DNA of 64,000 bases from Pseudomonadales bacterium (GCA_050185825.1 JBFWZA010000013.1:76445-140444); one strand, 5' to 3'. Positions 1-64,000 are shown, counted from the first letter of the stretch. A program made the numbers and translations. The notes: generated by a model from the sequence alone, not told the origin.

Positions 1-1039
1 GCACGCCAAGGGCTGGGTGGCGCCCGGCTGGCCGAAGGCCTACGGCGGCACCGGCTGGGACCTGATCCAGCGCTACATCTGGACCACGGAGACGACCCTG
101 GCCAGCGCACCGAGCCTCGCGCCCATGGGGCTCGGCATGTGCGGGCCCATGCTCATCGGTCACGGCACCCAGGCGCAGAAGGACTATTACCTGCCGCGGA
201 TCCTCTCCGGCGAGGATTACTGGTGCCAGGGCTACTCCGAGCCCGGCGCCGGATCGGATCTGGCCTCGCTCAAGCTCGCCGCCAGGAAGGACGGCGAGGA
301 TTACGTGCTGAACGGCACCAAGATCTGGACCACCCATGCGCACTACGCGAACCGGATGTTCTGTCTGGTGCGCACCGAGACGAGTGACAAGCCGCAGCAC
401 GGCATCACCTTCCTGCTGCTGGACATGGACACCCCCGGGATCAAAGTGGACCCCATCGTCTTCGCCTCCGGCACCCACGAGGTGAACCAGGTGTTCTTCG
501 ACGACGTGCGCGTGCCGCAGTCGAACCGGGTGGGTGAGGAGAATCAGGGCTGGACCGTGGCCAAGTACCTGCTCGAATTCGAGCGCGGCGGCGGCGGTAC
601 GGCCGCGCACCGCAGCGCCCTCCAGCGCGTCCGCCGCCTCGCCGAGCGCGTGCCGGTGGGGGAAGGCACGCTCATGGACGACCCGGACTTCAAGACCAGG
701 GTGGACGAGACTGCCGTGCAGCTCGAGGCCAATCAGTTCACCGAGTTCCGGATCATGTCCGCCCTCTCCCAGGGACAGAACCCGGGGCCCGAGTCCTCCA
801 TCATGAAGAACCTGGGCGCCGACATCGGCCAGCGCATCACCGAGCTTGCGCTCGAGGCCGTGGGTTACCACGGCACGCTGCAGCACGAAGGGATCACCGG
901 CGACAATCAGCCGGTACCCGGACCCGATGTCTCCGGCATGGCGTTCGCCCGCTATTTCAACCTGCGGGCCAGCTCCATCGCCGGCGGCACCAACGAGGTG
1001 CAGAAGAACATCGTCGCCAAGCTGGTGCTCGGTCTCTAG
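1..1039 (+). CDS. acyl-CoA dehydrogenase family protein (5' end lies outside the window)
   Basis: Frame is open from nt 2 to the stop at 1037-1039. Carries YWCQGYSEPGAGSDLASL, GTKIWTT and C-terminal GGTNEVQKNIVAK motifs of FadE-type ACADs. Clear paralogue of 26928..28121. Confidence 0.85.
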   Translation, partial: HAKGWVAPGWPKAYGGTGWDLIQRYIWTTETTLASAPSLAPMGLGMCGPMLIGHGTQAQKDYYLPRILSGEDYWCQGYSEPGAGSDLASLKLAARKDGEDYVLNGTKIWTTHAHYANRMFCLVRTETSDKPQHGITFLLLDMDTPGIKVDPIVFASGTHEVNQVFFDDVRVPQSNRVGEENQGWTVAKYLLEFERGGGGTAAHRSALQRVRRLAERVPVGEGTLMDDPDFKTRVDETAVQLEANQFTEFRIMSALSQGQNPGPESSIMKNLGADIGQRITELALEAVGYHGTLQHEGITGDNQPVPGPDVSGMAFARYFNLRASSIAGGTNEVQKNIVAKLVLGL

Positions 1040-2112
1040 CGAAAGCGCGCTGGCGCGATCCGTGCCGCCAGCGGGTGGTCGATGTCCTTGAGCAGCCCGG
1101 CCGCCACCTCGCTCAAGCCCGGAGCGGTCTGGATGCCGAAGCCCCCCTGCCCCACCAGCCAGAAGAAGCCGTCCGCATCGGGATCGTAACCGGCTGCCGG
1201 GTAGCCGTCGGGCAGGAACGTGCGCAACCCCGCCCAGGTGTGTGCCATGCGCCGCACCTCGACGGTGGTCAGGGACTGGAACCGATCCACAGCGACAGCC
1301 AGATCCAGTTCTTCCGGCTGGGCGTCGCAGGGCGCGCTCGGCGTCGCCTCGGCCAGCGACACCATGAGCGATCCCGCCTCCGGCTTGAAGTAGAGCCCGC
1401 CCTCGGCGCGATGCACCAGGGGCCAGCCCGAGATGTCCATGGGCAGATCCAGCAGGAAGGCCGTGCGCCGTTTCGGTTGCAGGCCCAGCGGCGCCACCCC
1501 GGCAAGGGCAGCCAGCTCGTCGCCCCAGGCGCCGGCGGCGTTCACCAGCACGTCCGCCCGCAGCGTCTCACCCGCCCAGCCGATCTCCCACTGGCCGTCA
1601 CGACGCGCGATTCGCTCCACGCGTGCCCGGGTCACGATCCTGCCACCGCCGGCGAGCAGCTGCCGGCGGAAGCTTTCCAGCTCCGCGTGGGCGTCCAGCG
1701 ACAGCGCCTGGGTCTCGATCAGCACCCGGCTCACCCGCTCGGGACGGAGGATGGGCACCCGGGCGAGCATGTCGGCCACTTCCATCTCCACCAGGGAGTC
1801 CGACACCGGCGCCCACTGTGCCTCGAAGGCGGCAAGCTCTGCCAGGTGGTCCTCGTCAGCGATGGTCACGCAGCCGATGGGCTTGGCGCCGTGACTGCGG
1901 TGGAAGTCCATGCCCGGCACGGTGAGCGCCCGCACCACCTCGTTCTCGTAACACTCGATGGCCACCGCCGCAGAGCGTCCGGAGCTGTGGTAGGCCGGCT
2001 GCGATTCCGCCTCGAGCACGGTGACGTTGAAATCCTCCGATGCCCGCGCTGCCAGCGAGATGCCCGCGATGCCGCCGCCGATCACAACGAGCGCTGGTCT
2101 GGATGTGCTCAC
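1036..2112 (-). CDS. FAD-dependent oxidoreductase (DAO / glycine-oxidase-like)
   Basis: 358-aa ORF with an N-terminal dinucleotide-binding fold (LVVIGGGIAGISLA...VTVLE). Its stop shares the tetranucleotide CTAG (1036-1039) with the convergent ACAD stop. Confidence 0.8.
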   Translation of the reverse strand: MSTSRPALVVIGGGIAGISLAARASEDFNVTVLEAESQPAYHSSGRSAAVAIECYENEVVRALTVPGMDFHRSHGAKPIGCVTIADEDHLAELAAFEAQWAPVSDSLVEMEVADMLARVPILRPERVSRVLIETQALSLDAHAELESFRRQLLAGGGRIVTRARVERIARRDGQWEIGWAGETLRADVLVNAAGAWGDELAALAGVAPLGLQPKRRTAFLLDLPMDISGWPLVHRAEGGLYFKPEAGSLMVSLAEATPSAPCDAQPEELDLAVAVDRFQSLTTVEVRRMAHTWAGLRTFLPDGYPAAGYDPDADGFFWLVGQGGFGIQTAPGLSEVAAGLLKDIDHPLAARIAPARFR

Positions 2113-2176
2113 GCTGTCCCTCGCTGAAAAAGCCGTGCATTATCCGGGAAAACTTGGGGAAGCGGGAGGCAGACTG

Positions 2177-2938
2177 ATGGCGGGTGATGGGACGGGTAAC
2201 GGAGAGCTGGTGCTCCGCCAGGACGATGCGGGGCTGGCCATACTGACCCTCAACCGGCCTGACGCGCTGAATGCGCTGTCTCCGGCCCTGTTCGTCGAGC
2301 TCAGACGCCACATCGACGCCATCGCGGGCGCCACGGGCCAGATCGGCTGCGTGATCCTCTGCGGCAAGGGGCGGTCGTTCTCGGCGGGCAACGATCTCAA
2401 GGCCATCCAGGCCGGCGAGCGGGCGCCAACGCCGGACTTCCAGGCGAAGACTCTCGAGGCCATCGAGCGCCTGCCGCAGCCCGTCATCGCCGCCGTACAG
2501 GGCCACTGCTACACCGGGGCGCTGGAGCTCGCCATCGCCTGCGACCTGATGATCGCCGCCGACACCGCCCGCTTCTCCGACACCCACGGCAAGTGGGGCA
2601 TGACGCCCACCTGGGGCATGAGCCAGCGTCTGCCGCGACGGGTGGGGCTGCTCGCCGCCAAGGAGATGATGTTCAGTGGCCGGGTGGTGAGCGGCGCCGA
2701 GGCGGCCGCGATGGGGCTCGCCAACCGCTGCGTCCCGGAGGACGAGCTGATGCCCGCGGCCGTCGCCATGGCGCGGGGCTTTCTCGAGAACTCCTGGCAC
2801 ACGCTGCGCGCCGACAAGCTGCTGGTCAACGGCGGCCTGGACCGGACCCTCGCGGATGGGCTTGCCTACGAGCGGGAAACGAGCCCGGGGGCCGGGCCCG
2901 ACATGGCCGAGCGGCTGAAGGGCTTCGGCAGGAAGTAA
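2177..2938 (+). CDS. enoyl-CoA hydratase/isomerase (crotonase) family protein
   Basis: ORF 2021..2938 trimmed to ATG 2177, which is preceded by GGGAGG (2164-2169). Crotonase signatures: LNRPDALNAL, GKGRSFSAGNDL, GHCYTGALELAIACD. Confidence 0.85.
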   Translation: MAGDGTGNGELVLRQDDAGLAILTLNRPDALNALSPALFVELRRHIDAIAGATGQIGCVILCGKGRSFSAGNDLKAIQAGERAPTPDFQAKTLEAIERLPQPVIAAVQGHCYTGALELAIACDLMIAADTARFSDTHGKWGMTPTWGMSQRLPRRVGLLAAKEMMFSGRVVSGAEAAAMGLANRCVPEDELMPAAVAMARGFLENSWHTLRADKLLVNGGLDRTLADGLAYERETSPGAGPDMAERLKGFGRK

Positions 2939-2970
2939 ACGCCGCCGGGGCTCGCCGCGGCGGACGATGC

Positions 2971-3642
2971 TCAGCAGAGCGCACGCATGAAATCCGCCGC
3001 CACACCGGCCATCTCGTCGAACACGTCCTCCCCCACCTGTCGGGACCGCTTCAGGACCCGGTAGCCGTGATTGGCGGTATCCAGCCAGTGCAGGCGGGCG
3101 CGCCCGCCCAGGCCCGCCACCACCCCTTCCAGCAGGGACCGGTCCGCCAGGTCGTCCCGGGTGCCTGAGAGAAACAGCATGGGCTGTGGCACGTCGGCGA
3201 GGTGGAGAGCCCGGGTGGTGCCCGGCTTTTTCGACGGGTGCAGGGGAAACGAGCAGAACACGAGCCCTTCGATGGCCAGATCGTGCGCCGCCGCGGCATG
3301 GGATGCCATCCGCCCGCCATAGCTGTGGCCGCCGAGAAACCGGGGCAGATCCGGTTGTTCTACTCGTGCCGTTTCCAGCGCGGCCAGCAGGCAGGCGATG
3401 GAGACCGGTTGCGCGTCCACCCGCCGCCGGCCTTCTTCGCTGAAGGGAAAGTTGAAGCGGAGCGTGGCCACGCCCCGCCTGGCAAGCGCTTCGCTGATCG
3501 CGACCATGCTGGCGTGCCGGAAGCCGGCCCCGGCACCGTGCGCCAGCACCAGCAACGCGAACGCATCGTCCGGACGGCTGAGCTCGGCGCTGAGCGCGAT
3601 GCTCAGGCCATCCGGGTGGACCGTCAGCGCGGTACGGCCCAT
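2971..3642 (-). CDS. alpha/beta hydrolase (COG3571 / KANL3-Tex30-like)
   Basis: 223-aa ORF with LVLAHGAGAG, nucleophile elbow GGHSYGG and a distal His in DTANHGY. Lies 13 nt downstream of the ClpP-like gene on the same strand. Confidence 0.7.
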   Translation of the reverse strand: MGRTALTVHPDGLSIALSAELSRPDDAFALLVLAHGAGAGFRHASMVAISEALARRGVATLRFNFPFSEEGRRRVDAQPVSIACLLAALETARVEQPDLPRFLGGHSYGGRMASHAAAAHDLAIEGLVFCSFPLHPSKKPGTTRALHLADVPQPMLFLSGTRDDLADRSLLEGVVAGLGGRARLHWLDTANHGYRVLKRSRQVGEDVFDEMAGVAADFMRALC

Positions 3643-3655
3643 GCGGCAGTGACCG

Positions 3656-4246
3656 TCAGCCGAGGTCGGTCATGCTCGTGAGGATGCGGCCGACGATACC
3701 GTAGTCGACGGATTCCTGGGGGCTCATCCAGTAGTCCCGGTCCGTGTCCCGCTCCACCCGCTCGAGGGGCTGCCCCGTGCGCTCGGCGATGGTGGCGTTG
3801 ATGCGCTGCCGGGTCTTGATGATCTCCCGCGCATGGATCTCCACGTCCGACGCGGTGCCCCCGAAGCCGCCGGCCGGCTGGTGGATCAGGAAGCGCGTGT
3901 TGGGCAGGCAGAAGCGGTGCTCCTTCTCCGGGGCCAGATAGATGTGGGTGGCGATGCTGCCGACCCAGCCCGTCCCCACGGTGCGCACCACCGGCTTGAT
4001 GAAGCGGATCATGTCGTAGATCGTGTCGCCGGACTCCACATGGCCGCCCGGAGACCCGATGTAAATGGTGATCGGGTCGTCCGACTCGTAGGCAAGCGCC
4101 AGCAGCTTCTCCGTCGTCCCTCTGGCCACGTGCTGATCGATCTCGCCAAAGAGTGTCAGCGTCCGGTGCTTGAGCAGCGTCCGCTCCAGGAACTGGAACT
4201 GCTTCGCGGCCTCGGTGATGTCGTCACCATCCAAAAGACTGTTCAT
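3656..4246 (-). CDS. ClpP-family serine protease paralogue
   Basis: ORF 3656..4333 trimmed to the ATG at 4246, which is preceded by GGAGGG. ClpP core motifs: GSPGGHVESG, a Ser in GWVGSIATH, a His in RFLIHQPAGG, and DRDYWMSPQESVDYGIV. The start could alternatively be 4264. Confidence 0.8.
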   Translation of the reverse strand: MNSLLDGDDITEAAKQFQFLERTLLKHRTLTLFGEIDQHVARGTTEKLLALAYESDDPITIYIGSPGGHVESGDTIYDMIRFIKPVVRTVGTGWVGSIATHIYLAPEKEHRFCLPNTRFLIHQPAGGFGGTASDVEIHAREIIKTRQRINATIAERTGQPLERVERDTDRDYWMSPQESVDYGIVGRILTSMTDLG

Positions 4247-4399
4247 CGGCCCTCCACTGGGCATTCGGCACACGCTCGGTCGTTGTCGACCAGGTCCAGG
4301 CGTGTGCGGTTGTGATTGGGTCAGAAAGCGCACATTCTACAACGTCGCGGGTTCGAGCCCGCAACCGATCAGAGACATCCGCAGGGGAGGAAGACACCA

Positions 4400-5323
4400 A
4401 TGCCACTCGTGCCCGAATACGAAGCCATGTTCGCCCAGCTCGCCGAAACGCCGGGCCCGAAGATCAGCGAGCTGACGCCCGCCGAAGGTCGGGAGATGTA
4501 CCGGCTCATGCGGCCGCTGAACGACGCGCTGGCCGTGGGCTCGGTGGAGGATCGGACCATCGCCACGACCGCCGGCGACCTGCCGGTGCGCATCTACCGC
4601 CCCGAAGGCAAGGGGCCGTTTCCCATCGTCGTGAACTTCCACGGCGGCGGCTGGGTGATCGGCGATCTGGACACGGCGGACGCGATCTGCCGGGGCGTGT
4701 GCCGGGCCGCGGGAAGCATCGTGATCTCCGTGGACTACCGGCTGGCACCCGAGCACACCTATCCCGCCGCGGTGGACGACGCCTATGCCGCCACCTGCTG
4801 GGCCGCGGAGCACGCGGACGAGCTCGGCGGCTCCGGCCGGCTCGCGGTGATGGGGGAGAGCGCCGGCGGCAACCTGGCTGCCGTGGTGGCCCAGAAGGCG
4901 CGGGACGAGGACGGCCCGAAGATCGACTTTCAGCTGCTCGCCTATCCGGTGGTGGACCACGATCTCAGCCGCACGTCCTACGTGGAGAACGGCGTGGGCT
5001 ATCTGCTCGAGACCGAGACCATGACCTGGTTCTGGGACACCTACTGCCCGGATCCGGCGCGCCGCGCCGAGCCTGCCGCGAGCCCGATCAAGGCCGAGTC
5101 GCTCACCGGGCTGCCGCCGACCCTGGTGCTGACCGCGGAGTTCGACCCGCTCCGGGACGAGGGACTCGCCTACGCGGAGGCGCTCGCGGCGGCGGGCACC
5201 GCCGCCGAAGCGATCTGCTTCGAGGGACTCGTCCACGACTTCCTCGCCACCGCCGAGCTCATCCCCGGCTCCCGGGCCGCCTTCGATCGGGCCATGGCCG
5301 CCCTGAAGTCCGCCCTGACCTGA
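4400..5323 (+). CDS. alpha/beta hydrolase, hormone-sensitive-lipase-type esterase
   Basis: ORF 4316..5323 trimmed to ATG 4400, which follows GGGGAGG. Oxyanion motif HGGGW, nucleophile elbow GESAGG, and a distal His in GLVHDF. Confidence 0.85.
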   Translation: MPLVPEYEAMFAQLAETPGPKISELTPAEGREMYRLMRPLNDALAVGSVEDRTIATTAGDLPVRIYRPEGKGPFPIVVNFHGGGWVIGDLDTADAICRGVCRAAGSIVISVDYRLAPEHTYPAAVDDAYAATCWAAEHADELGGSGRLAVMGESAGGNLAAVVAQKARDEDGPKIDFQLLAYPVVDHDLSRTSYVENGVGYLLETETMTWFWDTYCPDPARRAEPAASPIKAESLTGLPPTLVLTAEFDPLRDEGLAYAEALAAAGTAAEAICFEGLVHDFLATAELIPGSRAAFDRAMAALKSALT

Positions 5324-5355
5324 ATAAAAAAAGAGACCTGAGCGGAGCCACGAAC

Positions 5356-5640
5356 ATGCTCTATGCGCTGATCTGCGAGGACAAGACCGACGGGCTGGAT
5401 CTCAGGCTCGCGACCCGGGAGAAACATCTGGCCTACGTGGGGACGCTGGGCGGGAAGATCCGTCTCGCCGGCCCCATGCTTTCCGAGGACGGCGAGCGCA
5501 TGGTCGGCTCGCTGTTTCTGATCGAGGCGGACTCCGCCGACGAGGTGGCCGCGCTCAACGCGGCAGATCCCTACACCCGGGCGGGGCTCTTCGAACGGGT
5601 CACCATCCGGGCATTCCGCCAGGTGGTGCCGGCGCCCTGA
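5356..5640 (+). CDS. YciI family protein
   Basis: The 94-aa tail of track ORF 4312..5640, starting at ATG 5356 (MLYALICEDK...). YciI-like size and pattern (DPYTRAGLFERVTIRAF). Confidence 0.7.
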   Translation: MLYALICEDKTDGLDLRLATREKHLAYVGTLGGKIRLAGPMLSEDGERMVGSLFLIEADSADEVAALNAADPYTRAGLFERVTIRAFRQVVPAP

Positions 5641-5663
5641 AGAAGGTCTGAGGTCCGGGAGAA

Positions 5664-5694
5664 CGGACGGTCCGGATGACTTCCGGACCGTCCG
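5664..5694. terminator. 12-bp GC-rich hairpin between convergent genes (possible bidirectional terminator)
   Basis: CGGACGGTCCGG - ATGACTT - CCGGACCGTCCG sits between the yciI-like stop (5640) and the MaoC stop (5702). It has no clear U-tract. Confidence 0.4.
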
Positions 5695-5701
5695 CGAGCG
5701 C

Positions 5702-6109
5702 TCAGTCGACGCGGGCTTCCGCGTAGCCGGAGAGCACGGTTACGCCGTCCTGGTTCTTGGTTTCCACCTGGAAACGGGCGTTGCCGCCCTCCACGGATTC
5801 CACCGTCGCCGTGCCGGTGAGGGTATCCCCGGGCCACACCTGGTTGGTGAAGCGGACACCGTACTTGGTGAGGCGGCCGTCGCCCACGTAGTTGGTGAGC
5901 ATCCGGCCCGTCATGCCCATGGTGAGCATGCCGTGCGCGAACACGGACGGGTAACCCGCCACCTTGGTGGTGAACACCTCGTCTGTGTGCAGCGGGTTGT
6001 AGTCGCCGGAAGCGCCTGCGTACTGGACGATCTGGGTACGTTTCAGATCCTCCACCAGGGTTTCGCTGTAGGTGTCGCCGACGTTCAGATCTTTTGCTTT
6101 CAGTGCCAT
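5702..6109 (-). CDS. MaoC-like (R)-specific enoyl-CoA hydratase, hot-dog fold
   Basis: 135-aa ORF with the hydratase-2 motif YAGASGDYNPLHTD, followed by FAHGML. Confidence 0.85.
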   Translation of the reverse strand: MALKAKDLNVGDTYSETLVEDLKRTQIVQYAGASGDYNPLHTDEVFTTKVAGYPSVFAHGMLTMGMTGRMLTNYVGDGRLTKYGVRFTNQVWPGDTLTGTATVESVEGGNARFQVETKNQDGVTVLSGYAEARVD

Positions 6110-6120
6110 GTCGGTTCTCC

Positions 6121-6621
6121 TCAGCTGCCCACGGGCCGTTCGGTACGGACACCGACGCCGGTGGCGGTGATCACCAGCTCGCCGTTCTGATCGCGATACT
6201 CGGTGACGGACTCGGAGAACATGAGCTTGCCCGCCCGCTTGCTCTCCTTCTCCCAGGTCTTGCCGGGCTTGGTGGTGGCTGTCAGCACGTCCCCGGGCTT
6301 CAGGTGCCGGTGATAGACGAAGTGCTGCTCGGCGTGGAGACCGCCGCCACCCCCACCGCCGCCACCGGAGCCGCCGCTCGGCTTGGCGCCGGTCGGATTC
6401 TTGCCCGAACCGAACCAGCCGTTGCCGTCGATCTTCGGACGCAGGAAATAGTCCGGGTCGTACTGCGCGCTCGACTGAGCGAACGTAGGTGGCGCGATGA
6501 TCGTGCCGGGCTCGGTGCCCTTGGCGTAGTTCTCGTCGTAGTAGATCTGGTTGTCGTCCCCGATGGAGCGCGCAAACATCATGATGTGGCTCGCCTCGAT
6601 GGGAAATCTCTCAACAGCCAT
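6121..6621 (-). CDS. MaoC N-terminal-like (FAS1-like dehydratase) hot-dog protein, probable partner of 5702..6109
   Basis: 166-aa ORF lying 11 nt upstream of the MaoC gene. It resembles the HadA/ChsH-type non-catalytic subunit. Contains a 12-residue Gly/Ser run (6340-6375). Confidence 0.7.
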   Translation of the reverse strand: MAVERFPIEASHIMMFARSIGDDNQIYYDENYAKGTEPGTIIAPPTFAQSSAQYDPDYFLRPKIDGNGWFGSGKNPTGAKPSGGSGGGGGGGGGLHAEQHFVYHRHLKPGDVLTATTKPGKTWEKESKRAGKLMFSESVTEYRDQNGELVITATGVGVRTERPVGS

Positions 6622-6677
6622 ACGGCTTCCCCCTTCTTGTGGTTAACGCTTGTGGTTAGAAAAGCGGACCGGCGAGT

Positions 6678-7454
6678 TTAGCGCCCTTTGAAATCCGGAT
6701 CACGCTTCTCGAGGAAGGCGCTGATGCCCTCCAGCTTGTCCTCGGTCTGCACCAGCGCGCCCTGAGCGTATTTCTCGAACATGAGCGCGCCGGCGAGGCT
6801 CGCCTCCATGCCGAAATGCACCATGGCCTTCATGGTCCGCGGCACGAACGGCGCGTAGCGGGCGAGCTGATCCGCCATGCGGCGCGCCTCTCCGATCAGC
6901 GCCTCCGGCTCGACCAGACGCGTTACGAGCCCGATGGCCAGGGCCCGCTGGGCGTCGATGGGGTCTCCCATGAGCAGCATCTCCATGCCCCAGCCGCGCC
7001 CGACGATCCGCGGCAGGCGCGCCGTGGCGCCGCCACCGGGAATGATGCCGAGCTTGCCTTCCGGCGTGGCGAAGCGGGAGCGTGGCGTCGCAATGCGCAG
7101 GTCGCAGCCGAGCGCCACCTCGAGACCACCGCCCATGCAGATGCCGTCGATGGCGGCGATGGTGGGCTTGGGTGTGCGCTCGAGCTGATCCGCGAGCCCC
7201 TGGACGATGGGCTCCAGCGCCTTCTTCAGGTCGCGATGCTTCACCTCCTCGAGATCGGACCCGGAGGCAAAAGCCTTGCCGCCCGCGCCGGTGATGGTGA
7301 TCACCCGCACGTCGTCATCGGCGGCGGCTGCCCGGCAAGCAGCCTGCAGCTCGTCCAGGGTCGCGAGCGAGATGGCGTTGTGACGGTCCGGGCGGTTGAT
7401 GGTGATCAGGGCCATGGGTCCCTGCACCTCGTAGAGAACGTTCTCGTAGCTCAT
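6678..7454 (-). CDS. enoyl-CoA hydratase/isomerase family protein
   Basis: The 258-aa C-terminal part of track ORF 6678..8201, starting at ATG 7454 (MSYENVLYEV). Motifs NRPDRHNAIS, GAGGKAFASGSDL, ICMGGGLEVALGCD. Confidence 0.85.
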   Translation of the reverse strand: MSYENVLYEVQGPMALITINRPDRHNAISLATLDELQAACRAAAADDDVRVITITGAGGKAFASGSDLEEVKHRDLKKALEPIVQGLADQLERTPKPTIAAIDGICMGGGLEVALGCDLRIATPRSRFATPEGKLGIIPGGGATARLPRIVGRGWGMEMLLMGDPIDAQRALAIGLVTRLVEPEALIGEARRMADQLARYAPFVPRTMKAMVHFGMEASLAGALMFEKYAQGALVQTEDKLEGISAFLEKRDPDFKGR

Positions 7455-7459
7455 GGCAC

Positions 7460-8215
7460 TCACTGATTGAATCGATCCTTCAGGCCGTCGAGTCCGGTAC
7501 CGAGACGCTCCTTGAGCTCCGCGTCCACCTTCTCCCGGGCGTTGGCCTTGAGCTCGTCCACGTTCAGGCCGGCGCCGGCCAGCGCCTGGGTGGACGACCG
7601 CACGATCGGGCCCAGCAGCTGCCTGAGCGCTTCGCGAATGCTCACGCCCTGAGACTTCCGACCGATGCCATCGAGCGTCACGTCGGGAACGCTGACCGAA
7701 CGCTGCCCGACCAGATCCGAATCGAGGGAGGTGCGGGCATTGGTGAAGGCAAAGTGATCGATGATCATCTTCGGACCGGATTCGCCAGCCGCTTCCTCCG
7801 CCGCGTTCGTGTCGCCCGAGCCGCCGCCTTCCAGGTTGGCCATGATGGCCTGCAGATTGGTCTCCCTGCCATGGGCGACGATGGCCAGGTCGGCGGCATC
7901 CACCAGGATCTCGCGGATCACGATCAGCGACTCGCTCTGCGCGGTGGGATCCAGGCCCAGGCGGATGCTGCCGAGGCTGAAGGCATGCGGGCCGTCGAAA
8001 CCGGCGGGATTGCCGATCACCAGACCGCGCAGCTCGCCGGTGCCTTCCGTCAGCGAGATCTCCGCCGAGGCCAGCGTCACCTCCACCCCCAGATAGCGTG
8101 GCCCCAGGGTCTCGACCGCGGTTTTGACGAGGCTGCCCGAGTTCATCACCACGTACACGCCCAGACCGACCACGATCAGGAGCACGATGCCGATGATCCA
8201 TCCGATAGCTTTCAT
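7460..8215 (-). CDS. membrane-anchored protein of unknown function (possibly AsmA-like)
   Basis: 251-aa ORF with one N-terminal TM helix (IGWIIGIVLLIVVGLGVYVV). High GC3. Lies 5 nt upstream of the crotonase gene. The family assignment is from memory only. Confidence 0.55.
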   Translation of the reverse strand: MKAIGWIIGIVLLIVVGLGVYVVMNSGSLVKTAVETLGPRYLGVEVTLASAEISLTEGTGELRGLVIGNPAGFDGPHAFSLGSIRLGLDPTAQSESLIVIREILVDAADLAIVAHGRETNLQAIMANLEGGGSGDTNAAEEAAGESGPKMIIDHFAFTNARTSLDSDLVGQRSVSVPDVTLDGIGRKSQGVSIREALRQLLGPIVRSSTQALAGAGLNVDELKANAREKVDAELKERLGTGLDGLKDRFNQ

Positions 8216-8331
8216 GATTCTCCTCCCGGGAGGTTCATGCGCCGAGCGCGCTGTGATTTGTCCATGAGGAAGGGTGCGGGCATTATTGCGTCCCCGAAGA
8301 AGAATATCCGATACCTGGGAGGGTACGCATC

Positions 8332-9165
8332 ATGGAAGACATTTCCACCGAGCAGATGGCGGGCTACATGGACACGGCGGTGGAGCTCGGCATGAGCTAT
8401 GGCCCGCGGCTGCTGCTGGCCATTGCCGTTCTCATCATCGGCCTGTGGGTCATCAACCGGTTCGTCCGGCTCATGAACGCCGGCATGGAGAGAAGCAATA
8501 CCGAGCCGACGCTGGCCAGGTTCCTCGGCAACCTGACGTCGGTCGGGCTGAAGGCCCTGCTGCTGATCAGCGTCGCCTCCATGATCGGCATAGAGACCAC
8601 CTCATTCATCGCCGTGCTGGGTGCCGCCGGCCTCGCCGTCGGTCTGGCCCTGCAGGGCAGCCTCGCCAACTTCGCCGGTGGCGTGCTGGTGCTGCTGTTC
8701 CGGCCCTATAAGGTGGGTGACTTCGTGGATGCGCAGGGCGTGTCGGGCACCGTGAGTTCGATCCAGATCTTCAACACCATTCTGAAGACGCCGGACAACA
8801 AGGTGATCATCGTGCCCAACGGTGCCATCTCGAACGGCATCATCACCAACTTCTCCATGGAGGCGACGCGCCGTGTGGACTTCGTGTTCGGCATCGGCTA
8901 TGGCGACGACATTGCCAAGGCGAAGGCCATCATCGCGCGACTGGTCGAGGAGGACAGCCGCTCGCTGAGTGATCCGGCGCCACAGATCGTCGTCTCGTCG
9001 CTGGGTGACAGCGCCGTGAACATTACCACCCGGGTATGGGTGAACGCTTCGGACTACTGGGGCTTTTTCTTCGACCTCACCGAGAAGGTGAAGCTCGCCT
9101 TCGACGCGGAAGGCGTTTCCATTCCCTTTCCGCAGCGCGACGTTCACCTTTATCAGGCGAGCTGA
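8332..9165 (+). CDS. small-conductance mechanosensitive channel (MscS family)
   Basis: 277-aa ORF with three N-terminal TM helices and the MscS core (GLALQGSLANFAGGVLVLLFRPYKVGDFV...IIVPNGAISNG). SD GGGAGGG lies upstream. Confidence 0.85.
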   Translation: MEDISTEQMAGYMDTAVELGMSYGPRLLLAIAVLIIGLWVINRFVRLMNAGMERSNTEPTLARFLGNLTSVGLKALLLISVASMIGIETTSFIAVLGAAGLAVGLALQGSLANFAGGVLVLLFRPYKVGDFVDAQGVSGTVSSIQIFNTILKTPDNKVIIVPNGAISNGIITNFSMEATRRVDFVFGIGYGDDIAKAKAIIARLVEEDSRSLSDPAPQIVVSSLGDSAVNITTRVWVNASDYWGFFFDLTEKVKLAFDAEGVSIPFPQRDVHLYQAS

Positions 9166-9201
9166 AGCCGTTCGCAGATTTCAGGGTCCTGAAAAAGAAA
9201 A

Positions 9202-9233
9202 ACCGCCGGCCTGGAGAGGTAGCCGGCGGTTTT
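9202..9233 (+). terminator. rho-independent terminator of the mscS-like gene
   Basis: ACCGCCGGC - 11-nt loop - GCCGGCGGT followed by TTT. An A-run lies upstream, so it may work in both directions. Confidence 0.6.
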
Positions 9234-9464
9234 GAGGTGATCCCGTTCTCTTCGCGTTAGCCTTGGTCCGCGAAGCGGGATCGCAAGGGGATAAAGACCA
9301 CGAATCGAATGTTGCTCTCCTTATCTCTTGGAGTCTCCTTGAGAGGGGAGGGCTGCATATCGGTACGCGTCTGATGATCACTATGCTCGAAAGCTGTTTC
9401 GGGGTAATTGCGCCTGCCCGGTTTTCTGTATCAATTTGTTACCCCGGCGGGCCTCACCGAACGC

Positions 9465-10751
9465 TCAGACGAGACTGACGATCACATCCGTTCCGCCTCC
9501 GGGCGGATCTTCGATGCGCACGCGCCAGCCATGCGCCTGACAGAGCTGCAGCACGATGGCGAGCCCGAGACCGCTGCCGCCGGTGACGCTGCTTCGTGAG
9601 CTGTCCAGTCGGAAGAACGGCTGAAAAACCTGCTCCTTGAACTCATCCGGTATCCCCGGTCCCGAGTCGATGACGTGGATGTCGGTGCCTGCCAGGCGCA
9701 CCCGCACCCGATCGCCGTGCTGCTGCGCGTTGCTGATGAGGTTGGTGAGCACCCGCTTCAGCGCCCCCGCGGCAAGCTTGAGCCTGAGGTCCGGATTACC
9801 CTCCGCCGAGAACGGAATCCGCGGGTCGCAGGCCTCCACCACGTCCTCGACAAACGGCCGCACCACCACGTCACGCGGCGCTTCTCCGGTTCCCCGGGCG
9901 AAGCGCAGCGCATCACCGATGAGAGAGTCCATGGTCTCCAGGTTGCGCTCGAACCGGGCCACCAGCTTCGGGTCCACGTCCGCAGGCAGCAGCTCCAGCG
10001 CCAGCCGCATGCGGGTAAGCGGCGTGCGGAGATCGTGGGAGATCCCGGCCAGCAGCGTGGTGCGGTTCGACAGCAGCGCCGATATCTCTCTGGCCATGGT
10101 GTTGAAGTTGCGGGCCAGCGACACGAGCTCCCGAGGACCTTCCTCCGGCAGCGGCTCGAAGTTCTCACCACCACGGAACGACTCCACCCGTTCCGCGGCC
10201 TGCACCAGCGGACGTGTGATCCGCTGAACGATGATCAGCGAGGTCAGAAACACGATGGCGGCGCCGAGCGCCAGGATGATCACCCCGACGTAGAGGGGTT
10301 GAATGTCACGCCGGCTGGGCGAGAAGCCGATCTGCAGGTTGTGGCCGCCCATGGTCACGTCCAGCCAGATCAGCTCATCGCCCTCGAGCAGGGTGACCGG
10401 TTGATCCAGCCGCTCGCTGAGCTGCTCCTCCACCAGGCTGAGATAGGGCTGCTCCAGAGGCGCATCGGCGAGCTGGCGCGGCTCGTCCGTGACGATCAGG
10501 TCGTGGTTCTGCGCCAGCTCCAGCTCGAAGTAGGGACGGGCGGTGGGCGGCAGCTCGACCCAGGTCTGGGCGGAGAGCACGAGCAGCGCCGCCTCGTCGT
10601 TGGCCGACTGCTGGGCGATGGGCTCGATGAGGTAGACGTTCAGAGCCGCAATGGAGACCAGCGCGATGAGGAAGGAGCTGACCGCGAGGGTCAGGTTGGT
10701 GCGGGCGAGGAGGGACCCCTGGCCGAACCGCCGACGCGGCTCAGCCATCAC
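9465..10751 (-). CDS. two-component sensor histidine kinase (EnvZ-like)
   Basis: Two TM segments with a periplasmic loop, a HAMP region, H-box GISHDLRTPLTRM, an N-box NLISNA, and a G-box GGSGLGLAIV. The start is GTG 10751 or ATG 10748, and it overlaps the regulator stop. Confidence 0.9.
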   Translation of the reverse strand: MMAEPRRRFGQGSLLARTNLTLAVSSFLIALVSIAALNVYLIEPIAQQSANDEAALLVLSAQTWVELPPTARPYFELELAQNHDLIVTDEPRQLADAPLEQPYLSLVEEQLSERLDQPVTLLEGDELIWLDVTMGGHNLQIGFSPSRRDIQPLYVGVIILALGAAIVFLTSLIIVQRITRPLVQAAERVESFRGGENFEPLPEEGPRELVSLARNFNTMAREISALLSNRTTLLAGISHDLRTPLTRMRLALELLPADVDPKLVARFERNLETMDSLIGDALRFARGTGEAPRDVVVRPFVEDVVEACDPRIPFSAEGNPDLRLKLAAGALKRVLTNLISNAQQHGDRVRVRLAGTDIHVIDSGPGIPDEFKEQVFQPFFRLDSSRSSVTGGSGLGLAIVLQLCQAHGWRVRIEDPPGGGTDVIVSLV

Positions 10752-11454
10752 CGTCCGGGCAGAACATGTAGCCCTTGCCCCAGACCGTTTTGATGTACAC
10801 CGGTGCCGACGGGTCCGCCTCGATCTTGCCGCGCAGACGGGTCACCCGGACATCGATGCTCCGATCGAAAGGTGAGCGTTCCGCGCCGGTCAGCAGATCC
10901 AGTATCCGATCCCTGTCCAGCACCTTGTTAGGGTTGGCCACGAGAATGCTCAGCAGATCGAACTCACCGGACGTCAGCGCCACCGGCTCGCCCTTTCTCG
11001 TCAGGCGGTGAGAAGCGATGTCGAGCTCGAACTGTCCGAAACGGACCTTGCCGTCCGCGGGCGCGTCCATGGCCACGCTGCTGCCGGAACGACGGAGCAC
11101 GGCACGGATCCGGGCGAGAAGCTCCCGGGGATTGAAAGGCTTGGCAAGGTAGTCGTCCGCCCCGACCTCGAGGCCGACGATGCGATCCACATCGTCGCCC
11201 TGAGCGGACACCATGACGATGGGCATACGGCTCTCGTTCTTCAGCCGTCTGGCAATGGCGAGACCGTGCTCGCCCGGCAGCATGAGGTCGAGCACGATGA
11301 GATCCACGGGATGCTCGGCGAGATAGGCATCCATGGCCTCGCCGCTGTCCACGCAGTGGACGTCGAATCCCTGCTGGGTGAGGTAGGCCTGGGTCAACTC
11401 GCGGATTTCGGGGTCGTCGTCGACCACCAGCAGCTTGGCAGCTTCGCCGTCCAA
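10741..11454 (-). CDS. OmpR-family response regulator
   Basis: Receiver domain (KLLVVDDDPEIRE...LIVLDLMLPG) plus winged-helix output domain (TVWGKGYMF). There is no in-frame ATG near the domain start. By homology spacing, TTG at 11454 (MDGEAAKLLVVDDD) is the best start. The 316-aa track ORF would overlap the upstream gene. Confidence 0.8.
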   Translation of the reverse strand: MDGEAAKLLVVDDDPEIRELTQAYLTQQGFDVHCVDSGEAMDAYLAEHPVDLIVLDLMLPGEHGLAIARRLKNESRMPIVMVSAQGDDVDRIVGLEVGADDYLAKPFNPRELLARIRAVLRRSGSSVAMDAPADGKVRFGQFELDIASHRLTRKGEPVALTSGEFDLLSILVANPNKVLDRDRILDLLTGAERSPFDRSIDVRVTRLRGKIEADPSAPVYIKTVWGKGYMFCPDGDG

Positions 11455-11464
11455 CGGGTGTTCG

Positions 11465-12079
11465 CTAAGGTGTGACGTCGGTGACCCGGACAACCGGCGG
11501 CTCGAACGCGCCACCAGTGCCGTTCGGGTCGCGGGGCTCACCGTTCCCGGCAGCTTCTCCCGTGGGGGTTCCTGCGACCTCGGCGCTGCGGTGCTCGAAT
11601 CCGACGCCGAAGCCCCTTCCGGAAGACAGCGCCTCCCGATCCGGTGTGATGCGCACGACCTTCGTTTCGATCTTGAGGTACTGGCCGCCACCGTACACCC
11701 GTCCGTAGCGTCGCTGGGTGCGGATCATGAGCACGCCGTCCCGGTCTTTGCGCTGGGCCATGCGCATCTTCACTTCCCGCAGGAGGGCTTCCTTTTCGTC
11801 CTTGTTCAGGCTGTCCCACTGAGCACCCACCCGGGTCAGCTCGTGGTCAGAGGCGCCGGAGTAGTCCGGCAGACGTTTGAGGGGGGAATCCACGAGCTGC
11901 TCGATGCTCCTGGTTTCCGGGGCGGCGGTCTCGACGGTCTGGGCAGCCGCGTCGGCGCCGGAGGCCGTCAGCAGCGCACAGAGTGACAACCAGACAGGCG
12001 ACAGCCAGACGGCCGGAAAGGGTCGTCTATGGTAGGTAATCTGACGTATCGAGTGGCGCTCAGATCCAAAAAGTCGCAT
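11465..12079 (-). CDS. secreted protein of unknown function, first gene of the two-component operon
   Basis: ORF 11465..12148 with a likely signal peptide (AVWLSPVWLSLCALLTASGADA). The start is ATG 12079 or 12148. The stop lies 10 nt before the regulator start. Confidence 0.55.
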   Translation of the reverse strand: MRLFGSERHSIRQITYHRRPFPAVWLSPVWLSLCALLTASGADAAAQTVETAAPETRSIEQLVDSPLKRLPDYSGASDHELTRVGAQWDSLNKDEKEALLREVKMRMAQRKDRDGVLMIRTQRRYGRVYGGGQYLKIETKVVRITPDREALSSGRGFGVGFEHRSAEVAGTPTGEAAGNGEPRDPNGTGGAFEPPVVRVTDVTP

Positions 12080-12199
12080 ATATCCTCGGCTACGCCCGGG
12101 ATGACGCACAGCCGCCGGTATTCTGACCGGCGGCTGTTTCATCGCCATTTCCCGCCAGTTTCATTTTGTAACCAGCGGGACTCCGGCAGTCCGGAGGCT

Positions 12200-13384
12200 T
12201 CAGGCGGCCTCGAAGAGGCCTGCGGCGCCCTGACCACCGCCGATGCACATGGTGACGACACCATACTTCTTGCCGCGGCGCTTGAGCTCACGAAGCACCA
12301 GGCCCGTCTGCCGGGAGCCGGTCATCCCGAACGGGTGGCCGATGCTGATGCTGCCGCCGAGCACGTTGTAAAGCTCGTTGGGCAGTCCCAGCTTGTCGCG
12401 GCAGTACAGGCACTGGGAGGCGAACGCCTCGTTCAGCTCCCACAGATCGATGTCGTCCTGCTCGAGGCCGGCATTCTTCAGCAATCGCGGAATGGCGAAC
12501 ACCGGACCGATGCCCATCTCGTCCGGCTCGCAGCCGGCCACCGTGAAGCCGCGGTAGATACCGATGGGCTCGACACCGAGCTGCGCGGCGCGTTCGGCGC
12601 TCATCAGCAGCGTCATGGAGGCGCCGTCGGACAGCTGCGAGGCGTTGCCTGCAGTCACGGTGCCGTCCTCCTCGAACGCCGGCGGCAGGCCAGCGAGCCC
12701 TTCCAGGGTCGTGTTCGGACGGTTGCACTCGTCCTTGTCCACGGTGACCTGCACCCGGCTCTCCTCGCCCGTTTCCTTGTCCACCTTCAGCATGGTGGCG
12801 GTCATGGGCACGATCTCTTCCGCGATCTTGCCCGCCTCCACCGCGGCGGCATAACGCTGCTGGCTCTGCAGCGCGTACTCGTCCTGCATTTCCCGGGTGA
12901 CCTGGTAGCGGCGCGCCACCACTTCGGCGGTGTTGCCCATGGCCATGAAGATCTCCGGCTTCTCTTCCAGCAGACGCTTGTTCTGCTTGGCCTTGCCCGG
13001 CTCCTGGCGGGTGCGCATGGAGATGGAGTCGGCGCCGCCGGCGATGGCGACCTGGGTCTGCCCCGAGGCGATCTGATTGGCGGCGAGCGCGATGGACTGC
13101 AGTCCGGAGGAGCAGAACCGGTTGATGGTCATGCCCGCGGTGGTGATCGGCAGGTTCGACAGCACCACGGCCAGCCTGGCCAGGTTGCCGTCCTGCTCAC
13201 CCACATGGCTCGCGGCACCGACGATGACGTCCTCCACCTCGTCCGGGCTGACCTTCGAGTTCCGCTCGAGCAGCGCGTTGATGCAGTGCGCGAGCATGTC
13301 GTCCGAGCGGGTCAGGTTGAAGCTGCCCCGGAAGGCCTTGGCGAGGCCGGTGCGAACGCTGTCGACGATAACGACGTCTTTCAT
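12200..13384 (-). CDS. acetyl-CoA C-acyltransferase (thiolase)
   Basis: ORF 12200..13495 trimmed to ATG 13384 ([12 protein letters not shown]). Active-site Cys in NRFCSSGLQ, with the C-terminal motifs GHPFGMTG and CIGGGQG. Confidence 0.9.
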
Positions 13385-13545
13385 GAGTATCCCCCAGTGG
13401 TTTTGAGCAGTTTCCTGTCGAGCCGGGCATGTTACTCCCCGCTCCGGAGCGGCGCCAGCCGCCGGGCCGGCCCGTATCCAGCCCCATCGGGGCACCCCGC
13501 GAGCGGCGTGTTAAGCTTAGCCGCCCACGGGTAGGGGGAACGCTG

Positions 13546-14397
13546 GTGACTTCGATGCCTACGACAAGGCTCGCGGACGGCCTGTGCTTCGGCGAGGGGC
13601 CACGCTGGCATGACGGCGCGCTGTGGCTCTCGGACATGCACGCACACGAGGTTCTCAGGTTCTCCCCGGACGGCACGCGAAGCCGCGTGGTGGGCGTCGA
13701 CAACCGGCCTTCCGGGCTCGGCTGGCTGCCGAACGGCGACCTGCTCATCGTCTCCATGACGGATCGCTCGGTGCTCCGCTTCGACGGCGGCCATCTGTCC
13801 GTGCATGCGGACCTCTCGAACCTCGCGTCCTTTTACTGCAACGACATGGTGGTGGATGGCCACGGCCGGGCCTATGTCGGCAACTTCGGTTTCGACTTCA
13901 ACGGCGGCGCCCAGCCCGGGCCCGCGGAGCTCATCTGCGTGGAGCCGGATGGCAGCGCCAGGATCGTGGCGGACGGCCTGATGTTTCCGAACGGCACGGT
14001 GATCACGCCGGATGGCGGCACACTGATCGTCGCCGAGTCCTTCGGCGCCCGGCTCACCGCCTTCGATGTGGCCGCCGACGGCGATCTCTGCAACCGGCGG
14101 GTCTGGGCCGAGCTGCCGCGCGGCGCCATCCCGGACGGCATCTGCCTGGACGCGGAAGGCGGCATCTGGTCCGCGTCGCCGACCACCTGCGAGTGCATCC
14201 GCCAGGTCATCGGCGGCGAGATCACCCACCGTGTGGAGGTCGATCAGGGCGCCTTCGCCTGCATGCTCGGCGGTGCGGACGGGCACACGCTCTACGTGCT
14301 GACCGCCGACTCCTCCGACCCCGACGAGTGCCGGGCACACCGCCAGGGCAGGATCGAGGTCAGCCAGGCGCCCTATCCCGGTGCCGGCTGGCCCTGA
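13546..14397 (+). CDS. SMP-30/gluconolactonase/LRE family protein
   Basis: Beta-propeller lactonase pattern (GEGPRWHDGALWLSD, NDMVVDGHGRAYVGN, FPNGTVITPDG, PDGICLDAEGGIW). The start is GTG 13546, which is 6 nt after AGGGGGA, or ATG 13555. Confidence 0.8.
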   Translation: MTSMPTTRLADGLCFGEGPRWHDGALWLSDMHAHEVLRFSPDGTRSRVVGVDNRPSGLGWLPNGDLLIVSMTDRSVLRFDGGHLSVHADLSNLASFYCNDMVVDGHGRAYVGNFGFDFNGGAQPGPAELICVEPDGSARIVADGLMFPNGTVITPDGGTLIVAESFGARLTAFDVAADGDLCNRRVWAELPRGAIPDGICLDAEGGIWSASPTTCECIRQVIGGEITHRVEVDQGAFACMLGGADGHTLYVLTADSSDPDECRAHRQGRIEVSQAPYPGAGWP

Positions 14398-15697
14398 GGA
14401 GCCTGGGTCGGTCGGCCTGGGTCAATACTGGCGTTTCTACTGGCCGCTCGCCCTGACGGGCGTGGCCATGGTGCTCGGCGTGCAGTTTCAGAACGCCGCG
14501 CTCGCCCGCTACCCCGAGGCCGTCACCGAGCTGGCGGTATTCGCCCTGGGCTACGGCACCTTCGGCTTCTTCCGAGCCAGCCTGAACTTCATCGCCCAGC
14601 TGTCCAACGTCTTCGCCCGGAGCGAGACGGGCACCCGCCGCTGTCACCGCTTCGTGCTCGCCGTCAGCGTGATCATCATGGGGCCCCTGATTCTGCTCGG
14701 CTGGAGCGACGCGGGTGGGCGGCTGATCGCGGCGCTCTACGGCACCGATGCGGCGCTCACCGCCCGGGTGCAGGAGTACCTGATCTACCTCGCGCCGATC
14801 ATCCTGCTGGGTGCGCAGCGTTTCTACTACACCGGCCTGCTGGTCCAGGCCCGGCTGACGGGCTGGGTGACCAACCTGAACGTGCTGTTTCTGGCCATCC
14901 AGATTGCCGGACTGGTCGCCGGCTTCAGCCTGGGACTGAGACCCGTGCTGGTGCTGGTGGGCTCCGAGGTCCTGGCCGTCCTCTGTCAGGTGGCGGCGAC
15001 GCTGTGGGTGAAGGGCCGCTACTACCGGCTGCCTGCAATCGCCGAGCACGAGCGGCTGACCTACCGCGAGCTGGTGAGTTTCTTCATCCCGGTGTCCATG
15101 ACCGGCGTCATGTTCGCGTTGAGCCGCCCGGTGCTCTACGCCTTCGTCAGCAGAGCCCCGGACGGGCTGACAGCCATCGCCGCCATGCGCGTGGCCTTCG
15201 ACTTCTCCATGCTCTTCCAGCAGGCGGCCAATCAGTTCAGGCACTTCTTCGTCACCTTCGGGCTCGACGACCTGCCCGGGAAGCGGCGATTCATGGCCCT
15301 CATCGCCGTGGCGCTCACGGGCATCATGCTGGTCTTCGCGCTGACGCCGCTCCAGGCCTGGATCTGGCGCGACCTGATGCGCATTCCCGACGACGTGCGC
15401 CCACTGTCCGTGCAGGTGTTTTTCATCATGTGCGCCATGCCCGTCGTCATCATCATCCGCAACTACTTCCACGGCGCCCTGATGGTGGAACGACGCACGG
15501 CCGGCATGGCGCTCGGCAGCGTGCTGCGCGTGGTCGGCATCTATCTCGGCGCCCAGGTCTGCTTCTCGCTGGGTCAGCTCGACCACGTCACCGCCTCGGT
15601 GATCCTGCTCCTCGGCTTCGTGATCGAGACGCTGGTGGTGATTCAGGCCACCGCGAGAGGCCAGGGCGAGCGGGTGAAGGCCACCGCGAACAGATAG
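14381..15697 (+). CDS. MOP-superfamily (MATE-like) polytopic membrane protein
   Basis: 438-aa ORF with about 12 hydrophobic helices. It is preferred over the Arg/His-rich antisense ORF 14360..15817. The substrate is unknown. Confidence 0.6.
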   Translation: MPAGPEEPGSVGLGQYWRFYWPLALTGVAMVLGVQFQNAALARYPEAVTELAVFALGYGTFGFFRASLNFIAQLSNVFARSETGTRRCHRFVLAVSVIIMGPLILLGWSDAGGRLIAALYGTDAALTARVQEYLIYLAPIILLGAQRFYYTGLLVQARLTGWVTNLNVLFLAIQIAGLVAGFSLGLRPVLVLVGSEVLAVLCQVAATLWVKGRYYRLPAIAEHERLTYRELVSFFIPVSMTGVMFALSRPVLYAFVSRAPDGLTAIAAMRVAFDFSMLFQQAANQFRHFFVTFGLDDLPGKRRFMALIAVALTGIMLVFALTPLQAWIWRDLMRIPDDVRPLSVQVFFIMCAMPVVIIIRNYFHGALMVERRTAGMALGSVLRVVGIYLGAQVCFSLGQLDHVTASVILLLGFVIETLVVIQATARGQGERVKATANR

Positions 15698-16011
15698 ACC
15701 AACGCCAGCAGCGCAGCGACGAAGCCGAAGATCTTCAGCGCTTTCGTCTGCGCCCGCATGGTCAGCACCCCGAAGCCGATGTAGGCGAGGAGCGCCGTCA
15801 TCTTCGCCGCCAGCCACGGATCACCCAGGGATGCGCCGATCCTGAAGGCGAGCATCACGCCGAGCGTCAGCAGCGCGGTATCCACCAGGTGCGGCACCAC
15901 GCGGACCCAACGCTCGTTCCGCTGCGGCGAATCGAGCACCGACCAGAACCCGCGTAGCAGAAAACCCGCAGCGGTGAGAAAGGCCAGCGTGATGTGGAAG
16001 CTCTTGAGCAC
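15643..16011 (-). CDS. SirB2 (YchQ) family membrane protein
   Basis: ORF 15643..16092 trimmed to GTG 16011, which is 5 nt after GGAG. Four TM helices and a YchQ-like pattern (RWVRVVPHLVDTALLTLG, WLAAKMTALLAYIGFG). Confidence 0.65.
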   Translation of the reverse strand: MLKSFHITLAFLTAAGFLLRGFWSVLDSPQRNERWVRVVPHLVDTALLTLGVMLAFRIGASLGDPWLAAKMTALLAYIGFGVLTMRAQTKALKIFGFVAALLALVYLFAVAFTRSPWPLAVA

Positions 16012-16078
16012 GGCAACTCCTCTGCGATCAGATCGACTATGATCCCCGAGAACGACAAGAAACGACAAACCCTTCCCC

Positions 16079-17500
16079 ATGGATGAGCTCATCGATCAGG
16101 CCATGCGGCCACTGGCCGACGCGGTCGCGGGATTCATTTTCTTCTCGGTCAGGATCGGTGCTGCGGAGCTGCCCCTCATCGTCGCCTGGCTGATCGGTGG
16201 CGGGGTGTTCTTCACGCTGTATTTCCGCTTCATCAACATCCGCGGATTCGCACACGCGCTGCACCTCGTTCAGGGCCGCTACGACAATCACGAGGACCCG
16301 GGGGAGATCAGCCACTTCCAGGCGCTGACGGCTGCCGTATCGGGCACCGTCGGCATCGGCAACATCGCCGGTGTGGCCGTGGCGATCTCCATGGGTGGCC
16401 CGGGCGCCACGTTCTGGCTGATCGTTGCCGGTCTGCTCGGCATGTCTACCAAGTTCGCGGAGTGCACACTGGGGCTCCGCTACCGCGTCCACCACGACGA
16501 CGGCTCCGTGTCCGGCGGCCCCATGTACTACCTGGAGGAGGGCCTGAAGGCCCGCAACCTGCCGCGGATCGGCAAGGCGCTCGGCGCGTTCTACGCCGCG
16601 GCCATGGTCATCGGCTGCCTGGGCATCGGCAACATGTTCCAGTCCAACCAGGCAGCCGCGATCCTGATCAACGTCACCGGCGCCGAGGACAGCCCGCTCG
16701 CCGGCCGGGCCTGGCTGGTGGGGCTCGGCCTGGCCCTGGCCGTGGTGCTGGTGATCATCGGCGGCATCCGCTCCATCGCCCGCACCACCGCCCGGCTGGT
16801 GCCCGGCATGGCCATCCTCTACCTGCTCACCGCCCTGTTGATCCTGGTGCTGAACGCCTCGTCGCTGCCCGGCGCCTTCGCCGCCATCTGGACGGGTGCC
16901 TTCACCCCGGAAGGCATCACCGGCGGCATGATCGGCGTGATCATCATCGGCTTCCGCCGCGCCGTGTTCTCGAACGAGGCCGGTCTCGGCTCCGCGGCCA
17001 TCGCCCATGCCACCGCCCGCACCCGGTATCCGGTCCGGGAAGGCTACGTCGCGCTGCTGGAGCCGTTCATCGACACGGTCGTCATCTGCACCGTGACAGC
17101 GCTGGTCATCATCACCACCGTCTACGAGCCGTCGCTCTCCGGCGCGGAGGTGAGCGGCATCGAGCTCACCACCCGGGCCTTCGGCAGCACTCTCTGGTGG
17201 ACACCCGTACCGCTGTCCGTTGCCGCGATCCTGTTCGCGTTCTCGACCATGATCACCTGGTCCTACTACGGGGTGAAGGCGTTCACCTACCTGGTTGGTC
17301 ACCACCGCTGGGCGGATCTGGGCTTCAAGCTCTTTTTCCTGCTGTTCGTCATACTCGGCGCCAGCGTGCAGCTCGGCGCGGTGGTGGACCTCTCCGACGC
17401 CCTGGTGTTCGTGGTCGCCATTCCCAACCTGCTGGGCCTGTGCCTGATGGCCCCCCTGATCAAGAAGGAGCTCACCGACTATGAATCGACGCTTCGCTGA
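16079..17500 (+). CDS. alanine/glycine:cation symporter (AGCS family)
   Basis: 473-aa polytopic ORF with AGCS signatures (ISHFQALTAAVSGTVGIGNIAGVAVAISMGGPGATFW, FSNEAGLGSAAIAHA). Confidence 0.9.
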   Translation: MDELIDQAMRPLADAVAGFIFFSVRIGAAELPLIVAWLIGGGVFFTLYFRFINIRGFAHALHLVQGRYDNHEDPGEISHFQALTAAVSGTVGIGNIAGVAVAISMGGPGATFWLIVAGLLGMSTKFAECTLGLRYRVHHDDGSVSGGPMYYLEEGLKARNLPRIGKALGAFYAAAMVIGCLGIGNMFQSNQAAAILINVTGAEDSPLAGRAWLVGLGLALAVVLVIIGGIRSIARTTARLVPGMAILYLLTALLILVLNASSLPGAFAAIWTGAFTPEGITGGMIGVIIIGFRRAVFSNEAGLGSAAIAHATARTRYPVREGYVALLEPFIDTVVICTVTALVIITTVYEPSLSGAEVSGIELTTRAFGSTLWWTPVPLSVAAILFAFSTMITWSYYGVKAFTYLVGHHRWADLGFKLFFLLFVILGASVQLGAVVDLSDALVFVVAIPNLLGLCLMAPLIKKELTDYESTLR

Positions 17501-19175
17501 CTGGCTCCTGCCGGCACTGTCGCTGGCGGTATCGTCCACCCAGGCCGCCGAGCCGGCCGATCATCTGTTCACCGGCGAGCACATCATCACCATGACGGCG
17601 TCGGATGCGGATCCCGACCGGAGGCCGACGGCGGTGGCCGTGCGCGGCGACAACATCGTCTGGATCGGCGACGCGCGCGAGGCCGAGCCCTGGACCGGAC
17701 CTGACACGAAGCGCCACGAGCTCGGCGGCCGGGCGCTGCTGCCCGGTTTCCTGGATGCACACGGCCACCTGACCTATCTGGCCGCCACCCTGGACTGGGC
17801 GAACCTGGCCTCGCCGCCCGTGGGCCCGGTGACAGACCTGCCCACGTTGCAGTCGACGCTCGCAGCGTTCATCGAGGAACGGGAAATTCCCGCAGGCGCG
17901 TGGGTGATCGGCAACGGCTACGACGACTCGCTGCTCGCCGAGCGTCGACATCCCGAGCGCGCGGAGCTCGACGCCGTGTCCAGGAGCCATCCCATCGTGC
18001 TGATCCACGTTTCCGGGCACCTCATGGCGGCGAACTCCCTGGCACTGGCGCAGGCCGGCATCGATGCCGAGACCATGGATCCACCGGGCGGGCACATACG
18101 CCGGCAGGCCGGCAGCCGCGAGCCGAACGGCGTGCTGGAGGAAACGGCCACCTACCCGCTGCGCGCGCAGATCTCGAAGCCCCGCGGCAACCCGATGGAT
18201 GCGCTGGCCAGCGCGCTTTCGACCTATGCGAGCTACGGCATCACCACGGTGCAGGACGGCGCCATAGCGGAACCCATGATCAGCCTGCTCACGTCTGCGG
18301 CGGACGCCCACGCCCTGACCCTGGACGTGGTCGTCTATCCCGTCGTCAGCAGCCCCGACACCGGCGCCGTGGCAGACCGATCCTTTGGTTCCTACCACAA
18401 TCGACTCAAGTTCGGCGGCGTCAAGCTGCTGCTCGACGGCTCGCCTCAGGGCAAGACGGCCTACCTCACCCGGCCCTACTTCGTGCCGCCCGACGGCAAG
18501 CCGGCGGACTATCGGGGCTATCCCACCTATCCGGACGAGAAGGTGAACGCCATGGTGAATGCCTACCTGGATGCCGGCATCCCCATCATCGCCCACGCCA
18601 ACGGCGATGCCGCCGCCGACCAGCTGCTTGCCGCGGTGAGCGCCGCAGAGCCCGGGGCGGACCACCGCACCGTGATGATCCACGCCCAGACGGTGCGTGA
18701 CGACCAGCTCGACGGCATGAAAGCGCTCGGCGTGATTCCGTCGTTCTTCTCCACGCACGTCTTCTTCTGGGGCGACTGGCACCGTGATTCGGTGCTCGGG
18801 CCCGAGCGCGGCGCGCGGATCAGCCCCACACGCTCCGCAACCGTCCGGGACATCCCGTTTACCATCCACAACGACGCGCCCGTGGTGCCCCCGGACGTGA
18901 TCCGCCTCCTCTGGGCCACCACCGCCCGCACGACCCGATCCGGCGCGGTGCTCGGTGCCGATCAGGGCCTGACGGTGTACGAGGCGCTGACCGCCACCAC
19001 CCGGAACGCGGCGCGCCAGTACTTCGAGGAGGACCGCAAGGGCACGCTGGCAGCGGGCATGCAGGCGGACCTGGTGATCCTGTCCGAGGATCCGCTGTCG
19101 GTGCCGCCGGAGGATCTGCTCCGGGTCCAGGTCAGCGAGACCTGGTCCCGCGGGCGGCAGGTGTACGCGCGCTAG
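17481..19175 (+). CDS. secreted metal-dependent amidohydrolase (Amidohydro_3 / YtcJ-like)
   Basis: Signal peptide MNRRFADWLLPALSLAVSSTQA. Metal ligand motifs DAHGHL, HVSGH, HANGDAA, HNDAPV. The start overlaps the AGCS gene by 20 nt. Confidence 0.85.
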   Translation: MNRRFADWLLPALSLAVSSTQAAEPADHLFTGEHIITMTASDADPDRRPTAVAVRGDNIVWIGDAREAEPWTGPDTKRHELGGRALLPGFLDAHGHLTYLAATLDWANLASPPVGPVTDLPTLQSTLAAFIEEREIPAGAWVIGNGYDDSLLAERRHPERAELDAVSRSHPIVLIHVSGHLMAANSLALAQAGIDAETMDPPGGHIRRQAGSREPNGVLEETATYPLRAQISKPRGNPMDALASALSTYASYGITTVQDGAIAEPMISLLTSAADAHALTLDVVVYPVVSSPDTGAVADRSFGSYHNRLKFGGVKLLLDGSPQGKTAYLTRPYFVPPDGKPADYRGYPTYPDEKVNAMVNAYLDAGIPIIAHANGDAAADQLLAAVSAAEPGADHRTVMIHAQTVRDDQLDGMKALGVIPSFFSTHVFFWGDWHRDSVLGPERGARISPTRSATVRDIPFTIHNDAPVVPPDVIRLLWATTARTTRSGAVLGADQGLTVYEALTATTRNAARQYFEEDRKGTLAAGMQADLVILSEDPLSVPPEDLLRVQVSETWSRGRQVYAR

Positions 19176-19241
19176 TGAGCGCGTAGGCGCGCTAGCAGGA
19201 CTAGCGCGTAGGCGCGCTAGCAAGACTAGCGCGTGGGCGCC
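19168..19241. repeat. about 3 tandem copies of a 25-bp hairpin unit (REP-like)
   Basis: The unit is CTAGCGCGTAGGCGCGCTAGCA(A/G)GA. Each unit folds as an 8-bp stem (CTAGCGCG/CGCGCTAG) with a TAGG loop. The first copy contains the amidohydrolase stop codon. Confidence 0.7.
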
Positions 19242-19300
19242 GCCGGCGGTGCCTCTGCCGCTATACTGTGCACTGCACAACAGGCGAGCGATCGGATTTC

Positions 19301-20170
19301 ATGCAGGGCCCAACCTCTCACACCTACTATTCTCAGCGGCTGCGGCTGCACTACGTGGACTGGGGCAACGAGGACGCGCCGCCCATGCTGCTGGTACACG
19401 GCGGCCGCGACCACTGCCGCAACTGGGACTGGGTGGCCGAGGCGCTCCGCGACGACTACCACATCATCGCGCCGGACCTGCGTGGCCATGGGGACTCCCA
19501 GTGGATGGTCGGCGGCAGCTACAACCAGATCGACTATGTCTACGACATCGCCCAGCTGCTGTTCCAGAAGAAGATGACGCCGGTGACCATCATCAGCCAC
19601 TCCCTGGGCGGCTCCATTTCCCTGACCTACGCGGGGCTCTACCCGGAGACGGTGCAGAAGCTGGTGGCTATCGAAGGCATGGGGCCGTCACCCGAGATGA
19701 TCAGGCAGCGTATCGACATACCCACCGTCGACCGCCTGCAGGCCTGGGTGAACGACCTGCGCGCCGCATCCGGTCGCATTCCCCGCCGCTACGCGAGCCT
19801 CGAGGACGCCTACGAAAGGATGCAGACCGAAAACCCGCACCTCACAGAAGCCCAGGCGCGCCACCTGACCATCCACGGCAGCAACCAGAACGAAGACGGC
19901 ACCTACAGCTGGAAATTCGACAACTACGTGCGCGCCTTCTCACCCATCGGCCTGCCCTTCGAGGCGCAGCACACGCTCTGGTCCCGGATCACCTGCCCGA
20001 CGCTTCTGGTGCGCGGCACGGAATCCTGGGCGTCCGATCCGGAGCAGGACGGCCGCGCCGCCCACTTTCAGAACGCGACCGTGGCGAACATCGCCAACGC
20101 CGGTCACTGGGTGCACCACGACCAGCTCGACGAGTTCCTCGCCCTGGTCCGCGGCTTTCTCGCCGACTGA
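19301..20170 (+). CDS. alpha/beta hydrolase fold protein
   Basis: ORF 19268..20170 trimmed to ATG 19301. Motifs LLVHGGRDHCRNW, nucleophile elbow SHSLGG, and a distal His in NAGHWVHHD. Confidence 0.8.
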   Translation: MQGPTSHTYYSQRLRLHYVDWGNEDAPPMLLVHGGRDHCRNWDWVAEALRDDYHIIAPDLRGHGDSQWMVGGSYNQIDYVYDIAQLLFQKKMTPVTIISHSLGGSISLTYAGLYPETVQKLVAIEGMGPSPEMIRQRIDIPTVDRLQAWVNDLRAASGRIPRRYASLEDAYERMQTENPHLTEAQARHLTIHGSNQNEDGTYSWKFDNYVRAFSPIGLPFEAQHTLWSRITCPTLLVRGTESWASDPEQDGRAAHFQNATVANIANAGHWVHHDQLDEFLALVRGFLAD

Positions 20171-20178
20171 GCGCTTCC

Positions 20179-21258
20179 GTGAGCGAACGGGCCGCACGGC
20201 TGCACGACACGCCCTGGCAGGGGGTCTTCTACCTGGCCGGCGGCGGCACCGCCCTGGTGAGCGAGCTCCTGACCACGCCGGGCGCTTCGCGAACGGTGCT
20301 GGACGTCCGCATTCCCTATGCCGGGGCCGCCATGGCCGAGCTCCTCGGCGGCGTGCCCGACCAGGCCTGTTCCGAGGCCACCGCCCGGGCCATGGCCATG
20401 AGCGCCTTTCTGAAAGCCCGGCAGCTCGGCGCTTCCCTGCCGTTCGGTTTCGCCTGCACCGCCAGCCTGGCCACGGACCGAGCCAAGAAAGGGGAACACC
20501 GCGCGCATGCAGCCATCCAGACCCTGGATGGCACGTGGACGGCTTTCTGGACCTTCGAGGGTGACCGGGCCGCCGAGGAGGCCGCCCTGGCTGAGGCGCT
20601 GTGGGCGAAGCTCGGCCGCGTGCTGGCGCTCGACGGCGTGACCGGCGAGGTGAGCGTGGTGCACACGGCGGGCAGGCCGGCCTGGCAGTCCCTGCTGCTC
20701 GGCGACGAGCTGGCCGTGCCCACGACCGCACACGCCGGCGACCTGCTGCTGCCGGGGGCCTTCAACCCGCTGCACGCGGGCCATCGCGAGATGCTGCGCA
20801 TCGCCGAATCGGTGACCGGCAGGACCGGAGCCTATGAGCTGTCCGTGGCGAACGTGGACAAGCCCTTTCTCGACTATCGCGAGATCGAGCAGCGCCTGAC
20901 GCAGTTCGACCGACCCGTCTGGCTGACAAGACTTCCCACGTTCATCGAGAAGGCGAGACGGTTCCGGGACGCCACCTTCGCCGTCGGCCTGGATACGCTG
21001 TTGCGCATCGCCGACCCCCGCTACTACGGCAGCGAGGCACTGCGGGATGTGGCCCTCGAAGAGCTCGCCGAGTACGGTGCGCACTACCTGGTGTTCGGCC
21101 GGGAGATACACGGCGTCTTCCGGGTGCTCGACGACGTGATCGACGGGCTGCCTGCCCGGCTCGCAGCGCTCACCAGCGGCGTCAGCGAGCGCGACTTCCG
21201 GAGTTCCGAGTCCTCCACGCGCCTGCGCCGGCCGCCGCGGCCCGACGCCCCGTCCTGA
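20179..21258 (+). CDS. CinA-C-like domain fused to an NMNAT/NadD-type nucleotidyltransferase domain
   Basis: The tail of track ORF 19249..21258, starting at GTG 20179, which is 9 nt after the hydrolase stop. The N-terminal half resembles CinA/PncC (LAGGGTALVSELLTTPGASRTVLDVRIPY). The C-terminal half has the HxGH motif (GAFNPLHAGH) and an ISSTxxR-like SSTRLR motif. Confidence 0.6.
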   Translation: MSERAARLHDTPWQGVFYLAGGGTALVSELLTTPGASRTVLDVRIPYAGAAMAELLGGVPDQACSEATARAMAMSAFLKARQLGASLPFGFACTASLATDRAKKGEHRAHAAIQTLDGTWTAFWTFEGDRAAEEAALAEALWAKLGRVLALDGVTGEVSVVHTAGRPAWQSLLLGDELAVPTTAHAGDLLLPGAFNPLHAGHREMLRIAESVTGRTGAYELSVANVDKPFLDYREIEQRLTQFDRPVWLTRLPTFIEKARRFRDATFAVGLDTLLRIADPRYYGSEALRDVALEELAEYGAHYLVFGREIHGVFRVLDDVIDGLPARLAALTSGVSERDFRSSESSTRLRRPPRPDAPS

Positions 21259-21264
21259 CCCGCG

Positions 21265-22149
21265 TCACTCCAGATCCTCGAGACGCTTCGGCCAGTTGTC
21301 CTTCAGCAGGCGGGACAGGGAGCGGTCCGCGAGCAGCCGGCCGCCGGTCTGGCAGCGGGCACAGTAGTTGGCCTCGTTCTCCGCATAGACGATGCGCTGC
21401 ACCGGCGCACCGCACACCGGGCAGGGCGACCTGTACTTGCCGTGCACCGCCATCTCCTTGTGAAAGGCCGTCACCTTCTTCGGCCAGGCGCTCCCCGCTT
21501 CGTCCTTGAGCCTCGCCGTCCACTCCGTGAGCACGTCCCGACATGCCGCATAGAGCGCGTCCAGCTCGGTATCGGTGAGGTTGGATGGCCGCTTGAAGGG
21601 TGAGAGCCGGGCGCGCAGCAGGATCTCGTCCGAGTAGGCATTGCCGATGCCGGCAAACACATGCTGATCGGTGAGCGCCCGCTTCAGCGTGTGGTTGGAT
21701 CGTTCGAGCTGCGCGGCGAAGGTCGCCCGGTCGACGTCGAGCACCTCCAGCCCGCCCGGGTCCAGGGCCATCAGGTCGACCCGACCCTGCACGAGCTTCA
21801 GCGACGCCCGCTTCTTCTTGCTCGCCTCGGTGAACAGGATGCTGCCGGATTCGAAGTCGAAGGCCGCGAGCCCATTTCGTTTCGGGATCGGCGCGCCCGG
21901 TTCCGACCACTGCAGACGCCCGGCGATCATCAGGTGGATGACGAGGTAGAAGTCATCCTCCAGGCAGAGCACGAGCTGTTTGGCCAGCCGTCTCGTGCCG
22001 GTGAGCCGGAGGCCGGCGACCTCCTCCACCGTCGGCGACACCGTGCGCAGCACGAAGGGGCTGGCGAGCCGGATGCCGGTGAGCCGCTCGCCGGCCACCC
22101 GTGCGTCGATGTGCTCCAGGTAGACGGTGAGGTCCGGCAGCTCCGGCAT
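21265..22149 (-). CDS. Fpg/Nei family DNA glycosylase
   Basis: The 294-aa tail of track ORF 21265..23031, starting at ATG 22149 (MPELPDL, with catalytic Pro2/Glu3). H2TH region (LTDQHVFAGIGNAYSDEILL) and a C-terminal zinc finger CPVCG...CARCQ. Confidence 0.85.
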   Translation of the reverse strand: MPELPDLTVYLEHIDARVAGERLTGIRLASPFVLRTVSPTVEEVAGLRLTGTRRLAKQLVLCLEDDFYLVIHLMIAGRLQWSEPGAPIPKRNGLAAFDFESGSILFTEASKKKRASLKLVQGRVDLMALDPGGLEVLDVDRATFAAQLERSNHTLKRALTDQHVFAGIGNAYSDEILLRARLSPFKRPSNLTDTELDALYAACRDVLTEWTARLKDEAGSAWPKKVTAFHKEMAVHGKYRSPCPVCGAPVQRIVYAENEANYCARCQTGGRLLADRSLSRLLKDNWPKRLEDLE

Positions 22150-22151
22150 GA

Positions 22152-23711
22152 TCAGGCCGTGCTGGGGCGCAGATCGTCCATGGCGACGATGGTCTTCCAG
22201 CGCCCGCGCTGGAACCGCCAGATCAGCATGCTTGCCTTGACCAGGTAGTCGCCCACCAGGGCAGCGTACACCCAGACCACCGGCAGCCCCATCCAGGTGG
22301 CCAGCGCCGCCAGGCCACAGCGCATGCCGATGAGGCTGAACATGGTGGCGAGCAGCGGAAACCGCGTGTCGCCGGCGCCGCGCAGGCTGCCGCCGATGGA
22401 GAAGTCCACGGCGAGCAGCGGCATCATGGCGCCGAGCAGGTAGATGAACTCCACCGTCCGCTGCACCGTGATCGGATCGTCGCCGATGAAGAACAGGGTC
22501 AGCGGCCGGGCGTAGTACATGATCAGGCCACCGAGACCGCCCATGGCCACCATGGCGAGCCACATGGATCGCCAGCCGCTCTTCGCCGCGCCGTCGTGAT
22601 CGCCGGCACCGAGGTGCTGGCCGACCAGGGTCGAGCCGGCGATGGAGAAACCAAAGCCCACCGTCATGCAGATCTGCAGCACGTTGACGCCGATGTTGTA
22701 GGCCGCGAAGGCCTCCGTGCCGTAGAAGTTGCCGATCAGCATGAGAAAGGCGAAGAAGCCGAGCTGAAACACCCCCTGCTCCACCGCCGCCGGGTAGCCG
22801 ATGTCCAGCAGCCGCTTGAGCCGGACCTTCCGCCACCAGCCGCCGGCCACGTGCTTTACCCGGAACTTCTGCTTCACCCACAGCACGACGAGCACGAACG
22901 CACCGACCGTGAAGGACAGCCCTGCGGCCACCGCCGCGCCGGCAACCCCCATGGCAGGGGCACCGAAGGCGCCGAACACGAACACGTACAGCAGCGGAAT
23001 GTTGATCACGTTGACGCCACCGCTGATCCACAGCGGCGACCAGGCGTCGCCGGAGGCACGCAGCGCGGCGCTGAGAATGAAGTTCACGGCGAACGCGAGA
23101 TTGAACACGGACAGCCAGCGGATGTTGTCGGAGGCCATCTCCAGGGTGTGCGGATCCAGCCCGAAAACGCCCGCCACCGCCGGCGCAAACAGCAGGCCCA
23201 GCACGGTCACCGCCAGCGCCAGCATGCCGGCCAGTGCCAGGGAGGCCATGGTCACCCGGCTCGCTTCCCGGTAGTCCCCGGCACCCCAGGCCCTGGCCAC
23301 CAGCGCCGTGGTACCCGCGCTGACGGCCATCAGCACCGCCTGCATGGCGAAGAACACCCGCTGACCCGCGCCCACCGCCGCCAGCGCCTGGGAGCCGAGC
23401 TCGCCGATGAACTTGGTCTGCACCATGCCCACCAGGGTGAACGACAGATTGCCGAGGATGGACGGGAAAGCGAGCTGCCAGATGCCCGGCCGTTCCGCGG
23501 GGTGATGACTGCCGCCCCTCTCCGTACCGTCCGCACGCTCCGCTCGGAGCGCACGGTCGGCCCGATCCGCCTCTGCCTCCACCTCGTCCCGGCGGCTCGG
23601 CAGCGGGTTGAAACCGTCATCGCGTCCGTCCGCTGTGTCCGCTGCCGGCGGACGCGAGTCGGGATCCGTCGTGCCCGGTCGGCTACGGTCTGAGTCGGAT
23701 TTGTCGGTCAC
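22152..23711 (-). CDS. MATE family efflux transporter with a long charged N-terminal tail
   Basis: 519-aa ORF with about 12 TM helices and a MATE pattern. The first roughly 80 residues are Asp/Arg-rich and non-hydrophobic. The stop lies 2 nt before the glycosylase start. Confidence 0.8.
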   Translation of the reverse strand: MTDKSDSDRSRPGTTDPDSRPPAADTADGRDDGFNPLPSRRDEVEAEADRADRALRAERADGTERGGSHHPAERPGIWQLAFPSILGNLSFTLVGMVQTKFIGELGSQALAAVGAGQRVFFAMQAVLMAVSAGTTALVARAWGAGDYREASRVTMASLALAGMLALAVTVLGLLFAPAVAGVFGLDPHTLEMASDNIRWLSVFNLAFAVNFILSAALRASGDAWSPLWISGGVNVINIPLLYVFVFGAFGAPAMGVAGAAVAAGLSFTVGAFVLVVLWVKQKFRVKHVAGGWWRKVRLKRLLDIGYPAAVEQGVFQLGFFAFLMLIGNFYGTEAFAAYNIGVNVLQICMTVGFGFSIAGSTLVGQHLGAGDHDGAAKSGWRSMWLAMVAMGGLGGLIMYYARPLTLFFIGDDPITVQRTVEFIYLLGAMMPLLAVDFSIGGSLRGAGDTRFPLLATMFSLIGMRCGLAALATWMGLPVVWVYAALVGDYLVKASMLIWRFQRGRWKTIVAMDDLRPSTA

Positions 23712-23833
23712 CTTGGTGCGCTACCCCATGCCCGCTGCTAGTATTCCCCGCTCTCCGGCGTGGCGCGTCCGCTCACATAGAGCATCGTCGTCCGCTTTGA
23801 AGTCCAGTCTGTCATAGCCAGAGGGGGGCGCTG

Positions 23834-24634
23834 ATGACGACCTACACCGATATCGCCGTGACCAGTGACGCCCACGTGACGACCGTGGAGATACGGCGGC
23901 CGCCCGCAAACTTCTTCGATCACAGCCTGATCCGGCAGATTGCGGATGCGTTCGATGCAGCGGACGAGGACCCGGACTGCCGCGCCATCGTGCTGGCGTC
24001 GCAAGGCAAACATTTCTGCGCCGGGGCGAATTTCGGCTCAGGGAAGGACGACGATTCCGGGAGCGGCGATTTTACCGAGGAAGGCTTCAGGAACACCACC
24101 GGAATTCTGTATCGGGAGGCCGCGCGCTTGTTCGCGAACCGCACTCCCGTGATTGGCGCGATTCAGGGCGCCGCCATCGGCGGTGGTCTGGGGCTCGCCA
24201 TGGTGCCGGACTTCCGAGTGGCCACGGCCGACGCCCGTTTCGCGGCCAACTTCGTCAAGCTCGGCATCCATCAGGGCTTCGGGCTGTCCGTGACGCTGCC
24301 GCGGCTCGTCGGCGAGCAGCAGGCGGCGCTGATGCTGCTCACGGGGCGCCGTGTGACCGGTGAGGAAGCGCTCGCCATGGGTCTGGTGGATCTGCTGGTC
24401 GCACCGGAGGCGCTGCGCACCGCCGCCACCCGACTCGCCCGGGAAGTGGCGGAGAACGCCCCACTGGCAGTGGCGTCCGTGCGCGCGACGCTGCGCGCCG
24501 GTCTCGCGGAAGCCGTGGCGAAAGCCACCGAGCACGAGCTCGCCGAGCAGCAGCGGCTGCGGGCCACGGAAGATGCGGCGGAAGGTATCCGCGCCGTGGC
24601 GGAACGCCGGCCCGGAAATTTCAAGGCTCGCTGA
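23834..24634 (+). CDS. enoyl-CoA hydratase/isomerase family protein
   Basis: 266-aa ORF with SD GAGGGGGG upstream. Motifs QGKHFCAGANFG and GAAIGGGLGLAMVPD. Confidence 0.85.
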   Translation: MTTYTDIAVTSDAHVTTVEIRRPPANFFDHSLIRQIADAFDAADEDPDCRAIVLASQGKHFCAGANFGSGKDDDSGSGDFTEEGFRNTTGILYREAARLFANRTPVIGAIQGAAIGGGLGLAMVPDFRVATADARFAANFVKLGIHQGFGLSVTLPRLVGEQQAALMLLTGRRVTGEEALAMGLVDLLVAPEALRTAATRLAREVAENAPLAVASVRATLRAGLAEAVAKATEHELAEQQRLRATEDAAEGIRAVAERRPGNFKAR

Positions 24635-24685
24635 ACGCGAGCCTCGCAACACGAACTTCATTCACGAACGGAAAGGGAGACAGCC

Positions 24686-25564
24686 ATGGATACGGGCAGG
24701 CTTGGGGTCTGGTACTTCTTCGAGGCGCTGCCGGCAGCGGCGGCTGCCGAGGCGGCACAACGGATCGAGTCGCTGGGCTACGGCACGCTGTGGATACCGG
24801 AAACCGTGGGTCGTCACCCGTTCGTGCACGCGAGCTGGCTGCTGGCCAATACCGGCAAGCTCAACGTCGCCACCGGCATCGCCAACATCTATCACCGTGA
24901 GCCCGGGGTGACCCTCGCCGGTCAGAACGCGCTCAACGAGCAGTCGAACGGCCGCTTTCTGCTGGGTCTCGGCGTGTCGCACAAGCCGCTGGTGGAAGGC
25001 GTGCGCGGGCTGGACTACGGCCCGCCGGTGGCCACCATGAAAAAGTACCTGGCCGGCATGGCCAGCGCGCCGTATCAGGGCATCCCGCCGGCCGAGAAGC
25101 CGAAGACGGTGATCGCCGCGCTCGGCCCGAAGATGCTGGAGCTCGCCCGCGAGGCCACCGACGGCGCCCACCCCTACTTCGTCTCCCCGGATCACACGGC
25201 CATGGCCCGGGAAATCCTCGGACCGGACAAGCTCCTGTGCGTGGAGCAGAAGATCATCCTGGAAAAAGACCCGGCCAAAGCCCGGGCGCTGGCGAGACCG
25301 GTGGCCTCCATCTACACCGGCCTGCCCAACTACCGGAACAACTGGCTGCGCATGGGTCTCACGGAGGCCGACTTCGAGAACGGCGGCAGCGACCGCTTCA
25401 TCGACGCCACCTTCGCGTGGGGGGACCTGAAAGCCATCCAGGCCCGCATCCAGGCGCACTTCGATGCCGGCGCCACCCACGTCTGCGTGCAGCCGGTGAA
25501 TCCCAACGGCCAGTTCGGCGACCTGCACTGGGAAGTGCTGGAAGCGCTGGCCGAGAACGCATGA
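24686..25564 (+). CDS. LLM-class (luciferase-like) oxidoreductase, resembles the F420-dependent TIGR03620 group
   Basis: 292-aa ORF with SD AAGGGAGA upstream. The N-terminus (GVWYFFEALPAAAAAEAAQRIESLGYGTLWIPE) and LGLGVSH are typical of this LLM subgroup. The subgroup assignment is from memory. Confidence 0.7.
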   Translation: MDTGRLGVWYFFEALPAAAAAEAAQRIESLGYGTLWIPETVGRHPFVHASWLLANTGKLNVATGIANIYHREPGVTLAGQNALNEQSNGRFLLGLGVSHKPLVEGVRGLDYGPPVATMKKYLAGMASAPYQGIPPAEKPKTVIAALGPKMLELAREATDGAHPYFVSPDHTAMAREILGPDKLLCVEQKIILEKDPAKARALARPVASIYTGLPNYRNNWLRMGLTEADFENGGSDRFIDATFAWGDLKAIQARIQAHFDAGATHVCVQPVNPNGQFGDLHWEVLEALAENA

Positions 25565-25580
25565 CCGGCGGGGGCCATCG

Positions 25581-26261
25581 ATGAGCGAGTTCGACGGCAA
25601 GGTCGTGGTGGTCACCGGCGCCGCCGGGGCGCTGGGCAGCGCCGTGGTCTCCTGGTTCGCGGACCAGGGTGGGCGCATCGCGCAGCTCGACGTCGTCGAG
25701 CTCGACAACGGCCACTACAGCGCCACGCCGGATCTCACGGACGCGGAAGCCTGCCGCGCCGCAATCAGGGCGATCTGCAAAGAGCTCGGCCCCATCCACG
25801 TGCTCGCCAACATCGCCGGCGGCTTCGCCATGGGCGAAACGGTCCACGAGACGAAGGCGGCAACCTGGGACTTTCTCATGGGGCTCAACGCCCACACCGT
25901 GCTCAACATGGCCAGGGCCGTGGTTCCCCTCATGCTGGAACACGGCGGCGGAAAGATCGTCAACGTCGGCGCCGGGCCGGGCCAGCGCGGGGTCGGGCAG
26001 ATGGGCGCCTACAGCGCCTCGAAGAGCGTGGTGATCCGGCTCACGGAGGCGATGGCGGACGAGCTGAAGGAGAAGGGCATCAACGTCAACTGCGTGCTGC
26101 CCTCCATCATCGATACCGAGCGCAACCGGGCCGACATGCCGGATGCGGACTTCTCGCGCTGGGTGACCCCCGAGGCCATGGCGCGGGTCATCGGCTTTCT
26201 CGCCTCGGAGGCGGCCTCACCCATCCACGGTGCCGCCCTGCCGGTGACCGGCCTGAGCTGA
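25581..26261 (+). CDS. SDR family oxidoreductase
   Basis: Motifs TGAAGALGSAV (TGxxxGxG), NIAGG, and the catalytic YSASK. Confidence 0.85.
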   Translation: MSEFDGKVVVVTGAAGALGSAVVSWFADQGGRIAQLDVVELDNGHYSATPDLTDAEACRAAIRAICKELGPIHVLANIAGGFAMGETVHETKAATWDFLMGLNAHTVLNMARAVVPLMLEHGGGKIVNVGAGPGQRGVGQMGAYSASKSVVIRLTEAMADELKEKGINVNCVLPSIIDTERNRADMPDADFSRWVTPEAMARVIGFLASEAASPIHGAALPVTGLS

Positions 26262-26290
26262 TCGGCTCTCCGGCGAGGCGCGCCGTGGCC

Positions 26291-26776
26291 TCAGGCCTGC
26301 GCTTCGAACCGCCCGTAGCCGCCGCGGAAGAAGAGCAGCGGCAATCCCTGACGCACCACCTCGAGCCGCTTCACCCGGCCCACGGCGATGGTGTGGTCGC
26401 CCGCATCGTGCTCCATCTCGAGCGTGCAGTCCGCGTAAGCGAGAATGCCCTCGAGCACCGGAGATCCGGTCTCACCCGGATGCCAGGCGAACTCGGCGAA
26501 CTTGTCGCCGCCGGAGCGGGCGAACGCATCGCAGATGCTGCGCTGGTCCGAGGCCAGCATGTTGATGCAGAAGCTGCCGGAGTCACGGATCTTCGGCCAG
26601 CTGGTGCTGGTCTTGGCCGGACACAACGCCACGAGGGGCGGGTCCAGCGACAGGGAGACGAACGACTGGGCGGCAAAGCCGTGCGGCGTCCCGTCAAGGC
26701 ACCCGGTTGCCACCACCACCCCGGTGCAGAACTGCCCCATGGTTTGCCGGAAGACCTGGGGGTCGATATCGGCCAT
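26291..26776 (-). CDS. flavin reductase family protein
   Basis: ORF 26291..26926 trimmed to ATG 26776 (MADIDPQVFRQTMGQFCTGVVVAT). Flavin_Reduct pattern SFVSLSLDPPLV. Confidence 0.8.
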   Translation of the reverse strand: MADIDPQVFRQTMGQFCTGVVVATGCLDGTPHGFAAQSFVSLSLDPPLVALCPAKTSTSWPKIRDSGSFCINMLASDQRSICDAFARSGGDKFAEFAWHPGETGSPVLEGILAYADCTLEMEHDAGDHTIAVGRVKRLEVVRQGLPLLFFRGGYGRFEAQA

Positions 26777-26863
26777 GTGTCGTCGTCCTGTAAGAAAACG
26801 GATGACTATACGCAGCACCCCGCCCCCGACCAACCCGTCGTCATATCCGGGAAACCGGTCACA

Positions 26864-26892
26864 CTGACCCTCACGGTCCTTTGCATTAGAAT
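26864..26892 (+). promoter_or_regulatory. candidate sigma70 promoter for the ACAD gene
   Basis: CTGACC, a 17-nt spacer, then TAGAAT, about 35 nt upstream of ATG 26928. Supported by sequence match only. Confidence 0.3.
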
Positions 26893-26927
26893 CCGCCCCT
26901 GAAAAACGCCGCGCGAAGGGAAGCACG

Positions 26928-28121
26928 ATGTCCGATCTGGCCAGATTTCAGCAGCAGACCCGGGACTGGCTGGAGGCCAACTGCCCCCCTTCCATGCGCA
27001 CGCCCATGCCCGAGGAGGAAACCGTGTGGGGCGGGCGCGGTGAGACGTTCGTCAATCCGGACTCGAAGGTGTGGCTCGAGCGGATGGCCGAACGGGGCTG
27101 GACCTGCCCCACCTGGCCGACGGAGTACGGCGGCGGCGGCCTGAATGCGGACGAGGCCCGTATTCTCGAAGCGGAGCTGCGCCGCATTCACGCCCGGCCG
27201 GCACTGTCCAGCTTCGGTATCTGGATGCTCGGACCGGCGCTGCTCGAGTTCGCGACCCACGAGCAGAAGCTCGCCTACCTGCCACCCATCTGCCGCGGTG
27301 AGATCCGCTGGTGCCAGGGGTATTCCGAGCCGGGATACGGCTCCGACCTGGCCGGCCTGCAGACCAAGGCGGAGGACAAGGGTGACTACTACCTGGTGAA
27401 CGGCTCCAAGATCTGGACGTCCTACGCCGATCACGCCGACTGGATCTTCTGTCTGGTGCGCACCGACACCCGCGCGCCCAAGCACGAAGGGATCAGCTTC
27501 CTGCTCTTCGACATGGCATCAGACGGGGTGAGCACCTCACCCATCCGCCTGATCAGCGGCGCCTCCCCCTTCTGCCAGACGTTCTTCGACAACGTGAAGG
27601 TGCCGAAGGATCAGCTGGTCGGCGAGCTGAACAAGGGCTGGACCATCGCCAAGCGTCTGCTGCAGCACGAGCGGCAGATGATTTCCGGCATCGGCGGCAA
27701 CTCCGCCTTCGGCGGTTCCGGCCGGAACCTGGAAGACGTGGCACGTCACTACCTCGGCAGCGACGGCGGACGCATCGCGGAACCGGCGCTGCGTGAGCAG
27801 GTCGCCAGCCACCGCATGAACGACCGGGCCTTTCAGTTCACGCTGCAGCGTGCCGGCGAGGAGGCGAAGAGCGGCCGCGCCGACGGCAACCTGGCCAGCA
27901 TCTTCAAGTACTACGGCACCGAGCAGAACAAGCGCAAGTACGAGCTGCTGCTCGACATCATGGGCACGCAGAGCCTCGGCTGGGACGGCACCGGTTTCGA
28001 GGAGCGGGAGCTCGGCACCACCCGTCAGTGGCTGCGCTCCAAGGCCAATTCCATCGAGGGCGGCACCAGCGAGGTGCAGCTCAACGTGATCGCCAAACGG
28101 GTGCTCGGCCTGCCAGACTGA
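26928..28121 (+). CDS. acyl-CoA dehydrogenase family protein
   Basis: 397-aa ORF with RWCQGYSEPGYGSDLAGL, GSKIWTS and GGTSEVQLNVIAK. Paralogue of the window-edge ACAD. Confidence 0.9.
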   Translation: MSDLARFQQQTRDWLEANCPPSMRTPMPEEETVWGGRGETFVNPDSKVWLERMAERGWTCPTWPTEYGGGGLNADEARILEAELRRIHARPALSSFGIWMLGPALLEFATHEQKLAYLPPICRGEIRWCQGYSEPGYGSDLAGLQTKAEDKGDYYLVNGSKIWTSYADHADWIFCLVRTDTRAPKHEGISFLLFDMASDGVSTSPIRLISGASPFCQTFFDNVKVPKDQLVGELNKGWTIAKRLLQHERQMISGIGGNSAFGGSGRNLEDVARHYLGSDGGRIAEPALREQVASHRMNDRAFQFTLQRAGEEAKSGRADGNLASIFKYYGTEQNKRKYELLLDIMGTQSLGWDGTGFEERELGTTRQWLRSKANSIEGGTSEVQLNVIAKRVLGLPD

Positions 28122-28162
28122 GTGCACAGCACCGCAGAGACTCAAGGAGAGGAAGCACAGCC

Positions 28163-28756
28163 ATGGAAACCGTCATCGTACTCGTCGTCGTCGCGGTCAT
28201 CGCGTTCTGGATCGTCAGCATCTACAACAAGCTCGTCGCGCTCAGAAACCGTTTCAAGAACGCTTTCTCTCAGATCGAGGTGCAGCTGAAGCGTCGCTAC
28301 GACCTCATCCCGAATCTGGTGGAAACCGCCAAGGCATACATGAGCCACGAGCGCGAGACCCTGGAGGCGGTGATCGCCGCCCGCAACCAGGCCATGGCCG
28401 GGCTGCAGCGTGCCGCCGCCGATCCGACCAACGCGGACGCGATAAGGCAGCTCGGCAGCGCGGAAGGTGCGCTGGCCGGGGCGCTCGGCCGGCTCAACGT
28501 GGTGATGGAGGCCTATCCGGATCTCAAGGCCAACCAGAACATGATGCAGCTCTCCGAGGAGCTGACCAGCACGGAGAACAAGGTCGCCTTCTCACGGCAG
28601 GCCTACAACGACCAGGTGACCGAGTACAACACCTACAAGCAGACCTTCCCGCCGGTGGTGTTCGCCAACTTCTTCGGCCACTCGGAGGATGCGGAGCTCC
28701 TCGAGTACGAAGACCGGGAAGCCATGCAGGCAGCGCCGAAGGTCTCCTTCAACTGA
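28163..28756 (+). CDS. lemA: LemA family protein
   Basis: ATG 28163 follows AAGGAGAGG. One N-terminal TM helix and LemA motifs (YNKLVALRN, QLKRRYDLIPNLVE, EAYPDLKAN, RQAYNDQV). Confidence 0.9.
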   Translation: METVIVLVVVAVIAFWIVSIYNKLVALRNRFKNAFSQIEVQLKRRYDLIPNLVETAKAYMSHERETLEAVIAARNQAMAGLQRAAADPTNADAIRQLGSAEGALAGALGRLNVVMEAYPDLKANQNMMQLSEELTSTENKVAFSRQAYNDQVTEYNTYKQTFPPVVFANFFGHSEDAELLEYEDREAMQAAPKVSFN

Positions 28757-28787
28757 TCGTCGCGTCCCTCATCGCCGGGACGGATCG

Positions 28788-30749
28788 GTGAATTTCTTTC
28801 AGGCGCAGGACGACGCGCGGAAGAAGACCGTGCGTCTGGCGCTGCTGTTCGGCGCGGCGGTACTGAGCCTCATCCTGCTCACGAACCTGCTGGTGGCGAT
28901 GGTCTACGTCTCCACCCGCGGCTATGTTCAGGTTCAGCCTCAGAGCCTCACCGGACTCCTTGCCACCCTGCCCACCGAGACCTGGATCTTCATCTCGCTC
29001 GGCGTCATCGGCGTGGTCGGGGTCGCGAGCCTCTACAAATACCTCATGATCCAGGGCGGCGGCCGCACCATCGCCGAGTCGCTCGGTGGTCAGCTCCTCA
29101 CCTACGACGGCACGAGCGGCAACACCCGCCGGCTGCTCAATGTGGTGGAGGAGATGGCCATCGCCTCGGGCGTGCCGGTGCCACCCGTCTACCTGATTCC
29201 CGAATCGAGCATCAACGCCCTCGCCGCCGGCTTCGGCCCGGACGACGCGGTGATCGGCGTGAACCAGGGCACCGTGGATCTGCTGTCGAGGGACGAGTTG
29301 CAGGGCGTGATCGCCCACGAGTTCAGCCACATTCTGAACGGCGACACCACCATCAATCTCAGGCTCATCGCCATCCTGCACGGCATCCTGTTCCTCGGCA
29401 TGGTCGGCTACGGCATCCTGCGTGGCGTGCGCTTCGGCGGCCGGCGCAGCAACGGCGGCGGCGCGCTGCCGGTGCTGCTGCTGGGCGTCGGCCTGCTTGT
29501 CATCGGCTACAGTGGGACGTTCTTCGGCAACCTGATCAAGGCGGCCGTCAGCCGCCAGCGGGAGTACCTGGCGGATGCGGCGGCAGTGCAGTTCACGCGC
29601 AACCCGCCGGGCATCGGTGGCGCCCTGAAGAAGATCGGCGGTTACAGCGAGGGCAGCACCATCCGACGGCCGGCCGCCACGGAAGCCAGCCACATGTTCT
29701 TCGGCCAGGTCCGCCGGCTGTTCCTCAACCCGCTCACCGCCACCCACCCCCCGCTGGAGAAGCGCATCCGGGCCATCGATCCGGGCTGGGACGGCACCTA
29801 CCCTGTGGTCACGCCGGTTCCCCTGGCGGAGGAGACACAGGACACGCCGGATCTAGCCGCGCCAGGATTGGCGCGCGGCCTCGCCACGGCTGCAGCCGCG
29901 GCCGGAATGGTGCTCGAAGCGGGACCCGAGCAGGTGGCGGAGCGGGTGGGCACCCTGGACCAGGCAGGGCTCGCCAGCGCCCAGACCCTGATCGCCGGCA
30001 TCGATCCCGCGCTCAGGGAAGCCGCGCACGATCCGTGGGGTGCCCGCGGCCTCGTTTACGCCATGCTGCTCGACCCGGAGCCGGCAATCCGGGAGCGACA
30101 GTTCACGCACCTGCAGGCGGCAGCGGAAACCGGTGTGCCTGCGTACACGGCCCGACTCACAACACCGCTCGCGGGCACGGACCTGCCCCGGCGGCTGGCG
30201 CTGGTGGAGATGGCCATGCCGGCGCTGAAGGCCCTTTCCCGGCCACAGTACGACCGGTTCATCCGCAACCTCGTGGAGCTGGTGAAGATGGACCAGCGCA
30301 TCAGCCTGCCCGAGTGGGTCCTGCATCGCCTGCTGGTTCAGGAGCTCACGCCGCACTTCGAAGGACCGCGCCGCGTGCGGCCCCGTTATGGCCGTATCGA
30401 GCAGGTTGCCGACGAGATCGCCACCGTGCTCAGCACCCTGGCACGGTTCGGGCAGACGGGTTCGGAAGCCAGAGCGGCCGCGTTCGCTGCCGGGATGGAG
30501 ACGCTGAACCTGCGCGGCAGCCATCTGCGCGGCATCGACGAAGCGGCAGACGAGAACTTCAACCGGCTGAACGGCGCGCTCCGCGAGCTGCGCAAGCTCA
30601 AGCCGCTGGCGAAGCCGAAGGTGCTCAAAGCCTGCGCGGCTACCGTCACTGCCGACGGCCACGTTTCCGGCACCGAAGGCGCGCTGCTGCAGGGCATCGC
30701 CGCAGCGCTCGACTGCCCGCTGCCGCCGTCCATCTACGCCGCACCCTGA
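28788..30749 (+). CDS. M48-family zinc metallopeptidase with a roughly 300-aa C-terminal extension
   Basis: ORF 28689..30749 trimmed to GTG 28788. TM helices, the zinc motif AHEFSHILNGD and a downstream REYLADA. The C-terminal half has no peptidase motifs, and its last roughly 60 aa look TerB-like (TADGHVSGTEGALLQGIAAAL). Confidence 0.8.
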   Translation: MNFFQAQDDARKKTVRLALLFGAAVLSLILLTNLLVAMVYVSTRGYVQVQPQSLTGLLATLPTETWIFISLGVIGVVGVASLYKYLMIQGGGRTIAESLGGQLLTYDGTSGNTRRLLNVVEEMAIASGVPVPPVYLIPESSINALAAGFGPDDAVIGVNQGTVDLLSRDELQGVIAHEFSHILNGDTTINLRLIAILHGILFLGMVGYGILRGVRFGGRRSNGGGALPVLLLGVGLLVIGYSGTFFGNLIKAAVSRQREYLADAAAVQFTRNPPGIGGALKKIGGYSEGSTIRRPAATEASHMFFGQVRRLFLNPLTATHPPLEKRIRAIDPGWDGTYPVVTPVPLAEETQDTPDLAAPGLARGLATAAAAAGMVLEAGPEQVAERVGTLDQAGLASAQTLIAGIDPALREAAHDPWGARGLVYAMLLDPEPAIRERQFTHLQAAAETGVPAYTARLTTPLAGTDLPRRLALVEMAMPALKALSRPQYDRFIRNLVELVKMDQRISLPEWVLHRLLVQELTPHFEGPRRVRPRYGRIEQVADEIATVLSTLARFGQTGSEARAAAFAAGMETLNLRGSHLRGIDEAADENFNRLNGALRELRKLKPLAKPKVLKACAATVTADGHVSGTEGALLQGIAAALDCPLPPSIYAAP

Positions 30750-30857
30750 GCGTCTGCGAAACACGTCAGGTTTACAGACCGTTTCCCCCCACTACAATGA
30801 CCGCCAGGCATGCAAGCGGTAGGCAGGGGAGTCCGTTCCGGTCGGACTGCCTCCAAC

Positions 30858-32381
30858 ATGGCTGAATCCAGCCCGATCAATTCCGAACGATCCGACCAAC
30901 CCGACACCCGGGAGCGACAGCTCGCCGCCCTGGATCTGGGCTCGAACAGCTTTCACCTGCTGGTGGCGCAGGAGTCGAACGGACGCCTGCAGGTGGTCGA
31001 TCGGATCAAGGAAATGGTCCGCCTCGCCGAAGGCATCGAAGCCAACAAGTCACTGAATCCCGAGGTGGTGGCGCGCGCGCTCGACTGCCTGGTCCGCTTC
31101 AGCCAGCGGCTGCGCGGGCTCGCACCCGAGGACATCCGCGTGGTCGGCACCAGCACGCTGCGGCGGGCGAGTAACGCGAACGCTTTTCTCGACGAGGCGG
31201 AACGCATCCTCGGTACCGAGGTGGAGATCATCTCCGGCCGCGAGGAAGCACGCCTGATCTACCTCGGCGTGTCACACGCGCTCGAGGACACCTCGGATCG
31301 CCGGCTGGTGGTGGACATCGGCGGCGGCAGCACCGAGCTGATCCTCGGCCGCCGGTTTCGTGCCGAGGTCATGGAGAGCCTGCACATGGGCTGCGTGGGC
31401 ATGACGAAGCGCTGCTTCGGCGACGGCCGGTTGCGCATGGGCCAGTTCAAGGCCGCCATCAACATCGCCCGCCAGGAGCTGGAGCCCCTGGAGCGGCCAT
31501 TCACGGAAGCCGGTTGGGATCTCGCCATCGGCGCCTCCGGCACGATCCTGGCCGTGCAGGACATCCTCGCTCAGCTTTCACCCGGCACCACGAGCCCCAT
31601 CACGCTCGAGGGGCTGAAGACCATCAGAAAGGTGCTGATCGACGCCAAGCAGATCGACAAGATCAGCCTGCCCGGGCTGCCCGGCGAGCGGGCACCCGTG
31701 TTCGCCGGCGGCTTGAGCATCCTCATCGGCATCTTCGAGTCCCTGAACATCCGCGAAATGCACGCCACCAGCGGCGCCCTGCGCGAGGGGCTCATCTACG
31801 ATCTGCTCGGTCGCGTGCAGCACCAGGACGTACGCGAATCCACCGTGCAGAGCCTGATCAACCGCTATCACATCGATGCCACACACGCCCGGCATGTCCG
31901 GGAAACGGCGATCTCGCTGCTCGCCCAGATTGCGACGGCCTGGGAGCTGACCGAACCGTCGGACAAGCTGCTCCTCTCCTGGGCAGCGGACCTGCATGAG
32001 ATCGGTATGGACATCGCGCACAGCCAGTACCACAAGCACGGCGGCTACCTGCTCCTGAACATGGACATGCCGGGGTTCTCCAGACAGGACCAGCACTTCC
32101 TGGCGGCACTGGTCCGAACCCACCGCCGGAAGCTGCCGCCCGAGGAGTTCGAGCTCTCGGAGCGGATCCTGCGGCTCGCCGTGCTGCTCAGGATCAGCGT
32201 GGTGCTGCATCGGGGGCGAACCAGCGATCCCCTGCCCCACGTGCAGCTGAAGGTGAAGGAGAAGAAGATCCACCTCGAGGTACCGGCCGGGTGGCTGAGC
32301 CACCACCCGCTCACCGAGCTCGACCTGGCCCAGGAGTCGAGCTACCTGAAGGCCGTCGGCTACGACCTCACCACGTCCTGA
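30858..32381 (+). CDS. ppx: exopolyphosphatase (Ppx/GppA family)
   Basis: Motifs ALDLGSNSFHLLVA, DIGGGSTELI, and a C-terminal HD-like region. The start is ATG 30858 or 30810. Confidence 0.85.
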   Translation: MAESSPINSERSDQPDTRERQLAALDLGSNSFHLLVAQESNGRLQVVDRIKEMVRLAEGIEANKSLNPEVVARALDCLVRFSQRLRGLAPEDIRVVGTSTLRRASNANAFLDEAERILGTEVEIISGREEARLIYLGVSHALEDTSDRRLVVDIGGGSTELILGRRFRAEVMESLHMGCVGMTKRCFGDGRLRMGQFKAAINIARQELEPLERPFTEAGWDLAIGASGTILAVQDILAQLSPGTTSPITLEGLKTIRKVLIDAKQIDKISLPGLPGERAPVFAGGLSILIGIFESLNIREMHATSGALREGLIYDLLGRVQHQDVRESTVQSLINRYHIDATHARHVRETAISLLAQIATAWELTEPSDKLLLSWAADLHEIGMDIAHSQYHKHGGYLLLNMDMPGFSRQDQHFLAALVRTHRRKLPPEEFELSERILRLAVLLRISVVLHRGRTSDPLPHVQLKVKEKKIHLEVPAGWLSHHPLTELDLAQESSYLKAVGYDLTTS

Positions 32382-32383
32382 AG

Positions 32384-34447
32384 TCAGCTGCCGAGCTCCT
32401 GCAGCAGCGTTTCCTGTGCACTCTTCCGCCCGCCCGTCCCCGGTGACAGCTTCTGGTAGCTGCCGTCGGCATTCAGCGTCCAGGCCTGTGCGTTGTCCGT
32501 CAGGTAGAGCCGGCACTCACTGAGAATGCGCTTCTTGATCGCCGGATCCTCGATGGGAAAGCACGTTTCCACCCGGTTGAAGAAGTTGCGTCCCATCCAG
32601 TCGGCGCTGGACAGATAGAGCTTCGGATCGCCGTCGTTCTCGAAGTGGAAGACGCGGGTGTGCTCGAGAAACCGCCCCACCACGGAACGGACCCGGATGT
32701 TGCTCGACACATCCTTCACCCCCGGCCGCAGCGCGCAGATGCCGCGCACCACCAGGTCGATCTTCACCCCCGCACGCGACGCCCGATACAGCGCCTGGAT
32801 GACCTGCGGCTCCACCAGCGAGTTCATCTTCGCGAAGATGTAGGCTGGTCTGCCCTGTGAGGCGTTGCCGGCTTCCTGCTCGATCAGATTGAGGATCGTC
32901 CGGTGCAGCGTGAAGGGCGACTGCAGCATCTTCTTCAGCCGGCCCGCCTTGCCCATGGAGGTGAGCTGCTGGAAGATCTGCTGCACGTCCTCGCCGAGGT
33001 CGGGGTCGCGGGTGAAGAGACCGTAGTCGGTGTACAGACGGGTGGTGCGCTGGTGGTAGTTACCCGTGCCGAGGTGCACGTAGCGGGCGAGGTTGCGCCC
33101 CTCGCGGCGCACCACCATGCTCATCTTGGAATGAGTCTTGTGCCCCACCACCCCGTACACCACCTGCGCACCCACACGCTGCAGGTGGTTGGCGAGCTCG
33201 ATGTTGTCCTCCTCGTCGAAGCGCGCCCGGAGCTCGATGACCACCAGCACCTCCTTGCCGTTGGCGGCCGCCCGGGTCAGGGCCTCCACCACAGCCGAGT
33301 CCGGGCCGGTGCGGTACAGGGTCTGGCGGATGGAGAGCACCTGCGGATCTGCCGCCGCCTGGCGCAGAAACTCGATGAACGGCGCGAAGGACTCGAAGGG
33401 GTGATGCACCAGGATGTCGCCGTCCCGGATGGCCTCGAAGGGATCGCTGGCGCCCTTGAACCGCTCGGGCACGCTGGGGGTGAAGCCCGGGTACTTCAAC
33501 TCCGGCCGGTCCACCAGATCCGGCACGGCCGCCAGGCGCATCAGGTTCACCGGCCCGTTGCAGCGATACACGTCGTCCCGGTTGAGGCGGAACTGGGCGA
33601 GCAGAAAGGCTTCCAGATCGTCCGGGCAGTCCACATCCACCTCGAGCCGGACGGCGTCCCCGAAACGACGCGAAGACAGCTCGCCCTCCACCGCCCTGAG
33701 CAGGTCGTCCACCTCCTCCAGATCCACGAAGAGATCGCTGTTGCGGGTGACACGGAACGGGTAGGCGCCCGTCGCCGTCATGCCCGGAAACAGGCTGCCC
33801 ACGTGGGCCTCGATGATGGAGGACAGCAGCACGAACTCGTAACGTGACGCCGCGACGGTGTCCGGCAGGCGCACGACCCGGGGAAACGCCCGGGGCGCGT
33901 GGACGATGGCCCGGCCGATCTGCCGACCGAACGCGTCCTGGCCCTCCAGGGTGACGATGAAGTTGAGGCCCTTGTTGAGCGGCTGCGGAAACGGGTGAGC
34001 CGGGTCCAGAGCAATGGGGCTCATCACCGGCGCGACTTCCTTCCTGAAGTAGCGCTTCAGCCACTGCCGCTGCCTGTCGTTCCAGTCACCGGCTTCCAGC
34101 AGGCGGATTCCCTGAATGTCGAGCTTCGGGATCAGCACCTCGTTGAGCACCCGGTACTGCTCGGCGACGAGACTTTCTGCAATCCCCCTGATCTGCCGGA
34201 GCTGCTCCGAGGGAGACAGGTTGTCGGGCCCACGCTGGCTGGCCCCCACCGCTTCCTGCTGCTTCAGGCCCGCGACGCGGATCTCGAAGAATTCGTCCAG
34301 GATGGCGCTGGCGATGGTCAGGAACCGGAGCCGCTCGAGCAGCGGCACGTCCTCGTCCTGCGCCTGGGCCAGCACCCGCCGGTTGAACTCGAGCAGCGAC
34401 AACTCGCGGTTGATGTAGAGCTCGGGATTCTGCAGATCGACTTCCAT
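32384..34447 (-). CDS. ppk: polyphosphate kinase 1
   Basis: The 687-aa tail of track ORF 32384..35362, starting at ATG 34447 (MEVDLQNPELYINRELSLLEFNRRVL). Motifs GHKTHSKM and GRFLEHTRV. Lies tail-to-tail with ppx, with 2 nt between the stops. Confidence 0.92.
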   Translation of the reverse strand: MEVDLQNPELYINRELSLLEFNRRVLAQAQDEDVPLLERLRFLTIASAILDEFFEIRVAGLKQQEAVGASQRGPDNLSPSEQLRQIRGIAESLVAEQYRVLNEVLIPKLDIQGIRLLEAGDWNDRQRQWLKRYFRKEVAPVMSPIALDPAHPFPQPLNKGLNFIVTLEGQDAFGRQIGRAIVHAPRAFPRVVRLPDTVAASRYEFVLLSSIIEAHVGSLFPGMTATGAYPFRVTRNSDLFVDLEEVDDLLRAVEGELSSRRFGDAVRLEVDVDCPDDLEAFLLAQFRLNRDDVYRCNGPVNLMRLAAVPDLVDRPELKYPGFTPSVPERFKGASDPFEAIRDGDILVHHPFESFAPFIEFLRQAAADPQVLSIRQTLYRTGPDSAVVEALTRAAANGKEVLVVIELRARFDEEDNIELANHLQRVGAQVVYGVVGHKTHSKMSMVVRREGRNLARYVHLGTGNYHQRTTRLYTDYGLFTRDPDLGEDVQQIFQQLTSMGKAGRLKKMLQSPFTLHRTILNLIEQEAGNASQGRPAYIFAKMNSLVEPQVIQALYRASRAGVKIDLVVRGICALRPGVKDVSSNIRVRSVVGRFLEHTRVFHFENDGDPKLYLSSADWMGRNFFNRVETCFPIEDPAIKKRILSECRLYLTDNAQAWTLNADGSYQKLSPGTGGRKSAQETLLQELGS

Positions 34448-34606
34448 CGCGCTCAAGTTCCTTGGCAATCCGGCCCGGGCGTGCTTCCGGCAGACACGCT
34501 GTCCTACACTAGCGCCCGGACCTCCGCCGACGCCGGGCCGGCCTGGGTCGGGCCGGCTGCAGCCGCCGAACGGGCGAGGATAGCACGTGATTTTTACCGA
34601 ATTGTT

Positions 34607-35341
34607 ATGAGCAGAGACCGGGTATTCAGCGAGCCTCGGGCACAGATCGTCGACTTCGTCTTCGACGAGGCGGTGGCCGACGTCTTTCCCGACATGATCC
34701 GCAGATCCGTACCCGGCTACGAGCTGATCGTGCCCATGACCGGCCTGCTGGCCGCCCGGGCAGCCGCCGGCGTGGACCAGCCGCGCGTCTACGATCTCGG
34801 CTGCTCCCTGGGTGCGACGACGCTGGCGGTGCTGCACGCCGCCGCGGCGCTCGGGATGCAGGCGCCGGATCTGTCCGTGGTTGCGGTAGACAACTCCCCT
34901 GCCATGCTCGATCAGGCCAGACGCACGGTCACGGATCCCCGGGTGACGTTTCTGGAAGCGGACGTCACCACCCTGCCCCTGGAGCCCGCCCGGGCGGTGA
35001 TCATGAACTGGGTGCTGCAGTTCCTGGCCCCGCACAGCCGCGGGCCGCTGCTGACACGCATCCGGAAATCCCTGCAGGCTGGGGGCGTGCTGCTGCTCGC
35101 CGAGAAGGTGCACGACGACGACCCGGAGGCCGAAGCGTTCAACCAGGCCGTGCATCTGGATTTCAAGCGCGCCAACGGCTACTCCGAGCTCGAGATCAGC
35201 CAGAAGCGCACGGCCCTGGAGCAGGTGCTCCTCACCGACACGATCGATGCCCACGTGTCGCGGCTGCAGGCCGCGGGATTCCGCGAGGTGCACGTGTGGT
35301 TTCAGTGCCTGAACTGGGCCGCGTTCGCCGCCAGGGCGTGA
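34607..35341 (+). CDS. cmoA: carboxy-S-adenosyl-L-methionine synthase
   Basis: The tail of track ORF 33899..35341, starting at ATG 34607 (MSRDRVFSEP...FDEAVADVFPDMIRRSVPGY). SAM motif VYDLGCSLGA. Confidence 0.9.
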   Translation: MSRDRVFSEPRAQIVDFVFDEAVADVFPDMIRRSVPGYELIVPMTGLLAARAAAGVDQPRVYDLGCSLGATTLAVLHAAAALGMQAPDLSVVAVDNSPAMLDQARRTVTDPRVTFLEADVTTLPLEPARAVIMNWVLQFLAPHSRGPLLTRIRKSLQAGGVLLLAEKVHDDDPEAEAFNQAVHLDFKRANGYSELEISQKRTALEQVLLTDTIDAHVSRLQAAGFREVHVWFQCLNWAAFAARA

Positions 35342-35345
35342 GGCA

Positions 35346-36323
35346 ATGACAGGCGATCCCACGCCCGCCGGGTTGCTGACGGCCCAGTCGGTCCCCCGGC
35401 AATTCGAAGCAATCCACCACTGGTCGGCACTGCTCGACGCCGCCGAGGCGCAGCTCGCCGGTCACGGCGATCTCGCGCGCTGGACCAAGGCGCTCACGGC
35501 GCTTCCGGACGTGGTGCCCGACACCGTCTGTCTCGGTGACCGGGTCGGTGTCGGCGGGCGGATCGACCCCGACGATGCCGGAACGCTGCGCGCCGCCCTC
35601 ACCGGCCTCCATCCCTGGCGCAAGGGTCCGTTCGAGCTGTTCGGCGTGCACATCGACACGGAGTGGCGCTCGGACTGGAAATGGCAACGCATCGCACCCG
35701 CCATCGGCACGCTGAACGGCGCCGAGGTGCTGGACGTGGGCTGCGGCAACGGCTACTTCGGCTGGCGGGCGCTGGGCTCGGGCGCTGCCCGCGTTCTGGC
35801 GGTGGACCCTTCCGTACTGTTCTTCCTGCAGCACCTGGCGGTCTCCCGCTACCTGGCGCCGCTCGCACCCGGCCACAACGTGCTGCTGCCCGTGGCCTTC
35901 GAGCGCCTGCCCGGGTGCACGTTCGACCTGGTGCTGTCCATGGGCGTGATCTATCACCGGCCGGACCCTGCGGAGCACGTACGGCGGCTGTTCACCCACG
36001 TCCGCCCCGGCGGACGGCTGCTGCTCGAATCCCTGGTGGTGACGGAAGGCGCGGACATAAAACCCGGAAGAACGGGACGTTATGCGCGCATGCGCAACGT
36101 CAGCATCGTGCCGCGGGTTGAACGCCTGGTCTCCTGGCTCGAGGCCGCGGGATTCACGTCGGTCACGGTGGTGGACATCACCGCCACCACCACCGGCGAG
36201 CAGCGCCGCACGCCGTGGATGACGTTCGAGTCACTCGCCGAAGCGCTGGATCCGCAGCACCCGGGGCGCACGGTCGAGGGATATCCCGCACCGGTCCGGG
36301 CGGCGCTCCTGGCAACGCGTTAG
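35346..36323 (+). CDS. cmoB: tRNA U34 carboxymethyltransferase
   Basis: 325-aa ORF starting 4 nt after cmoA. Motifs HPWRKGPFELFG, DTEWRSDWKW, VLDVGCGNGYF. Confidence 0.9.
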   Translation: MTGDPTPAGLLTAQSVPRQFEAIHHWSALLDAAEAQLAGHGDLARWTKALTALPDVVPDTVCLGDRVGVGGRIDPDDAGTLRAALTGLHPWRKGPFELFGVHIDTEWRSDWKWQRIAPAIGTLNGAEVLDVGCGNGYFGWRALGSGAARVLAVDPSVLFFLQHLAVSRYLAPLAPGHNVLLPVAFERLPGCTFDLVLSMGVIYHRPDPAEHVRRLFTHVRPGGRLLLESLVVTEGADIKPGRTGRYARMRNVSIVPRVERLVSWLEAAGFTSVTVVDITATTTGEQRRTPWMTFESLAEALDPQHPGRTVEGYPAPVRAALLATR

Positions 36324-36333
36324 ACTGCGGCGC

Positions 36334-36711
36334 ATGATCTTCGGCATCATCCCCATCCGGTTCCGTTTCCGGGGCAAGCTCCGCCGGCTCGCACAGATCT
36401 ATCAGTGCTTTCTCGACCATCCGGGCGTCGGCCTGCATCCGACCCAGATCGCGCGCTACACGGGTATCGGCTTTCAGGAGGTGAGCGTCCGGCTCGAGGC
36501 CACGCCGGAGCTGTTCGTGAAGCTGCCGCGGCGACCGGACGGCATCACGCGCTACCGGCTCACCACCGCCACGGCCGCCCGCTCGCGGGAAGAGGTAGAG
36601 CAGCTGCTCATCCGCTCCGCCCGGCGCGAGTCCTTCATCCTCTATGCGTTCGGAACGATGGTGTTCGGGATTCTGCTCATCGTCGTCATTCTGATCGCGC
36701 CGGCGCTGTAG
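36334..36711 (+). CDS. tail-anchored small protein of unknown function
   Basis: 125-aa ORF with strong GC3 bias, starting 10 nt after cmoB. It has a possible wHTH-like N-terminal region and one C-terminal TM helix (ILYAFGTMVFGILLIVVILIAPAL). Confidence 0.55.
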   Translation: MIFGIIPIRFRFRGKLRRLAQIYQCFLDHPGVGLHPTQIARYTGIGFQEVSVRLEATPELFVKLPRRPDGITRYRLTTATAARSREEVEQLLIRSARRESFILYAFGTMVFGILLIVVILIAPAL

Positions 36712-36777
36712 CCTCACCACACGCGACCGTCTGCCAGGCCAGCTATTTTTGACAAGTCAACCAACAGGAAACCCTTC

Positions 36778-37887
36778 ATGCCCGAGATGCTGAACGAAGA
36801 GGAGCGCGCCCTCGCCGAGCGGGCCGGACGTTTCGCCGAGGTGGTGCTGCTGCCCCTGGCAGGCGCGGACCCGATCACTGCCCGGGCCGAGGTCGTCGCG
36901 AAGAGCCAGGACGCCGGCTTCTTCGCCATGACCCAGCCACGGGCCTTCGGCGGCACGGAGGCCGGGGCGCTGGCGCTGACGGTGGTCCGCGACGAGCTTG
37001 CCGCACGGAACGCGCCGTTCACCCACGCCGTCTTCGGTCCCGGGCCCGGTGTGCTCGGTGGAGCGGAAGGTCCTCTCAGGCAGACTCATCTCGAGCCTCT
37101 GCTCGCCGGCCGGCTGCGCGGCGGCTTCGGCTTCACCGAGCCGGACGACGCGCCCTCTCCCACCACGGCCGTCGCGGAAGGCGATACGTATGTGGTCAAC
37201 GGCCAGAAGTCCTACGTCACCGGCGGCGCCGACGCGGACTTCATCAATACGCTGGTGCAGATCCCGGGCAAGGGGCCCGCCATGCTGGTGATCGACACCG
37301 GCGCACCGGGCGTGAAGCTGACACGCCGGTTTCATTCGCTCGACGGCAGTCATCACGCCGCGTTCGAGTTCATCGACGTCCGGGTACCGGCGACCCACCT
37401 GATCGGCAAACCCGGCGAAGGGCTGCCCCGGGCGCTCTCCCAGATCGGCGACACGCGGCTCGCCTTCGCGGCGAGCGCCGTCGGCACGCTGCGCTGGCTG
37501 GACGGCTATCTCATCAACCACCTGAAGCAGCCGGATCGGACCGGCAGGCCACGCGGCGACAAGGAAGGTATGCGCCTGCGCTATGCCGACATCCGCCTGA
37601 AAGGATACGCCGCCCGCAGCATGGTCTACCGGACCGCGCGGCTGGCGGACGCAGGCGAGAACACGATCAACGAGGCGATCGCCAGCAAGGTCTTTACCAC
37701 GGAGCTCGTCGGCGAGGCGGTGGATACCGCCATTCAGCTGGTGGGCGGCGCCGCCCTGGTGGTGGGCCACCCGCTGGAGGCTCTCTACCGGCAGGTACGT
37801 TCGCTGCGGCTGGCGGAAGGTGCGAGCGATGTGCTCCGGCTCAATCTCGCCCGGGGAGCGCTCGAGCTGGGCAAGGGGCGCATCTGA
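36778..37887 (+). CDS. acyl-CoA dehydrogenase family protein
   Basis: 369-aa ORF with ACAD middle and C-terminal patterns (FGFTEPD, VNGQKSYVTGG, LAEGASDVLRLNLAR). Confidence 0.8.
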   Translation: MPEMLNEEERALAERAGRFAEVVLLPLAGADPITARAEVVAKSQDAGFFAMTQPRAFGGTEAGALALTVVRDELAARNAPFTHAVFGPGPGVLGGAEGPLRQTHLEPLLAGRLRGGFGFTEPDDAPSPTTAVAEGDTYVVNGQKSYVTGGADADFINTLVQIPGKGPAMLVIDTGAPGVKLTRRFHSLDGSHHAAFEFIDVRVPATHLIGKPGEGLPRALSQIGDTRLAFAASAVGTLRWLDGYLINHLKQPDRTGRPRGDKEGMRLRYADIRLKGYAARSMVYRTARLADAGENTINEAIASKVFTTELVGEAVDTAIQLVGGAALVVGHPLEALYRQVRSLRLAEGASDVLRLNLARGALELGKGRI

Positions 37888-37923
37888 CCCGGGCCATCCT
37901 TGCCGCCGGCGCGACGGAGCGCA

Positions 37924-38550
37924 TCAGGCGCGGTGGGGGTCCGACTTCTGGCCGAAGGTTTCCCGGTTCTCCTCACGGGCTGCCGCCGACTTCCTGAGCA
38001 GCACCAGCACCGCACCGGTGCCGCCCTGACGACGGTCCGCGCTGGCGTAGGCAATCACCTCCGGCATCTGCGAGAGCCAGTGCACCACGTAGCTCTTCAG
38101 CCGCGCCGGCGTGGCGCTCTGCTCGCCCCGGCCGTGGGCGATGAGGATGGTGCGCCAGCGTCGGGCCACCGCCAGCCGGAAGAACTTGAACACCGCATCC
38201 CGTGCCTCCCGGACGGACAGCCGGTGCAGATCGAGCGAACCCTCCACCGGATAGCGGCCGAGCTTCAGCCGGGAGAACACCGCATCCTGCACCCCGTCCT
38301 TCTTCCACTCGAGCACGTCCCGCGGCGCCACCTGGGTCACCTCGCCCAGGGTCAGCGGGTTGGGATCCACCTCCGGTGACCGGTTGATACCCAGCGCGGC
38401 GTAGCGGCGCTCGAGCTGGGTGAGGGACAGCTCCCGGGGCATGTCCTTCTGCGCATCGAGCAGAGCTTCCTGGTGCTCGGCCTTCTTCCGCTGCCGCTCA
38501 TCGAGGGGGGCGACGTCACTCATGGCGGCGAGGAAGTCGTCGTCGTCCAC
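37924..38550 (-). CDS. Smr-domain protein (SmrA-like)
   Basis: C-terminal Smr domain (LDLHRLSVREARDAVFKF...ILIAHGRG...LKSYVVHWL...GGTGAVLVLL). The GTG start at 38550 lies 1 nt after the PhyH stop. Confidence 0.8.
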   Translation of the reverse strand: MDDDDFLAAMSDVAPLDERQRKKAEHQEALLDAQKDMPRELSLTQLERRYAALGINRSPEVDPNPLTLGEVTQVAPRDVLEWKKDGVQDAVFSRLKLGRYPVEGSLDLHRLSVREARDAVFKFFRLAVARRWRTILIAHGRGEQSATPARLKSYVVHWLSQMPEVIAYASADRRQGGTGAVLVLLRKSAAAREENRETFGQKSDPHRA

Positions 38551-38551
38551 G

Positions 38552-39343
38552 TCAGGCCTCGAGCGGTATGCCGGGCAGCGATGCCGAGCGGGTGTCCGGA
38601 ATGGGCCGGTTGTCGGCGGCGTGATAGGTGAACACCAGCGACAGCTTGACCCGCTCGAGCAGGTTCATGCCCGCGGCGTGGAACAGCCGGCAGTGGAAGA
38701 ACAGGACGTCGCCCGGCTCCAGCTCCACCGGGATCGCCGAGTCGATGAGGGATGCGTTCTCCGGCAGATCGGTGCGCAGGAAGAGCGCGCCGTCGAGCCG
38801 GCCCCGGTCGAGCGACAACCGGTGGCTCCCGGGGATGACGCTGAGCGCACCGTTTCTCGCCGTCTCCGAGCCGAGCGCCAGCCACACGGACACGAGCTCC
38901 GGGCGGTCGAAGGACCAGTAGCGGATATCCTGGTGCCAGAGGGTGGCGCTCGAGAAGCCCGGATGCTTGGTCATCACGCAGTTGTGGTGGCACTGCGAGA
39001 CGAGCACCTCACCGGCGCCGAAGGGCCGGCCGTGGGCCGCGGCGAACAGCGCCCGGAGCTGATTACCCACGGCGGGGCCCGTGGCCCAGTCGCGAAACGC
39101 CTGGTCCCGGCTGAAGGCATTGAGCAGCCGGCGCACGGTGTTGCCGCCCTCCGCCTGACGGCTTGCGGGCGCCCCCGGGTAGCCCAGGTCCGCCTCGTAC
39201 TCCACGGGCCCGAGCACCGGATCGAGATGCTGCCGGCTCACCTCGAGCAGCCGGGTGCGCAGCGCCTCCGGGCAGAGGTTCCTGGCCACCAGGTAGCCGT
39301 CCCGCTCGAAGGCGAGCGCCTCGACGGAGGCCGGCACGCTCAC
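38552..39343 (-). CDS. phytanoyl-CoA dioxygenase (PhyH) family Fe(II)/2-oxoglutarate oxygenase
   Basis: 263-aa ORF with a GTG start. HxD facial-triad motif WHQDIRYW and a distal His in FFHCRLFHAAG. Confidence 0.8.
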   Translation of the reverse strand: MSVPASVEALAFERDGYLVARNLCPEALRTRLLEVSRQHLDPVLGPVEYEADLGYPGAPASRQAEGGNTVRRLLNAFSRDQAFRDWATGPAVGNQLRALFAAAHGRPFGAGEVLVSQCHHNCVMTKHPGFSSATLWHQDIRYWSFDRPELVSVWLALGSETARNGALSVIPGSHRLSLDRGRLDGALFLRTDLPENASLIDSAIPVELEPGDVLFFHCRLFHAAGMNLLERVKLSLVFTYHAADNRPIPDTRSASLPGIPLEA

Positions 39344-39395
39344 GATGCGTCTCCCGTGGGGTGACCTGTCAGACCTGTCAAAGGGGTGTTCATAC

Positions 39396-40844
39396 CTACT
39401 TCATCTGCGCCTTGACGGCCTTGAGCATCTTCTCGCCGTAGGGTGGCTTCAACCCGGCGAGCGCCGCCACGTCGATGCGGCTCTGGGTGAAGATCGCCTT
39501 GGCATGGCTGAAGGTCCTGAAACCGTCGTGGCCGTGATAGGCGCCCATGCCGGACGGGCCAACGCCACCGAACGGCAGGTCCTCCTGAGCCACGTGCATT
39601 ACCACGTCGTTCACCGTCACCCCGCCGGACGTGGTGTGGGTCAGCACCCGCTCCTCTTCCATGCGGTCCTGGCCGAAGTAGTACAACCCCAGCGGGCGCG
39701 GCTTGTGGTTGACGTAGTCGATGGTCTCGCGGACGTCCTGATAGCCCTTCACCGGCAGCAGCGGGCCGAAGATCTCGTCCTGCATGATGGCCATGTCCTC
39801 GGAAGGGTTCAGCACCAGGGTCGGCGGAATCTTGTGGTGCGGCTGCTGGCGGAAATCCTCGCCGGCCGGGTTGATCTCCACCACCTTCGCGCCCTTCTGC
39901 TTTGCGTCGTCCAGGTAGCTGTTCAGCCGCTGATAGTGGCGCTCGTTGATCACGGACGTGTAGTCGGGATTATCCAGCAGGGTGGGATACATCTTCTCCA
40001 CGGCGCGGGCGGCGGACTCGGCGAAGGCATCCACCTTTTCCTCCGGCACGAGCACGTAGTCCGGTGCCAGGCAGATCTGCCCGGCGTTCATCGTCTTGCC
40101 CATCATGATGGCGTCCGCCGTCTTCTGGATGTCCGCAGAGCGACCCACCACCACGGGCGACTTGCCGCCGAGCTCCAGCGTGACCGGAACCAGATTGTCC
40201 GCGGCTGCCCGCATGACGTGGCGGGCGATGGAGGTGGCGCCGGTGAACAGCAGGTGATCGAACGGCAGGCTGGCGAAGTCGGCTCCTGCCTGGGGCCCGC
40301 CGGTGACCACGCTGATCTCCAGCTCGTCGAAGGCCGTCGGGAAGATCTCCGCCATCAGCGCCGACGTGGCCGGTGTGAACTCGCTCGGCTTGATCAGGCA
40401 GCGGTTACCCGCAGCGAGTATGCCCGCCAGCGGCGTGAAGGTGAGGTTCACAGGGAAGTTCCAGGGGCTGATCACGCCCACCACACCGAGCGGCTGGTAC
40501 TCCACCCGGGCCCTGGCGCCGAGCAGGTTGAGCGGAAACGGCCCCACCTTGCGCTTTTCGGGCTTCATCCACTTCTCGAGATTCGCCTGAGCGTGCCGCA
40601 GCGGGCCTATGGAGCCCGCCACGTCGGTGAACAGGGACTGATGCTCGCTGCGGTGGCCGAAGTCGTCCCGCATGGCCGCCACCAGCCGATGCTGATGGGT
40701 TTTCAGCAGGCCGATGGCGCGCTCCAGCCGGTCTCTGCGCGTGGCGGCGCTGACGGCGCCTTCCGCCAGATAACTCTCCCGCTGCCGTTCGAGCAGCGCC
40801 AGCATGTCGGCGCGCGACGGTCCTGTCTGTACTGTCTCAGCCAT
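39396..40844 (-). CDS. NAD(P)-dependent aldehyde dehydrogenase (coniferyl-aldehyde-DH-like)
   Basis: 482-aa ORF with VISPWNFP, ELGGKSP and catalytic Cys in NAGQICLAPDY. It is preferred over the 616-aa antisense ORF. Confidence 0.9.
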   Translation of the reverse strand: MAETVQTGPSRADMLALLERQRESYLAEGAVSAATRRDRLERAIGLLKTHQHRLVAAMRDDFGHRSEHQSLFTDVAGSIGPLRHAQANLEKWMKPEKRKVGPFPLNLLGARARVEYQPLGVVGVISPWNFPVNLTFTPLAGILAAGNRCLIKPSEFTPATSALMAEIFPTAFDELEISVVTGGPQAGADFASLPFDHLLFTGATSIARHVMRAAADNLVPVTLELGGKSPVVVGRSADIQKTADAIMMGKTMNAGQICLAPDYVLVPEEKVDAFAESAARAVEKMYPTLLDNPDYTSVINERHYQRLNSYLDDAKQKGAKVVEINPAGEDFRQQPHHKIPPTLVLNPSEDMAIMQDEIFGPLLPVKGYQDVRETIDYVNHKPRPLGLYYFGQDRMEEERVLTHTTSGGVTVNDVVMHVAQEDLPFGGVGPSGMGAYHGHDGFRTFSHAKAIFTQSRIDVAALAGLKPPYGEKMLKAVKAQMK

Positions 40845-40862
40845 CGTTTTCTCCTCAAGCTG

Positions 40863-41141
40863 TCATGCGTTGCCGGCTGCCGGCTTCGATGCGGTCTCGT
40901 CGAACACCGCATCACCGTTCACGGTAACCCGCAGCCGGTCCGTCGAGGCCCAGTAGCGGGCCTCGATGTAATGATGCTCTTCCCACTCGAGCTCCACGTT
41001 GGTCCACACGTACTGCGGTTCGCGGCCGGTCACCGGCCGATCCTTGCGCAGGCAGCCGTCCACGTAGAGCTCCACCGTGCCGTCGTCCGTGATCCGGACG
41101 TGGTAGGCCTTGTGCCGGTGCCTGAAATCGAACTGCCGCAT
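40863..41141 (-). CDS. small protein of unknown function
   Basis: 92-aa ORF with strong GC3 bias. Its stop lies 18 nt upstream of the ALDH start on the same strand. Confidence 0.5.
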   Translation of the reverse strand: MRQFDFRHRHKAYHVRITDDGTVELYVDGCLRKDRPVTGREPQYVWTNVELEWEEHHYIEARYWASTDRLRVTVNGDAVFDETASKPAAGNA

Positions 41142-41191
41142 CCGCCTTCATGTATCCTTCCGCGGACGCCGATTTTACCAACCTTGCCCCC

Positions 41192-42592
41192 ATGAATCCC
41201 GATCCCCGGAAAACTCCTGCCGACACCGTCAGATTCAACCGCGTGCTCCGTAACAGGGACGTGATCACCCTGGGATTCGGGGCCATGATCGGCTGGAGCT
41301 GGGTGCTGATGACCGGCTACTGGGTGTCCGAAGCGGGCTCGGTGGGTACGGTGATCGCCTTCACCGCGGGCGGCTTCGCCATCGCCCTGATCGGGCTGAC
41401 CTACAGCGAGCTGGTGTCCGCCATGCCCCAGGCCGGCGGCGAGCACGTCTACACCCACCGCGGGCTGGGCGCCGGCTGGTCGTTCTTCTGCACCTGGGCG
41501 CTGCTGCTCGCCTACGTGAACGTCTGCCTGTTCGAAGCGGTGGCGCTGCCCACGGCCGTGGAGTACCTGCTGCCCGACATACGGCTAGGCACGCTCTGGC
41601 GGCTGTTCGGCTCGGACGTGGACCTCGGCTTCGTCCTCATCGGCGCAGGCACGTCCGTGCTCATCACGGTGATCAATGTCATCGGCATCAGGCCCGCCAC
41701 CTGGTTCCAGACCGTGACCTTCGTGGTGATCGTGGTCGCCGGCACGGCGCTGCTGATCGGGGCGGCCAGCTTCGGAACCCTGGACAACGCCCGTCCCTGG
41801 ATCGGCGTACCGGCCACCGGCATCCTCACCGTGCTCATCATGGTCCCCACCCTGCTGGTGGGCTTCGACGTCATTCCCCAGTCTGCCGAGGAGATCAACC
41901 TGCCACCCGCGCGGATCGGGCTGCTGCTGGTGGTCTCCGTGTTCCTGGCCGTGCTCTGGTACGGCGTGATCAGCTTCGCCGTTGCCACCAGCATGCCGCT
42001 CGGCAGCCTCCGGGAAAGCGGCATGGCCACCGGCGACGCGGCGACGTCTCTCTGGGGGCATCCCGCCGCCGGCGCGCTGCTGGTGCTGGGCGGCGTGGCC
42101 GGGATACTCACGAGCTGGAACGCCTTCGTCATCGGCGGCAGCCGCCTGCTCTACGCGCTGGCGGAGTCCGGCATGGTGCCAGCGGTCTTCGGCCGCCTGC
42201 ACCCGAGGTTTCATACCCCCTACGTCGGCATCATCGCCATCGGCGTGCTGTCCTGCCTGGCACCGCTGTTCGGGCGCACGGTGCTCGTCTGGCTGATCAA
42301 CGCGGGCGGCTTCGCCACCATCGTCGCTTATCTGTTCGTGCCCATCGCCTTCCTGGCCCTGCGCAGGAAGGAACCGGACATGGAGCGGCCGTTTCGCGTC
42401 AGCCACCCCCGGCTCGTCGGCATCGGCGCCATCGTGCTGGCCCTGGCACTGATCACCGCCTACCTGCCCGGCAGCCCGTCGGCGCTCAGCTGGCCCCACG
42501 AGTGGCTGACCATCACGGTGTGGACGGTGATCGGTGTGACTCTGTATCTGTGGTACCGCTTCGGCAGCGGCAGCCGCAGAAACCCCCACTGA
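41192..42592 (+). CDS. APC-superfamily amino acid permease
   Basis: ORF 41150..42592 with a probable start at ATG 41192. About 12 TM helices with an APC pattern (ITLGFGAMIGWSW, SELVSAMPQAGGEHVY). Confidence 0.8.
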   Translation: MNPDPRKTPADTVRFNRVLRNRDVITLGFGAMIGWSWVLMTGYWVSEAGSVGTVIAFTAGGFAIALIGLTYSELVSAMPQAGGEHVYTHRGLGAGWSFFCTWALLLAYVNVCLFEAVALPTAVEYLLPDIRLGTLWRLFGSDVDLGFVLIGAGTSVLITVINVIGIRPATWFQTVTFVVIVVAGTALLIGAASFGTLDNARPWIGVPATGILTVLIMVPTLLVGFDVIPQSAEEINLPPARIGLLLVVSVFLAVLWYGVISFAVATSMPLGSLRESGMATGDAATSLWGHPAAGALLVLGGVAGILTSWNAFVIGGSRLLYALAESGMVPAVFGRLHPRFHTPYVGIIAIGVLSCLAPLFGRTVLVWLINAGGFATIVAYLFVPIAFLALRRKEPDMERPFRVSHPRLVGIGAIVLALALITAYLPGSPSALSWPHEWLTITVWTVIGVTLYLWYRFGSGSRRNPH

Positions 42593-42618
42593 CGAGAGCG
42601 GCACGCCTGCCTGCAGGG

Positions 42619-43722
42619 CTAGAACAGAGACTCCTGAAAGCCGGGTGGCCGGAACAGGTCCGTGCGCAAAGCACCGAGCCCGGCATCCCGTTCGATTCCT
42701 TGTTTTGAAAGGGCGCGCGCGAAGCGCTTCTCGATGAGCTCCGCCATGGGGCCTACTCCGCGCAGACGCTCGCCCCACTCCGCCCGATACAGCGCCCCGC
42801 CGCGCATCTGGCGAACCGCGCTCTCCACCCTGGAGGCCTTCATGGGATAGTGCTCGGCGAGCCACTCCTGAAACAGCGGCCCCACCTCCCGCGGCAGCCG
42901 CAACAGGATGTACCCCAGCGATCGGGCCCCGGCCGCCACGCACGCCTCGACGATGGCCTCGATCTCCGAATCGTTCACGAACGGAATCACCGGCGCGACC
43001 ATGGCGCCCGTGGGCACACCCGCGCGGCTGAGGCCCTCGATGGCCTTCAGCCTCGCCGACGGGGAGGCCGTCCGGGGTTCCAGCAGCGTCTTCAGCTTGC
43101 GGTCGAGCGTGGTGACGCTCAGATAGACATGCACGAGGTCGAGCTTCGCGAGCTCACTGAGCAGATCCAGATCTCTCAGCACCAGCTGGCTCTTGGTGAC
43201 GATGGTGAGCGGATGACGCCATTCGAGAAGCATTTCCAGAAGCTGCCGGGTGATCCCGAGCGACCGCTCCGCCGGCTGGTACGGATCCGTGTTGGTGCCG
43301 AGCGCAATCGGTCGGCACTCGTAGCGCCTCGCCGACAACTCCTCGTGCAGCCGCCGCCGGACGTCCGTCTTGAAGAACAGACGTGTTTCGAAGTCGAGCC
43401 CCGGAGACAGGTCCAGGTAGGCGTGCGTCGGTCGCGCGAAGCAGTAGATGCAGCCGTGCTCGCAGCCCTTGTAGGGATTGATGGAACGGTCGAACGGCAG
43501 GTCCGGCGAGCGGTTTCGGGTGATGAGCCGCATCGTCCGATCCGGCGTCAGCGTCGTTCTCGGGTCCGGCGCCGGTGGCTCTTCCAGGTCCCAGCCGTCC
43601 GCTTCCCGGATCGAGATGGTGGGCAGGAACCGGCTGGCGCGGTTCGAGACCGCGCCGCGGCCTTTGAAAACCTCGGTCGTATTCGCGGCTGAATCTGAGG
43701 TTGTTGTCAGTTTCGTGCTCAC
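42619..43722 (-). CDS. PA0069-family radical SAM protein
   Basis: CX3CX2C motif in YKGCEHGCIYCFARP, and an N-terminal FKGRGAVSN typical of the family. Track ORF 42619..43791 trimmed to GTG 43722, because ATG 43791 lies just 4 nt beyond the LexA operator, so a 43791 start would place the whole operator inside the coding sequence. Confidence 0.85.
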   Translation of the reverse strand: MSTKLTTTSDSAANTTEVFKGRGAVSNRASRFLPTISIREADGWDLEEPPAPDPRTTLTPDRTMRLITRNRSPDLPFDRSINPYKGCEHGCIYCFARPTHAYLDLSPGLDFETRLFFKTDVRRRLHEELSARRYECRPIALGTNTDPYQPAERSLGITRQLLEMLLEWRHPLTIVTKSQLVLRDLDLLSELAKLDLVHVYLSVTTLDRKLKTLLEPRTASPSARLKAIEGLSRAGVPTGAMVAPVIPFVNDSEIEAIVEACVAAGARSLGYILLRLPREVGPLFQEWLAEHYPMKASRVESAVRQMRGGALYRAEWGERLRGVGPMAELIEKRFARALSKQGIERDAGLGALRTDLFRPPGFQESLF

Positions 43723-43767
43723 CGCCGCCTCTACCCTTTCATCCGGGGCGGAACAGTCTAGCGCCGA

Positions 43768-43787
43768 TACTGTATGTATGTACAGTA
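43768..43787. promoter_or_regulatory. LexA (SOS) operator
   Basis: TACTGTATGTATGTACAGTA gives perfect CTGT-N8-ACAG with flanking TA/TA, matching the gammaproteobacterial consensus TACTGTATATATATACAGTA. It sits in the divergent intergenic region. Confidence 0.85.
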
Positions 43788-43881
43788 TCACTTCAGCAGG
43801 GCTGTTGCCCTGGACTTGTCAGCCACTGCGCGCCCGTTAGACTACGCCGCTGCCCTGTTGGCAAAACAAGCTTCCGAGTCC

Positions 43882-44664
43882 ATGCAGCAGATCAGACGCC
43901 CTGCCCCCGTAGCCCTCGCAGCACCCTGGCTCATCGCCGCGCTGCTGCTGTCGGGCTGCAAACAGGTCGAGGTGGTGGACGAAACCCAGATCACGCTCAA
44001 CGCCATGCAGGCGCAGCTCGACGAGGTCGAGCGGCAGATCGAGGCCTCCCGGCAGGCGCTGGATCAGCTGGAAGCCGCGGACGTGAACCGCACCGAGTAT
44101 CTGGACACGCGGCTGGCCACCATCGGCGAGCGCCTGGAAGCGCTGCCCGGCGAGATCCACGTGAGCTGCCCGGAGCCGAAGCCGGTGAAAACGGAGTGCA
44201 AGGAAGTCGCCAGGGTCGTGGTCACCTCCGACAAGATGCTGGTCGGCGAGCTCGAGCGCATCTGGATCGAGCCACCGGGTGTGAGCGTGGTGGCGCGTAT
44301 GGATACCGGTGCCACGTCGAGCTCCGTGCATGCCAACAACCTGGAGCGCTTCGAGCGGGACGGCGAGGACTGGGTTCGCTTCGACCTGCCCATCGGCCCG
44401 GACGAATCCGTGACCCTGGAGCGACCCATCGTCCGGCACGCCCGAGTCCGGCAGCAGGCGGATCCGGAAGGATCCCGGCGCCCGGTCGTCCAGCTGCGCA
44501 TCCGTCTCGGCGAGATACAGGACACCTTCGAGTTCACGCTGGCCGATCGATCCCATCTCGAGAACGAGTGGATCCTCGGCCGGAATTTTCTCACCGACGT
44601 CACGCTCGTTGACGTCAGCAGGCAATTCGTTCAGCCTCGATACATCCCGCCGAAAAATCAGTGA
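43882..44664 (+). CDS. lipoprotein with a C-terminal retropepsin-like (COG4067 / RimB-like) aspartic peptidase domain
   Basis: ORF 43774..44664 trimmed to ATG 43882. Lipobox LLLSGC, a coiled-coil-like segment, then the DTG motif (ARMDTGATSSSVHA) and ILGRNFL. Confidence 0.7.
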   Translation: MQQIRRPAPVALAAPWLIAALLLSGCKQVEVVDETQITLNAMQAQLDEVERQIEASRQALDQLEAADVNRTEYLDTRLATIGERLEALPGEIHVSCPEPKPVKTECKEVARVVVTSDKMLVGELERIWIEPPGVSVVARMDTGATSSSVHANNLERFERDGEDWVRFDLPIGPDESVTLERPIVRHARVRQQADPEGSRRPVVQLRIRLGEIQDTFEFTLADRSHLENEWILGRNFLTDVTLVDVSRQFVQPRYIPPKNQ

Positions 44665-44669
44665 TTTAA

Positions 44670-46181
44670 GTGACGAATCAGGGTCCTTTCCTGTTTCTGG
44701 TCGCCCTGCTCGTCGCGGCAGGCATCGGCACCGCCGCGTTCCGGCACGAGTCCTATCGCATACCACTGCTGCCCGGTGAGCAGCAGACCGTCTGGCAGGT
44801 GGAAGCCAGAGTCGAGTACATGGCCCTCGGCGGCGCCACCCAGATCTACCTGACGCTGCCTCCCGAGCAGTCGGGCTTCCGGCTGATCGAGGAAACCGGC
44901 GCCGCCCCGGGTTTCGGCTTCAGCGTCACCCAGCAGGGCATTCAGCGTCGAGCCCACTGGACGAAGCGCGACGCCTCCGGCGTGCAGACGTTGTTCTTCA
45001 AGCTGGCGCTTGTCCAGGATTCCGGACTGGACGTGGAGGCCATCCCGCCGCGGGGGCCGGTGGATTCCCCGCACTGGGACGAGCCCTATCGGACCGCGGC
45101 CTTTCAGCTGATCGATACCCTGCTGCCCATCACCGCCGACCCGCCGTCCATGGCGGTGCAGCTTATCGACATCATGAACCGGCGGCCCGCAGACCCGAAC
45201 GTCAGCCTGCTGCGCGACCGCTACAGCGATCCCATACTGCTGGCCCGTCTGCTCAACACCGCCGGCATTGCGGCACGAACCGTGCAGGTGCTGGAGCTCG
45301 AGGACGGCCGACGCAGGCAGGGTCTGGCTGAGCATGTGGAGGTTTGGCATCAGGGAACCTGGCACCTCTACCACACCGGCACCGGGCGCGTGCCCGAGGA
45401 TGCCAACCTGCTCCTCTGGCAGACGGAGACGCCGTCCGTGCTCGAGGTCGCGGGCGGCACCAACTCCCGGGTCACCTTCTCCATGATCTCCCAGGCCCGC
45501 TCCATGCTGGAGCTGGCCGCGGACAGCCGGGCACCCGGATTCTCACTGTCGCTCTACAGCCTGCCCATCGCCGAGCAGGGGATGTTCAAGCTCATCATGC
45601 TGCTGCCGGTAGGCGCGCTGGTGGTGGTCTTCATGCGCATTATCGTCGGCATCCAGACGTCCGGCACGTTCATGCCCGTGCTGATCGCGCTGGCCTTTCT
45701 GCAGACCGAGCTCCTGCCGGGACTGCTCAGCTTCATTCTGGTGGTCTCCATCGGATTGCTGATCCGTTCGTACCTTTCCAGCCTGAACCTGCTGCTCGTT
45801 GCCCGGATCGCCACCCTGGTGATTCTGGTGATCGGCATCATCTCCGTGTTCAGCGTGGTGAGCTATCAGCTCGGCCTCATCGGCGGTCTCACCATCACCT
45901 TCTTCCCGATGATCATCATGGCCTGGACCATCGAGCGGATGTCCATCATCTGGGAGGAGGAAGGACCGCCCGAGGTGCTGCTCCAGGGCGGGGGCAGCCT
46001 GCTCGTGGCAACGCTGGCCTACCTGCTCATGGACCAGCAGCTGGTCCGCCACCTGGCGTTCAACTTTCCGGAGCTGCACCTGGCGATTCTCGCCATGGTG
46101 CTGATCCTCGGTCGCTACACCGGCTACCGGTTGCTCGAGCTGCGCCGTTTCGCCAGCTTCGGGAACATCGTCCGAAAGTGA
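44670..46181 (+). CDS. inactive-transglutaminase domain fused to a 7-TM module
   Basis: 503-aa ORF with a GTG start 5 nt after the previous stop. It has an N-terminal TM helix, a periplasmic roughly 280-aa domain, and a C-terminal block of about 7 TM helices. The architecture matches the family linked to RimK-like ligases. Confidence 0.7.
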   Translation: MTNQGPFLFLVALLVAAGIGTAAFRHESYRIPLLPGEQQTVWQVEARVEYMALGGATQIYLTLPPEQSGFRLIEETGAAPGFGFSVTQQGIQRRAHWTKRDASGVQTLFFKLALVQDSGLDVEAIPPRGPVDSPHWDEPYRTAAFQLIDTLLPITADPPSMAVQLIDIMNRRPADPNVSLLRDRYSDPILLARLLNTAGIAARTVQVLELEDGRRRQGLAEHVEVWHQGTWHLYHTGTGRVPEDANLLLWQTETPSVLEVAGGTNSRVTFSMISQARSMLELAADSRAPGFSLSLYSLPIAEQGMFKLIMLLPVGALVVVFMRIIVGIQTSGTFMPVLIALAFLQTELLPGLLSFILVVSIGLLIRSYLSSLNLLLVARIATLVILVIGIISVFSVVSYQLGLIGGLTITFFPMIIMAWTIERMSIIWEEEGPPEVLLQGGGSLLVATLAYLLMDQQLVRHLAFNFPELHLAILAMVLILGRYTGYRLLELRRFASFGNIVRK

Positions 46182-47191
46182 GCTGGATCAGCCCGTTCAC
46201 CCTGCGGCGGATCGGCGTGCTCGGCATGAACCGCCGCAATGTCGCCTACATCAGTCGCTACAACGCGCGCTCCAACTTCCCGCTGGTGGACGACAAGCTG
46301 AAGACCAAGCTGATGGCCCAGAAGATGGGGCTGTCGGTGCCCGAACTCCTGCATGTGATCACCACTCAGCACGACGTGGAGGGCATCAACACGGTGCTCA
46401 GCACCCTGAATCAGTTCGTGATCAAGCCCGCCCAGGGGTCCGGCGGCAAGGGCATCCTCGTCATCCGCGGCCGGACCCCGGAAGGCTTCAAGAAGAGCAG
46501 CGGCGCCGTCATCGGCATCAACGACGTCAAGCGCCACGTGACCAACATCATCAGCGGCCTGCACTCCCTGGGCGGCCGTCCGGACGTGGCCATCATCGAG
46601 TCGCTGGTGGAGACCTCGGACATCTTCGAGCAGGTGAGCTTCGAAGGCGTCCCGGACATCCGGCTCATCGTCTTCAAGGGCTTTCCCGTGATGGGCATGC
46701 TGCGGCTCGCTACCAAGGCCTCCGACGGCAAGGCAAATCTGCACCAGGGCGCGGTCGGCGTCGGCCTGGACATCGGCAGCGGTCGCGCCGTGGCTGCGGT
46801 TCAGCACAACCGGGTGCTCGTCTTTCACCCGGACACCGACGTGCCGCTCAAGGGAATCGCCGTGCCCAACTGGCCGTCCCTGCTCAGCCTGGCCGCGCGC
46901 TGCTACGAGGGGACCCGGCTCGGCTATCTGGGCTGCGACCTGGTCATCGACCGGAACCGGGGACCGCTGCTGCTCGAGCTGAACGCGCGGCCCGGACTGT
47001 CCATCCAGATCGCCAACGCCGAGGGGCTGCTGCCGCGCCTCCGGAAAATCGAAAGCCTGGACACTCCGTACATGAGCGTGGACGAACGGGTGCAGGCCTC
47101 CATGAGCTGGTTCGACCGCAGCTCCGCCGCCGAGCAGGGTACCCTCTGGTCAGAGGAAGACCACGAAGAGAGGGCCGCCGCACCCGCGTGA
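46178..47191 (+). CDS. alpha-L-glutamate-ligase-like ATP-grasp protein (RimK-related)
   Basis: The tail of track ORF 45344..47191. The GTG start at 46178 overlaps the previous stop (GTGA). ATP-grasp pattern (FVIKPAQGSGGKGILVI, DIRLIVFKG, ANLHQGAVGVG, CDLVID...LLLELNARPG). Confidence 0.8.
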   Translation: MSWISPFTLRRIGVLGMNRRNVAYISRYNARSNFPLVDDKLKTKLMAQKMGLSVPELLHVITTQHDVEGINTVLSTLNQFVIKPAQGSGGKGILVIRGRTPEGFKKSSGAVIGINDVKRHVTNIISGLHSLGGRPDVAIIESLVETSDIFEQVSFEGVPDIRLIVFKGFPVMGMLRLATKASDGKANLHQGAVGVGLDIGSGRAVAAVQHNRVLVFHPDTDVPLKGIAVPNWPSLLSLAARCYEGTRLGYLGCDLVIDRNRGPLLLELNARPGLSIQIANAEGLLPRLRKIESLDTPYMSVDERVQASMSWFDRSSAAEQGTLWSEEDHEERAAAPA

Positions 47192-47213
47192 CGGCCGGCT
47201 TCGCCGCAGCCGA

Positions 47214-48308
47214 TCAGCGCAGCAGCCAGTCCAGAATATGGTCGTTCTCCTCGCGCGGGTAGGTGTGGGAGAGATCGTCGATCTCCCGGTAGGTCAGGTC
47301 CACGCCGGCCCGGGTCAGCGCGTCCGCCGCCATGCGTGCCACCTCGATATCGAACATCCAGTCCAGCGCCCCGTGGGTAAGGTAGACGGGCAGTCCCTGC
47401 AGGCGTTCGGCATCCGCCACCTCCACGAGCATCGGGTGAAAGCTCGCGGCGATGGGCGCGAGGTGGGTAAACGGCGAGCCGGTGCGCAGGGCGGACAGAT
47501 AGGAGAACGTGCCGCCGTCCGACATGCCCGTGAGCAGCATGCGTCCGGGGTCCACCTGCCAGCGGTCGCGTACCCAGTCCAGGATGGCTTCCAGGTTGTC
47601 GCTGTCCACGTCTGGACCCATCAGCGACCAGGTGCCTTCCCGGGAGGTGGGCGACACCAGTATGACGCCCCGGGTGCGCGCATCTCTGAGCCAGGACCAG
47701 AGAAAGCTCCGGCCGTGCCCGCTGCCGCCGTGCAGCGCCATGACCAGCGGCATCGCGGTGCCGTCGTAGTACTCGGGCACATAGAGCGAGAATCCGCCAC
47801 GCTCCGTCGGCTGGTTACCGGCGTGGAGGATGCCGACCTCTTCGCGCGCCGGATCGGCTGTGGCGAGCCTGGCCTGCACGGCTTCGCTGGCGCGGTGCGG
47901 ATCGGAGAGGTAGAAGCGGCTCACCGGCGGCAGCATGGCGGCTACGGGATACAGCGCCTCGACCGCGCGCGTGCTGAAGCTCATGGCACGGTAGGCGCCC
48001 ATGGCCGGATTACGTTGTTCGAGGCAGGCGGCCAGCCCGTCGAAGGCTTTCAATGCTTCGGACGCCGACTGCCTGGCATGCTCCGAGAAGCGGCTGAGAT
48101 GCTCCGGCCAGGCAACCGCCGAGAAGGTCTCGAGGCCCGCAGCGATGGCCCCCCGGAAAGCGCCGACCTCGGGGACCAGGCGCGGCAGGTCCGGCGGGTG
48201 CAGGTGCCGCCCCACGTAGGCGAGTGCATCGAGGCCCGTCAGCAGCGGCGGGATCAGGGCCGTTGTGGCCTCCAGCAGCACGTCCGTGTCATCGTCCGTA
48301 TCCGTCAT
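47214..48308 (-). CDS. esterase of the phospholipase/carboxylesterase family with an unknown N-terminal domain
   Basis: 364-aa ORF. The C-terminal half has LVMALHGGSG, the nucleophile elbow GMSDGG and THGALD. The first roughly 150 aa have no motif I recognise. Confidence 0.7.
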   Translation of the reverse strand: MTDTDDDTDVLLEATTALIPPLLTGLDALAYVGRHLHPPDLPRLVPEVGAFRGAIAAGLETFSAVAWPEHLSRFSEHARQSASEALKAFDGLAACLEQRNPAMGAYRAMSFSTRAVEALYPVAAMLPPVSRFYLSDPHRASEAVQARLATADPAREEVGILHAGNQPTERGGFSLYVPEYYDGTAMPLVMALHGGSGHGRSFLWSWLRDARTRGVILVSPTSREGTWSLMGPDVDSDNLEAILDWVRDRWQVDPGRMLLTGMSDGGTFSYLSALRTGSPFTHLAPIAASFHPMLVEVADAERLQGLPVYLTHGALDWMFDIEVARMAADALTRAGVDLTYREIDDLSHTYPREENDHILDWLLR

Positions 48309-48426
48309 CCGCTCGCGTCTCCCGGCCCGGGGCCTACACTATAGTCCACCCGGCTTCCGCGCTGTTCCTTGCCCTTCGAGCGCCCAGCGTGCATAAGTCA
48401 ACGGCAGAACGCAGTCGAGATCCACG

Positions 48427-48690
48427 ATGACCAAATCCACGACCGTTCGCTGCAACGGCATTCCCTACCGTCAGGGAATTCTCGAGGTGCGCCACGACAT
48501 GCATCCCGGATTCATCAATCTGGAGTGCTGGATGCTGGACCCGGCGATCGACATCACCCGGCTCGAACCGGCAGCGGCGGAGCTCCCCGACTCGGCAGTC
48601 ATCGCCAACACCGAGCTCGAATTGAGCCTCGCGCAGGCCGGGGAGCTCGTCCGGCTGCTGCAGGAGGCAATCCGCATGGTCGAGCGCTAG
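48427..48690 (+). CDS. small protein of unknown function
   Basis: 87-aa ORF with an ATG start and moderate-to-high GC3. No recognisable motif. Confidence 0.5.
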   Translation: MTKSTTVRCNGIPYRQGILEVRHDMHPGFINLECWMLDPAIDITRLEPAAAELPDSAVIANTELELSLAQAGELVRLLQEAIRMVER

Positions 48691-48692
48691 TC

Positions 48693-48884
48693 GTGACGGA
48701 GCGTGTTTCCCACGTCGAGCTCGCCATAAAACTGCTGCGCGACGCTGCGGGGTTCTTCCGCAACGTCGCCGACCAGAACCCGGCGATTGCCGATGAGATG
48801 CGCGACAACGCCGACGTCTACGAAAGGGTCGCGACGCTGCTCAGCGGTGAGCCCAACGGAACCATCGAGCTGGAGGATGACTGA
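48693..48884 (+). CDS. small acidic protein of unknown function
   Basis: The 63-aa tail of track ORF 48369..48884, starting at GTG 48693, which is 2 nt after the previous stop. It is predicted to be helical and ends with ELEDD. Confidence 0.45.
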   Translation: MTERVSHVELAIKLLRDAAGFFRNVADQNPAIADEMRDNADVYERVATLLSGEPNGTIELEDD

Positions 48885-48911
48885 TCCGGCCTGGCAGACG
48901 GATCAGTCATC
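48876..48911. terminator. 13-bp perfect inverted repeat spanning both convergent stop codons
   Basis: GATGACTGATCCG - 10-nt loop - CGGATCAGTCATC. Each arm encodes the Asp-Asp-stop end of one of the two convergent genes. Confidence 0.45.
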
Positions 48912-49466
48912 GGCATCGGACCCGTCGTCGGCACGAAGTGCCGCCCAGCGCTCGAACGACACCAGCTGTGGCAGGTGTTCGTCAACGGATCCCGTCCATA
49001 TCCAGCCGCCGGCCTGGTCGGCAAGCACCCGGATTTCCTCCCGTTCTTCGGAAGACAGCGACACGCCGCCGTAGTCGTCGGCGCTGCCGTCGAGGGCCCG
49101 CCACAGCAGGTACTCGTTACCGAGGACCCAACCCGCCGCGTAGCACTCCTCGCTGAGCTCCGACATCCGGCGGTAGAGCAGCCGTGCCCAGGGGTCGGTC
49201 ATAGAAGGATGGGAGAGATCCGGGCGCAGCACCTCGGCCAGACAGCCGTCGTGATAGGGCGGGTAGTCTCCCACCGCGTTCCGCTCCGTCGGCTTGCCGC
49301 AGAAACCGCAGTTCCGGGGCACGCAGCAGGATTCGGCCCGGGCGTGACTGCTCTCGCTGGCCGAGGGTCCCGGGCGGATCACCACAACGTGGGCGCGCCG
49401 GCAGTTGCCGCACACCCACACGTCGCTGGGTGCGCCGTCAGGCGTGAGGAGCTGATAGCTGTTCAT
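48903..49466 (-). CDS. Cys-rich protein of unknown function
   Basis: 187-aa ORF. The N-terminal 70 aa carry CGNC...CC...CGFC...C (zinc-ribbon-like). The C-terminal half is acidic with conserved-looking Trp residues (AAGWVLGNEYLLWRA, GGWIWTG). Confidence 0.55.
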   Translation of the reverse strand: MNSYQLLTPDGAPSDVWVCGNCRRAHVVVIRPGPSASESSHARAESCCVPRNCGFCGKPTERNAVGDYPPYHDGCLAEVLRPDLSHPSMTDPWARLLYRRMSELSEECYAAGWVLGNEYLLWRALDGSADDYGGVSLSSEEREEIRVLADQAGGWIWTGSVDEHLPQLVSFERWAALRADDGSDADD

Positions 49467-49602
49467 CGGATGCGACCCGGCGGCGGTGGTCGCCGAACTT
49501 CTCGCCCTCCACCCGTTCGGTCCGGAAGCCGTTGACCTTCCAGGGCTTGCAGAGCTTGCAGCCGGCCCGGCGGCTGCGCGCCCGTTTGCGCTTGTGGTGC
49601 AT
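49438..49602 (-). CDS. 54-aa highly basic CxxC mini-protein (not in the ORF track)
   Basis: My own translation is MHHKRKRARSRRAGCKLCKPWKVNGFRTERVEGEKFGDHRRRVASDEQLSAPHA. AGGAAG lies 7 nt upstream of the ATG. By hand count, 41 of the first 43 codons end in G/C. The 3' end overlaps the 187-aa gene by 29 nt. Confidence 0.5.
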   Translation of the reverse strand: MHHKRKRARSRRAGCKLCKPWKVNGFRTERVEGEKFGDHRRRVASDEQLSAPHA

Positions 49603-49756
49603 CCGTTGCTTCCTGTATCTGAGAGGAAGGCGAGCCTACGCCCCGCACCCCGCGCGGTCCAGACCCGACTCCCGTGCCGGCCTCGGCGTCCTCGAGCATT
49701 GCGCCCCGGCGAGCGCCATCAGACACTTGATTGCCGTCGATCTGCAGGACGTGAAC

Positions 49757-50641
49757 ATGCCGCTGACTGTTGCCGAACGCATCCTCTACTCCACCACCAA
49801 CCTCACGGCGTACCATGGCGGAGCCGTCATCGGCACGGGCACCGGCTTTTTCTACACCCTGCCCCTGGGGCCCGACAGCATTTATTACCTGATGCTGACC
49901 AACAAGCACGTCCTCACGGGCGCCACGGAGATCGCGGTGAAATTTCACATTGCCGCGGACGACCCCGACGGTGCACCGAGCGGCAGGGTGAGAACCTGGA
50001 AGATCGACGTGCGTACCTTCAACGCGAAGGACAACCTGCGGATCATCGACCACCCGAGGGACGATGTGGACCTGTGCGCGATCAACATGACCCCCGACTT
50101 CATCGAGGCGGCCGAGAAAGGCTACCGGTTCTTCGCCACGCCGATGTCGCGGGCCTTCATTCCGGGCCCCGAGGACTGGCAGAGCTTCGATGCCCTCGAG
50201 GAGGTCACCATGATCGGCTGTCCGCGCGGCATCTACGACGAGGCGAACAACATCCCGGTCATGCGGCGCGGCATCACGTCCACCCCGATACTCAAGGACT
50301 TCAACGGCAAGCCGGAGTTTCTGGTGGACATGGCCTGCTTCCCGGGGTCCTCGGGCTCGCCCATTTTCCTCTTCAACCGGGAAGGGTATTTCGACAAGGC
50401 CAAGAAGACATTCCTCTCGGGCAAGCACCGGTTCCACCTCGTGGGAATCCTCTATGCCGGACCGCTGATCCGCGCCGACGGTCACGTTACGATAAGCGAC
50501 GGGCTCAGGGTCGAGGTTTCCACACCCATGCATCTCGGGTTCGCCATCCGCTCGACGCAGATCCTCGGCATCGAAGCCGAGATCCACCGACGACGCGCAG
50601 CCAAGGGATATCCCCGTCCGACGGACAACGCGGGCGGTTGA
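49757..50641 (+). CDS. trypsin-like (S1/PA-clan) serine protease without a signal peptide
   Basis: ORF 49532..50641 trimmed to ATG 49757. Catalytic triad candidates are His in LTNKHVL, Asp in DDVDLCAI and Ser in FPGSSGSPIF. The N-terminus is not hydrophobic. Confidence 0.75.
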   Translation: MPLTVAERILYSTTNLTAYHGGAVIGTGTGFFYTLPLGPDSIYYLMLTNKHVLTGATEIAVKFHIAADDPDGAPSGRVRTWKIDVRTFNAKDNLRIIDHPRDDVDLCAINMTPDFIEAAEKGYRFFATPMSRAFIPGPEDWQSFDALEEVTMIGCPRGIYDEANNIPVMRRGITSTPILKDFNGKPEFLVDMACFPGSSGSPIFLFNREGYFDKAKKTFLSGKHRFHLVGILYAGPLIRADGHVTISDGLRVEVSTPMHLGFAIRSTQILGIEAEIHRRRAAKGYPRPTDNAGG

Positions 50642-50708
50642 GCGCCCGCTCGCATCTCCCGGAGCGAGTGGTTAAAGTCGAAACGGGTAAGGATGCCGGG
50701 GGAGCACC

Positions 50709-51584
50709 GTGGCAGAGACCGCTGATTCCACCGCCCGGGTGCAGCGCTTCGACCGCAGCGCCGAGGACGTGGGCAACATCGTCATGCTGGAGCACGTCAA
50801 TCTGACCGTGCCCGACCAGGGCCTGGCGGCGCTGTTCTATGTCACCGGCCTCGGCTTCACCCGGGATCCCTACATCGACTTCGGCACTTTCAACATGTGG
50901 GTGAACCTGGGCGAGCAGCAGTTTCACCTGCCGAAATCCCAGGCGCAGGTTTTCCGGGGCCGGATCACCGTGGTGGTGCCGGACCTGGACGATCTCGAGC
51001 GGCGCCTCGAGACCGTCGTCAAACCGCTGGCCGGCACCGAGTTCGCCTGGAAGCGGGCAGACGACCACGCGGCCGTGACCTGCCCGTGGGGCAACACCAT
51101 CCTGGCCTACGCACCGGGTACGTTTCCGCGTATGGACCTCGGCATGCCTCGCGTGGAGATGCGCGTGCCCGAGGGGACGAGCGCCGCCATCGCCCGTTTC
51201 TACCGCGAGGTGATGCAGTGTCCCGCGAGCGCCGCGGACGGGGTGGCCAGGGTGCGAATGGGCTACAACCAGGCGATGCACTTCGTGGAGACCGGGGAAG
51301 CGCTGCCCGCCTACGACGGCCATCACATCGCCGTCTACGTGAGCCACTTTTCCGGCCCCCATGACTACCTGGCCGAGCGGAACCTGATCACCGAGGAGTC
51401 GGACCAGTGCCAGTACCGGTTCCAGGCCATCGTCGACCCGGACACCGGCGCGACCCTCACCGAGCTCGAGCACGAGGTGCGTTCCCTGTCGCACCCCATG
51501 TACCACCGGCATCTGGTCAACCGGAACCCTGCCGTGAGCTTCTTCACCTACCGGAAAGGCGCGGAGATCTTCACGCCCACATGA
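50709..51584 (+). CDS. VOC-fold (glyoxalase/dioxygenase-like) protein of unknown function
   Basis: 291-aa ORF with a GTG start 5 nt after GGGGGAG. Two beta-alpha-beta-beta-beta-like modules with candidate metal ligands ([22 protein letters not shown]). The stop overlaps the next start (ATGA). Confidence 0.6.
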
Positions 51585-52423
51585 ACGAATCCAAGACCAT
51601 CGCCAGACAGGCCGAGCTCCGCGAGGAACCCTACTACCTGCCGCTCGGCGACGAGGTGGCCGAGTTCGAGGCCGCCTATCACGCCCGGCTGCCCGTGCTG
51701 CTCAAGGGCCCGACCGGCTGCGGCAAGACCCGCTTCGTCGAGCACATGGCCTGGCGCCTGTACCGCCGGCAGCGCGCCTCCGAACTCGCCATCCCGCTCA
51801 TGACCATCGCCTGCCACGAGGATCTCACCGCCACGGACATGGTGGGGCGCTTCCTGCTGCAGGGCGACGAGACGGTGTGGCGGGATGGCCCGCTCACCCA
51901 GGCGGTGCGCACCGGTGCCATCTGTTACCTGGACGAGATCGTGGAAGCCCGCAAGGACACCACCGTGCTCATCCACGCGCTCACCGACCACCGGCGGCTG
52001 CTGCCCATCGACAAGACCGGCGAGCTGCTCTGTGCGCATCCGGACTTCCTGCTCGTGATCTCCTACAACCCCGGCTACCAGAGCGTGCTCAAGGACCTGA
52101 AGCCCAGCACCCGGCAGCGCTTCGTGAGCCTGTCCTTCGACTACCCGGACGAGACGCGCGAGGCGACCATCATCGCCCACGAGTCAGGCGTGGATCGCGC
52201 CATCGCGGAGCAGCTGGCCCTGATCGGCGCCAAGGTCCGCAACCTCCGCGAGCACGGCTTCGAGGAGGGGGTGAGCACCCGGCTGCTGATCTACGCCGGC
52301 AGCCTGATGCAGCAGGGCATCTCGCCGCGGCGCGCCGCCGAGATCGGCATCGTCAGCGCCGTCTCGGACGACGAGGCGGTGCAGCACGCCATCGCCGACA
52401 TCGTCGACGTGATCCTGCCCTGA
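51581..52423 (+). CDS. CbbQ/NirQ/NorQ-type MoxR AAA+ ATPase
   Basis: The tail of track ORF 51407..52423, starting at ATG 51581. Walker A GPTGCGKT, Walker B ICYLDEI, and a family-typical [11 protein letters not shown]...LKPSTRQRF. Confidence 0.9.
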
Positions 52424-52444
52424 GACGTCCGCCGGGAGCCGCCC

Positions 52445-54442
52445 TTGGTCGCGCTGGTTGACGTCGAGTCCGCGCTCACCCTGTTCGCCGAGGGCATCGC
52501 CGGCCGCTACTACCACGTCAAATCCACAGCCGAATTCAGCTCGCGCCGCTTCGACCTGGACACGTCGAGCTCGGCCATCGCGCCGGACACGCTCTACGTG
52601 CCGGAGCAGATCGACTATCCGGACGGTGCGGGCTACCGGGTGCTGGTGATGCTGCAGCTGGGCCAGCGGGAGTTCGGCACCTTCCGCTTCGACATGGCTA
52701 CGGCGCGCCGACGCCTGCCGACCCTCGAGCATCTCGGCGTGCCCGAGCCGCGGCCGCGGGAGTCGGACTACGCGCTGTTCTTCCGCCACGTCCCCCACCC
52801 CGCGCTGTTGAAGCGGATCTTCCTGGCCGTGGAGCAGATCCGGATCGTCAGCCGCCTGCTCGAGCGCTATCCGGGCCTGGCTGCGCACCGCCAGCGTTTC
52901 CGGGATCACCGGTATCCAGCGGATGCGGTGCTGCCCGTGGACGACCTGGCCGGGCTCCTCCTGGCACTGGAGCTCACGGCCGAAGGTGTGCCGCCGTCGC
53001 GGCTGGATGACGCCACGGGACTTCTGGCCCCGGCGCTGTCCCGGCTCGACACGATCAGAGCATCGGCTGCGGACGTCTTCGACGCCGCCGCCCTGGCACT
53101 CGATCTGTATCTGGCCTGGTCACCGCTGCTGCCCGGCACCGCGTTCGATACCGTCCCATCCGGGCAGAATCTGGAGGACGCTCTGGAGTGGATGCAGCGC
53201 GAAGCCCGGCTCGAAGACTGGGAGCAGGCGCTCGACGACCTGGACCAGAGCCTGCTCATCGAGCTGCCGGAGGGCACCGAGGTGGACATGGCCCAGGTGA
53301 ACGAGCTGCAGGATGCGGGGCTGCGGCAAACGGACATCGACCTGAAGGCACTCACCGACGAGCGGGAAAACCTGAAGCGACGGGTGGACATGGAACGCTC
53401 GGCGCTCGCCGACGCCATGGGAACCGCCAAGCCGGAGGCACGCAGCTACCGCTACGACGAGTGGGACCATCTCGGCCACCGTTACCTGCGCCACTGGTGC
53501 CGGCTCTACGAGGAGCGCCTGGAAGGTCACGGCACGGCCGATCCGGAGGCGCTCAAGCGGGTGGTCCGCGAGCACGTGCCCGCGGTGATGCGCCAGCTCG
53601 AGCAGATCCGCCCGCTCGGCTATCAGCGGGTGCACCGGGTGGCCGACGGCGACGAGCTCGACTTCAACGCGCTCATCGAAGCCCGCCAGGACGTGCGTGC
53701 CGGCATCAGCCCCGACGAGCGCGTTTACTCACGCCGCGATCGGGTTCACCGCGACGTCTGCGCCGCGTTCCTGGTGGATCTGTCCGCCTCCACCGACGAC
53801 CCCATCGAGCCCCCCGAACCGCCACCGCCGCTGCCGGAAGGCGTGGAGATCAACCTGCGCGATCCCTACGACGACGACCTGAGTCTGAACCTCGCCGCAG
53901 CCGAGGAACGACGCCGGATCATCGACGTGCAGCGGGAGTCCATGCTGGTGATGTCCGCGGCCCTCGAGCGGCTCGGCGACAGCTACGGCATCTACGGCTT
54001 CTCGGGTTACGGCCGGGACTGCGTGGAGTTCTATGTTGCGAAGGAGCCGGACGAGCCGTTTACCGGCCGGACGCTGGAGGCCATCGCCAGCATGCGGCCG
54101 CGACGCAGCACCCGCATGGGGCCGGCCATCCGCCATGCCGCTGCCAAGCTCGTCGCCTCGGGCAACGCCATGAAGCTGCTGATCATCCTCTCGGACGGAT
54201 TTCCCCAGGATTCGGACTACGGGCCGATCCGTGGCGACCACGAGTACGGGCTGATGGACACCGCCAAAGCGCTGACGGAGGCCAGGATCAAGGGCATCGA
54301 GGTTTTCTGCGTGACGGTGGACAAGTCGGGCAACGACTATCTGAAGCGCATGTGCCCGCCGCACCGCTACCTGATCATCGACGAGATCGAGGACCTGCCG
54401 GAAAAGCTCTCCACGGTGTACCAGACCCTGAGCGGGCGCTGA
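52445..54442 (+). CDS. CbbO/NorD-type VWA-domain protein
   Basis: 665-aa ORF with a TTG start 7 nt after GGGAG. C-terminal VWA domain with MIDAS VDLSASTDD, plus LIILSDGFPQD. The partner ATPase gene lies immediately upstream. Confidence 0.85.
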   Translation: MVALVDVESALTLFAEGIAGRYYHVKSTAEFSSRRFDLDTSSSAIAPDTLYVPEQIDYPDGAGYRVLVMLQLGQREFGTFRFDMATARRRLPTLEHLGVPEPRPRESDYALFFRHVPHPALLKRIFLAVEQIRIVSRLLERYPGLAAHRQRFRDHRYPADAVLPVDDLAGLLLALELTAEGVPPSRLDDATGLLAPALSRLDTIRASAADVFDAAALALDLYLAWSPLLPGTAFDTVPSGQNLEDALEWMQREARLEDWEQALDDLDQSLLIELPEGTEVDMAQVNELQDAGLRQTDIDLKALTDERENLKRRVDMERSALADAMGTAKPEARSYRYDEWDHLGHRYLRHWCRLYEERLEGHGTADPEALKRVVREHVPAVMRQLEQIRPLGYQRVHRVADGDELDFNALIEARQDVRAGISPDERVYSRRDRVHRDVCAAFLVDLSASTDDPIEPPEPPPPLPEGVEINLRDPYDDDLSLNLAAAEERRRIIDVQRESMLVMSAALERLGDSYGIYGFSGYGRDCVEFYVAKEPDEPFTGRTLEAIASMRPRRSTRMGPAIRHAAAKLVASGNAMKLLIILSDGFPQDSDYGPIRGDHEYGLMDTAKALTEARIKGIEVFCVTVDKSGNDYLKRMCPPHRYLIIDEIEDLPEKLSTVYQTLSGR

Positions 54443-54466
54443 TCACCGCTGGCGGGCGCAAAAAAA

Positions 54467-54491
54467 ACGGCCCGCACAGGCGGGCCGTTTC
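54467..54491. terminator. bidirectional rho-independent terminator
   Basis: A7 - ACGGCCCGC - ACAG - GCGGGCCGT - TTT, between the convergent cbbO-like and BI-1-like genes. Confidence 0.8.
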
Positions 54492-54509
54492 GTACCGTCC
54501 CGACTGGGA

Positions 54510-55187
54510 TCAGTCGTCGCCCATCCCGAAGAGAATGAGCAGCCACTGGAACATGTTCCAGATCGACATGTACAGCGTGGTGGTGGCCAGGATGTAGTTG
54601 GTCTCGCCGCCGTGGATGATGGCGCTCGTCTGGTAGAGGATCATGCCGCTCATGAGCAGCACTACCGCGGCACCGATGGCGCCGTAGAACGCGGACAGAT
54701 CCAGGAACCAGCTCAGCATCACCACCGCGAACAGCACCAGGGCGCCCACCATCAGGAAGTTGCCCATGAAGCTGAAGTCCTTGCGGGTGACCAGCGCGAT
54801 GGCCGACAGACCGACGAACGCGACAGCGGTGCTGCCGAGCGCCATCGTCACCACCTGGCCGCCGTTGGGCATACTGAGGAACATCTCGATCACCGGCCCG
54901 ATGGTGAAGCCGAGGAAACCGGTGAACGCAAACACCGAGGCGATGCCCCAGGCACTGTTGGCTGTCTTGTAGACCAGGAACAGCAGGCCCGCCCAGCCGA
55001 GCAGGGTCCACAGGCCCAGATACGGCGCATCGATGGCCATGGCGAAGGCCGCCATTGCCGCGCTGAACGCCAGGGTCATGCCGAGCAGCAGGTAGGTGTT
55101 GCGCAGAACCCTGTTGATCTCGACGCCGGTACCGACCCCGGGTCGGGCAGCCGGTCGGGCAACGGTTGCAGCGGGATGTTCAGCCAT
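54510..55187 (-). CDS. Bax inhibitor-1 / YccA family membrane protein
   Basis: ORF 54510..55208 trimmed to ATG 55187. Seven TM helices, N-terminal NRVLRNTYLLLGMTL, and a C-terminal LLILFGMGDD. Confidence 0.85.
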   Translation of the reverse strand: MAEHPAATVARPAARPGVGTGVEINRVLRNTYLLLGMTLAFSAAMAAFAMAIDAPYLGLWTLLGWAGLLFLVYKTANSAWGIASVFAFTGFLGFTIGPVIEMFLSMPNGGQVVTMALGSTAVAFVGLSAIALVTRKDFSFMGNFLMVGALVLFAVVMLSWFLDLSAFYGAIGAAVVLLMSGMILYQTSAIIHGGETNYILATTTLYMSIWNMFQWLLILFGMGDD

Positions 55188-55298
55188 ACGCACTCCTCTC
55201 AAAACCAAGTGAATCGCTCAGTTATATAGGGGTTTCGCCTCGCCTTTGCAAGTGTTACCAATCCGGACACATCGCCACCTTAAAAGTAAACTTATTGG

Positions 55299-57227
55299 TC
55301 AATATCGCCAACCCAGCAGGTTCCAATAGGCCAGCACGGCGACCAGCAGCACGAAGATCAGGGTGACATAGGTATAGCGCAGCCGCTGCCAGAGGTTGCA
55401 GTCGGGCGAGCGCCACACGGGCACCGCGAAGCCGACGGCGAGCAGCGTGAAGCCCGCGCCGATCACCGGGAATGCCAGCGCGATGCCGGTGCCGGGCGGC
55501 GGAAAGTCGAAGATCATCTCGGCCATGTCCGGCTCCCCCATGGCCACGCCGAACGCCACCACGAACGCCAGGAAGCTCAGCGACGCCCCGATCAGGCACC
55601 ACCTGGCCAGGCGGGCGGAGCCGCTCACGGATACCGTGCGCCGGTTGCGCACCGCATTGATCAGCACGAACACCGCCGCCAGCAGGGCCAGAGCGATCAC
55701 CAGCTGGTGCGTGGCCGCCTGCTCCCAGGCAGCCAGCCGATCCGCCACCATGACGGGTATGGCTCCCACCAGGGCCCGGGTCACCCGGCCCCCGTCGTCG
55801 GTCTGGAACACCAGGGTGTCCTGCCTGAGCTGCTGCCGGAACTGGTAAGGTGCGACCTCGATGAAGCGTCCGCCCAGCTCGCCGGGAATGAAGACCCCGT
55901 CGGCCCCCGCCGGCATGACCCGGATGTCGCCGCCAAGCCCGATGGACCCCTCCAGCCGGGTGTAGGAACGGCGGTTGAACCGGTAGGCCCCCACCACCTG
56001 CTCGATCCGCGCTTCCGTGCCCGCCAGCGGGGCCTCCGGAAACGCCGGTGAGGCGCCGCCGTCGCCCGGATAGAACCAGTCGAGCACGGCATTGGTCACG
56101 CCGGTTCTGGCCGTGGCGCCTTCCGGCGTGTTGAAGGAGAGGAAGAAGCCGAATCCGGACTCCGACTGGATCACCAGCTCCGAATGAAAGGCGATGGTGT
56201 CGCCCGCGTGGCCGACGAAGCGCTCGCCGTTCCTGAAGATCTCGTAGAAGCCGTGCGCCATGCCGGCGACCCGGTCGTCGTGGGCGAACAGCCGCTGATG
56301 CATGAGCGCGGTGGTCGCCGGCGACAGGATGCGTCCGCCAGCCGCGGCTCCGCCGCCCGAAACTTGGGCGGAGATGAACCGGGCCATGTCCGCGGCGGAC
56401 GCGGAGAGGGCGCCGGCCGGTCCGAAGTTGTGGATGTACTCGAACCCCATGGGCTCCACGCCGCCGTACTTCGCCGTGTAACCCTGGGCCATGTGCGGCG
56501 CGAGACCCGCCGGCAGGGGCTCGTCGAACGTCGCCTGGGTCATGCCGAGCGGGGCGAAGATGTGCTCGGCGACGTAGCTCTCGAAGCTCTGGCCCGACAC
56601 ATTCGCCACCACCAGCCCGGCCAGCGACGTGGCCCAGTTGCTGTAGGAGGCGAAGGTGCCGGGCGGTCGTACCTGGGTCGGCACGTGCGCCGCCAGGGAA
56701 TCGGCCAGGGGCACCAGATCTTCCGGCTCGTCCGCGAACAGGAATCCCGCACCACCATCCTCGAGCCCGGGCGTGTGGGTCATGATGTGGGTGAGGGTCA
56801 GCGGCTGGCCGAAGGCATCGGGCAGCTCGAACTGACTCACGTAGCCGCTCACCGGCGCGTTCAGGTCGAGGCGCCCCTGCTCGACGAGCTGCATCACGGC
56901 CGTCCAGGTGAAGAGCTTGGAAACGCTGCCCGGCCGAAACAGGGTGAGCGCGGGATCCACCGGCGCACCGGTGGCCAGGCTCGCCTGCCCGTAGCCCTTC
57001 GACAGCACTGGCTCACCATCGAGCACCAGCGAGAAGGTCGCGCCGACCAGCTTGTAGTCCTCGAACTGGGCCGCCATGACGCCGTCCAGGAAGGTCTCGA
57101 AATCAGCCGTTACTGGCCGCTCGGACGCCACCGTTGTGCTCCCGTCGACCGGTGGCTCGGCCGTCCTGGCGATACCGCCGAGCAGCAGCAATCCCACCGC
57201 CGTGGCGAGTCTCCAAACATCCGTCAC
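55299..57227 (-). CDS. beta-lactamase-fold serine hydrolase with a C-terminal 4-TM module
   Basis: SxxK motif (GSVSKLFT) and YxN motif (YSNWA). Four C-terminal hydrophobic helices. Track ORF 55299..57341 trimmed to GTG 57227, which follows GGGGAGAG and gives a signal-like N-terminus. Confidence 0.75.
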   Translation of the reverse strand: MTDVWRLATAVGLLLLGGIARTAEPPVDGSTTVASERPVTADFETFLDGVMAAQFEDYKLVGATFSLVLDGEPVLSKGYGQASLATGAPVDPALTLFRPGSVSKLFTWTAVMQLVEQGRLDLNAPVSGYVSQFELPDAFGQPLTLTHIMTHTPGLEDGGAGFLFADEPEDLVPLADSLAAHVPTQVRPPGTFASYSNWATSLAGLVVANVSGQSFESYVAEHIFAPLGMTQATFDEPLPAGLAPHMAQGYTAKYGGVEPMGFEYIHNFGPAGALSASAADMARFISAQVSGGGAAAGGRILSPATTALMHQRLFAHDDRVAGMAHGFYEIFRNGERFVGHAGDTIAFHSELVIQSESGFGFFLSFNTPEGATARTGVTNAVLDWFYPGDGGASPAFPEAPLAGTEARIEQVVGAYRFNRRSYTRLEGSIGLGGDIRVMPAGADGVFIPGELGGRFIEVAPYQFRQQLRQDTLVFQTDDGGRVTRALVGAIPVMVADRLAAWEQAATHQLVIALALLAAVFVLINAVRNRRTVSVSGSARLARWCLIGASLSFLAFVVAFGVAMGEPDMAEMIFDFPPPGTGIALAFPVIGAGFTLLAVGFAVPVWRSPDCNLWQRLRYTYVTLIFVLLVAVLAYWNLLGWRY

Positions 57228-57379
57228 GTCCGCTCTCCCCGTTCTCCCAAGACGAGCCACATAAAAACCCGTCAGCTCCCGCGGTTCAACGCCTGCCGGG
57301 CGGTTTTTCCGCGCCCTACGTTCGGCTGACGTTTCCCACACCTTTTACTCAACTGCCGCGGCTACCCTTCCGGTGTCGA

Positions 57380-58078
57380 ATGAGGCTCAATGACCCGATG
57401 CATGCGTTTCAGACCAGTCGGCAGCGCCCTGTCCGCGCCGGAGACCGCAGCCCCGCCCCGCACGCGGCTTGCCGCCGGTGGTTGGTCGCATTCTGCGGCG
57501 CTGGTCTGATCGCTGTTTCCGTCCTGGGGGCAACTCCGGCGACGGCTCAGGATCTTCCCGCCGACCCCGCCGACGCAGAGACGACGCTGACCGCCGGATC
57601 TGAGGCAGCAATGCCGGAAGGGCCGGCAGACGCCTATTACCGCTGGATAGACCGGGACGGCCGGGTGCAGTACACGGACTTCGAACCCGTGGGCGTTCCC
57701 GCGCAGCGCATCCCGCTGACCCCGCCGCCTGCAGAAGACGCGCCCGTCATCGCCGGCGCCGGTGCACAGTGGCAGCCCGATCCGTTCCACGATCAGGATG
57801 CGCAGATCGTGCCCATCGAGCACATCGGTCCGTGTGCGGACGCACGCCAGCAACTGGCCGTGCTGTATGCCGCCGTGCCCGTCTACCGGGACGATGGCGG
57901 TCAGTACCGGGCAGCCTGGCGTGGCGATGGATACCGCGGGGATCGCCGCTGGCTGGATGCCGACGAGCGCACCGCCGCCATCACCCGTGCCCGCGGTGAC
58001 GTGCTCCGGCACTGCAGCGATCCGGCCGCCTTCGAGCGCGAAGTCGAGACCTTCGACACCGAGGTGGGCAAGCACTGA
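57380..58078 (+). CDS. DUF4124-domain secreted protein
   Basis: ORF 57134..58078 trimmed to ATG 57380 (or 57398). Signal/TM segment LVAFCGAGLIAVSVLGATPATA, then the DUF4124 signature YYRWIDRDGRVQYTD. Confidence 0.6.
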   Translation: MRLNDPMHAFQTSRQRPVRAGDRSPAPHAACRRWLVAFCGAGLIAVSVLGATPATAQDLPADPADAETTLTAGSEAAMPEGPADAYYRWIDRDGRVQYTDFEPVGVPAQRIPLTPPPAEDAPVIAGAGAQWQPDPFHDQDAQIVPIEHIGPCADARQQLAVLYAAVPVYRDDGGQYRAAWRGDGYRGDRRWLDADERTAAITRARGDVLRHCSDPAAFEREVETFDTEVGKH

Positions 58079-58102
58079 GCGGCACGCCCGCGGTGCCCGG
58101 CT

Positions 58103-58681
58103 TCAGATCCCGAGCACCGACTCACAGCGCCCGATCCACTCCCGCACCGCCGGCCGCCCACCGAGGTCGAACCCGCCTTCATGCGCCAGGCGGGTGTAGG
58201 CGAGCAGCGCGATGTCGGCGATGGTGAACGTTTCGCCGACGATCCAGTCCCGGCCGCGGAGGCTGCGATCCATCAGGTCGAGCGCACCCTCCCCCCGCTC
58301 CACCCGCCAGGGTTCCCGGGCTTCCCTGGGCTTACCCTGATACACCATCACAAACCGGCAGACGGCCACGTAGGGTTCGTGGCTGTACTGTTCCCAGAAC
58401 AGCCACTCGTTCACCTTGGCCTGAGCGAAGTCATCCTGCGGCAGCAGGTCACTGTCGCGCGCGAGGTAGCCGATGATGGCGTTCGACTGCGCGAGGGTGC
58501 GACCGTCGTCGAGCACCAGCAGCGGCACCTGACCGGCCGGATTCATGGCCAGGTATTCCGGCGTGCGCGTCTCTCCCGCCATGATGTCCGTGGGCACCCA
58601 CTCGTAATCCAGCCCCAGATAGTCCGCCGTGTACTGCACCTTCAGGCAGTTACCCGAGATCCTGTCGCCGTAGACCTTCAC
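58103..58681 (-). CDS. glutathione S-transferase
   Basis: Thioredoxin-like N-domain (KVYGDRISGNCLKV, PAGQVPLLVLDDGRTLAQSNAIIGYL). The start is probably GTG 58681, which is 7 nt after AAGGAAG. ATG 58702 is an alternative. Confidence 0.8.
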   Translation of the reverse strand: MKVYGDRISGNCLKVQYTADYLGLDYEWVPTDIMAGETRTPEYLAMNPAGQVPLLVLDDGRTLAQSNAIIGYLARDSDLLPQDDFAQAKVNEWLFWEQYSHEPYVAVCRFVMVYQGKPREAREPWRVERGEGALDLMDRSLRGRDWIVGETFTIADIALLAYTRLAHEGGFDLGGRPAVREWIGRCESVLGI

Positions 58682-58824
58682 CGTGACTTCCTTGCGTTGC
58701 ATTCCTGCCGAGCTTAGCGGGCCGGGCGTGGTGTTGGCCACGGCCAGGCCGGTGGAAACAATCTGTTCTGGAGCCGTTGCAGCATCGGGACTAACATAGG
58801 GCTTCGAAGAGCCAGGCCGGATCT

Positions 58825-60042
58825 GTGCGTAATCTCAAACCGTCCGACGTCATCGTGGTCGGCAACTCTTCAGACGACCCCTTCGCCATCGACGTGGCTT
58901 TCTCGGTCGGCCAGACCGAGGACATCGCCGACCTCATCAGCATGAAGAACTTCGCCAACTCGGAGTTCTGCCCGCGATTCATCTCCGACGAGGAGGACTT
59001 CACCCGGATCGGCAGCAAGCTCTACGGTGTGCGGGTGATCATCGTCAGCACCACCAGCCGGGTGGTCAGCCGCCAGAATCTGGCCATGCGCAACCTGCTG
59101 ATCGCCCGGGCGGCAAAGGAGAACGGCGCCGCCCAGGTGATGCTCGTGGAGCCGGACCTCTTCTACAGCGCCCAGGACCGCGGGCCCCGCCAGGAGCTCG
59201 GCGAGGTTCAGGGCAGCCGCAGCCGCGAGGACCTGAAGAAGTTCGATGGCCAGCCCTTCACCGCCAAGCTCTACGCGGAGATGCTGAAGCTCGCCGGGGT
59301 GGACAGCGTGCTCACGGTGCACAACCACTCCTACTCCGTGCAGTCCACGTTCAGCCAGGTCTTCGGCGGCCAGTTCTACAACCTGATTCCCTACGACATC
59401 TACTGCGACTACCTGCGCTGGTCCAACATCGTCAGCTACGGCCCCGAGGGGGAAGGGCTGGCGCTGTGCGCGCCGGACAAGGGCGCCAGGGATTTCGTGA
59501 AGGAGATGTTCCGGCGCCTCAACCTGCCCAAGGCCAAGTTCATCCTGCTCGACAAGGAGCGCTCCGGCGAGCGGGACGTGCAGATCAAGCTCCACGACGA
59601 GAGCGAGTCCACCTTCGAGGAGATCGACGGCCACGACGTAGTGCTGTTCGACGACATGGTCCGCACCGGCTCCACGGTGGTGAAGTCCTGCCAGTTTCTG
59701 AAGGCCATCCACCCCGGCCGCCTGGTGTTCGCCGTTACCCACTTCTACGCCAGCGACGAGGGCCGCGAGAAGATGGCGAGCACCGCCATCGACGAGATCC
59801 TCACCCTGAACACGCTGCCCACCATCCAGAACCGCGACGAGCAGGGGCGGCTGCGGAAGAAGATGGTGGTGCTGAAGATCGAGAAGTGGCTGGCGAAGAA
59901 CCTCTGCCAGATCCTCGGCATCCCGCACCAGGCGGACGAGGGTCTCTATCAGATCGAGATGTCCTCCAAGAACCCACGCTTTCTGCGCAAGATCTACTCG
60001 AGCGATCAGCTCCGCTCACTCAGGCAGGAACAGCTTTTCTAA
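58825..60042 (+). CDS. divergent ribose-phosphate pyrophosphokinase (Prs) family protein
   Basis: 405-aa ORF with a GTG start. Prs-like blocks: FANSEF (compare FSDGE), FYSAQDR (FGYARQDR), LTVHNHS (LTVDLHA), VVLFDDMVRTGSTVVK (VLVDDMIDTGGTLCK). It also has an insertion of about 17 aa after QDR and a roughly 60-aa C-terminal extension. Confidence 0.7.
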   Translation: MRNLKPSDVIVVGNSSDDPFAIDVAFSVGQTEDIADLISMKNFANSEFCPRFISDEEDFTRIGSKLYGVRVIIVSTTSRVVSRQNLAMRNLLIARAAKENGAAQVMLVEPDLFYSAQDRGPRQELGEVQGSRSREDLKKFDGQPFTAKLYAEMLKLAGVDSVLTVHNHSYSVQSTFSQVFGGQFYNLIPYDIYCDYLRWSNIVSYGPEGEGLALCAPDKGARDFVKEMFRRLNLPKAKFILLDKERSGERDVQIKLHDESESTFEEIDGHDVVLFDDMVRTGSTVVKSCQFLKAIHPGRLVFAVTHFYASDEGREKMASTAIDEILTLNTLPTIQNRDEQGRLRKKMVVLKIEKWLAKNLCQILGIPHQADEGLYQIEMSSKNPRFLRKIYSSDQLRSLRQEQLF

Positions 60043-61397
60043 CCCACCCGGTAGCGGGCGCCGGGGTGCTCCGCGGGCAGGTGATCTCCGCGCCCGAAGA
60101 GCTTCCCGCGCAGCGTGCCGTGCGCGTACGCCGTCCGGTAGGCGCCCCGCTTCTGCAGCTCCGGTACCACCAGATCGACGAACGACTCGAAGCATTCCGG
60201 CAGCACGGTGTAGGCGAGATTGAAGCCGTCGACGCCGGTTTCCCGAACCCAGTCTTCCAGCTGATCGGCCACCGTGTCCGGCGCGCCGACGACGACCCGG
60301 GCAGCACCGCCCACGGACAGCGACCGTCCCCACTCCCGCACCGTTCTGCTGCCGAGGGAGGTCATGGCACTCTGGATCGCCTGGCTCGACACGTTCTCCA
60401 CGCGCTCGTCCAGGCCGAACCGGGACAGGTCCACGCCCGTCCAGCCCGACATCAGCGCCAGCGCCCCTTCCGGGAGTGCGTAGCGGCCGTAGTCATCGAG
60501 CAGGGCTCTCGCGCCGGCATCCGTCTCGTCGACCACGACGGCGATCAACGCGAAGATCTTCAGATCGTCACCACGCCGACCAGCAGCCTCCGCCTGCTCC
60601 CGCAGGCTGCGCACCGTCGCCGCGTCCGGCGCGCCGATGAAAACGCATTCCGCATGCGCCGCGGCGAACGCCTGGCCCTTCGGCGAGCTGCCGGCCTGGA
60701 AGATCACGGGCGAACGTTGTGGCGAGGGCTCACAGAGGTGGATCGCCTCGAGGTCGAAGTAGGGGCCGTGGTGCGCGATCTGGTGCACGCGCGCCGGATC
60801 CGCGTAGATGCCTGCCTCCCGGTCGCGGATCACCGCGCCGTCCTCCCAGCTGCCTTCCCAGAGCTTGTACATCAGCGTCATGTAGTCCGCGGCGATCTCG
60901 TAACGCGTGTCGTGCTCGGTCTGACGGGCCTTGCCGACCCCGCGCGCCGCGCTGTCCAGATAACCGGTGACCACGTTCCAGGCCACGCGGCCCGCCGTCA
61001 GGTGGTCGAGCGTGGACATGCGCCGGGCGAACGCATAGGGCGGCTCGTAGGGAATCGCACCCGTGATCCCGAAGCCGAGATGCTCCGTCACCGCCGCCAT
61101 GGCGGGCACCAGCAGATAGGGATCGTTGGTGGGAATCTGCATGGCGGTGCGGATGGCGGCATCCGCCGAGCCCTGGTAGACGTCGTAGACGCCGGTCACG
61201 TCGGCGAGAAAGATCCCGTCGAACAGTCCCCGCTCCAGGGTCCTGGCCAGAGTCAGCCAGTGATCGAGGCGATGGTAGTCGCTGGAGCGGTCCCGGGGAT
61301 GACGCCACAGGCCGCTCGACTGGTGGGCCACGCAGTTCATCGCAAAGGCGTTGAGCAGGATCCCCTGGCCTTCGGGCGTATGCGAATCGGCTTGCAC
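60039..61397 (-). CDS. LLM-class flavin-dependent monooxygenase (NtaA/SnaA/DszA group)
   Basis: 452-aa ORF with NAFAMNCVAHQSSGLWRHP, GIFLADV, WNVVTGY and FQAGSS. Confidence 0.9.
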   Translation of the reverse strand: MQADSHTPEGQGILLNAFAMNCVAHQSSGLWRHPRDRSSDYHRLDHWLTLARTLERGLFDGIFLADVTGVYDVYQGSADAAIRTAMQIPTNDPYLLVPAMAAVTEHLGFGITGAIPYEPPYAFARRMSTLDHLTAGRVAWNVVTGYLDSAARGVGKARQTEHDTRYEIAADYMTLMYKLWEGSWEDGAVIRDREAGIYADPARVHQIAHHGPYFDLEAIHLCEPSPQRSPVIFQAGSSPKGQAFAAAHAECVFIGAPDAATVRSLREQAEAAGRRGDDLKIFALIAVVVDETDAGARALLDDYGRYALPEGALALMSGWTGVDLSRFGLDERVENVSSQAIQSAMTSLGSRTVREWGRSLSVGGAARVVVGAPDTVADQLEDWVRETGVDGFNLAYTVLPECFESFVDLVVPELQKRGAYRTAYAHGTLRGKLFGRGDHLPAEHPGARYRVG

Positions 61398-61488
61398 GTC
61401 CGTCCCCCACGGCTGTTTCGACCACGTCAGTCTATCGAAGCACAGGGAAAGCGGTCGCCACGAGGCGTTCGGATACTACGGATACTCG

Positions 61489-62754
61489 TTGTCGGCCGGT
61501 GCCGCTAGGGTCGATCCTCAAGCCGGAGGGCAGACCATCAAACCGTTCACCACCTCGAAGGCCCTCCTGGAACGCGCCCGGGAGGTCATTCCGGGCGCCA
61601 TCCCGGGCATCCGCGCACCAGAGAACTTCGTGCCGGGCGCGTACCCGACACTGCTCGCTGCCGGCCATGGCGGTCATGTCACCGATGTGGACGGCAACGA
61701 CTTCGTGGACCTGCTGCTCGGCTACGGCCCCATCGTGCTGGGCCACGGCGAGCCCGCGGTGGACGCTGCCGCTTCTGCACATGCCCGGCGCGGCTTCTGC
61801 CTCAACCTGCCGCAGCCGGTCATGATCGAGTTGGCGGAGCGGCTGGTGGCGCTGGTTCCGAGCGCCGAGCAGGCGCTCTTCTTCAAGACCGGCTCCGATG
61901 CGACCACGGCCGCGGTCCGGCTCGCCAGAGCCCACACCGGCAAGCCGATGATCCTACGCTGCGGCTATCACGGCTGGCACGACTGGTGCCTGGCGGCAGA
62001 TCCGGGCGTGCCGGGCGGCGGCAAACCGGCCGTCGTCGCCTTCGAGTACAACGCGCCGGATCAACTGGCATCGCTGCTCGAGCAGCATGCCGGCCGGGTC
62101 GCCGGCATCATCCTGACGCCCATCGGCCACGAGTTCGACGAGCAGATCAGAACGCCCGCCCCGGGATTCCTGGAAACCGTTCGCCACCTGGCAGACGAAC
62201 ACCAGGCGGTGCTGATCTTCGACGAGATCCGCTCGGGCTTCCGGGTTGACCTGGGTGGCGCACAGGCCCTCTACGGCATCACGCCGGACCTCACCGCGCT
62301 GGGCAAGGCCATGGCCAACGGCTACCCCATCACCACCCTGGTCGGCCGGCGGCAGGTCATGGAAAGCGCCACCCGGACGTTCATCTCCTCCACCTACTTC
62401 CCGAACGGCATGGAGATGTCGGCGGCGTTGGCAACCCTGGACATCCTTAGCGGAGAAAACGTCCTGACGGCCATCGTCAAGTTCGGACAGCGGCTGGACG
62501 AAGGGCTCAGGCGCATCACCAAAGACCGCGCCCTGCCGGTGAGCCTGTCGCCGTACCCGCAGATGCCGTTCGTGCACTTCGACCCCTCGCTCGACACCGG
62601 GCAGGCGCAACGACGGGATCGCTTCTACGCCACCCTGGCTGCGAACGGCGTATTCGCCCACCCGCGACACCACGGATTCCTCTGCTGGCGTCACGATGGC
62701 GCGGACGAGGAGCGCATTCTGGACGCAGTGCAGGCCGCCGCGCGGACTTTGTGA
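61489..62754 (+). CDS. class-III (GSA-aminomutase-like) PLP-dependent aminotransferase
   Basis: Motifs SKALLERAREVIPG, FFKTGSDATTAAVRLAR, LIFDEIRSGFR, and the PLP Lys in DLTALGKAMANG. The start is uncertain: TTG 61489, or ATG 61351, which would overlap the divergent gene. Confidence 0.75.
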   Translation: MSAGAARVDPQAGGQTIKPFTTSKALLERAREVIPGAIPGIRAPENFVPGAYPTLLAAGHGGHVTDVDGNDFVDLLLGYGPIVLGHGEPAVDAAASAHARRGFCLNLPQPVMIELAERLVALVPSAEQALFFKTGSDATTAAVRLARAHTGKPMILRCGYHGWHDWCLAADPGVPGGGKPAVVAFEYNAPDQLASLLEQHAGRVAGIILTPIGHEFDEQIRTPAPGFLETVRHLADEHQAVLIFDEIRSGFRVDLGGAQALYGITPDLTALGKAMANGYPITTLVGRRQVMESATRTFISSTYFPNGMEMSAALATLDILSGENVLTAIVKFGQRLDEGLRRITKDRALPVSLSPYPQMPFVHFDPSLDTGQAQRRDRFYATLAANGVFAHPRHHGFLCWRHDGADEERILDAVQAAARTL

Positions 62755-62773
62755 GGAGAGTAAGGAGGGAGAA

Positions 62774-62850
62774 TGGTAGCTACGGGTGGGCTCGAACCAC
62801 CGACCCCAGCATTATGAATGCTGTGCTCTAACCAACTGAGCTACGTAGCC
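62774..62850 (-). tRNA. tRNA-Met (elongator type, anticodon CAT)
   Basis: The reverse complement is GGCTACGTAGCTCAGTTGGTTAGAGCACAGCATTCATAATGCTGGGGTCGGTGGTTCGAGCCCACCCGTAGCTACCA. It folds as a cloverleaf with anticodon loop TTCATAA and an encoded CCA. The 5' half is nearly identical to E. coli metT as I remember it. A lysidine-modified tRNA-Ile2 cannot be formally excluded. Confidence 0.9.
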
Positions 62851-62949
62851 CCTGTGTGAACCTGCCCGCCGGGTTGTCCGGGTCGGCCGCTGTCGCTACA
62901 GTGGCGCCCTTTTTCAACGGGGGCGCGATTTTCGGGCACCCTCCGGTAG

Positions 62950-63507
62950 ATGTCAAACGCCCAGAAAACCCCGCAGAACGGCGCCGACCTGCTCCGGGTC
63001 GATCCCTGGCGCGTCCGCCCGCTGCCCCTGCCGACGGGGCAGGCTCTGCCCTACCGCCACTGGATCGAGCTCACGGGCTCCATGACCCGCGAGCTGGGCG
63101 CGCGGCTCGGCGGCACGGTGCAGGTAACGCCCAGCTACGAAGGGCCGGGTCGGCTCGCCCCCTGGGAGCGCCGCTTCCTGAGGGCCAGGGCCCGGCAGGC
63201 CTACGTTCGCGAGGTGACCCTGTCCGTCGCTGGAATCCCGGTGCTGGGCGCCCGCACGCTCAGCCTGCTGGACGATCCGGCGGTGGACGTGCTGCGCAGG
63301 TTGTCCAGCCGGCCGCTGGCCGAGGTGCTTTTCGAAGATCGGGACTGGCAGCGGCTCACCGCACCCGTGCCGGTGATCGAAACGTTCCGGGGGTGCGTGG
63401 GCCGAGCCTGTGTGTGGGGATACCGCAGCCGCCGCCGCTCCGGGAGCCGGATCCTGGTCACGGAGTACTTCGAGCCGGCGTTGGCCGAAGTGGGGCTCAG
63501 ACGTTGA
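62950..63507 (+). CDS. ubiC: chorismate-pyruvate lyase
   Basis: 185-aa ORF with the UbiC pattern [32 protein letters not shown] and RILVTEYF. Confidence 0.75.
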
Positions 63508-64000
63508 AGCGGAACAGCACCACGTCGCCGTCCTGAACGACGTAGTCCTTACCCTCCAGACGCCACTTGCCGGCGTCCTTGGCGCCCTGCTCGCCCTTGC
63601 AGGCGATGTAGTCCTCGAAGGAGATGACCTCCGCCCGGATGAAGCCCTTCTCGAAGTCCGTGTGGATGACGGCGGCGGCCTGGGGGGCTTTCGTGCCTAC
63701 GGGCACTGTCCAGGCACGCGCTTCCTTCGGGCCGGCCGTGAAGTAGTGGTGCAGCCCGAGCAGGCGGTAGCCCGCCCGGATCACGCGGTTGAGGCCCGGC
63801 TCGTCGATACCGAGCGCTTCCAGGAACTCGGCCCGCTCCTCGTCCGCGAGCTCCGAGATCTCCGCCTCGATCTTGTTGCAGATGGGTACCACCTCGGAGC
63901 CTTCCGCTTCGGCTAGCGCCACCACCGCGTCCAGCAATGGATTGTTCTCGAAGCCGTCCTCCGCCACGTTGGCGATGTAGAGCACCGGCTTGGCAGTGAT
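63497..64000 (-). CDS. ychF: redox-regulated ATPase YchF (C-terminal part; 5' end lies outside the window)
   Basis: Frame is open to the window edge. Motifs [23 protein letters not shown], and a C-terminal [18 protein letters not shown]. Confidence 0.9.

Follow-up and report, generated by a model that had tools for sequence, protein, structure and literature searches.

Which protein do the CbbQ/NorQ-type ATPase and the VWA protein encoded in this DNA serve, and does the protease gene that precedes them belong to the same system? The window, the whole 64-kb stretch of Pseudomonadales DNA that was analysed, holds four plus-strand genes at 49757-50641 (protease), 50709-51584 (a VOC-fold protein), 51581-52423 (the ATPase, Q) and 52445-54442 (the VWA protein, O). 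They lie where a previous annotation made from the sequence alone (the sequence-only reading) had placed them, and all sequence features listed there were found. That annotation had also joined the four genes into one module, which did not hold on comparison with related genomes. Two unrelated elements adjoin here: a voc-Q-O operon at 50709-54442 and a strain-specific insertion, about 2.3 kb long, that carries the protease.

The comparison set comprised 80 species-level loci from Pseudomonadales/Azotimanducaceae-like MAGs. The protease was found in none of them (0/80), hence it is not linked to cbbQ/cbbO in these other genomes. In the window it lies within extra DNA at 48368-50645, between the genes of an esterase and of the VOC protein. 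By blastn, the closest locus (L003) aligns with 48202-48309 and 50649-50800 and has only 74 nt for the stretch between; the left junction of the insertion can be placed to within about 60 nt. Two copies of a direct repeat of 17 nt, at 48309-48325 and at 50646-50662, agree at 16 of 17 positions and have a spacing of 2337 nt. Besides the protease, the insertion contains a minus-strand ORF of 187 aa (48903-49466, GC3 0.82), to which no function was assigned: it had no match in Pfam, PADLOC or PHROG and was absent from every one of the 80 related loci. Possible small ORFs were also noted at 48427-48884 on the plus strand. The protease is thus part of an unrelated mobile insertion seen in this genome only.

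The protease itself is trypsin-like (Pfam Trypsin_2, E=3e-9), and its translation contains all three proposed catalytic residues, His in TNKHV, Asp in DDVDLC and Ser in GSSGSP. It matches the PADLOC candidate single-gene defence system PDC-S45 along almost the entire profile (E=3e-83, 273 of the 293 positions, from 14 to 286), with nothing to set it apart from that family, and the phage family phrog_7688 (E=9e-49). In the literature searched, the name PDC-S45 turned up in a single paper. These matches make it a candidate mobile defence gene. Relatives with 32-43% identity were found on plasmids of Acinetobacter, Moraxella, Bacillus, Arthrobacter and Legionella, and the one on plasmid pB18-7 stands alone. 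The plasmids that carry such relatives span several phyla, and their distribution is patchy.

It had been suggested that the four genes work together, with the MoxR-VWA pair controlling the protease in an ATPase-gated proteolytic or conflict (defence) module. Some predicted conflict systems do contain MoxR-VWA pairs (PMC8195603), the family that the protease matches is a defence candidate, and the four genes share one strand with only a weak hairpin (50630-50649) between the protease and VOC genes; this hairpin exists, and its folding is no better than that of shuffled sequences (z=-1.2). However, no peptidase gene is conserved beside the pair in the 80 loci, the protease sits in extra DNA, its family is solitary on plasmids and in phages and is catalogued as a single-gene candidate, and neither Q nor O matched a PADLOC defence model beyond generic AAA+ similarity. 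Moreover, a conserved promoter-like motif parts the protease from the VOC gene. Synteny largely refutes the proteolytic module, and we regard it as very improbable.

The motif just mentioned, recognised by comparison of the related loci, occupies 50646-50679 on the plus strand, reads CTCGCATCT-N12-GGTTAAAGTCG, and ends 29 nt before the VOC start codon. The whole motif occurs in the 8 closest loci, a count in which the window itself figures twice (as L001 and L002), and its core, TTAAAGTC, in about 15 further loci. It may act as the promoter of voc-Q-O. At the other end of the operon, a terminator had been placed at 54467-54491 of the window. A GC-rich hairpin is present there (54465-54490, -29.5 kcal/mol, z=-3.1 against shuffles), but the plus-strand U-tract is not, as only TTT follows. 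The hairpin is preceded by A8, which gives a run of 8 T on the minus strand, serving the convergent gene of a Bax1-I/YccA-family membrane protein (54510-55187, minus strand; PF01027, 5e-41). The hairpin is therefore a candidate bidirectional terminator with its canonical U-tract on the minus strand; it was not among the sites listed by a consensus terminator scan.

With the protease set aside, the identity of the pair can be considered. Q (280 aa) had been described as a MoxR-class AAA+ ATPase, and its Pfam matches to AAA_5 (PF07728, 7e-31) and CbbQ_C (PF08406, 2e-28) confirm this and narrow it to the CbbQ/NorQ type. It carries the Walker A motif GPTGCGKT and the Walker B motif YLDEI, and it aligns over its full length with the solved structures of CbbQ (5c3c, 2e-101; 6l1q, 2e-100) and NorQ (9qh4, 2e-96), being as close to the one as to the other. 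By these sequence matches, Q qualifies as a member of the CbbQ/NorQ (CGN) subfamily of MoxR AAA+ ATPases.

O ends in a VWA domain, found by Pfam, which together with a preceding beta-hairpin 'finger' is encoded at 53441-54442. In alignments with NorD (9qh6_G, 9qhd_G), O residues 335-453 correspond to NorD 349-464, and the MIDAS DLSAST noted earlier aligns residue for residue as DLSAS..T..D; the MIDAS residues D445-L-S-A-S449, T556 and D584 are invariant in 27 homologues. The finger comprises residues 333-358, with strands at 333-341 and 346-358 in the AlphaFold2 (AF2) model, and is likewise conserved. The top Foldseek matches of O are the NorD VWA domain (E=9e-17), a structural likeness that covers the VWA part, since the deposited NorD chains are 217-286 residues long and match VWA-only models. 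From the MIDAS, the finger hairpin and the position of its gene downstream of Q, O is assigned as a NorD/CbbO-type VWA partner. It differs from NorD by a Pro/Asp-rich insert of 35 residues after the MIDAS loop (within residues 452-490) and, above all, by its N-terminal part. The first ~330 residues (52445-53434) are predicted by AF2 to be mostly helical, forming a lineage-specific domain and a linker. By phmmer, profile search and blastp they gave no alignment with NorD, which aligns only from about residue 300 to 665, and none of 260 plasmid NorD/CbbO-like proteins covers O residues 1-250. Homologues of this domain turned up in the voc-Q-O operon only. In NorD and CbbO, client specificity is attributed to the N-terminal domain (PMC9976466), and we propose that these ~330 residues may be the part of O that recognises its client.

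The established clients of such pairs were not found nearby. The absence of RuBisCO, nitric-oxide reductase and CO-dehydrogenase genes from the 64 kb, as read previously, was borne out by the Pfam tables of called genes, which list no CO-dehydrogenase gene, and by tblastn. With R. phaseoli NorB and NorC as queries, no match at E<=1e-3 was obtained in the window and all loci (1.35 Mb), and none of 76 loci has NorB or NorC within 8 kb of voc-Q-O. Spinach RbcL as query likewise gave no match in the window or related loci, where neither cbbL/cbbS nor cbbM stands alongside the pair. Thus neither the norC/norB linkage nor the NorD-type N-terminal domain of a NorQD maturation system was seen at the loci searched.

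It may still be asked whether Q and O act on a client encoded elsewhere, such as a nitric-oxide reductase or another metalloenzyme, with the VOC gene conserved beside them but not directly connected with their function. PGAP and JGI label O as 'nitric oxide reductase activation protein NorD', true NorD shares 26-32% identity with its C-terminal half, and VOC relatives without Q and O exist. Against this, true norQD lies in norCBQD clusters (PMC9976466), no NorB or NorC gene was found within 8 kb of the present pair, the N-terminal domain of O is unlike that of NorD, and the adjacency of the VOC gene to Q and O is tighter than to any other gene. We therefore consider a distant client unlikely and return to the VOC protein as the leading candidate.

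The VOC protein (291 aa) starts at a GTG codon preceded by the Shine-Dalgarno sequence GGGGGAG, and its stop codon does overlap the start of Q in the ATGA described before. Its sequence alone had no match above threshold in Pfam, NCBIfam or the PDB, and 27 of 34 family members matched PF00903 weakly. The AF2 model (pLDDT 71) shows a two-domain VOC fold with paired beta-alpha-beta-beta-beta modules, and Foldseek retrieved GLOD4, glyoxalase I and catechol 2,3-dioxygenases/extradiol dioxygenases with probability 1.0, in agreement with the two-module protein that had been postulated. The family is large, with more than 7700 close homologues of the protein and 1687 clusters at 50% identity. The three His/Glu motifs singled out by the sequence-only reading contain H29, H206 and E256, each invariant in 34 diverse relatives, as are H73 and H262. 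In a profile alignment, H29 and H206 fall on the two beta-1 histidines that serve methylmalonyl-CoA epimerase as metal ligands. Candidate metal ligands are H29, H73, H206 and E256, with the proviso that residues 34-77, the most conserved segment, are poorly modelled. The VOC protein is 10-15% identical to catechol dioxygenases (TM 0.25-0.28) and appears to lack the canonical extradiol ligand pattern in the C-terminal domain; its invariant histidines are split between the N- and C-terminal halves, a pattern nearer that of glyoxalase I and the epimerase than that of type I extradiol dioxygenases. From these residues and the model, the VOC protein is plausibly a metalloenzyme.

The linkage of the VOC gene to cbbQ/cbbO, by contrast with that of the protease, is conserved. 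Q directly follows VOC in 76 of the 80 species-level loci (median 21 nt to the first aligned residue), and O comes after Q in all 74 loci with room for it, immediately adjoining it in 70. The carriers number about 76 and are related, uncultured bacteria from the sea and from soil. On the left, the operon is usually accompanied by a divergently transcribed alpha/beta-hydrolase of 364 aa (47214-48308, minus strand), with weak Pfam matches to DLH, Abhydrolase_2/3 and Esterase; its C-terminal half resembles esterases and dienelactone hydrolases. This gene is directly upstream of VOC in 52 of the 80 loci, displaced by 0.5-6.7 kb in 16, and absent from at least 4 that have room for it. On the right, the Bax1-I gene adjoins the operon in 48 loci, while 9 have no such gene over a distance of at least 4.8 kb. 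The voc-Q-O order remains intact where these flanks are displaced or missing (e.g. L080, L082). As the esterase and Bax1-I neighbours are often conserved too, and all voc-Q-O-positive genomes come from one order (Pseudomonadales, Azotimanducaceae-like), common descent, not selection, may account for some of the synteny.

This gene order has exceptions. Four in-clade loci (L028, L050, L062, L065) have no Q and O beside VOC, and their VOC proteins show no systematic sequence difference, indicating that the VOC fold is not intrinsically dependent on the pair; five more distant VOC relatives likewise have no Q and O next door. In four genome loci (L038, L049, L052, L060), and in a metagenome contig found through the N-terminal domain of O (L096), an ADC+SDR+Amidohydro_2 cassette lies between Q and O, hence the operon tolerates unrelated passengers.

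The position of the esterase raises a further reading, namely that the VOC protein assists Q and O as a subunit, adaptor or sensor, binding for example a metal or a small molecule, and that the client is another protein, for instance the esterase. VOC folds serve also as binding proteins, e.g. the bleomycin-resistance proteins, the intergenic control region is common to the esterase and the operon where they adjoin, and the N-terminal ~170 residues of the esterase are uncharacterised. However, about 20 loci with VOC-Q-O intact have the esterase farther away or not at all, and the VOC proteins of bacteria and protists without Q and O retain all the invariant candidate metal ligands, along with polar residues of the kind seen in enzymes. 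An accessory role of the VOC protein thus appears distinctly doubtful.

Taking the VOC protein as the client, a hypothesis regarding the function of the pair may be put forward: Q and O would act as a chaperone devoted to the VOC enzyme, loading its metal or repairing it, a proposal to which we give about an even chance. By analogy with NorQD and CbbQO, Q would assemble as a hexameric ring, into whose pore O would put its VWA finger, while holding the VOC protein via the lineage-specific N-terminal domain and the MIDAS site. Driven by ATP hydrolysis, the complex would open the VOC protein by pulling on it, so that the catalytic metal could be loaded, or a tightly bound inhibitor, or a metal that is oxidised or of the wrong kind, expelled. 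In the model system, FeB is inserted into cNOR by NorQD, and NorD has two leverage points for this, its N-terminal domain and its MIDAS (PMC13036017; PMC9976466). The earlier idea of the VOC protein as a new client is backed by the comparative data (conservation in 76 of 80 loci, independence from the flanks, the lineage-specific O domain); the interaction itself, including contact between O and the VOC protein, loading as opposed to repair, and the identity of metal and substrate, is what we infer.

Literature searches turned up no earlier account of this gene combination, in line with the sequence-only reading. Such an arrangement would resemble the known systems in part. As in NorQ/NorD, the genes are adjacent with Q before O, but the partner here is a soluble VOC-fold protein instead of a membrane-bound relative of haem-copper oxidases. 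It shares with the CbbQ/CbbO RuBisCO activase the logic of one dedicated soluble enzyme client encoded beside the pair, although the proposed client gene precedes Q and overlaps it. A VOC-fold metalloenzyme and its dedicated repair factor are also encoded in one operon in the case of catechol 2,3-dioxygenase, which is reactivated by XylT, a small [2Fe-2S] ferredoxin that re-reduces Fe(III); there the helper is a ferredoxin, whereas here it would be an ATP-driven MoxR-VWA machine. If the proposal is true, the VOC enzyme would represent a new candidate client class of MoxR-VWA pairs.

The four plus-strand open reading frames that the sequence-only reading had grouped together are present as it described them. 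The product of the first (49757-50641) matches Trypsin_2, with the His, Asp and Ser motifs visible. The second gene (50709-51584) encodes a 291-residue protein, here called VOC, for which Pfam, NCBIfam and PDB sequence searches returned nothing above threshold; its AlphaFold2 model (pLDDT 71, residues 34-77 poor) resembles two-domain VOC proteins at a Foldseek probability of 1.0 and 10-15% identity, among them GLOD4, glyoxalase I and catechol 2,3-dioxygenases, and PF00903 is matched weakly by 27 of 34 family members. The ATG of the third gene, Q (51581-52423), overlaps the TGA of VOC, and its product, with AAA_5 and CbbQ_C domains, is equally near the solved CbbQ (2e-101) and NorQ (2e-96). The fourth, O (52445-54442, 665 residues), has a VWA domain at its C-terminal end: residues 335-665 can be aligned to NorD, including the finger segment and the MIDAS D-x-S-x-S, T and D, and the NorD VWA domain is the top Foldseek match of the AlphaFold2 model (pLDDT 72). 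Right after the MIDAS DxSxS loop, an insert some 35 residues long and rich in Pro and Asp (DDPIEPPEPPPPLPEG...RDPYDDD) occupies residues 452-490 (53798-53914); it is kept in the O family but missing from NorD. The hairpin at 54465-54490, taken earlier as the terminator closing the set, is real, but since the minus strand carries its 8-T tail, the hairpin is no less the terminator of the convergent Bax1-I gene (54510-55187, minus strand). A consensus promoter and terminator scan found no sigma-70 site and missed this hairpin, for which folding and a separate scan were relied on instead.

The window's proteins were used to query 80 loci, one per GTDB species, each encoding a VOC relative. Neither the protease nor the 187-aa open reading frame upstream of it was found in any of them. 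The closest locus, L003, whose VOC is 86% identical, aligns to window positions 48202-48309 and 50649-50800, and the 2.3 kb between 48309 and 50649 corresponds to just 74 nt there. Over almost its whole length the protease fits PDC-S45, a single-gene candidate in PADLOC (E=3e-83), and it also matches phrog_7688. Relatives with 32-43% identity occur on plasmids of Acinetobacter, Moraxella, Bacillus, Arthrobacter and Legionella; the one plasmid-borne relative inspected stands alone. Judged by this comparison, the protease is outside the operon, a mobile add-on in an intergenic hot spot. Synteny rules it out as a member of the module, and with it the more striking four-gene reading fails. The accompanying idea that Q and O gate this same-strand neighbour is very improbable, since the protease sits in about 2.3 kb of extra DNA and is absent from the related loci. 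The case argues against reading same-strand neighbours as one module without comparative data.

The extra DNA is bracketed by a 17-nt direct repeat, CCGCTCGC[G/A]TCTCCCGG, at 48309-48325 and 50646-50662 (16/17 identical, spacing 2337 nt). Its left copy abuts the start codon of the divergent esterase gene, which encodes a 364-aa alpha/beta-hydrolase (47214-48308, minus strand), and its right copy is a conserved motif upstream of VOC. We considered the repeat as a clean target-site duplication and rejected it, because the bracket also takes in a conserved TATAGT box and a stretch, CCGCGCTG, that matches L003; the left junction proper is therefore probably near 48368. The box, CACTATAG at 48337-48345 (TATAGT on the minus strand), is found with unchanged spacing to the esterase start codon in the close relatives L003, L004, L006, L008 and L010 and is likely the -10 box of the esterase gene. 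The stretch from the protease stop codon to VOC contains, directly upstream of VOC, the motif CTCGCATCT-N12-GGTTAAAGTCG, which is kept entire in the eight closest loci, two being copies of the window itself, while about 15 further loci keep its TTAAAGTC core; we read it as the operon's own putative promoter region. Other extra genes occupy the esterase-VOC region in 16 further loci, and in L097 a toxin-antitoxin-like pair is found there, so the divergent region (48309-50708 in the window) is an insertion hot spot. Loci with such insertions include L025, L027, L029, L033, L044, L047, L067, L075, L079 and L097, and the contents vary by locus: SDR, cytochrome-c-like dehydrogenase, TPR-like proteins, huge FG-GAP/VCBS-like proteins, small lipoproteins, a second small VOC protein or a DUF433/DUF5615 pair. 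Upstream of the esterase, at 43774-47191, stand a retropepsin-like 'ATP-dependent Zn protease' (PF05618), an inactive transglutaminase-7TM fusion (PF14400/PF14402) and a sugar-transfer-associated ATP-grasp (PF14397), a set which we take to be a known, poorly understood association.

The remaining three genes present a different picture. Q follows VOC directly in 76 of the 80 loci (median 21 nt to the first aligned residue), which bears out the expected linkage of VOC to the pair in other genomes, and in each of the 74 loci whose sequence reaches far enough O comes after Q, directly in 70; in the other four, the gap between Q and O holds a 3.1-3.3 kb cassette. Identity to the window's proteins ranges across loci from 61 to 86% for VOC, 73 to 94% for Q and 44 to 86% for O. 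The flanks are less stable: the divergent esterase adjoins in 52 loci, is displaced in 16 and missing in several, and Bax1-I adjoins in 48, with nine loci lacking it over a stretch of at least 4.8 kb. The trio stands without either flank in some loci, L080 and L082 among them. We conclude that VOC, Q and O are a conserved predicted operon. Rather than the client of Q and O, VOC might be an adaptor, with the esterase, so often adjoining and yet displaced or missing elsewhere, or another protein as the client, which we consider quite improbable. The cassette, found in L052 (9870-12812), L038, L049 and L060, and also at 3911-6820 in L096, a metagenome contig fetched via the N-terminal domain of O, consists of same-strand acetoacetate-decarboxylase (ADC)-family, SDR and amidohydrolase_2 genes and may hint at the pathway of the VOC enzyme.

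The 58 likely genes of the window are ordinary heterotroph genes. In agreement with the earlier statement that the 64 kb hold no RuBisCO or nitric-oxide reductase genes, tblastn with RbcL and with NorB and NorC from a true norCBQD cluster gave no match, either in the window or across the related loci (1.35 Mb). PGAP nevertheless labels O 'NorD'. The first ~330 residues of O, mostly helical in the AlphaFold2 model, could not be aligned to NorD by phmmer, profile search or blastp, and among plasmid-encoded NorD/CbbO-like proteins none covers them. The NorD chains deposited have 217-286 residues, which fits VWA-only models. A word-indexed search with these 330 residues, its reach confined to the clade, gave six matches, every one from an operon of the VOC-Q-O type; two are split genes from assemblies prone to error. 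The N-terminal domains of NorD and CbbO are held to be mutually unrelated and client-specific (PMC9976466). The closest plasmid-borne relative of the VWA half of O (38% identity) is encoded on a Miltoncostaea oceani plasmid (L089, NZ_CP064358.1, 3178-6888), in the order CbbQ-like protein, 362-aa hypothetical protein and VWA protein, with thiolase and acetoacetate-decarboxylase-family genes nearby; this is another orphan Q/O pair.

The VOC family is large, with over 7700 close homologues; at 50% identity it forms 1687 clusters, of which 336 have E<=1e-30, and it extends to protists. Invariant in 34 diverse members are H29, N31, T51-R-D-P54, N66, Q71, H73, H206, E256, R258 and H262. In the family profile, H29 and H206 align to the two beta-1 histidines of methylmalonyl-CoA epimerase, which we take to be metal ligands, and the histidine pattern is nearer to glyoxalase I and the epimerase than to extradiol dioxygenase. 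Q/O does not adjoin the VOC gene in five distant bacterial members, nor in four in-clade loci (L028, L050, L062 and L065), where VOC has SDR, alpha/beta-hydrolase, acyl-CoA and flavoprotein genes as neighbours. On present synteny, the link to Q/O is thus a trait of one clade, in the way that only some RuBisCOs come with CbbQO. We found no residues separating Q/O-linked from Q/O-less VOC proteins. That the client of Q/O is encoded elsewhere would accommodate these loci, but has to be weighed against the nearly constant place of the pair behind VOC within the clade, and we regard it as unlikely. A protein-mode search gave no match to VOC on plasmids. Longer relatives with the look of fusions (P0143, P0160, P0238 and others) told us little, showing extra VOC modules, one weak coproporphyrinogen-oxidase match, or nothing. 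One branch (P0177, P0207, P0216, P0224, P0232, P0252 and P0258) comes from protist transcriptomes (EukProt, e.g. Ancoracysta twista) and short metagenome contigs, and many of its members end in a conserved ...VNRxGxxGI(Y/F)CNQ tail, which the bacterial proteins lack.

From these results, a hypothesis regarding the function of the pair may be proposed: Q/O would be a dedicated MoxR-VWA chaperone of a VOC metalloenzyme, a proposal to which we give an even chance, based so far on synteny within one order. Gene order, domains and motifs are observed, and the conserved operon supports the earlier client proposal, while the contact between O and VOC and its effect are what we infer. Q would form a ring into which O inserts its finger, the VOC protein would be held by O's own N-terminal domain and MIDAS, and hydrolysis of ATP would open up that protein, either to let its metal be loaded or to clear away an inhibitor or an oxidised or wrong metal. 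To our knowledge, few clients are known for MoxR-VWA pairs: RuBisCO and cNOR, perhaps also fumarate reductase and CO dehydrogenase. Most 'orphan' pairs are mislabelled NorD or CbbQ by annotation pipelines, as the present one is. Somewhat more tentatively, a soluble VOC-fold metalloenzyme could be a third dedicated client class of CbbQ/NorQ-type machines, with ATP-driven metallation or reactivation specified by the new N-terminal domain of O. Literature searches on CbbQ/NorQ with glyoxalase, VOC or extradiol returned nothing relevant, and the earlier remark that the combination is undescribed stands in that no paper was found linking such pairs to VOC proteins; the machine itself is already known, and what is new is a candidate client and recognition domain. 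As Q/O is fixed beside one small soluble enzyme in dozens of genomes, the pair lends itself to tests of 'twist and stretch', the model of metal insertion put forward for NorQD, and it gives a way into the function of a VOC family that is large and uncharacterised. If the proposal is true, the operon would be a simple, fully soluble model of a machine that opens a protein for metal exchange.
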